Virus record (IMG/VR): IMGVR_UViG_648276651_000001 | Location: 1 to 14,152 of that record | Source of the DNA: a virus | Taxonomy: Duplodnaviria; Heunggongvirae; Uroviricota; Caudoviricetes | Direction: 5' to 3' (one strand) | DNA: 14,152 nt | Shown here: positions 1-14,152 of the stretch, piece after piece | Position numbering within the stretch: position 1 is the first letter of the stretch | Layout of the letters: each line of letters begins with the position of its first letter | Translations under genes and position numbers: made by a program | The notes under the pieces: generated by a model | Databases searched by the model: none | What the model was told of the DNA's origin: nothing | The model's input: the letters and a program-made list of their open reading frames with translations, nothing else

Positions 1-6
1 ATTGAG

Positions 7-306
7 ATGTTGCGGGCGCAGTGTCGGATCGATATTGACGATGCAACCGAAGATGAACTGCTGACGCTGTATTTCACAGCTGCTCGGCGTCGCGCAGAGA
101 ACTTCATTAATCGGAAACTGTATGAAGACTCTGTGCCTGATACCGATCCAGACGGGTTAAACATTGCTGACGATATCCTCCTGGCGCTGATGCTTCTTGT
201 TGGGCATTGGTTCAACAGCAGGGAAGAAGCTTCCGATGTAAATAAAATGAGCATTCCCTTCGGCTTCACTTCGTTGCTTGAACCCTACCGATATATCCCA
301 CTTTGA
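7..306 (+). CDS. Head-tail connector (gp6-like) protein; 5' end may extend beyond the window
   Basis: 99-aa ORF beginning MLRAQCRIDIDDATEDELLTLYFTAARRRAENF, which resembles the N-terminal region of gp6-like head-tail connector proteins. The frame is open to position 1 (codons ATT GAG precede the ATG), so the true start may be upstream. Position directly before the head-closure gene fits. Confidence 0.55.
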   Translation: MLRAQCRIDIDDATEDELLTLYFTAARRRAENFINRKLYEDSVPDTDPDGLNIADDILLALMLLVGHWFNSREEASDVNKMSIPFGFTSLLEPYRYIPL

Positions 307-375
307 GGTGATTTATGGCCTGTGAAGGGTGTCTCCGTCGGCGTGAGTGGTTAAAAAAGTGGACGAAAATAGCCT

Positions 376-573
376 ATGAACGAGCAACTGGTAAACGCGC
401 TGATAGCAGCGCTGAGAGAACAAACAACAGCACAGCGAGAGCAGACGGAAGCGATAAACCGCCTGGCTGAGTCTAACGTCGCCCTGTCCGATGTGATTAT
501 CCAGTCGCTTGCCGGCGATCTCGATGAGGCGCCAGAGCAGCAAACCTATCTGAGCGGGAAACCCGGGGGGTGA
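376..573 (+). CDS. Small hypothetical phage protein (65 aa), predicted helical
   Basis: ORF whose stop (571-573) sits 1 nt before the ATG of the next gene at 575, suggesting coupling. No recognisable family. A competing 51-aa ORF (315-470, other frame) has a better Shine-Dalgarno, so the call is uncertain. Confidence 0.35.
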   Translation: MNEQLVNALIAALREQTTAQREQTEAINRLAESNVALSDVIIQSLAGDLDEAPEQQTYLSGKPGG

Positions 574-574
574 T

Positions 575-907
575 ATGCAGGCCGGAAAATTGCGTCACAG
601 GATCACCCTGCAGGAACCGGTCAAAGAACAGAACCCGACAACGGGAGCCGTAATTAATACCTGGCGCGATGTCGCAACCCTTTGGGCCGAAGTCGCTCCT
701 TTATCCGCACGTGAGTTTATCGCCGCCCAGGCCTCTCAGGGCGAAGTTACCACCCGGATAACGATTCGTTACCGTGAGGGTGTTACCCGCAAACATCGGA
801 TCCTGTTTCGTAGCCGCATCTACAACATTGAGGGCGTTTTACCTGACCCCCGGAGCGGCAGGGAATACCTGACACTGCCGTGTTCAGAGGGGGCTAACGA
901 TGGCTGA
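575..907 (+). CDS. Phage head closure / head-tail adaptor protein (Phage_H_T_join-like)
   Basis: 110-aa protein with LRHRITLQ ... WAEV ... TTRITIRYREGVT ... RIYNIEG, matching the conserved pattern of head-tail joining proteins. GGGGG Shine-Dalgarno upstream. Its stop overlaps the next gene start. Confidence 0.7.
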   Translation: MQAGKLRHRITLQEPVKEQNPTTGAVINTWRDVATLWAEVAPLSAREFIAAQASQGEVTTRITIRYREGVTRKHRILFRSRIYNIEGVLPDPRSGREYLTLPCSEGANDG

Positions 908-1439
908 TGGCGTGGAAGTAAACCTGACCGGCCTTGATTCCGTCCTGGGGAAACTGGATGCCGTCTCACAGGTCACTCGCGATAAATCCGGTCGTGCAGC
1001 GCTGCGTAAAGCGGCAAACGTCATCAGGGACAGAGCGCGCAATAATGCCGCGCGGGTTGATGATCCTCTCACCAAAGAGGCTATCTACAAAAACATTGTG
1101 GTCAGTTTCAGCAGCAAGGCATTTCGCAGAACCGGCGATCCAACGTTTCGTGTCGGGGTGATGGGCGGCGCCAGGCAATACGCCAATACAAAGGCCAACG
1201 TCCGAAAAGGCAGGGCGGGTAAAAGTTTTAACACTGCCGGAGATAAAGGTAATCCCGGCGGGGATACCTGGTACTGGCGATTCCTGGAGTTCGGCACAGA
1301 ACATGCTGCAGCGAGGCCAATAATTAGGCCTGCACTGAATGGGGTCGATGCCGATGTGATTAACGTTTTTGCTTTGGAGCTGGAAAAGTCCATCGATCGC
1401 GCTGTACGACGGGCGGCTAAAAAAGGAACTCCGGTATGA
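900..1439 (+). CDS. HK97 gp10-family phage protein (tail component)
   Basis: 179-aa protein containing WRFLEFGTEHAAARPIIRPAL, consistent with the EFGT...RPF.RPA signature of the HK97 gp10 family. GAGGGGG Shine-Dalgarno 5 nt upstream of the ATG at 900; 8-nt overlap with the previous gene. Confidence 0.65.
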   Translation: MADGVEVNLTGLDSVLGKLDAVSQVTRDKSGRAALRKAANVIRDRARNNAARVDDPLTKEAIYKNIVVSFSSKAFRRTGDPTFRVGVMGGARQYANTKANVRKGRAGKSFNTAGDKGNPGGDTWYWRFLEFGTEHAAARPIIRPALNGVDADVINVFALELEKSIDRAVRRAAKKGTPV

Positions 1440-1801
1440 TTGCTCCAATATTTGCAGTTTGCGCAGCCAGCCAGGCAGTCAGGGATTTGTTAGGTTCTAC
1501 TCCCGTGCGGCTTTATCCGTTCGGTATGCAGGACGACAATATCGTTTATCCCTACGCAGTCTGGCAAAACGTAGGTGGCTTCCCTGAAAATTATCTAAAC
1601 CAGCGGCCAGATGCAGATCACTATTCTCTGCAGGTTGATGTCTATGGTGATACTGACACCGACGTGATCGCCGTTGCCCGTGCTTTACGCGACGCAATTG
1701 AGGGCAAGGCCTATATCACCCGATGGGGTGAACAAAGCCGCGATCCTGAAACAATGCGATACCGCTATTCCTTCGATGTTGACTGGATAACGACCAGATA
1801 A
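1436..1801 (+). CDS. Tail completion / tail terminator-like protein (DUF3168-like)
   Basis: 121-aa ORF with ATGA overlap to the gp10-like gene, immediately upstream of the major tail gene. Size and position fit a gp11/DUF3168-type protein. Assignment is by synteny plus weak recollection of the family. Confidence 0.5.
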
Positions 1802-1817
1802 CCAACAACCACAAACT

Positions 1818-1844
1818 GACCCGCCTTGTGCGGGTTTTTCTTTT
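1818..1844 (+). terminator. Hairpin plus T-tract (intrinsic terminator-like) upstream of the major tail gene
   Basis: Stem CCCGC (1820-1824), loop CTTGT, stem GCGGG (1830-1834), followed by TTTTTCTTTT (1835-1844). Confidence 0.5.
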
Positions 1845-1857
1845 ATGGAGACAAAAC

Positions 1858-2349
1858 ATGTCTGTATTAACGCAAGGCACGCAGTTTTTTGTGCTCAAGT
1901 CTGGCGTGGTCAGCGAGGTTGAATGCATCACCAGTTTCAACCCCGGCGGGAACCCTGCCGATCAGATTGAAGATACCTGTCTGAGTGAACGGGATTCCAG
2001 AACCTACAAAAAGGGGCTTAAAACGCCTGCGGCCGCAACCGTCGGGCTTAACGCTGATCCGACGAACGCCAGCCACATTATGTTGCATGGCCTCGCTGAA
2101 GCGAATGACCAGACGCCGTTAACTTTTGCGGTTGGCTGGTCAGATGGAACCAGTGTCCCGACAGCCGCCGCTCCTGGCGCTGAGGATGCTGTTGATGGCC
2201 TGGTGCTGCCATCGGATCGCACCTGGTTCATTTTCCAGGGTTACGTTTCTGACTTCCCGTTTGATTTTCAGGGTAACGCTGTTGTGACGACCTCCGCCAC
2301 GATCCAGCGGTCTGGCTCTTCCGTATGGGTGCCTAAGGCCGCAGCGTAA
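1858..2349 (+). CDS. Major tail (tail tube) protein
   Basis: 163-aa ORF starting at ATG 1858 (GGAG at 1848-1851), not at the track start 1828, which overlaps the hairpin. Position after the tail completion gene and before the chaperone pair; flanked by two hairpin terminators, as is typical for the most abundant tail component. Confidence 0.7.
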
Positions 2350-2356
2350 TTAATAT

Positions 2357-2381
2357 GCCCGGTTATCCGGGCTTTTCTATT
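2357..2381 (+). terminator. Intrinsic terminator downstream of the major tail gene
   Basis: Stem GCCCGG (2357-2362), loop TTAT, stem CCGGGC (2367-2372), then TTTTCTATT. AGGAG Shine-Dalgarno of the next gene follows. Confidence 0.6.
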
Positions 2382-2392
2382 CAGGAGCTGAA

Positions 2393-2746
2393 ATGCAACT
2401 TACTCTCGATACGTTAAAAGAAACCGGTGCTTTTACCGGGCGTCCCGTGGAAAAAGAAATTAAGTGGAAAGGCCGTGACGGGAAAGAGCATATCGCAACC
2501 GTCTATGTGCGCCCGATGGGCTACCACACCACTAAAGCTGAACTGCTGGCGTATAACGGGAAATCGGACCCGATTGCTGAGCGCATTGCGGCGCATATTT
2601 GCGATCAGGACGGCGCCCCAGTGTTTACCGCGGCTGACATTCTTGGGACTGCTACCCCGGATCGTGGGGCGCTGGACGGACCGATTGTTATGGCCCTCCT
2701 GGCTGCAATTCATGATGTAAACGAACTGGGAAAGACTACGAGCTAA
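2393..2746 (+). CDS. Tail assembly chaperone (lambda gpG analogue)
   Basis: 117-aa ORF directly after the major tail gene. Contains the slippery heptamer G GGA AAG four codons before its stop, with an overlapping -1 frame continuing for about 100 codons. Confidence 0.7.
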   Translation: MQLTLDTLKETGAFTGRPVEKEIKWKGRDGKEHIATVYVRPMGYHTTKAELLAYNGKSDPIAERIAAHICDQDGAPVFTAADILGTATPDRGALDGPIVMALLAAIHDVNELGKTTS

Positions 2747-3042
2747 CCGGCGAGGATGAATTCTGGTGCGAACTGGTGATGAACGGCATCGGCGGCCGCA
2801 CCATTGCAGAGGCTCAGGAGCGGATGAGTCGCAGGGAATTTCTGGTTTGGCTCAAGTACCGTGAGAAGTACGGACCGCTCAATATCATGATGCGTACTGA
2901 GTGGGGGGCTTCGCTGGTGGCTTCTGTCCTGGCTAACATCAATAAGGCAAAAAACACGCCGCCGTTCAAGGTAAGTGACTTTGCACCGCACATCAACGAA
3001 GCGCCATTATCTCTGGAAGAAGCTATGAAAAGTTGGCATTGA
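2393..3042 (+). CDS. Tail assembly chaperone fusion (gpGT analogue) made by -1 frameshift at 2728-2734
   Basis: Joining the G-like frame up to the slippery site with the -1 frame gives about 216 aa. The extension (…DYELTGEDEFWCELVMNGIGG…SRREFLVWLKYREKYGPLNIMMRTEW…) has the aromatic-rich character of lambda T / DUF4035-type domains. The track ORF 2776-3042 starts at a GTG inside this extension and has no Shine-Dalgarno of its own. Confidence 0.65.
2728..2734 (+). promoter_or_regulatory. Programmed -1 ribosomal frameshift slippery site (G GGA AAG)
   Basis: In the G-like frame the codons are CTG GGA AAG (2726-2734), an X XXY YYZ heptamer identical to the lambda G/GT site. The -1 frame is open from 2716 (after TGA at 2713-2715) to the stop at 3040-3042. 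Confidence 0.75.
2913..2920 (+). other. Chi site (5'-GCTGGTGG-3')
   Basis: Exact octamer on the + strand. Confidence 0.6.
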
Positions 3043-3098
3043 TATCATTTATTTGGTTATATTCTCTCTGGGATGATTATATTGATACCGAGGGGATT

Positions 3099-3470
3099 AT
3101 GATAAAGAAAGCAGCTGTTGTTTTTACTGTAATGTTTTTAGGTGGCTGCGTTAGTGCGCCAGATAAGGCGGAGCTAAGCCGCGCCGATTATGGGAAGTTA
3201 CCTGATAATTATCAGGAAATAATTAAAAATAGTATGTCGGCGCGCCTTAAGGACCCTTATTCTGCACGATATGATTTCAATGAACCTTTCAAAGGCTGGT
3301 GCAAATCAGGATTTACAACTTATTACGGATGGTTAGTTCCTTTTACTCTTAACGCTAAAAACAGTTATGGCGGTTATGTTGGTAATAAGTCTTATCTGTA
3401 TCTTGTTAATCAAAATAGCGCCACTGACTTTACTGCATCCTTCCAAATCGGTGGGTGCGGTAAAAGTTAA
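3099..3470 (+). CDS. Predicted lipoprotein (moron between chaperone and tape measure genes)
   Basis: ATG at 3099 preceded by GAGGGG. N-terminus MIKKAAVVFTVMFLGGC is a signal peptide with lipobox L-G-G-C; Val at +2 suggests outer-membrane sorting in enterics. Two further Cys in the mature part. Visibly AT-rich relative to neighbours and followed by its own terminator. Family not recognised. Confidence 0.6.
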   Translation: MIKKAAVVFTVMFLGGCVSAPDKAELSRADYGKLPDNYQEIIKNSMSARLKDPYSARYDFNEPFKGWCKSGFTTYYGWLVPFTLNAKNSYGGYVGNKSYLYLVNQNSATDFTASFQIGGCGKS

Positions 3471-3492
3471 ATTAGCTAAATCATAAAATAAA

Positions 3493-3517
3493 CCTCGCTC
3501 CTGCGGGGTTTTTTATT
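3493..3517 (+). terminator. Intrinsic terminator after the lipoprotein gene
   Basis: Stem CCTCGC (3493-3498), loop TCCT, stem GCGGGG (3503-3508; one G-U pair), then TTTTTTATT. Confidence 0.55.
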
Positions 3518-3533
3518 GCCTGGAGAAAATTCA

Positions 3534-5969
3534 ATGGCTGGCAAGTCCCTTGGTACGTTAACAATCGACCTGATCGCAAAAGTGGGTGGATTTGTTCAGG
3601 GTATGGACAAAGCCGAAAGATCTTCTCAAAAGTGGCGTGACCAAGTAAAAAAGGATGCTAAAGAGGTTAGTTCTTCAATCATTGCTGTGGGTGCTGCGGC
3701 GGCTACAGCAGCTGTTGGCATTGGTGCTGCTGGGTTAGCCATAGTTAAAAATACTGCACAGCAGGTTACAGAAGCTGATCGCTGGGCAAAATCTCTTAAA
3801 ATGTCCACCCAGGATTTGTTATCCTGGCAATACGCTGCTGAACAAGCCGGTTTAACCGGTGACAACATAGCCGATATTTTCAAAGACATTAATGATAAGG
3901 TCGGTGATGCGGTCCTGAATAAATCAGGTGAGGCAGCTCAGGCGCTGGATACTTTGGGGCTTTCAGCTCAGAAGCTGGCTCAGCAATCCCCAGACAAGCA
4001 GCTGATGGCAATCAGTGAAGCATTACAGAAAATCCCCACTCAGGCCGGGAAAACAAATATTCTCGAAAGCCTGGGTAATGACCTGTCAAAAATGCTGCCG
4101 TTGTTCGACAACAACAACGAGAAGCTGAAACAGTTTATCCAGCTATCAAAAGATTTTGGTGTCGCACCACCGCAAGAAGATATTGATAACCTTGTTAAGG
4201 TTAATCAGTTCTTTCAGGATATAGAGACTAGCGCCCGCGGTCTTAAAATGGAAATTGCTTCGGGGCTGGCTAAGGTTGACCTTACACCATTGCAGGATGG
4301 GCTTGATGACATTCGTGACGTCTTCACCGATCCTGCTGTTCTTCAGGGGCTATCAGACCTGGTTGGTGAAGCCATAAGCCTTGCCGGGGTTGTGGGACGT
4401 ATTGCTGGTGGCTTGGGGGCCATTGCTACTTATACCCGCTCGCGTATAGGTGCTGTATCTGGTAATTATAATGCTGCTGATGAAAGTGATATTGCACAGA
4501 GAATTGAATTCCTTAACAAACGAGGGAATCAAAGTAAGGAGCAAAAAGACGAATTAGAATTTTTAACTAAACGTCTTCAATTTCTTCGCGCGATAAAATC
4601 AAGCATGACTCCGGAGCAGGTAGATAGAGGAGCGAAAGGGCTCTCGTCTCTACTTTCTGATCTTGGCATTGATACGTCTAAAGATAATGATTTTTCGTTG
4701 GGCAAAGGGGAGTCTAACCAGAATCAGCCAAAAACAAAACCAAAAAGCAATCCGACTGACAATGCTTTTAAAAATCGACTTCTTGACTTACAAAAGCAAG
4801 CTGCACTTATTGAAACAACAGGCAAAAAAACAGCTGAAGTTACAGAGCTTGAAAAAATAAACTTCGATATAAGCAGTGGTAATCTAAAAAAACTTTCCGA
4901 AGGTCAAAAAGACCAGTTGCGAACAGCTGCAAAGTTTCTTGATTCTAAGAAGGAAGAACTTCGTCTTAATCAGGAAAATGCGAAAGTTGCCGAGTACGTT
5001 TCAGGTCTTGAAAGGCAGAATAAATTAATTAAGCAGGGATATGATAGTGAATTTATTGGGCGTTATTCTGGAGATCGGGAACGTAGCCGGATGCAAGAAC
5101 GCAACAGTATTCAGCAGGAGTATGAAGGGAATCGCGAGGATTTATTAAAGCAATACCAATCTGGTGATATTTCTAAAAGTCTTTATGACGCTGAAACTGA
5201 AGCTTTGCAAGATGCACTGAATAAGAGGTTAGAAATTCAAAATGATTATTATAAGCAACAGGATGAATTACAGAATGATTACAGTGCTGGGTTAATTTCT
5301 GGTTTTGCTGCACAGGCTACTGCTGCGATGGATTTGTACTCCACAATGCAGCAAGTTGGGGCGCAAACATTCAGCAGCATGACCGACATGATTATAACTT
5401 GGGCAGAAACTGGAAAGTTGAACGCTCAAGATTTTGCAGCGACCTTTATACAGTCTGTAGGTGCGGCAATGCTGCAATATGCCGCTGCTCAGGTAGCAAT
5501 GGCGGCGCTTAATGCCTTCACTCAATGGATAGGTGTTCCTTACGTTGGCCCGGCGGTGGCTCCGGCTCAAGCAATTGCAGCAGCTGCAGCAGCTGGCGTA
5601 TTCATGACGGCGATCGGGTCGGCATTGCACGGCCAGGCTCACGACGGTATCGACTCTGTGCCTGAAACAGGAACTTGGCTCCTGCAGAAAGGTGAGCGCG
5701 TTACGACAGCTAAAACCAGCGCCAAACTTGACGCCACTCTGGATCGAGTTGCAAACCAGTCAACAGGCGGCGGCGCGATTTATTCACCCACAATCAATAT
5801 CCCCATAAATGGTAACCCTTCCGATGCGACAGTAGCCCTCGTGCGCAAAGCCGCTGCTGAAGGTGCTGAGCGCGGCTACCGAAAAGCTGTCAACTCGGTG
5901 ACTACTGGGCAAGGTGATCTACACAGGGCACTTATGGTGAAAACCAACTCGGGGAGGAAAATTCGCTGA
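3534..5969 (+). CDS. Tail tape measure protein
   Basis: 811-aa ORF starting at ATG 3534 (GGAG at 3522-3525), not the TTG at 3516. Ala/Gly-rich N-terminal segment, long coiled-coil middle and hydrophobic Ala-rich C-terminal part are typical of lambda-family tape measure proteins. Stop overlaps the next start (TGATG). Confidence 0.85.
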   Translation: MAGKSLGTLTIDLIAKVGGFVQGMDKAERSSQKWRDQVKKDAKEVSSSIIAVGAAAATAAVGIGAAGLAIVKNTAQQVTEADRWAKSLKMSTQDLLSWQYAAEQAGLTGDNIADIFKDINDKVGDAVLNKSGEAAQALDTLGLSAQKLAQQSPDKQLMAISEALQKIPTQAGKTNILESLGNDLSKMLPLFDNNNEKLKQFIQLSKDFGVAPPQEDIDNLVKVNQFFQDIETSARGLKMEIASGLAKVDLTPLQDGLDDIRDVFTDPAVLQGLSDLVGEAISLAGVVGRIAGGLGAIATYTRSRIGAVSGNYNAADESDIAQRIEFLNKRGNQSKEQKDELEFLTKRLQFLRAIKSSMTPEQVDRGAKGLSSLLSDLGIDTSKDNDFSLGKGESNQNQPKTKPKSNPTDNAFKNRLLDLQKQAALIETTGKKTAEVTELEKINFDISSGNLKKLSEGQKDQLRTAAKFLDSKKEELRLNQENAKVAEYVSGLERQNKLIKQGYDSEFIGRYSGDRERSRMQERNSIQQEYEGNREDLLKQYQSGDISKSLYDAETEALQDALNKRLEIQNDYYKQQDELQNDYSAGLISGFAAQATAAMDLYSTMQQVGAQTFSSMTDMIITWAETGKLNAQDFAATFIQSVGAAMLQYAAAQVAMAALNAFTQWIGVPYVGPAVAPAQAIAAAAAAGVFMTAIGSALHGQAHDGIDSVPETGTWLLQKGERVTTAKTSAKLDATLDRVANQSTGGGAIYSPTINIPINGNPSDATVALVRKAAAEGAERGYRKAVNSVTTGQGDLHRALMVKTNSGRKIR
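4404..4411 (+). other. Chi site (5'-GCTGGTGG-3')
   Basis: Exact octamer on the + strand. Confidence 0.6.
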
Positions 5970-6448
5970 TGGCTATCACCACGACACTTTACTACCCCGC
6001 TGATGTTCTCCCTGGGCCGTTGAAAGACGGCTTTGGAATGAAGCCGAAATCCCCGGTAAAAATCACCGAGCTCGTAACGGGGCGCAAAAGAATACGACGT
6101 GGCTATACCTCTGTTCCTACGGAAACAGATGTAGCCTGGATTTTTACTGACGCGCAGGCCCAGGCTTTTGAGGCATGGTACCGGGATGTTCTAAAAGACG
6201 GCAGCGCCTGGTTTAACATGCCGCTACTGACGCCAGTGGGCCAAAAAAATTACGTTTGCAGGTTTAACGATATTTATGAGGGGCCTACGCCTGAAGGAGG
6301 CTTGTACTGGCGGTATTCAGCATCCCTTGAGTTATGGGAACGGCCGCTGCCGGCGGTTGGCTGGGGAGAATATCCGGAGTGGATTGTGGGGAGTTCGTTA
6401 CTCGATATAGCTCTGAACAGGGAGTGGCCTAAGCATGACAGCGATTAA
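5969..6448 (+). CDS. Minor tail protein (first gene after tape measure; distal-tail/gpM-position analogue)
   Basis: 159-aa ORF coupled to the tape measure stop. Assigned by position only; no family motif recognised. Confidence 0.45.
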   Translation: MAITTTLYYPADVLPGPLKDGFGMKPKSPVKITELVTGRKRIRRGYTSVPTETDVAWIFTDAQAQAFEAWYRDVLKDGSAWFNMPLLTPVGQKNYVCRFNDIYEGPTPEGGLYWRYSASLELWERPLPAVGWGEYPEWIVGSSLLDIALNREWPKHDSD

Positions 6449-6917
6449 CCGCCTTTATGCGTCCTCCGGGTCGGAGGTCATCATTGGTACGTTGCAGATC
6501 GATATTGGCGGCCAGAAGCATTATCTGTGTGAGGGGTACGAGGACATTACGGCGGTTACCGAGAGGGGCGAAACCGTAACGTTTATTGCCTGTGCCATTG
6601 TCCTATCCCTTCCTGCCAGAAACGAAGACGGGACGCAGGACCTGAAGTTTATGCTGTGCAACGTCGACGGCGTTGTATCCACCGCTATACGCAAGGCCAT
6701 TGATGCCATGTCCACTGCCAGCATCACGTTCAGGAAATACATTTCCACTGACCTTACAGCGCCAGCGGAGCCGCCTTACGTCATGCCGGTTAAAGGAGGC
6801 TCCTGGACACCGCTGACTGTAAACGTCACTGCTGGTTTTAAAAATATGCTCGATTATGCCTGGCCACGTGACAGGTACACATTGACGTACTTCCAGGGTC
6901 TTCGTTACACACGATAG
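6435..6917 (+). CDS. Minor tail protein (possibly DUF1833-like)
   Basis: 160-aa ORF overlapping the previous gene by 14 nt; GGAG upstream. Synteny between the tape measure gene and an NlpC/P60-like gene matches tail-tip assembly genes. The DUF1833 guess comes from size and context only. Confidence 0.4.
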   Translation: MTAINRLYASSGSEVIIGTLQIDIGGQKHYLCEGYEDITAVTERGETVTFIACAIVLSLPARNEDGTQDLKFMLCNVDGVVSTAIRKAIDAMSTASITFRKYISTDLTAPAEPPYVMPVKGGSWTPLTVNVTAGFKNMLDYAWPRDRYTLTYFQGLRYTR

Positions 6918-6924
6918 GTATCCC

Positions 6925-7311
6925 ATGATCAACATTGATAAATACCTGACCGTCCGCTGGCAGATGGGCGGCCGCACTTTTCCTGTTCTCGACTGCTACG
7001 GCATTGTACATGAGGTCCGCCGGGACCTGGGGCTGCCTGAATGGCCCGCGTTTGAGGCTGTGATTAAAGAGCGTGGCAGCACTGAAATGGGGGAAGTCTG
7101 CGAGAGTTTTTCGCGTGACCTGACTCACTGCAAGCCGTGCAACGGTGCGGTTGCCGCCTGCTATATGGGAAATATGATCGGCCACCTTGGTGTTGTCGTC
7201 GAAATGGAGGGAGCGCTTTACGTTATTGAATGTAATCCCCGGCGCAACGTAACCATTCTTCCCCTGGCGCGTTTTGAACGCCAGTTTCTGAAAGTGGAGT
7301 ATTACCAGTGA
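6925..7311 (+). CDS. Tail-associated NlpC/P60 (C40) family peptidase-like protein (lambda gpK-domain analogue)
   Basis: 128-aa ORF with candidate catalytic Cys in LDCYGIV near the N-terminus and His in MIGHLGVVV, at the spacing expected for a minimal NlpC/P60 fold. GTGA overlap with the J-like gene. Confidence 0.5.
   Translation: MINIDKYLTVRWQMGGRTFPVLDCYGIVHEVRRDLGLPEWPAFEAVIKERGSTEMGEVCESFSRDLTHCKPCNGAVAACYMGNMIGHLGVVVEMEGALYVIECNPRRNVTILPLARFERQFLKVEYYQ

Positions 7312-14152: not shown

What the first reader, a model, noticed from the sequence alone, without database searches (positions are those of the whole stretch)
307..573. Ambiguous small-gene content between connector and head-closure genes
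Seen in sequence: two mutually exclusive small ORFs occupy this region. One (376-573, 65 aa) is helical-looking and abuts the head-closure ATG, but has a weak ribosome-binding site. The other (315-470, 51 aa, MACEGCLRRREWLKKW…) has a strong GAGGTGA Shine-Dalgarno 5 nt upstream and a CxxC pair but low-complexity composition. Which one is translated, or whether both are, cannot be settled from sequence.
Basis: seen in the sequence. Interest (0 to 1): 0.2.

Follow-up and report, generated by a model that had tools for sequence, protein, structure and literature searches.

The report
Two overlapping small phage genes
The stretch between the head-tail adaptor and head-closure genes holds two real, partly overlapping small genes: an HK022 gp8-like helical protein and an unannotated Cys-x-x-Cys mini-protein that almost always sits just upstream of it in HK97-type phages. 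Their function is unknown.

Summary
Both ORFs exist as described: 315-470 (51 aa) and 376-573 (65 aa). They are not alternatives, because comparative data show that both are coding.

- **376-573** is the HK022 gp8 homologue (phrog_2612, E 1e-25). Its family holds about 1,480 protein clusters. It is predicted as one long helix plus an acidic tail ending in YLSGKP.
- **315-470** is never annotated in enteric phages or E. coli prophages. Its first roughly 24-28 codons (M-x-C-x-x-C-x-x-R-R-E-W-L-K-K-W-x-x-I-A-Y-E-R-A) are kept from Klebsiella and E. coli to Pseudomonas and Vibrio phages.
  - Divergence falls mainly on third codon positions. pN/pS is 0.28, 0.31 and 0.03 in three lineages, against more than 1 in the other two frames.
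  - It belongs to the family of Pseudomonas phage D3 orf92 (phrog_19728).
  - Its overlapping tail evolves neutrally.
- **The overlap.** The gp8 ATG is embedded in the Tyr-Glu codons of the Cys-x-x-Cys gene.
- **Genomic setting.** The pair is a portable cassette. It sits either between Ad1 and Hc1 (enteric phages) or directly upstream of the HNH endonuclease and terminase genes (Pseudomonas, Vibrio).

A role in DNA packaging or head completion is inferred from position only. HK022 has lost the Cys-x-x-Cys gene, so that gene is dispensable there. This is modestly interesting: an overlooked gene, not a new kind of system.

The parts
1..306 (+). 3' part of the head-tail adaptor Ad1 gene (Phage_connect_1). 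Its TGA stop (304-306) lies inside the SD of the next gene.
   Evidence: Pfam PF05135 E 1.4e-12 and phrog_40 E 6e-30. In vB_EcoS-733R5 the annotated CDS starts 12 nt upstream of the window start.
305..312 (+). Shine-Dalgarno sequence GAGGTGAT for the Cys-x-x-Cys gene
   Evidence: 8-nt match to the anti-SD complement, 2 nt before the ATG at 315. An SD-like match of at least 4 nt is present upstream of this start in 90 of 114 distinct start contexts.
315..470 (+). Unannotated small gene (51 aa) encoding a Cys-x-x-Cys mini-protein of the phrog_19728 / D3 orf92 family
   Evidence: This frame is open in 24/24 distinct variants, while the other frames carry stops in 24/24 and 17/24. pN/pS is 0.28 against 1.10 and 1.23 in the other frames. 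The result is replicated in Pseudomonas prophages (0.31) and D3-type phages (0.03). phrog_19728 E 1.9e-5.
315..398 (+). Conserved core of the Cys-x-x-Cys protein (codons 1-28). Cys3 is at 321-323, Cys6 at 330-332, Trp12 at 348-350 and Trp16 at 360-362. Predicted as a basic amphipathic helix capped by the Cys pair.
   Evidence: C3, C6, E11, W12, W16, A20, E22 and R23 are invariant across enteric, Pseudomonas, Vibrio and D3 versions. Synonymous codon variation occurs at invariant residues. AF2 gives a helix at residues 4-25 with pLDDT 74-86.
353..359 (+). A_AAA_AAG heptamer in the frame of the Cys-x-x-Cys gene (Leu-Lys-Lys codons). It looks like a -1 slippery site but is not conserved as one.
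   Evidence: Replaced by AAA AAA, AAA AAC, ACA AAG or AAG AAG in relatives. The -1 frame runs only 6 codons to the TGA at 377-379. Two loci (L033, L071) carry A7 here.
359..363 (+). Weak SD-like GTGGA for the gp8-like gene, formed by the invariant Trp16 codon and the following codon
   Evidence: Lies 12 nt upstream of the ATG at 376. GGAG at 11 nt is seen in the same place in Pseudomonas and Vibrio versions.
376..573 (+). HK022 gp8-like gene (65 aa, phrog_2612). Long helix (residues 3-49), acidic linker, C-terminal YLSGKPGG motif.
   Evidence: phrog_2612 E 1.4e-25 over the full length. 429 and 1,479 homologous clusters. Annotated as a hypothetical protein in HK022, mEp235, KPP5665-2 and vB_EcoS-733R5. 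AF2 pLDDT 85.
376..470 (+). 95-nt out-of-frame overlap. The gp8 ATG sits inside the TAT-GAA (Tyr21-Glu22) codons of the Cys-x-x-Cys gene.
   Evidence: The same embedded start is found in 242 of 296 loci. The tail of the Cys-x-x-Cys ORF (codons 30-51) has pN/pS 0.92. gp8 synonymous diversity is lowest in codons 2-9: 0.15, against 0.33 for codons 10-31 and 0.50 for codons 32-48.
575..907 (+). Head closure protein Hc1 gene, starting 1 nt after the gp8-like stop
   Evidence: Pfam Phage_HCP E 1.9e-35 and phrog_25 E 1.8e-40.

Best explanation
The region holds two genuine protein-coding genes that overlap out of frame and are inherited together as a two-gene cassette in the late operon of HK97-type siphophages.

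**Gene 1 (315-470)** is translated from a strong SD. Its product has a conserved core of about 25-28 residues: an N-terminal Cys-x-x-Cys that caps a basic, Trp-containing amphipathic helix. The rest is an unconstrained, probably disordered tail whose sequence is dictated by the overlapping gene.

**Gene 2 (376-573)** is the HK022 gp8 homologue. It is predicted as one long helix, probably oligomerising as a coiled coil, followed by an acidic linker and a conserved Y-L/M-S/D-G-x-P end. Its ATG is embedded in the Tyr-Glu codons of gene 1 and has only a weak SD.

**Shown:** both frames are conserved as coding; the two genes co-occur; the overlap geometry is conserved; there is no separate promoter or terminator.

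**Inferred:**
- (a) Ribosomes translating gene 1 keep the gene 2 start accessible, so the two products are made in a coordinated way.
- (b) The two helical proteins act together.
- (c) They assist DNA packaging or head completion. The basis is that the same pair sits either between the adaptor Ad1 and the closure protein Hc1, or immediately upstream of, and coupled to, the HNH endonuclease-terS-terL genes.
- (d) The Cys pair binds a metal or forms a disulfide.

I hold the two-gene reading with high confidence and the packaging/head-completion role with low confidence (about 0.3).
For: **gp8-like gene**
- Full-length phrog_2612 match, E 1.4e-25.
- 429 clusters of fixed length of about 65 aa; 1,479 clusters with a profile.
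- Annotated in HK022 (gp8), mEp235, KPP5665-2 and vB_EcoS-733R5.

**Cys-x-x-Cys gene**
- The 61 nt upstream of the gp8 ATG always read ATG plus 20 codons. This frame is open in 24/24 distinct variants, while the other frames are closed in 24/24 and 17/24.
- M1, C3, C6, R9, E11, W12, W16, I19 and A20 are invariant, with synonymous variation TGT/TGC, CGG/AGG/AGA/CGC/CGA, GAA/GAG, ATA/ATT and GCC/GCT; the mostly-Leu codon 13 switches TTA/CTG.
- pN/pS is 0.28 in frame against 1.10 and 1.23 out of frame. It is 0.31 against 1.42 and 1.61 in Pseudomonas prophages, and 0.03 against 4.4 and 12.6 in D3-type phages.
- Window versus PAJU2: 69% nt identity but 18/24 aa identity, with 14 of 22 differences at third positions.
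- tblastn finds the peptide in Pseudomonas and Vibrio phages.
- D3 orf92, an annotated stand-alone 41-aa gene, is the same family: phrog_19728 E 4e-30 for D3 and 1.9e-5 for the window.

**Cassette**
- Every Cys-x-x-Cys ORF inspected is followed by a phrog_2612-type ORF.
- Among loci retrieved with gp8 alone, 86/89 enteric and 74/80 Pseudomonas loci carry an intact Cys-x-x-Cys ORF. The rest are broken or cut by a contig end.
- The embedded start occurs in 242/296 loci.

**Context**
- Of 303 loci, 171 have Hc1 just downstream and 126 have an HNH endonuclease within 1.5 kb, 62 of them with a terS match as well (annotations).
- No promoter on the coding strand and no terminator was found in 1-1000.

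**Structure**
- gp8: helix at residues 3-49, pLDDT 85.
- Cys-x-x-Cys protein: helix at residues 4-25, pLDDT 74-86, with a low-confidence tail.
Against: - There are no expression data of any kind; translation of 315-470 is inferred from evolution only.
- Gene finders almost never call it (9 proteins), and no record annotates it in enteric phages.
- HK022, HK140 and mEpX2 have lost the start codon and first Cys. HK022 also carries an internal stop, and a few per cent of other loci are disrupted. The protein is therefore dispensable at least in some backgrounds.
- The reduced synonymous variation in gp8 codons 2-8 is only suggestive (Fisher P = 0.08) and could reflect constraints on translation initiation.
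- The functional assignment rests only on gene position.
- No Pfam, NCBIfam or PDB relative was found.
- Both models are single helices, so nothing can be learned from fold comparison.
- Counts of co-occurrence come from loci retrieved with one or the other gene and are not an unbiased census.
Confidence: 0.8

Rival explanations
1. Only the gp8-like ORF (376-573) is a gene. The 315-470 ORF is a chance open frame, and the conserved upstream 61 nt are a non-coding leader or ribosome-loading region for gp8.
For: Gene finders and curators annotate only gp8. ORFs of this size in alternative frames are frequent in the window. The C-terminal 22 codons evolve neutrally in this frame (pN/pS 0.92). HK022 lacks the ORF.
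Against: - Third-position-biased divergence and pN/pS of 0.03-0.31 appear only in this frame, in three lineages.
- The ATG, both Cys and both Trp are invariant across genera despite 60-69% nt identity.
- The other two frames are closed.
- The homologue is a stand-alone annotated gene in D3.
- No RNA structure signal was found (z = -0.13).
Confidence: 0.05
2. The 315 ORF is translated, but mainly as a cis-acting device. Its role would be to bring ribosomes from a strong SD across the weak gp8 start (translational coupling), with the peptide having no function of its own.
For: A strong SD at 305-312 contrasts with a weak GTGGA for gp8. The gp8 start is embedded in the upstream ORF in 242/296 loci. 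In HK022 the lost ORF is replaced by another upstream ORF (gp7) that ends in ATGA on the gp8 start, and in D3-type phages the two genes share a stop-start overlap. Both fit selection for coupling.
Against: A pure coupling device would not need invariant Cys, Trp, Glu and Arg residues, nor pN/pS as low as 0.03. Ribosomes of the upstream ORF terminate 95 nt or more past the gp8 start, which is not the classical termination-reinitiation geometry.
Confidence: 0.1
3. The two frames are joined by programmed ribosomal frameshifting or transcriptional slippage at the A-run (353-359) or within the overlap. This would yield a Cys-x-x-Cys-gp8 fusion or a truncated product.
For: A_AAA_AAG lies in the correct frame for a -1 shift. 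Two loci carry A7 at this spot (L033, L071). One database protein (P0090) and two metagenomic loci (L268, L270) read as in-frame fusions.
Against: - The heptamer is not conserved (AAA AAA, AAA AAC, ACA AAG, AAG AAG).
- A -1 shift gives only 6 more codons and a stop at 377-379, not a fusion, and gp8 lies in the +1 frame.
- No conserved +1 site exists.
- D3-type phages encode the two proteins as separate tandem genes.
- The fusions are rare singletons consistent with indels or sequencing errors.
Confidence: 0.03
4. Both genes are real, but the cassette is an accessory (moron-like) module unrelated to virion assembly, for example host takeover, anti-defence or superinfection exclusion. It would simply lodge at module junctions of the late operon.
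For: - It occupies two different positions, both at mosaic joints. DNA homology with relatives starts at 315 or 339, and the head modules upstream differ.
- It is absent from many HK97-like phages: only 88 of 50,697 phage records hit.
- It is dispensable in HK022.
- Small, fast-moving genes of unknown function are typical accessory genes.
Against: - It has no promoter or terminator of its own.
- It is tightly packed and start/stop-coupled to Hc1 (1-nt gap) or to the HNH endonuclease (overlapping stop/start; ORF coordinates, translations).
- Both observed positions are next to packaging or head-completion genes in essentially all of the 303 loci, not scattered among early, lysis or tail-fibre regions.
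- I did not scan the PADLOC library, so there is no test against known defence families.
Confidence: 0.25

Closest known systems
Pseudomonas phage D3 orf92 / orf93 (phrog_19728 / phrog_2612) and the PAJU2 ORF077 region
   Same: Homologous pair in the same order. A Cys-x-x-Cys mini-protein with C..C..REW...W...A.ER comes first, then a helical protein ending in YLSG.P. Both are in the late operon of an HK97-type phage. In PAJU2, IME307 and many Pseudomonas prophages the second gene's ATG is embedded in the same Tyr-Glu codons.
   Different: In D3 the two genes are tandem with only an 8-14 nt overlap, and orf92 is annotated. The cassette lies upstream of the HNH endonuclease and terminase genes, not between Ad1 and Hc1. 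In the window the first gene is unannotated and overlaps the second by 95 nt.
Escherichia phage HK022 gp8 (NP_037669)
   Same: Direct homologue of 376-573: 65 aa, 82% identity, same position immediately upstream of Hc1.
   Different: HK022 has lost the partner gene. A truncated Hc1 fragment (gp7, 78 aa) is fused into the remnant in another frame and ends in ATGA on the gp8 start. The remnant also has an internal stop.
Out-of-frame overlapping phage gene pairs such as lambda Rz/Rz1 (from general knowledge, not tested here)
   Same: Two proteins are read from one stretch of late-operon DNA in different frames, are co-inherited, and plausibly act together.
   Different: Rz1 lies wholly inside Rz and is a lipoprotein with a signal sequence. 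Here the overlap is partial, the conserved part of the upstream protein lies almost entirely outside the overlap, and there is no lipobox or signal peptide.
Cys-x-x-Cys at the N-terminus of a helix in thioredoxin-fold proteins (ArsC/Spx) and in Pfam DUF1289
   Same: The local motif C-x-x-C-x-[RK]-x-[RK]-x-W-L at the start of a predicted helix resembles ACSTCQKAKKWL of an ArsC-family protein and the second Cys pair of DUF1289.
   Different: The matches are not significant (E 0.91 and 0.24, the latter below Pfam's cut-off). The protein is far too short for a thioredoxin fold and has two, not four, cysteines. This is a resemblance only.
HK97-type packaging module (HNH endonuclease gp74 + terS + terL); lambda gpFI as a positional analogue (from general knowledge)
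   Same: The cassette is found only in phages with this module: mEp235 has the HNH gene at its right end, and the Pseudomonas and Vibrio versions sit directly upstream of it. Like lambda FI, the enteric version lies between the capsid and head-tail joining genes.
   Different: There is no sequence or structural similarity to any known packaging factor, and no experimental link.

Membership tests
phrog_2612 (HK022 gp8-like small helical protein) | Full-length profile match | tested here: met
   E 1.4e-25, residues 1-63 against profile positions 1-64 of 66. 82% identity to HK022 gp8.
phrog_2612 (HK022 gp8-like small helical protein) | Conserved residues and C-terminal Y-L/M-S/D-G-x-P motif | tested here: met
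   M1, E3, Q20, Q23, R29, L37 and Y58 are invariant over 67 diverse members. The window has YLSGKPGG.
phrog_19728 (D3 orf92-like Cys-x-x-Cys mini-protein) | Profile match | tested here: met
   E 1.9e-5, residues 3-27 against profile positions 4-28 of 41. Only the core matches and the tail does not. D3 orf92 itself scores E 4e-30.
phrog_19728 (D3 orf92-like Cys-x-x-Cys mini-protein) | Invariant C-x-x-C ... E-W ... W ... A-x-E-R pattern, followed by a phrog_2612 gene | tested here: met
   C3, C6, E11, W12, W16, A20, E22 and R23 are invariant in the alignment of 9 diverse versions. A gp8-like gene follows in all inspected loci.
Protein-coding gene under purifying selection (for 315-470) | pN/pS well below 1 in its own frame only, with the frame open in relatives | tested here: met
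   Met for codons 2-20: 0.28, 0.31 and 0.03 in three lineages, against more than 1 in the other frames. Open in 24/24 variants. Codons 30-51 give 0.92, so the criterion is not met for the tail.
Protein-coding gene (for 315-470) | Direct evidence of translation | not testable with these tools
   No ribosome profiling or proteomics is available. Literature searches found nothing on this ORF.
Programmed -1 ribosomal frameshift site (dnaX or G-GT type) | Conserved in-frame slippery heptamer leading into a long alternative frame | tested here: not met
   A_AAA_AAG is present in the window (353-359) but replaced in relatives. The -1 frame ends after 6 codons.
Classical stop-start translational coupling (ATGA/TGATG) | The upstream ORF terminates at or next to the downstream start | tested here: not met
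   In the window the upstream ORF ends 95 nt past the gp8 ATG. The feature is met for gp8 to Hc1 (TGAtATG at 571-577), for HK022 gp7 to gp8, and for D3 orf92 to orf93.
Moron (autonomous accessory gene in a late operon) | Own promoter and terminator flanking the insert | tested here: not met
   No coding-strand promoter-like site and no terminator-like site in 1-1000. Intergenic gaps are 8 nt and 1 nt.
Pfam DUF1289 | Score above the gathering cut-off; four conserved cysteines | tested here: not met
   11.7 bits against a cut-off of 27, E 0.24. Only two Cys are present.
Zinc-binding or redox-active Cys-x-x-Cys protein | Metal content or a reversible disulfide | not testable with these tools
   Only the invariant Cys pair at the predicted helix N-terminus is seen.

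The most novel reading that the evidence does not exclude
The Cys-x-x-Cys mini-protein and the gp8-like coiled-coil protein form a so far unrecognised two-subunit accessory factor of the HK97-type packaging and head-completion machinery (HNH endonuclease, terminase, portal, adaptor). On this reading the nested overlap fixes their co-expression. The cassette could then move between the 'before HNH-terminase' and 'between Ad1 and Hc1' positions because both bracket the same assembly step.
Probability: 0.3. Interest if true: 0.55.

Novelty: new member of a known kind. Interest (0 to 1): 0.38.

Why it matters
- **An annotation gap.** A conserved gene is missing from every enteric phage and E. coli prophage record inspected in this group, including HK022-like reference phages and PGAP output. 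The 60-70 nt 'gap' between Ad1 and gp8 is coding, and the gp8 start lies inside another gene.
- **A functional lead.** Two PHROG families of unknown function (19728 and 2612) are shown to be an obligate-looking pair tied to HK97-type packaging and neck genes. That gives a concrete handle for testing what they do.
- **A caution for engineering.** Recoding, deleting or tagging the 5' end of gp8 would also alter the tail of the Cys-x-x-Cys gene (codons 21-51).
- **Scale.** The scientific surprise is modest. Overlapping small genes in phage late operons are a familiar phenomenon, and no new mechanism is demonstrated.

Tried and rejected
- **Programmed -1 frameshift at A_AAA_AAG (353-359).** Rejected: the heptamer is not conserved and the -1 frame ends after 6 codons.
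- **Conserved RNA structure around the two starts.** None found; the MFE z-score is -0.13.
- **N-terminal extension of gp8.** Rejected: the gp8 frame is closed upstream of the ATG in 24/24 variants. The longer database proteins are miscalled starts or read-throughs.
- **Family and structure searches.** Pfam, NCBIfam and PDB sequence searches for both proteins, and Pfam for the long gp8-like forms, gave nothing significant.
- **Fold comparison.** Not run. Both AF2 models are single helices, so any match would be meaningless.
- **Representative-library HMM search with the Cys-x-x-Cys core.** Not run. A 25-residue domain scoring about 25 bits cannot reach significance in 1.8 billion sequences.
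- **Literature.** Searches on HK022 gp8, D3 orf92, the HNH/terminase system, overlapping genes, KPP5665-2 and mEp235 found nothing. The only 'orf92' hit is an unrelated gene number in another study.
- **Dual-coding constraint on gp8 codons 2-8.** Only suggestive (pS 0.15 against 0.50; Fisher P = 0.08).
- **Group-2 gp8-like pN/pS beyond codon 9.** Discarded, because indels break the ungapped comparison.
Full report
**1. The observation**

The sequence holds both ORFs exactly as described: 315-470 (51 aa, MACEGCLRRREWLKKWTKIAYERATGKR...) and 376-573 (65 aa).

They overlap by 95 nt in different frames. Upstream, the adaptor (Ad1, Phage_connect_1) gene ends at 306. Downstream, the head-closure (Hc1, Phage_HCP) gene starts at 575.

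The SD for 315 is GAGGTGAT (305-312), an 8-nt anti-SD match that overlaps the Ad1 stop. The start at 376 has only GTGGA, 12 nt upstream.

Small corrections: the SD spacing is 2-3 nt rather than 5, and only the last 22 or so residues of the 51-aa ORF are low in complexity. An ORF of this size in an alternative frame is not unusual in itself. The question is settled by comparison with relatives.

**2. The 65-aa ORF is the HK022 gp8 homologue**

- It matches phrog_2612 over its full length (E 1.4e-25).
- It is annotated as a hypothetical protein at the same place in vB_EcoS-733R5, KPP5665-2, HK022 (gp8) and mEp235.
- It has 429 homologous 90%-identity clusters, almost all of 65 aa, and 1,479 when searched with a profile that includes Pseudomonas members.
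- AlphaFold2 with a 67-sequence alignment gives one continuous helix at residues 3-49 (mean pLDDT 85), followed by a low-confidence acidic stretch and the conserved YLSGKPGG end.
- No Pfam, NCBIfam or PDB relative exists.

**3. The 51-aa ORF is also coding, at least over its first 20-28 codons**

I collected loci with gp8 as the only query from genomes and viral contigs.

- **Fixed geometry.** The 61 nt before the gp8 ATG always read ATG plus 20 codons.
- **Only this frame is open.** It is open in 24/24 distinct variants. The gp8 frame and the third frame carry stops in 24/24 and 17/24.
- **Invariant residues with synonymous change.** M1, C3, C6, R9, E11, W12, W16, I19 and A20 never change. 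Their degenerate codons do vary synonymously: TGT/TGC, CGG/AGG/AGA/CGC/CGA, GAA/GAG, ATA/ATT and GCC/GCT; at the mostly-Leu codon 13, TTA and CTG alternate.
- **Purifying selection in this frame only.** The table gives pairwise pN/pS for the N-terminal core (codons 2-20; codons 2-25 in D3-type phages).

| Lineage | Own frame | Other two frames |
|---|---|---|
| Enteric phages | 0.28 | 1.10, 1.23 |
| Pseudomonas prophages | 0.31 | 1.42, 1.61 |
| D3-type phages | 0.03 | 4.4, 12.6 |

- **Peptide conserved beyond DNA similarity.** The window and Pseudomonas phage PAJU2 share 69% of nucleotides but 18 of 24 residues, and 14 of the 22 differences are at third positions.
- **No RNA structure signal** in the leader (z = -0.13).
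- **The tail is not constrained.** Codons 30-51, which lie in the overlap, have pN/pS 0.92 in this frame. The tail varies in length (51-83 aa) and composition between lineages.
- **Weak hint of dual coding.** gp8's own synonymous diversity is lowest in codons 2-9 (0.15, against 0.33 for codons 10-31 and 0.50 for codons 32-48). That fits constraint on '...YERATGKR', but the test is weak (P = 0.08).
- **Predicted shape.** AlphaFold2 predicts a helix at residues 4-25 (pLDDT 74-86) with the Cys pair at its N-terminal cap, and a low-confidence tail.

**4. The peptide belongs to a catalogued family and is half of a two-gene cassette**

The window ORF hits phrog_19728 (E 1.9e-5, core only). That family is Pseudomonas phage D3 orf92, an annotated 41-aa stand-alone gene (E 4e-30).

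tblastn with the 28-residue core finds it in 88 phage records, including Pseudomonas (PAJU2, IME307, D3, CF121c, PseuP_224) and Vibrio anguillarum phages.

In every case inspected the next gene is a phrog_2612 protein (E 3e-13 to 7e-25), or a long form carrying an extra N-terminal domain (phrog_9736, phrog_31796).

There are two arrangements:
- **Embedded start (242 of 296 loci).** The second gene's ATG sits inside the Tyr-Glu codons (TAT GAR) of '...IAYERA', exactly as in the window.
- **Tandem (51 D3-type loci).** The genes lie in tandem, with an 8-14 nt overlap in the examples listed.

Going the other way, loci retrieved with gp8-like proteins alone carry an intact Cys-x-x-Cys ORF in 86 of 89 enteric cases and 74 of 80 Pseudomonas cases. 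The exceptions are indels, a nonsense codon, a deletion, or contig ends.

The one clear natural loss is the HK022/HK140/mEpX2 lineage. There a truncated Hc1 fragment ('gp7', 78 aa) has been recombined into the ORF. It removes the start codon and the first Cys and reads the remnant in another frame, down to an ATGA on the gp8 start. HK022 also has an internal stop in the old frame.

**5. Genomic setting**

Of 303 loci with the Cys-x-x-Cys ORF:
- 171 have Hc1 immediately downstream, usually with Ad1 upstream. This is the enteric setting.
- 126 have an HNH endonuclease within 1.5 kb downstream, 62 of them with a match to terS as well. This is the Pseudomonas and Vibrio setting (annotated examples show terS and terL following).
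- Of the remaining six, five are cut by a contig end and one shows only a terS match.

In the Pseudomonas prophage form the gp8-like stop overlaps the HNH start. In the window the gp8 stop is 1 nt from the Hc1 start.

The enteric carrier checked, mEp235, also has the HK97-type HNH gene at its right end.

There is no promoter on the coding strand and no terminator in 1-1000.

DNA homology with relatives begins at 315 or 339, and the head modules upstream differ between otherwise identical copies. The cassette start is therefore a mosaic joint.

**6. How it most likely works**

*Shown:*
- Two conserved coding frames.
- Near-universal co-occurrence.
- A conserved embedded start.
- No autonomous transcription signals.

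*Inferred:*
- Both genes are translated from the late polycistronic mRNA.
- The strong SD at 305-312 drives the Cys-x-x-Cys gene.
- Ribosomes crossing 376 keep the weakly signalled gp8 start open. Its GGA(G) is supplied by the invariant Trp16 codon. The two products are therefore made together.
- The two single-helix proteins probably associate. The invariant Cys pair at a helix N-terminus suggests metal binding between subunits or a disulfide.
- Both observed positions flank the packaging and head-completion steps of HK97-type phages, so a role as an accessory factor in that step is the best functional guess. I put it at about 0.3. A moron-like accessory function unrelated to assembly remains a serious rival at about 0.25.
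- The loss in HK022 shows that the Cys-x-x-Cys protein is not universally essential.

**7. Comparison with what is known**

- 376-573 is a member of phrog_2612 (HK022 gp8).
- 315-470 is a member, through its core, of phrog_19728 (D3 orf92).
- It is not a -1 frameshift site, not a classical stop-start coupled pair, not a moron with its own signals, and not a DUF1289 or thioredoxin-fold protein (see the membership table).
- The general phenomenon of out-of-frame overlapping, co-functioning late genes is familiar from pairs such as lambda Rz/Rz1 (general knowledge).

What is new here:
- The gene is unannotated in the enteric phage and prophage records inspected.
- The pairing of two 'unknown function' PHROGs.
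- The conserved nested start.
- The link to HNH/terminase and to Ad1/Hc1.

**8. Verdict**

The 'either/or' interpretation is replaced by 'both': a conserved overlapping two-gene cassette. Novelty is that of a new, overlooked member of known families. Interest is modest (0.38). The most novel reading not excluded is an unrecognised two-subunit accessory factor of HK97-type packaging or head completion (p about 0.3).

Noticed in passing
L003 (HK022) 1305-1541; corresponds to window ~339-379 at its 3' end: HK022 'gp7' (78 aa, annotated head closure Hc1) looks like the N-terminal fragment of a second, different Hc1 gene. Recombination has joined it into the Cys-x-x-Cys ORF, so its last ~15 codons read that ORF's DNA in another frame and end in ATGA on the gp8 start. 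It is probably a recombination scar rather than a functional head-closure protein.
   Followed up: partly
L033 and L071 (IMG/VR), position equivalent to window 353-359: Two loci have A7 instead of A6 in the Leu-Lys-Lys run. This shifts the Cys-x-x-Cys ORF into the frame that stops at the TGA overlapping the gp8 ATG (product ...EWLKKVDENSL). It could be a homopolymer sequencing error or real slippage-prone variation.
   Followed up: no
P0090 (ENA, 85 aa); L268/L270; L299; L312: There are rare in-frame fusions of the Cys-x-x-Cys N-terminus to gp8 (P0090, L268/L270), plus one nonsense (L299) and one frameshifted (L312) copy. This fits occasional decay or assembly errors, and none is conserved.
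   Followed up: partly
L284, L290, L310 (Pseudomonas viral contigs), ~250-450 nt upstream of the gp8-like match: In three loci the ATG embedded in the Cys-x-x-Cys gene opens a different ~97-aa ORF (MSEHNNSL... then a beta-rich-looking segment). The gp8-like helix gene follows as a separate ORF, so an extra gene or domain has been inserted into the cassette. Long gp8-like forms (phrog_9736, phrog_31796) also carry an added N-terminal domain.
   Followed up: partly
window 3033-3470 (+): An ORF of 123-145 aa (phrog_2320, unknown function, no Pfam hit) sits between the tail assembly chaperone T segment (2776-3042) and the tape measure gene (3516-5969). That is an unusual place for an extra gene. 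It is also called in relatives (L342, L343 and L345, 5724-6095).
   Followed up: partly
window 2393-3042 (+): The tail assembly chaperone (phrog_1749, 2393-2746) and the downstream Phage_tail_T-like ORF (2776-3042) lie in different frames. This is the usual G/GT arrangement expected to use a -1 frameshift; I did not look for the slippery site.
   Followed up: no
window 13253-14074 (-): A minus-strand ORF (273 aa) downstream of the tail fibre genes has weak similarity to O-antigen polymerase/ligase (Wzy_C E 1.5e-6, below the Pfam cut-off). It is a possible lysogenic-conversion (serotype-modifying) gene.
   Followed up: no
window 315-339 and L342-L345 2931-3001: The start of the Cys-x-x-Cys gene is a mosaic joint. 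Identical downstream modules are combined with different portal, protease (S78 or ClpP), capsid and Ad1 modules. DNA homology to Klebsiella and HK022-like phages begins at 315 or 339, while the peptide M-x-C-x-G-C is kept on both sides of the joint.
   Followed up: partly

Follow-up and report, generated by a model that had tools for sequence, protein, structure and literature searches.

In phage lambda, the tail proteins G and GT are made at a ratio of 30:1, with G binding the tape measure protein and the T domain binding the tail tube protein, and the heptamer G_GGA_AAG is described as highly shift-prone in E. coli (PMC5009743). HK022 is listed, in a part of PMC5313236 that cites Xu, Hendrix and Duda 2004, among the phages in which a tail chaperone frameshift has been confirmed experimentally, and two members of a prophage gene cluster similar to an HK97 protein gave 6-7% frameshifting in a reporter (PMC3711429). 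The tau/gamma site of E. coli dnaX likewise operates by tandem -1 slippage, at an X XXY YYZ heptamer ending in A AAG and with the same tRNA-Lys (PMC5009743), although the dnaX shift truncates its protein whereas the shift considered here would extend it. Here we describe the corresponding locus in a 14,152-nucleotide stretch of DNA, referred to throughout as the window (IMG/VR virus record IMGVR_UViG_648276651_000001, positions 1 to 14,152). The window is the tail module of a lambda/HK022-like siphovirus, and its closest records are the Klebsiella phages KPP5665-2 (98.9% identity) and KpF5, together with many Klebsiella and E. coli prophages. On the comparative sequence evidence assembled below, we consider with high confidence that the tail assembly chaperone gene of this HK022-like siphovirus Klebsiella prophage undergoes a programmed -1 ribosomal frameshift. 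Such frameshifting, the family and the orthologous site have all been described before, and the locus adds nothing biologically new to the G/GT paradigm; its main value lies in annotation, as public records routinely split the gene in two.

According to this model, most ribosomes would read 2393-2746 and release the 117-aa chaperone as the major product. A minority would slip back by one base with tRNA-Gly on GGA and tRNA-Lys on AAG of the heptamer G GGA AAG (2728-2734), the tRNA-Gly re-pairing from GGA to GGG and the tRNA-Lys from AAG to AAA; translation would then resume at GAC 2734 and run to the stop at 3040-3042, yielding as a minor product a 216-aa GT fusion with a lambda-T-type C-terminal domain. 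If the analogy with lambda holds, the chaperone part common to both products would coat the tape measure protein, the rare T domain would recruit the tail tube protein, and both G and GT would be absent from the finished virion. Homology likewise predicts these protein partners and a need for the GT fusion in tail assembly, and the 216-aa fusion is very probably the functional product. We infer the shift itself, at 2728-2734, from the anatomy of the locus, the identities of its domains, the conservation of the slip site and a switch in the frame under constraint, each of which is presented as an observation in the following sections.

Gene order, domains and overlapping frames

The features by which a G/GT frameshift is recognised were taken from Levin 1993 and from Xu, Hendrix and Duda 2004, and include the position of the gene pair, an in-phase X XXY YYZ heptamer within the overlap of two open reading frames, and constraint on the T frame that reaches the slip site. 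The plus-strand genes of the window are arranged in the order tail tube, G, T and tape measure, and the lambda pair also lies between the tail tube and tape measure genes. The major tail tube protein gene (1858-2349; Pfam Phage_TTP_11, 3e-65) and the tape measure protein gene (3534-5969; Pfam Tape_meas_lam_C, 4e-14; PHROG 2854, 3e-295) are given here with the starts annotated in relatives, ATG 1858 and ATG 3534; a mechanical list of open reading frames starts them at GTG 1828 and TTG 3516, respectively. Genes for head-tail connector, head closure, gp10-like and gp17 tail completion proteins lie farther upstream, and a DUF1833 protein and a gpJ-like protein are encoded downstream. The position of the pair carries one caveat, in that a gene for a 123-aa lipoprotein (3099-3470) separates T from the tape measure gene.

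The G-like chaperone, read in the zero frame, matches the full length of Pfam Phage_TAC_13 (PF16459; profile positions 1-98) with 106.6 bits (9e-31), above the gathering cut-off of 28.8 bits, and also PHROG 1749, 'tail assembly chaperone' (2.5e-45). The -1 extension matches Pfam Phage_tail_T (PF06223, lambda minor tail protein T) with 34.9 bits (2e-8), above the gathering cut-off of 25.9 bits, with lambda T itself scoring 54.1 bits; PHROG 337, 'tail protein', spans T residues 7-102 and thus begins upstream of Met16. A direct hhalign comparison of a T profile with the single lambda T sequence gave a weak local match (E = 0.023) over the motif MS..E(F/Y)..W..(Y/F), so that membership in the T family is established through the Pfam model. 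A search for PDB sequence matches to the fusion returned none at E<=1. The chaperone's 90%-identity protein cluster has a 176-aa representative and includes 176-177-aa proteins described as 'KilA-N domain-containing', but one of these (P0019, 177 aa) has no BLASTP similarity to the chaperone, and their membership therefore looks like a clustering artefact and not biology.

Judged by these comparisons, the true orthologue of the window pair is HK022 gp13/gp14 (AF069308), an orthologous locus with which the window shares its gene order. HK022 also carries Phage_TAC_13 (gp13, 117.9 bits) and Phage_tail_T domains, its slip context CTGGGAAAGAC is identical to that of the window, and the annotation gives gp14 as a join of two pieces, 'presumed to be expressed as the downstream part of a translational frameshift product'. 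The T parts are 57.5% identical and the G genes about 66% identical at the DNA level, with T beginning as DFELSAEDEFWCELV in HK022 and as DYELTGEDEFWCELV in the window. The two loci differ further in that the zero frame continues for 48 codons past the heptamer in HK022 but for three in the window, that HK022 has no start-type codon at the Val-Met position where the window has GTG ATG, and that 19 nt with no annotated gene separate T from the tape measure gene in HK022, whereas the window has the lipoprotein gene there.

The earlier note had likened the locus to lambda G/GT, a comparison that holds for the heptamer, its phase, the gene position and the T domain but fails for the G part, which is of another chaperone family. 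The heptamer and its phase are identical in lambda, where five sense codons separate it from the G stop, compared with three in the window, and the Phage_tail_T domain begins at residue 29 after the slip site in lambda and at residue 32 in the window (about 30 in both). Lambda G is a Phage_TAC_2 protein, whereas the window chaperone is Phage_TAC_13, and the two are not detectably homologous: the window chaperone has no match to PF06894 (Phage_TAC_2) at E<=0.01, and when a 12-sequence profile was compared with lambda G by hhalign, no homology was detected (probability 0.45%). The T part is 144 aa in lambda and 102 aa in the window, and lambda T overlaps H directly whereas a cargo gene intervenes in the window. 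Given that G is not of the lambda gpG family, the term 'lambda-type' fits the mechanism, the geometry and the T domain.

The chaperone reading frame extends from ATG 2393 to TAA 2744-2746 and encodes 117 aa, and near its end the zero frame reads GTA AAC GAA CTG GGA AAG ACT ACG AGC TAA. Because (2728-2393) mod 3 = 2, the zero frame reads the heptamer at 2728-2734 as G GGA AAG, the X XXY YYZ phase for tandem -1 slippage, and its AAG is the fourth codon before the chaperone stop, with three sense codons in between; the earlier note had described the site in just this way, and both the letters and the phase were verified. The -1 frame is open from 2716 to 3042, ending with the stop at 3040-3042, and it was correctly described as lacking a start, as no ATG, GTG or TTG is present among the -1-frame codons of 2716-2775, the first being GTG 2776, followed by ATG 2779. 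The zero and -1 frames are both open at 2716-2746 and, as this is the sole such stretch, G could be joined to T by a -1 shift only there; the in-phase heptamer lies within it. The T part (2734-3042) consists of 102 codons plus the stop and includes a linker-coding stretch, YELTGEDEFWCEL (2735-2775), from the slip site to the first start-type codon, with the GTG ATG at 2776-2781 encoding Val15-Met16.

The predicted GT fusion contains codons 1-114 of G (2393-2734 joined to 2734-3042) and is 216 aa long. The codon after the shift is GAC at 2734, such that the junction would read NELGK followed by DYELTGEDEFWCELVMNG; the junction predicted earlier, NELGK followed by DYELTGEDEF, agrees with the translations. 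A predicted tryptic peptide of the fusion, DYELTGEDEFWCELVMNGIGGR, is absent from G and could not arise by initiation at ATG 2779, and a change of CTGGGAAAG to CTCGGCAAG is a synonymous alteration of the slip site in which Leu-Gly-Lys is kept.

The heptamer as a bare string is not enriched, with two copies of GGGAAAG in the window compared with 1.92 expected from shuffles. The second copy (2480-2486, plus strand), likewise within the chaperone gene, is read as GGG AAA G, the wrong phase, and the -1 frame there stops after 16 codons; it is kept in nearly all close relatives, with no function suggested. In-phase XXXYYYZ heptamers number 12 among the 4068 in-phase codon positions of the 14 confident plus-strand genes of the window (0.3% per codon), and the one at 2728 is alone among these 12 in having a long -1 open reading frame, of 102 codons compared with at most 19 for the other eleven.

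Coding constraint and conservation at the slip site

Variation among close relatives was examined in 69 distinct sequences of a 650-nt G/T segment, in which the heptamer is GGGAAAG in 68 and GGGAAAA in the one remaining. All five variable columns within 2716-2734 fall at third positions of the G frame, whereas 11 of the 14 variable columns within 2735-2775 fall at third positions of the T frame. When the variant codons of 2734-2778 are classified as synonymous or non-synonymous, the ratio is 14:4 for the T frame, compared with 3:14 for the zero frame and 2:14 for the +1 frame. This codon-position pattern indicates that the frame under selection switches at the heptamer, 45 nt before the annotated ATG, and purifying selection on the -1 frame of the linker at 2735-2775 implies that the linker is translated from upstream. 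The T-frame constraint thus reaches the slip site, and the T frame has no conserved start of its own; GTG 2776 is replaced by GTC in 8 of the 69 variants, and four diverse relatives lack a start codon at this place. The locus illustrates cleanly how population variation, through a switch in the codon positions that vary, can locate a slip site to within a few bases.

The arrangement is retained over much greater distances. An in-phase XXXYYYZ heptamer is present inside the G/T overlap at the same place in 16/16 diverse relatives (phages of Escherichia, Klebsiella, Pseudomonas, Synechococcus, Acinetobacter, Vibrio, Halomonas and Streptomyces), although these relatives are homologous and do not constitute 16 independent observations. 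Five different heptamers are used, GGGAAAG in ten relatives, AAAAAAC in three, and GGGAAAA, CCCAAAG and GGGAAAC in one each, and such an exchange of slippery heptamers at a fixed position is expected if slipperiness is under selection. The two-frame arrangement and the slip site are therefore conserved despite divergence, in all 16 of these relatives as well as in 69/69 close variants. The zero-frame tail past the heptamer ranges from 0 to 48 codons among the relatives, and its sequence is not conserved.

Similarity in the T frame also extends upstream of the first start-type codons, with tblastn homology in distant phages beginning at T residues 1-4. In a 12-sequence T alignment, five of the 16 invariant residues (L4, W11, E13, L14 and V15) precede Met16. 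The HK022, Synechococcus, Acinetobacter and Vibrio relatives have their first T-frame start-type codon only 37-61 residues into T, and the residues corresponding to Val15-Met16 are Val-Leu in 7 of the 15 loci examined.

Alternative readings and expected efficiency

These data bear directly on how T is expressed. GenBank and RefSeq records treat T as an independent protein, which for the window would be 87-88 aa long with initiation at ATG 2779 or GTG 2776, and the heptamer would then be a coincidence. Codons of start type are indeed present at both positions, and although the GGUG upstream of 2779 is a weak match to the anti-Shine-Dalgarno sequence (-5.1 kcal/mol), it is similar to those of the real starts at 6925, 7308 and 10452. 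Since several real operon genes are equally weak, Shine-Dalgarno strength does not discriminate for or against such a start, and the earlier statement that T has no Shine-Dalgarno of its own loses its force on this account, the GGUG being no worse than the equivalents of several genes of the operon. The evidence from coding constraint is more telling, as purifying selection acts on the 41 nt before the GTG in the T frame and not in the zero frame (14:4 compared with 3:14), and five residues that are invariant across distant phages are encoded upstream of the ATG. Moreover, the HK022, Synechococcus, Acinetobacter and Vibrio homologues have no start codon at that location, and the position and phase of the heptamer are conserved. 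Independent expression of T with no frameshift at all is accordingly very improbable.

A frameshift could nonetheless coexist with some initiation at ATG 2779, so that three products would be made, namely G, GT and free T. In support of such a dual route, an ATG is present at T residue 16 in the window, in 69/69 close variants, and in D3, Psp6, FBPa47 and the Halomonas phage, so that about half of the relatives have it in frame, and the weak SD-like GGUG precedes ATG 2779. We nevertheless regard dual expression as unlikely, in that Met16 alternates with Leu in the relatives in the manner of an ordinary hydrophobic position, GTG 2776 has been lost in eight variants without consequence, a strong Shine-Dalgarno sequence is absent, and no report of free T in lambda was found in PMC5009743. 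A related pair of ideas, which we hold to be quite doubtful, is either that the ATG at T residue 16 serves as a second entry point, such that G, GT and free T would be present in a stoichiometry unlike that of lambda or HK022, or that the strongly conserved 15-residue DYELTGEDEFWCELV, left out of the annotated T, is a functional element of its own, for example a hinge or contact by which T works only when tethered to G. As for any gene read in two frames, the change could generically be ascribed to transcriptional slippage or to a sequencing or assembly indel, and nothing specific to this locus favours either. The homopolymer runs here are just G3 and A3, and the runs at which polymerases are known to slip are far longer; the two-frame arrangement recurs in at least 80 independent contigs and in distant phages, ruling out an assembly error, and a change of frame at this RNA or sequencing level is hardly credible. 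Programmed ribosomal frameshifting therefore remains much the best reading, and its likely efficiency may be considered from the sequences surrounding the heptamer.

The dnaX site reaches about 50% shifting by means of a downstream hairpin and an upstream SD-like element, the latter stimulating -1 shifting at a spacing of about 9-10 nt. Neither dnaX stimulator is present or conserved at the window site, and a stimulated site of the dnaX or IS-element type, with an upstream SD-like element and/or a hairpin or pseudoknot at 5-9 nt, was rejected for the window on this basis. Segments of 53-141 nt following or spanning the heptamer fold with minimum free energies no better than those of shuffles (z from +0.99 to -0.63), and RNAalifold yields a consensus structure with 0 pairs on 12 relatives. 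A hairpin located 4-5 nt downstream of the heptamer in HK022 and D3 was considered as a stimulator and set aside, as it is formed by two GAGCTC (Glu-Leu) palindromes and is not intact in the window. Upstream of the heptamer, no SD-like stimulator was found, anti-SD pairing being -0.4 kcal/mol in the window and about the same in most close variants. Lambda and the window are alike in lacking an upstream SD-like element, the corresponding pairing in lambda being -2.1 kcal/mol.

As the search for stimulatory elements was negative, a low efficiency resembling that of lambda is to be expected, and the shift probably occurs at a few percent, although for the same reason it could be very low; the 3-4% figure quoted in the earlier note belongs to lambda. 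The Pseudomonas phages D3 and FBPa47 (loci L085 and L087) have a GAGGUG (-10.2 kcal/mol) 9-10 nt upstream of GGGAAAG (heptamer at 695), and an upstream SD-like element is a feature of some relatives only and is not a conserved part of the site. Its presence in D3 and FBPa47, and its absence from the window and lambda, suggest that the efficiency of frameshifting may differ between lineages.

Annotation of T and accessory features of the window

The warning in the earlier note that T is easily miscalled as an independent gene is borne out by the public records. Near-identical GenBank and RefSeq loci call a protein of 87 aa from an ATG equivalent to 2779, the annotated T start in both KPP5665-2 and RefSeq E. 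coli corresponding to this position of the window, and the GTG ATG at 2776-2781 is thus used by annotation pipelines as a spurious independent start of 'tail assembly protein T'. This truncated 87-aa protein and the exact 117-aa G are each found on at least 1000 public contigs, and the 216-aa fusion is absent from a collection of 15 billion proteins. In the 87-aa call, 15 residues are lost, including five that do not vary among distant phages. Properly joined annotations are important for phage proteomics, for the structural modelling of tail assembly, and for work on tail chaperones as antigens or triggers of defence systems.

The segment between the T stop and the ATG of the tape measure gene (3043-3533) is a 491-nt slot of low GC content (0.32-0.40, compared with 0.53-0.56 in the tail tube, G and T genes). 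It is occupied in the window by the 123-aa lipoprotein gene (3099-3470, plus strand), whose product has a lipobox, MIKKAAVVFTVMFLGGC, and matches PHROG 2320 (unknown function), with no Pfam match. Among about 80 closely related IMG/VR G/T loci (77-99% DNA identity), the slot is 484-577 nt long and contains at least six different small genes for lipoproteins, membrane proteins or secreted proteins, so that its contents differ between prophages that are nearly identical elsewhere. The Pseudomonas relative D14Q has an SmpA/OmlA lipoprotein in the slot, and the slot is empty in HK022 and lambda. The slot looks like a hot spot for morons or genes of the superinfection-exclusion type.

Terminator-like hairpins are present on both sides of the G/T pair. 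One of these, a hairpin with a T run (AAACCTCGCTCCTGCGGGGTTT TTTATT; 3490-3511, plus strand), lies between the lipoprotein gene and the tape measure start and fits the cargo gene as a self-contained unit, even though it is located in the middle of the tail operon. The other, a GC-rich hairpin followed by TTTTCT (GCCCGGTTATCCGGGC; 2357-2372, plus strand), lies within the 43 nt that separate the end of the tail tube gene (2349) from the beginning of the chaperone gene (2393), and could be a partial terminator or an mRNA-stabilising element by which chaperone expression is lowered relative to that of the tube protein. Beyond the tail fibre genes, the minus strand encodes a 273-aa polytopic membrane protein (13253-14074) with sub-threshold matches to O-antigen ligase/Wzy polymerase (28.5 bits, compared with a cut-off of 31.7), and this gene may be serotype-conversion cargo or flanking host DNA.

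What the first reader, a model, noticed from the sequence alone, without database searches (positions are those of the whole stretch)
3043..3533. AT-rich lipoprotein moron inserted between the G/GT chaperone genes and the tape measure gene
Seen in sequence: a stand-alone unit made of an AT-rich leader with promoter-like hexamers, a lipobox signal peptide (MIKKAAVVFTVMFLGGC), a roughly 107-residue mature domain with two Cys, and its own intrinsic terminator, all inside an otherwise tightly coupled tail operon. In lambda-like phages G/GT and the tape measure gene are normally adjacent. Established knowledge: phage-encoded outer-membrane lipoproteins such as T5 Llp and phi80/N15 Cor give superinfection exclusion by masking receptors, and morons are typically expressed from the prophage. 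Inference: this may be a lysogenic-conversion or exclusion factor acting at the envelope. I do not recognise its family.
Basis: partly seen in the sequence, partly recalled or inferred. Interest (0 to 1): 0.55.

Follow-up and report, generated by a model that had tools for sequence, protein, structure and literature searches.

The report
Swappable prophage lipoprotein gene before tape-measure
A Klebsiella prophage carries, in the classic add-on ("moron") slot just before its tail tape-measure gene, a swappable gene for an uncharacterised outer-membrane lipoprotein that probably blocks infection by related phages; the kind of element is well known, but this protein family has never been studied.

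Summary
The gene is real. ORF 3099-3470 encodes a 123-aa lipoprotein precursor between the G/GT tail chaperone genes and the tape-measure (TMP) gene. It is AT-rich (37.6% GC against 51% for the window) and is followed by a strong terminator.

It is a replaceable cassette. In 74 related Klebsiella phages the same slot, with sharp breakpoints at 3031-3051 and 3483-3490, always holds one of four envelope-protein genes: this lipoprotein, a 42%-identical paralogue, a secreted protein or a 2-TM protein.

Two details of the finding do not hold:
- No sigma-70 promoter is detectable in the leader.
- The terminator belongs to the slot, not to this gene. The same sequence follows cor in HK022-type phages.

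HK97 gene 15, the original moron and an exclusion gene, sits in the same slot. ES18 gp20, annotated "possible moron", is a homologue.

The family is large (about 10,000 clusters at 50% identity), has no name, no Pfam entry and no solved relative. It is unrelated to Cor, Llp or gp15. It moves between moron slots: beside TMP genes, between K and I, and directly after CI repressor genes.

Superinfection exclusion at the envelope is the best guess and is untested. In this phage group the cargo type is co-inherited with TMP residues 491-678. A second phage group does not show that link.

The parts
2393..2746 (+). Tail assembly chaperone G. Left backbone of the slot.
   Evidence: Pfam Phage_TAC_13, E 9.1e-31. 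97-100% identical in most phages that carry other cargo.
2728..2734 (+). GGGAAAG slippery heptamer for the G/GT -1 frameshift.
   Evidence: Read from the sequence. The zero frame reads CTG GGA AAG. The -1 frame is open from 2716 to 3042.
2776..3042 (+). T part of the GT chaperone. Its stop codon, 3040-3042, is the left edge of the slot.
   Evidence: Pfam Phage_tail_T, E 1.4e-8. Homology to phages with other cargo ends at 3030, 3036 or 3051.
3043..3098 (+). AT-rich leader specific to the cassette, with Shine-Dalgarno GAGGGG at 3090-3095. No convincing promoter.
   Evidence: Sequence. The promoter scan finds no + strand site here. The leaders of the four cargo types are unrelated.
3099..3470 (+). 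Lipoprotein gene, 123 codons plus stop. Signal peptide 3099-3146, lipid-modified Cys17 at 3147-3149, Val at +2 (no inner-membrane retention signal), C68 at 3300-3302, C120 at 3456-3458.
   Evidence: Translation. phrog_2320, E 6e-32. Family alignment with invariant LKDPxS and NAKNSYGGYxG motifs and Cys17 conserved in at least 90% of members. AF2 model pLDDT 89.4.
3031..3489 (+). Exchangeable cassette, given at its widest limits.
   Evidence: blastn breakpoints against phages with other cargo: L064 3051|3490, L003 3030|3484, L002 3036|3483. GC 0.376.
3490..3518 (+). Intrinsic terminator: 9-bp stem, 4-nt loop, T-run. It belongs to the slot, not to the cargo.
   Evidence: Scan. Fold -13.2 kcal/mol, z -4.19. 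Conserved before the TMP gene in phages with other cargo and in Serratia, Tatumella, ES18 and P. helleri phages. The same sequence follows cor in HK633.
3522..3536 (+). GGAG ribosome-binding site and ATG of the TMP gene, contiguous with the conserved terminator element.
   Evidence: Sequence. Conserved junction ...TTTTTTATTGCCTGGAGAAAA..ATGGC.
3534..5969 (+). Tape-measure protein, 811 aa.
   Evidence: Pfam Tape_meas_lam_C at residues 582-654.
5004..5567 (+). TMP residues 491-678, the segment co-inherited with the cargo type in this phage group.
   Evidence: All 44 fixed differences between A- and B-linked TMPs fall here. Four-gamete sites lie on both sides. Each of the four cargo types has its own haplotype here.

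Best explanation
This is a moron cassette in the canonical moron slot of lambda-like tail operons, between GT and the TMP gene.

Its product is exported by Sec, lipid-modified at Cys17, and sent by Lol to the inner leaflet of the outer membrane, because residue +2 is Val, not Asp. A compact alpha+beta domain of about 100 residues then sits on a tether of about 5 residues facing the periplasm.

The gene is transcribed at least with the late tail operon, since no terminator lies upstream of it. It may also be expressed in the lysogen.

The most likely role is superinfection exclusion, or protection of progeny: the protein stops incoming siphophages at the envelope. Of the two possible routes, I favour interference after adsorption, when the tail tip opens and the tape-measure protein enters the periplasm (about 0.3). 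Masking of the outer-membrane receptor from the periplasmic side is less likely (about 0.2).

Shown: the gene, the lipobox, the cassette exchange, its mobility between slots, and its identity of position with HK97 gene 15.
Inferred: lipidation, outer-membrane location, time of expression, and the exclusion function and its target.
For: The cassette is exchangeable.
- Breakpoints against phages with other cargo are sharp.
- 74 of 74 related phages carry one of four unrelated cargo genes, and every one encodes an envelope-targeted protein: two lipoproteins, one secreted protein and one 2-TM protein.
- The cassette is low in GC.

The gene is mobile.
- Of 22 clusters at 90% identity, 13 lie just before a TMP gene, 3 just after one, 3 between K and I, 2 directly after and co-directional with a CI-type repressor (HTH_3 + Peptidase_S24), and 1 in an early region.
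- One 70%-identity cluster holds both post-CI and pre-TMP copies.
- The post-CI position is where prophage-expressed exclusion genes typically sit (own knowledge: lambda rexAB).

There are precedents in the same position.
- HK97 gene 15 lies between the chaperone and TMP genes with a terminator flush to the TMP start. It excludes HK97 and HK75 at DNA entry, depending on the phage's tail region.
- ES18 gp20 is a homologue annotated 'possible moron' before the TMP gene.
- Lipoproteins encoded in the structural clusters of mEpimmI phages exclude phages experimentally.

The cargo is linked to the TMP in this phage group.
- Cargo type is in complete association with TMP residues about 491-678.
- Flanking TMP parts and the upstream genes are shuffled relative to cargo type.

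The +2 residues in the family are V, A, M, S or T, and never D.
Against: - There is no functional data for any member. All are named 'hypothetical'.
- There is no PADLOC hit.
- No promoter is detectable in the leader, so expression in the lysogen is unproven here.
- In a second phage group, 99-100% identical lipoproteins sit next to TMPs that differ strongly along their whole length: 11-76% per block, L062 against L051. Copies after CI are not next to any TMP gene. So a general matching of lipoprotein allele to TMP allele is not supported, and the linkage in the Klebsiella group may simply reflect inheritance as one module.
- Eleven residues are invariant across hosts from Klebsiella to Parvibaculum. 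That fits a conserved host ligand better than a fast-evolving phage target.
- More distant members in Bradyrhizobium, Haemophilus and Planctomycetota show no recognisable phage neighbours.
Confidence: 0.45

Rival explanations
1. Receptor masking of the Llp/Cor type. The outer-membrane lipoprotein binds the periplasmic face of the phage's outer-membrane receptor and locks it in a form that does not support adsorption or triggering. This protects lysogens, and it protects progeny from being inactivated on cell debris.
For: - It has the same general make-up as T5 Llp and Cor: a small outer-membrane lipoprotein encoded among tail genes.
- The terminator and ribosome-binding junction after this gene is the same sequence as the one after cor in HK633/HK022-type phages.
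- The tether to the membrane is short.
Against: - There is no homology to Cor (E 0.16) or to Llp beyond the signal peptide.
- Llp and Cor lie next to receptor-binding genes. This family lies next to TMP or CI genes.
- Within the Klebsiella group the A and B alleles are shuffled relative to the first ~720 residues of J, the part the fetched loci cover. Its distal end was not compared.
- The family has invariant motifs across hosts whose receptors must differ.
Confidence: 0.2
2. Lysogenic conversion unrelated to phages. The lipoprotein changes an envelope property of the host, such as serum or detergent resistance, peptidoglycan turnover or inhibition of an enzyme, as lambda Bor does.
For: - The invariant polar motifs LKDPxS and NAKNSYGGYxG across many phyla suggest a conserved host ligand.
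- The weak fold resemblance is to cystatin, PepSY, IseA and colicin M immunity proteins, that is, to inhibitor-type folds.
- One member is fused to a peptidoglycan-binding domain, PF01471.
- Another probable conversion gene, Wzy-like, lies at the end of the window.
Against: - The strong preference for tail-operon slots, and the alternation with other small envelope proteins in one slot, is the pattern of the HK97 gene 15 slot, a proven exclusion gene.
Confidence: 0.17
3. Helper in the phage's own lytic cycle. The gene is made only late, with the tail genes, and acts on the envelope of the infected cell, for example by affecting lysis or release. It gives no benefit to lysogens.
For: - No promoter is detected and no terminator lies upstream, so late co-transcription is the only expression the sequence supports.
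- The slot is occupied in all 74 phages of the group.
Against: - The four alternative cargo proteins are unrelated, so no single conserved lytic function is being provided.
- Relatives sit behind CI repressor genes, in the part of the genome expressed in lysogens.
- A terminator directly after the gene makes sense mainly for a unit that is transcribed when the tail genes are silent.
Confidence: 0.08
4. Ordinary structural or assembly component of the tail.
For: Its position inside the tail operon, next to the TMP gene, in several phage groups.
Against: - A Sec/lipobox signal would remove it from the cytoplasm, where tails assemble.
- It is replaced by unrelated genes in phages whose TTP, G and T genes are 99-100% identical and whose J is 99% identical in some.
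- It also occurs after CI genes, far from the tail genes.
Confidence: 0.02

Closest known systems
HK97 gene 15 moron (gp15, YebO-like inner-membrane superinfection exclusion protein)
   Same: - Exactly the same slot: after the G/GT chaperone genes and before the TMP gene.
- A short leader, and an intrinsic terminator flush with the TMP ribosome-binding site.
- An envelope-targeted small protein.
- According to the paper, gp15 is expressed from the prophage and blocks genome entry in a way that depends on the incoming phage's tail region.
   Different: - No sequence similarity (no alignment with E <= 100).
- gp15 is a 62-aa inner-membrane protein without a lipobox. This is a 123-aa lipoprotein precursor predicted to go to the outer membrane.
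Salmonella phage ES18 gp20
   Same: - A family member: 34% identity, tblastn E 5e-10, with the same LKDPxS and NAKNSYGGY motifs.
- It lies directly before the TMP gene and is followed by an almost identical terminator and ribosome-binding junction.
- Its authors annotated it 'possible moron; function unknown'.
   Different: - 151 aa, with a longer linker after the lipobox.
- ES18 has a different tail tube, chaperone and TMP.
- Its function is equally unknown.
Cor (phi80/N15/HK022-type) and T5 Llp receptor-inactivating lipoproteins
   Same: - Small phage-encoded lipoproteins among tail genes.
- The terminator and ribosome-binding element after cor in HK633 matches the one here almost base for base.
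   Different: - Not homologous.
- Cor and Llp are 77 aa as precursors and sit next to receptor-binding genes.
- This family sits next to TMP or CI genes and has a larger alpha+beta domain.
Ltp of Streptococcus thermophilus phage TP-J34
   Same: A prophage-encoded lipoprotein that excludes phages at DNA injection, with the tape-measure protein as its target (own knowledge; the paper was listed but not read).
   Different: - Gram-positive host, and encoded in the lysogeny module.
- No sequence comparison was made here.
- From my own knowledge Ltp is built of helical repeats, unlike the alpha+beta model obtained here.
Lpp exclusion lipoproteins of mEpimmI coliphages
   Same: Lipoprotein genes inside the structural gene cluster, in several sequence types, shown experimentally to exclude phages of their own group.
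   Different: Homology was not tested, because their sequences were not at hand. tblastn of this protein against 50,697 phage records returned only Klebsiella, ES18 and Medea1 records.

Membership tests
Moron (sense of Juhala/Hendrix) | An extra gene lying between two genes that are adjacent in related phages. | tested here: met
   The segment 3031/3051-3483/3489 is replaced as a block in phages with near-identical flanks. G/GT and H are adjacent in lambda (own knowledge). However, none of the 74 relatives has an empty slot.
Moron (sense of Juhala/Hendrix) | Base composition different from the neighbouring genes. | tested here: met
   GC 0.376 for the cassette against 0.534 for G+T and 0.547 for 5969-13171.
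Moron (sense of Juhala/Hendrix) | Its own promoter. | tested here: inconclusive
   The scan finds no + strand sigma-70 site in 3043-3098. There are only weak hexamers with 19-nt spacing. The type-B cassette has a better candidate, TTTAAA-16-TATCAT (read by eye).
Moron (sense of Juhala/Hendrix) | Its own terminator. | tested here: met
   A strong hairpin and T-run at 3490-3518. It is shared by all cargo types, so it is a property of the slot.
Moron (sense of Juhala/Hendrix) | Expressed from the repressed prophage. | not testable with these tools
   This needs RNA-seq or 5'-RACE on a lysogen. Relatives directly behind CI genes are indirect support.
Bacterial lipoprotein (Lgt/LspA/Lnt substrate) | Signal peptide with a positive n-region, a hydrophobic core and a lipobox ending in Cys. 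| tested here: met
   MIKK-AAVVFTVMF-LGGC17. The Cys is conserved in at least 90% of 56 family members.
Bacterial lipoprotein (Lgt/LspA/Lnt substrate) | Actual acylation and cleavage. | not testable with these tools
   This needs palmitate labelling or globomycin sensitivity, and a C17A mutant.
Outer-membrane (Lol-sorted) lipoprotein of Enterobacteria | No Asp at position +2. | tested here: met
   +2 is Val. Across 95 family copies the +2 residue is V, A, M, S, T, P, N or K, and never D.
Cor family | Sequence homology to Cor. | tested here: not met
   BLASTP against HK633 Cor gives E 0.16 over 28 residues.
T5 Llp | Sequence homology of the mature domain. | tested here: not met
   hhalign of the family profile against Llp aligns only 18 columns of the signal peptide, probability 57%.
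HK97 gp15 / YebO family | Sequence homology. | tested here: not met
   No alignment with E <= 100.
HK97 gp15 / YebO family | Genomic slot between GT and TMP, with a terminator before the TMP gene. | tested here: met
   Searches compared.
Lambda Bor (Pfam Lambda_Bor) | A match to the Pfam model. | tested here: not met
   A Pfam scan at E <= 1 returned only a chance-level GBD_ELAPOR1 match. None of the 56 family members matched a lipoprotein family apart from one weak LPAM_1 hit.
PHROG 2320 (unknown function) | A match to the profile. | tested here: met
   E 6.4e-32 over residues 1-112.
Known anti-phage defence systems (PADLOC-DB 2.0) | A match to any model. | tested here: not met
   No hit for this protein, for the B allele, for the two other cargo proteins or for ES18 gp20.

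The most novel reading that the evidence does not exclude
The slot before the TMP gene, together with TMP residues about 491-678, forms a matched 'entry-specificity' pair. Each of at least four unrelated envelope proteins (two lipoprotein alleles, a secreted protein and a 2-TM protein) would recognise, or spare, one variant of the TMP segment that crosses the periplasm during DNA ejection. Phages would then carry an exchangeable key-and-lock module for exclusion at the injection step, comparable to colicin/immunity pairs.
Probability: 0.15. Interest if true: 0.75.

Novelty: new member of a known kind. Interest (0 to 1): 0.42.

Why it matters
Prophages of this kind are common in Klebsiella pneumoniae. 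The 90%-identity cluster of this protein alone has 441 member sequences.

If the slot cargo decides which temperate or therapeutic siphophages can enter a lysogen, it is a cheap and predictable marker of phage resistance.

The family is very large and has no name, no Pfam model and no solved relative. One experiment on one member would therefore annotate thousands of genes.

The co-inheritance of cargo type with one TMP segment, if it is functional, would point to the part of the tape-measure protein that is exposed and vulnerable during genome injection. That step is still poorly understood in Gram-negative siphophages.

Tried and rejected
**Searches for a name or a fold**
- Pfam, NCBIfam and PADLOC gave no family.
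- A profile search of PDB sequences gave nothing below E 0.1.
- Foldseek against the PDB gave no E below 0.1.
- Foldseek against BFVD found only one unnamed family member.
- The afdb50 library was not available.
- I therefore reject any assignment based on fold.

**Direct homology tests.** Cor, Llp and gp15 were all negative.

**Other searches**
- Rfam found nothing in the window.
- The gene and a relative have no DNA match in 5,426 complete E. coli genomes.
- The literature turned up no paper on this family.
- The Tab and Tai tail-assembly blockers were considered and rejected, because Tab acts on tail assembly inside the infected cell and Tai escape mutations map to tail proteins, whereas this protein is exported.

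**Promoter.** The scan was negative, and hand inspection gave only hexamer pairs with poor spacing.

**Matching between lipoprotein allele and TMP allele.** I tested whether this is general. A second phage group contradicts it, so I keep it only as a low-probability reading.

**J-allele linkage.** The A and B alleles occur with both J types, so I did not pursue a link to J; only the first ~720 residues of J were covered.

Full report
**What is in the sequence**

ORF 3099-3470 on the + strand encodes 123 residues that begin MIKKAAVVFTVMFLGGC. This is a standard lipoprotein signal: a positive n-region, a hydrophobic core and a lipobox ending in Cys17. The mature part has 107 residues and two further cysteines, C68 and C120. 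A good Shine-Dalgarno sequence (GAGGGG, 3090-3095) precedes the start codon.

The gene lies 56 nt after the stop of the T frame and 63 nt before the ATG of the tape-measure (TMP) gene at 3534. Several of the downstream tail genes overlap or abut each other.

- G is Phage_TAC_13 (E 9e-31), T is Phage_tail_T, and the tube protein is Phage_TTP_11.
- The lambda-type slippery heptamer GGGAAAG lies at 2728-2734, and the -1 frame is open through to 3042.
- The 811-aa product of 3534-5969 carries Tape_meas_lam_C.

The cassette is AT-rich: 0.376 GC against 0.534 for G+T and 0.512 for the whole window. A hairpin at 3490-3511 followed by a T-run folds at -13.2 kcal/mol with z = -4.2.

The one element I could not confirm is the promoter. 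The scan reports no + strand sigma-70-like site in the leader. By eye I find only hexamer pairs with poor spacing.

**It is a swappable cassette, and the terminator belongs to the slot**

Klebsiella phages KPP5665-2 and KpF5 carry the same gene at 98-99% DNA identity. Other phages with near-identical G and T genes lose similarity exactly at 3030-3051 and regain it at 3483-3490.

I scanned IMG/VR for the conserved end of the T gene and read the slot in 74 genomes. None was empty. Four cargo types were found:

| Cargo type | Protein | Number of genomes |
|---|---|---|
| X3 | 155-aa protein with two membrane helices | 26 |
| A | this lipoprotein (123 aa) | 23 |
| B | 130-aa lipoprotein, 42% identical to A | 17 |
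| X2 | 125-aa secreted protein | 8 |

All four are envelope proteins.

The terminator and the ribosome-binding site of the TMP gene are shared by all four cargo types. They are also conserved almost base for base before the TMP gene in Serratia, Tatumella, Salmonella ES18 and Pseudomonas helleri phages. The same 41 bp, including the GGAG and the ATG of the next gene, follows the cor gene in HK633/HK022-type phages. So 'its own terminator' is true physically, but the element is a common junction of such add-on genes.

**The family**

The protein has no Pfam, NCBIfam or PADLOC match. It belongs to phrog_2320, which has no known function.

A first search gave 92 homologues, all named 'hypothetical'. 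A profile search gave 10,338 cluster representatives at E <= 1e-3 and 2,952 at E <= 1e-10.

Members have invariant LKDPxS and NAKNSYGGYxG motifs and a conserved lipobox Cys. They occur in Gamma-, Beta- and Alphaproteobacteria, Campylobacterales, Planctomycetota, Bacteroidales and other groups. They were not found by DNA search in 5,426 E. coli genomes.

The AlphaFold model is confident (pLDDT 89.4). It shows two or three short helices packed on a six-stranded antiparallel sheet. It has no significant structural neighbour:
- Foldseek E values are above 0.1.
- BFVD contains nothing annotated.

The residue after the lipid-modified Cys is Val, and it is never Asp in 95 copies. The outer membrane is therefore the expected destination. 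The tether is short, because the first helix starts about five residues after Cys17.

**Where the family sits**

I examined about 170 loci.

- **Before a TMP gene.** The gene lies immediately before a TMP gene in phages with three different TMP types (Tape_meas_lam_C; TMP_2/TMP_4; TMP_3/HK97_TLTM) and with different tube and chaperone genes.
- **After a TMP gene.** In some phages it lies immediately after the TMP gene.
- **Between K and I.** Seen.
- **After a CI repressor gene.** It lies directly downstream of, and on the same strand as, a CI-type repressor gene (HTH_3 + Peptidase_S24) in several Pseudomonas, Ralstonia and Neptunomonas prophages.
- **Early regions.** It also occurs in the early regions of small integrase elements.

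Of 22 clusters at 90% identity, 13 are pre-TMP, 3 post-TMP, 3 between K and I, 2 post-CI and 1 in an early region. One cluster at 70% identity holds both post-CI and pre-TMP copies, so the gene moves between slots.

These are the classic moron slots. HK97 gene 15, the element for which the word moron was first used, lies between the chaperone and TMP genes with a terminator flush to the TMP start. HK97 has a second moron between K and I. ES18 gp20, a homologue, was annotated 'possible moron; function unknown' by its authors.

**What it most likely does**

- A structural role is excluded for practical purposes. The protein is exported, and relatives with the same tail genes do without it.
- The position behind CI genes in relatives argues for expression in lysogens.
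- The lack of any terminator upstream argues that here it is at least co-transcribed with the late tail genes.
- HK97 gp15, in the same slot, blocks genome entry in a way that depends on the tail region of the incoming phage.
- Lipoproteins encoded in the structural clusters of mEpimmI phages exclude phages experimentally.

I therefore take superinfection exclusion at the envelope as the best explanation (0.45). I lean towards a block after adsorption rather than receptor masking.

**A test of the link to the tape-measure protein**

In the Klebsiella group I compared 40 distinct TMP sequences, linked either to the A or to the B lipoprotein. All 44 fixed differences between the two sets fall in TMP residues 491-678. 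Residues 30-442 and 699-811 contain many sites where all four allele combinations occur.

With all four cargo types (51 full TMP genes), each type has its own haplotype at residues about 595-680. The last 100 residues are fully shuffled relative to cargo type, and the upstream TTP, G and T genes show little association with it. The A and B alleles also occur with both J types. This fits a functional pairing of the cargo with the TMP segment that contains Tape_meas_lam_C.

It can also be explained by simple inheritance of a module. A second phage group speaks against a general rule. There, lipoproteins that are 99-100% identical sit beside TMPs that differ along their whole length. The post-CI copies have no adjacent TMP gene at all. 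In addition, the invariant motifs across very different hosts fit a conserved host ligand. I therefore keep the matched-pair idea only as the most novel reading that is not excluded (0.15).

**Comparison with what is known, and verdict**

By position and architecture this works like the HK97 gene 15 moron. By protein type it resembles Cor and Llp. It is a member of none of them: Cor gives E 0.16, Llp aligns only over the signal peptide, and gp15 gives no alignment.

The kind of element is well known. The protein family is large and uncharacterised. My verdict on novelty is 'new member of a known kind', with moderate interest.

Noticed in passing
window 3490-3537; L187 (HK633) 2500-2545; L098 (ES18) ~7453-7500; L017 ~6430-6475: A roughly 45-nt element is conserved almost base for base at the 3' end of unrelated add-on genes. 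It consists of a terminator hairpin, a T-run, GCCTGGAGAAAA and the ATG of the next structural gene. It occurs before TMP genes in Klebsiella, Serratia, Tatumella, Salmonella and Pseudomonas phages, and after cor (before the side tail fibre gene) in HK022-type phages. It may be a portable junction that ends the add-on transcript and restarts translation of the downstream late gene, or a recombination joint for cargo exchange.
   Followed up: partly
window 5004-5567 (TMP residues 491-678): This TMP segment is hypervariable. In this phage group it is in complete association with the type of cargo gene in the slot 1.5 kb upstream, while the sequence between them and beyond it is shuffled. The TMP stretch 4400-5300, which overlaps the start of this segment, is AT-rich (0.355-0.415 GC), like the cassette.
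   Followed up: yes
window 13253-14074 (- strand): A 273-aa ORF on the opposite strand at the end of the tail region has weak matches to O-antigen ligase/polymerase families (Wzy_C E 1.5e-6, O-ag_pol_Wzy E 2.2e-5, both below Pfam's cut-offs). It may be a second envelope-modifying conversion gene. A hairpin-like sequence (ggatggtcgttatagatggccatcc) followed by a T-run lies at about 13210-13245, just downstream of its stop codon.
   Followed up: partly
window 10452-12401 and 12404-13171 (+ strand): Two ORFs after J, of 649 aa and 255 aa, have no Pfam match. By position they are probably a side fibre or depolymerase and its partner.
   Followed up: no
L002 3709-4086; L003 4216-4683: The alternative cargo genes of the same slot are also uncharacterised. 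One is a 125-aa secreted protein, mis-annotated 'obscurin' in phage vB_EcoS-733R5. The other is a 155-aa protein with two membrane helices (phrog_8032), which was the commonest cargo (26 of 74).
   Followed up: partly
L047 5556-5951: In one IMG/VR phage a 131-aa ORF with similarity to the CI-type repressor references lies directly upstream of the lipoprotein gene, inside the tail operon and before a 1117-aa TMP gene. This could be a cassette that carries its own regulator.
   Followed up: no
P0093 (464 aa); P0088 (184 aa): Some family members are multi-domain. One protein has three tandem copies of the domain. Another has a fused peptidoglycan-binding domain (PF01471).
   Followed up: no
L099 (Pseudomonas phage Medea1) 3057-6375: In Medea1 the lipoprotein homologue is the last gene of a block inserted between tail genes K and I. 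The block also holds an HTH regulator, an Arc-like protein and a Rha antirepressor, so it looks like an immunity-like module inside the tail operon.
   Followed up: no

Follow-up and report, generated by a model that had tools for sequence, protein, structure and literature searches.

The window analysed here, a stretch of 14,152 nucleotides from a virus of the class Caudoviricetes (IMG/VR record IMGVR_UViG_648276651_000001), contains at positions 3534-5969 the gene of a tape measure protein (TMP) of 811 aa, which begins with an ATG start (MAGKS...; Table 1). The protein matches phrog_2854 over nearly its full length (aa 1-810 to 1-854 of 855, E 3e-295), 11 of the 19 PHROG families that match it are annotated as TMP, and PF09718 (Tape_meas_lam_C) is found on aa 582-654 with 53 bits at a cutoff of 23 (E 3.7e-14). 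Membership among the tape measure proteins is indicated by these curated Pfam and PHROG models and likewise by the position of the gene, which follows the G/T chaperones, with a moron ORF separating it from them as in HK97, and is succeeded by the tail-tip genes. Downstream of the TMP follow a DUF1833 protein and a GpJ FNIII-A protein (Pfam). The order of G/T chaperones, TMP and tip proteins resembles that of lambda gpH-type systems, for which KPP5665-2 gp15, mEp235 H, HK97 gp16 and T1 gp38 are known TMPs (PF09718; PHROG 2854, 339 and 24). Unlike in lambda, the tip genes are of the DUF1833/phrog_384 type, as in D3-/PMG1-like phages, and not lambda M/L. Judged from its sequence, the protein is a TMP of the lambda gpH type inside the tail module of a temperate siphophage of Klebsiella/E. 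coli type, where the label "Klebsiella" is taken from the names of the relatives and may not denote the host of this phage. Close copies exist, as the TMP of KPP5665-2 has 93% protein identity and the nearest IMG/VR copy of the central region discussed below is 99% identical. The chaperone gene forms a conserved left flank with 96-100% nucleotide identity in KPP5665-2 and ST16-OXA48phi5.3.

The ORF between the chaperone and TMP genes matches phrog_2320 (function unknown) and begins with MIKKAAVVFTVMFLGGC, which by direct reading of the sequence constitutes a predicted signal peptide and lipobox. It is AT-rich (GC3 0.33-0.34), and the related loci L002 and L003 possess unrelated ORFs in the same slot. 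Just 5' of the TMP start lies a terminator-like hairpin, recognised as a consensus match only. Exchange of modules in lambdoid mosaics and "morons" of deviant base composition have been described for HK97 and HK022, and the slot between chaperone and TMP, filled in the window by a variable, AT-rich and terminator-followed ORF, is held in HK97 by gp15, annotated as a moron in the HK97 record. The window ORF and HK97 gp15 gave no BLASTP alignment at E <= 100, so that sequence similarity does not support a superinfection-exclusion moron of the gp15 type; what the two have in common is their place in the genome and a moron-like anatomy. The abrupt switches of nucleotide identity between otherwise near-identical genomes likewise recall HK97/HK022 mosaicism. 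However, in contrast to these phages, the deviant composition in the window is not limited to the moron but takes in the greater part of the TMP gene, which is essential.

Table 1. Features of the tape measure locus, with positions in the window.
Feature	Position	Strand	Basis
Tail assembly chaperone (lambda gpG analogue)	2393..2746	+	PF16459 Phage_TAC_13, E 9e-31
gpT-like frame of the chaperone	2776..3042	+	PF06223 Phage_tail_T, E 1.4e-8
AT-rich tract	3001..5594	+	BIC-best GC3 segmentation
Moron-like ORF, predicted lipoprotein, 123 aa	3099..3470	+	ATG at 3099, signal peptide and lipobox
Terminator-like hairpin and T run	3490..3511	+	9-bp stem with 5 G-C pairs, then TTTTATT
TMP gene, lambda gpH family	3534..5969	+	phrog_2854, PF09718, identity to KPP5665-2
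GC3-normal island, TMP aa ~90-202	3801..4139	+	GC3 0.549
Hypervariable linker segment, TMP aa ~283-403	4380..4742	+	mosaic joints at either end
Block of the first-pass annotation, TMP aa 303-586	4440..5290	+	deepest part of the AT-rich tract; rich in polar/charged residues
Recombination transition zone against KPP5665-2, inside the block	4561..4790	+	drop of nucleotide identity
Conserved helical core (predicted), TMP aa ~404-586	4743..5291	+	motifs, tblastn, T1 alignment, predicted helices
Tape_meas_lam_C domain, aa 582-654	5277..5495	+	PF09718
C-terminal region of the TMP (aa ~697-811), conserved, bounding the variable centre on the right	5622..5969	+	identity, near-normal GC

The first-pass annotation had singled out the centre of the TMP gene as an AT-rich block coding for a Lys/Glu/Gln-rich stretch, and the composition bears this out. 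The GC content at 4440-5291 is 0.380 against ~0.535 in the flanking genes, and within the TMP the parts on either side have 0.479 (aa 1-302) and 0.533 (aa 587-811). K, E, Q, N, D and R make up 48.9% of the residues of the block, compared to 33.8% in the N-terminal and 23.1% in the C-terminal part, and both peptides quoted in that annotation were located (aa 325-355 and aa 566-583). The sharp step in total GC at 4440 stems for the most part from the amino acids, since a Gly/Ala-rich peptide gives way here to a Lys/Glu-rich one; GC3 is already 0.28 across aa 276-325. One could therefore regard the low GC content purely as a by-product of AT-rich Lys, Glu, Gln and Asn codons, devoid of any historical or selective signal, and the GC content of 0.479 expected from the amino acids is indeed below that of the flanking genes. 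However, the observed value is lower still, and GC3 in the block is 0.282 where 0.552 is expected and where the other genes of the plus strand reach 0.573 (binomial p = 4e-23). The synonymous shift is strong in the four-fold sites and in the codon tables of individual amino acids: only 1 of 30 Leu codons is CTG (50% in the reference genes), 80% of the Asn codons are AAT, and neither ACC nor ATC occurs. In addition, the homologous TMP of mEp235 has GC3 values of 0.48-0.58 over aa 301-600. Amino-acid composition explains roughly a third of the GC deficit, and synonymous codon choice roughly two thirds. GC3 and four-fold sites thus refute the amino-acid by-product as a complete explanation, and we regard it as the least probable of the readings considered here, with next to no chance of being correct.

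The low GC3 is not confined to the block. The BIC-best segmentation delimits one tract with a GC3 of 0.362 between sides of 0.558-0.559, and an independent scan for two boundaries recovers it at 3004-5595 (LLR 53.9). This tract takes in the moron with the predicted lipoprotein as well as ~690 codons from the start of the TMP gene, and it reaches beyond the block by ~1.4 kb on the left side and by ~0.3 kb on the right. Its left boundary, at ~3001, lies near the end of the gpT-like frame, and the similarity of L002 and L003 to the window stops from ~3020. A segmentation into six segments returns 4440-5324, almost the coordinates of the first-pass annotation, and the block is the deepest part of the tract (GC3 0.275 against 0.377 elsewhere with the island excluded; post hoc Fisher p = 0.0045). 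A GC3-normal island interrupts the tract (0.549 against 0.334 in the remaining tract, permutation p = 0.01) and overlaps the stretch nearest to L002 (90-92%) and L173 (93-97%); the windows matching it (aa 91-210) have a GC3 of 0.35-0.43 in L002 and 0.28-0.35 in L003. The picture of a block between host-like flanks stands on one side only. The C-terminal part is near-normal (GC3 0.48-0.50), but the N-terminal part is AT-rich as well, with a GC3 of 0.44 for aa 1-302 (p = 4e-6) and of 0.34 in the first 90 codons, and with the island as its only GC-normal portion. The AT-rich dip is real, but it belongs to a single low tract, and the block is not a discrete compositional unit.

We find likewise no indication for the heptad-like pattern that had been read into the encoded protein. 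In a crude, home-made periodicity test on 35-residue windows of aa 303-586, the best-register score deviates by z -1.4 to +1.9 from shuffled sequences, and no 3.5-residue Fourier peak is present; the coiled-coil label for the block was dropped for lack of a heptad signal. An AlphaFold2 monomer of aa 290-650 is predicted as mostly helical at low confidence (mean pLDDT 54), with a disordered linker at aa ~377-406. The core displays family-wide motifs (TTGKKxxEVTE, FDIxSGxL, QSGDI and YY..D, in invariant or near-invariant columns of a 12-sequence alignment), and mEp235, HK97, the Stx phages, PMG1 and T1 have core motifs in common with it. Tandem Repeats Finder detected around the block two trivial arrays of ~2 copies only, an Rfam E-value scan of 2700-6200 returned no match, and the alternative-frame and antisense ORFs (4663-4860 on the plus strand; 4353-4544, 5292-5642 and 3626-3889 on the minus strand) have no Pfam match near threshold.

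The first-pass annotation had suggested that recombination brought the block in and that the tail became longer through it, i.e., that a discrete foreign cassette of 850 bp added residues to an otherwise host-like TMP gene. Its low GC3, the lowest in the gene, would be expected of such a cassette, but comparison with relatives argues against it. In the four closest phage TMPs (811-844 aa) the block is present and colinear, and in 80 IMG/VR loci, whose TMPs are 807-818 or 844-848 aa long, it is present with 57-99% identity. It is also found in the TMP of mEp235, which has 806 aa and only 48% identity over aa 1-592, and in 14 loci of species-representative genomes, all Enterobacterales or Pseudomonas, at <=44% identity and in TMP-containing ORFs of 756-867 codons. 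Over more than 80 relatives its length is constant; the additional 33 aa of L002, representative of the TMPs with 844 aa, are located C-terminal to the block in a four-sequence alignment. The part that aligns most widely is the 3' half of the block (aa ~397-642), which tblastn recovers in Stx phages, HK97, Fels-1 and PMG1, and the alignment with T1 gp38 (E 4e-11) covers aa 393-693. In these alignments the 3' half of the block is the most conserved region of the family, the opposite of what a foreign cassette would suggest. The constant length and the same AT-rich composition in more than 80 related loci speak against both the acquisition and the lengthening.

The centre of the TMP gene is nonetheless subject to mosaic exchange, as anticipated by the first-pass annotation, with joints at ~4375, 4560-4800, ~5300 and ~5620. 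The nucleotide identity to KPP5665-2 drops from 99.0% (2393-4560) through 93.0% (4561-4790) to 76.0% (4791-5620). TMPs of the vB_KppS-Ant type (765 aa) agree with that of the window over ~282 aa at the N-terminus and ~115 aa at the C-terminus, while their centre is barely related, 46 aa shorter and bounded by joints at ~4350-4380 and ~5600. In L173, which is of this type, the left joint falls at ~4350-4380, L003 is unrelated to the window over the linker (identity 0.21-0.46), and L002 shows a dip of identity at 4607-4741. In the PF09718 region, L002 and the Ant-type TMPs contain divergent sequence instead. To the right, L001 and L003 return to 91-96% identity with the window (5622-5842), and aa 700-811 are nearly invariant in the four-sequence alignment. 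The exchangeability of the centre, with the shorter Ant-type version as its clearest case, and the position of the left joint only ~60-90 bp outside the block start could be taken as the trace of a cassette. However, the Ant-type TMPs replace a region larger than the block (aa ~283-697), and their centre is likewise rather AT-rich. The right-hand joints fall at ~5300 and ~5620, one joint lies inside the block, and no direct repeats flank the block, the repeats recovered being short pairs of a kind expected by chance. The mosaic joints lie elsewhere than at the block edges, and an insertion with sharp boundaries is contradicted by the presence of the block in all relatives and by joints away from 4440 and 5290. 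The three natural length classes of the family, with 765 aa (vB_KppS-Ant/L173 type), ~811 aa (type of the window and KPP5665-2) and ~845 aa (vB_EcoS-716R3 type), differ by replacement of central or C-proximal segments and not by gain or loss of the block. The alignments thus largely refute a foreign cassette, to which we assign only a very slight probability.

The AT-rich composition is common to every close relative, also beyond the block. In the 80 relatives, the GC content of the block is 0.375-0.407 and its GC3 0.26-0.36 between flanks of 0.50-0.58, and the four-fold sites of the block are in all alleles examined dominated by T (0.41-0.50) and A (0.23-0.30) over C (0.09-0.17) and G (0.07-0.18). 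Some AT-rich alleles are close to saturation at four-fold sites with respect to the window (identity 0.39-0.44, where ~0.32 is expected from composition alone). The search for a donor recovered no locus with low-GC flanks (0.46-0.58 GC in every recovered locus); blastn of the block against phages returned the same TMP family only, and protein searches returned TMPs only, mostly of Klebsiella. A fragment of 198 aa labelled Providencia rettgeri lies on a contig of 594 bp and is too small to use.

Under simple import and amelioration GC3 should have risen, so that the persistence of the AT-rich state leaves room for an alternative in which the synonymous composition of the moron and TMP tract (~3001-5594) is actively maintained by selection or by a local mutational bias. 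Such maintenance might reflect a target for silencing of the H-NS type over the prophage moron and TMP genes, or a pacing of transcription and translation for a long, chaperone-dependent protein. Consistent with it, the low GC3 has been kept in more than 80 loci of distinctly higher GC background, including the near-saturated alleles, and a prophage of Rouxiella badensis possesses an independent AT-rich TMP (GC3 0.27, flanks 0.515 GC). In contrast, GC3 equals that of the flanks in the TMPs of mEp235, Stx2-1717 and PMG1, and HK97 has only a mild dip; among gpH-type relatives it is the allele group of the window whose first ~690 codons are AT-rich (GC3 ~0.36). TMPs that equal ours in length and architecture but have normal GC3, which include loci of Atlantibacter and of several other species (Franconibacter, Citrobacter, Pseudocitrobacter and others) besides the three phages just named, imply that neither the protein nor its assembly requires AT-rich coding. 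The codon shift is moreover generic, lacking a recognisable optimal-codon or pause pattern. A preference for the optimal codons of highly expressed genes was rejected, as CTG, AAC, ACC and ATC are depleted and TTA, ATA, AAT and CAA enriched. A cassette that circulates through hosts of lower GC would yield the identical pattern, and we consider active maintenance unlikely, if somewhat less so than a foreign cassette.

We therefore favour, with good though not full confidence, the interpretation of the block as an integral and ancestral segment of lambda-gpH-family TMPs, composed of a hypervariable linker (aa ~303-403) and a conserved core (aa ~404-586). The core, predicted at low confidence to be largely helical, precedes the Tape_meas_lam_C domain. 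[quoted passage not shown] By analogy with T1 and lambda, the block segment would lie in a TMP trimer within the tube lumen, and its share of the tail length would be proportional to the number of its residues. The window TMP resembles lambda gpH in its polar and, by prediction, largely helical centre between conserved N- and C-terminal parts. In-frame deletions and duplications in the centre of lambda gpH alter the tail length proportionally, by roughly 0.15 nm per residue. The synonymous AT shift is common to the whole tract at ~3001-5594, which marks the entire lineage of this group of TMP alleles and is framed by conserved sequence, with the G/T chaperone genes to its left and the C-terminal region of the TMP to its right. 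The moron/TMP cassette may have evolved in, or may circulate through, an AT-richer phage gene pool, and homologous recombination would reshuffle it among phages of the Klebsiella/E. coli group. It would not be an acquisition peculiar to this phage, and it adds no length relative to its relatives.

The AT-rich TMP centre is an ordinary feature of an already known kind, and its significance beyond correct annotation is small, as the protein is a standard lambda-family TMP with near-identical public copies. A full-text literature search on GC content and mosaicism of tape measure genes yielded nothing specific to AT-rich TMPs, and one on chaperone binding of lambda gpH only a general review of frameshifting. 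The case illustrates that a step of total GC inside a gene may largely reflect amino-acid composition, and that claims of horizontal acquisition need GC3 or four-fold sites as well as relatives. The mapped joints and the TMP length classes could guide the engineering of tail length and of chimeras in Klebsiella temperate phages. A mildly unexplained but testable oddity is the AT-rich synonymous composition that has lasted across alleles diverged nearly to saturation. If it is maintained by selection, an essential structural gene would be constrained at the level of its nucleotides in a way that some of its homologues are not.

The stretch at 4440-5290 in the tape measure protein (TMP) gene is indeed more AT-rich than its surroundings, as the first-pass annotation had noticed, with a total GC (4440-5291) of 0.380 against 0.479 for TMP residues 1-302, 0.533 for residues 587-811 and about 0.535 in neighbouring genes; both peptides quoted in that annotation are found in the TMP. 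K/E/Q/N/D/R make up 48.9% of the residues of this block, and its amino acids, with the codon usage of the window's other genes, lead to an expected GC of 0.479 and an expected GC3 (GC at third codon positions) of 0.552. Because the observed GC3 of 0.282 (reference 0.573, binomial p = 4e-23) is far below this expectation, roughly one third of the GC deficit is attributed to amino-acid composition and two thirds to synonymous choice. The codon shift is a generic move toward AT: CTG accounts for one of 30 Leu codons (50% elsewhere), AAT for 80% of Asn and CAA for 50% of Gln codons, and ACC and ATC are absent.

The block does not stand as a discrete unit: it is the lowest-GC3 zone and its break is significant, but the real low tract is larger. 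The BIC-best segmentation of all plus-strand codons yields a single low-GC3 tract at 3001-5594 (0.362 inside, 0.558-0.559 on both sides), and a separate two-boundary scan places it at 3004-5595. Since the small ORF 5' of the TMP gene (GC3 0.33) and TMP codons 1-90 (0.34) both fall in this tract, the N-terminal part of the TMP is not host-like as had been proposed. The block emerges, as 4440-5324, only at the next, BIC-disfavoured split, and its GC3 of 0.275 is modestly below that of the remaining tract minus a GC3-normal island (0.377; post hoc p = 0.0045). The abrupt total-GC drop at 4440 coincides with a switch from Gly/Ala-rich hydrophobic to Lys/Glu-rich residues, and in the 50-codon window spanning the block start (residues 276-325) GC3 is already 0.28. 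The island, at 3801-4139 (+; residues ~90-202; GC3 0.549, permutation p = 0.01), is the tract's strongest heterogeneity and may have been exchanged recently as a patch. Similarity to Escherichia coli phage vB_EcoS-716R3 (90-92%) and to the TMPs of the vB_KppS-Ant type (93-97%) is highest in a stretch that the island overlaps; windows matching the island (residues 91-210) have a GC3 of 0.35-0.43 in vB_EcoS-716R3 and 0.28-0.35 in Klebsiella phage ST16-OXA48phi5.3.

The GC3 segmentation also delimits a high-GC3 segment at 11502-12883 (+; 0.69 vs 0.56), a further compositional module in the host-range region, comprising the 3' part of a 649-aa fibre-like gene (PHROG matches limited to the first ~140 aa of its protein) and most of the following ORF. 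Located 3' of the fibre genes, in a low-GC region at about 12900-14152 (0.35-0.45 GC), ORF 13253-14074 (-; 273 aa) has sub-threshold matches to O-antigen polymerase/ligase families (Wzy_C, E 1.5e-6; O-ag_pol_Wzy, E 2e-5; TIGR04370, E 9e-6) and may be a serotype-conversion moron.

The chaperones, the small ORF and the TMP belong to a siphophage tail module on the plus strand, continued 3' of the TMP by a phrog_384 protein, a DUF1833 protein, a minor tail protein, a 1022-aa GpJ-like protein and the fibre genes. Across the TMP gene the Klebsiella phages KPP5665-2 (MF695815.1) and KpF5 share 89% and 88% DNA identity with the window (93% protein identity for the KPP5665-2 TMP); the other closest deposited phages are E. 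coli vB_EcoS-716R3 (ON470622.1) and -733R5 and Klebsiella ST16-OXA48phi5.3, and one IMG/VR contig encodes a TMP 99-100% identical to that of the window. Some deposited annotations of KPP5665-2 and vB_EcoS-716R3 look like transfer errors, namely, for tail-tip genes 3' of the TMP, 'alkanesulfonate ABC transporter permease', 'ArsR family transcriptional regulator', 'formate/nitrite family transporter' and 'kinase' (on the GpJ-like protein), and 'obscurin' on the slot of the small ORF.

Features of the tail module and stepwise nucleotide identity to KPP5665-2
Feature	Position	Strand	Remarks
gpG-like chaperone	2393-2746	+	PF16459
gpT-like chaperone frame	2776-3042	+	PF06223
Moron-like ORF, predicted 123-aa lipoprotein	3099-3470	+	signal peptide + lipobox; phrog_2320
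Terminator-like hairpin, then T run	3490-3511	+	3' of moron ORF
TMP, 811 aa	3534-5969	+	PF09718 at aa 582-654; phrog_2854 end to end
Identity to KPP5665-2	2393-4560		99.0%
Identity to KPP5665-2	4561-4790		93.0%
Identity to KPP5665-2	4791-5620		76.0%
Identity to KPP5665-2	5621-5840		91.8%
Identity to KPP5665-2	5841-7311		66.2%

The small ORF (GC3 0.33) starts with MIKKAAVVFTVMFLGGC, a signal peptide plus lipobox, and is therefore a predicted lipoprotein. The function of its PHROG family is annotated as unknown; its best Pfam hit (E 0.03) falls below threshold and is not significant, and NCBIfam has no match. The HK97 gp15 moron occupies the same slot, yet lacks sequence similarity to it, and related phages carry unrelated ORFs there, among them both ST16-OXA48phi5.3 and vB_EcoS-716R3 (slot 3033-3470). 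A role in superinfection exclusion would be a guess.

The block had been proposed as an acquired insertion that lengthens the tail. This reading is not supported, given its colinearity across relatives, the wide alignability of its 3' half and the absence of direct repeats flanking it. It is colinear in the TMPs of the four closest phages (811, 811, 844 and 815 aa; the 33 additional residues of the 844-aa form sit C-terminal to it) and in 80 IMG/VR loci with TMPs of 807-818 or 844-848 aa, in which it is 57-99% identical. The mEp235 TMP (806 aa) aligns across residues 1-592 at 48% identity, and at 14 loci in other species' genomes the ORFs containing the TMP have 756-867 codons. The 3' half (about residues 404-586) is the most widely alignable TMP part, with invariant motifs in a 12-sequence alignment and with tblastn matches centred on residues ~397-642 in Stx phages, HK97, Fels-1, PMG1 and YMC11/02/R656. 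The block holds no Rfam match, no notable tandem array and no embedded ORF matching any family. Most likely, it is an ancestral TMP segment consisting of a variable linker and a conserved helical core.

Mosaic exchange, which the first-pass annotation had stated for TMP genes in general, is evident here, with its joints elsewhere than at the block edges. The stepped identity to KPP5665-2 (table) implies at least one crossover within the block, with a KPP5665-2-like arm on its left and a different one on its right. The TMP of ST16-OXA48phi5.3 is unrelated to that of the window across about residues 290-410 and that of vB_EcoS-716R3 across about residues 590-700, and four-fold-site identities vary by segment, incongruently among alleles. 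When the first 290 aa of the TMP served as query, an extra class of 765-768 aa came to light in vB_KppS-Ant (LR881103.1) and loci L172-L178. These TMPs share residues 1-282 with the window (83-85% identity) and likewise the C-terminal ~115 aa; their centre is 46 aa shorter and has little in common with that of the window (32% identity in a stretch of about 100 aa), with joints at about 4350-4380 and about 5600. The centre is thus exchangeable and natural length classes exist, but what is exchanged is about residues 283-697 rather than the block. The vB_KppS-Ant record itself (16.5 kb, labelled 'induced prophage') runs at 1-6827 from terminase genes to the 765-aa TMP gene and an integrase, with head/tail-tube genes absent between; this could reflect an unusual element, perhaps a defective or satellite-like one, or an artefact of assembly.

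The AT-richness is neither specific to the window phage nor a trait of the whole TMP family: every homologue has the block, and its composition is common only to this allele group. Together with the significant compositional break, this gives a mixed outcome for the results that the first-pass annotation had named as refuting its reading. KPP5665-2, vB_EcoS-716R3 and ST16-OXA48phi5.3 have the same GC profile, AT-rich upstream slot included, and in 80 of 80 IMG/VR loci the block has a GC of 0.375-0.407 and a GC3 of 0.26-0.36 (flanks 0.50-0.58). By contrast, TMP and flank GC3 are equal in mEp235, Stx2-1717 and PMG1, and the HK97 TMP displays a mild dip. Among TMPs from the genomes of other species normal composition prevails, the exceptions being Pseudomonas lundensis (weaker) and Rouxiella badensis (clear). 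The latter (CP114060.1, 5182-7449) is an independent, distant TMP with 42% identity over the core, strongly AT-rich (GC3 0.27 in the matched part, 0.33 in the whole ORF; flanks 0.515 GC), and hence AT-rich TMP genes recur beyond the window's clade.

AT-rich composition is kept even in alleles that have diverged from the window almost to saturation at four-fold sites (identity 0.39-0.44, ~0.32 expected), so that it might be actively maintained, which we consider improbable. In the explanation that we favour, an amino-acid effect adds to a lineage-wide synonymous AT shift, which extends over the moron and the greater part of the TMP and is bounded by the conserved chaperone and TMP C-terminal flanks. 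Our reading of the shift is that the cassette arose in a gene pool richer in AT or continues to pass through one; it is weakened by the persistence just described and in that an AT-richer donor was not found.

The 'heptad-like coiled coil' ascribed to the block finds no support in a simple test of periodicity, with z lying between -1.4 and +1.9. An AlphaFold2 monomer model of residues 290-650, of low confidence (pLDDT 54), is largely helical with disorder at residues ~377-406, and T1 gp38 (PDB 9L9P chain B), the sole solved-structure relative at E < 1e-5, aligns to residues 393-693. In T1 a trimeric TMP fills the tube lumen, with residues 921-956 only resolved (PMC11945409). By analogy with lambda and T1, the block segment would lie in the tube lumen and add tail length per residue. 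Lambda tails have about 0.15 nm per TMP residue, at which 811 aa would predict a tail of roughly 120 nm. Overall, the compositional feature is real but of an ordinary kind, in a gene family already known.
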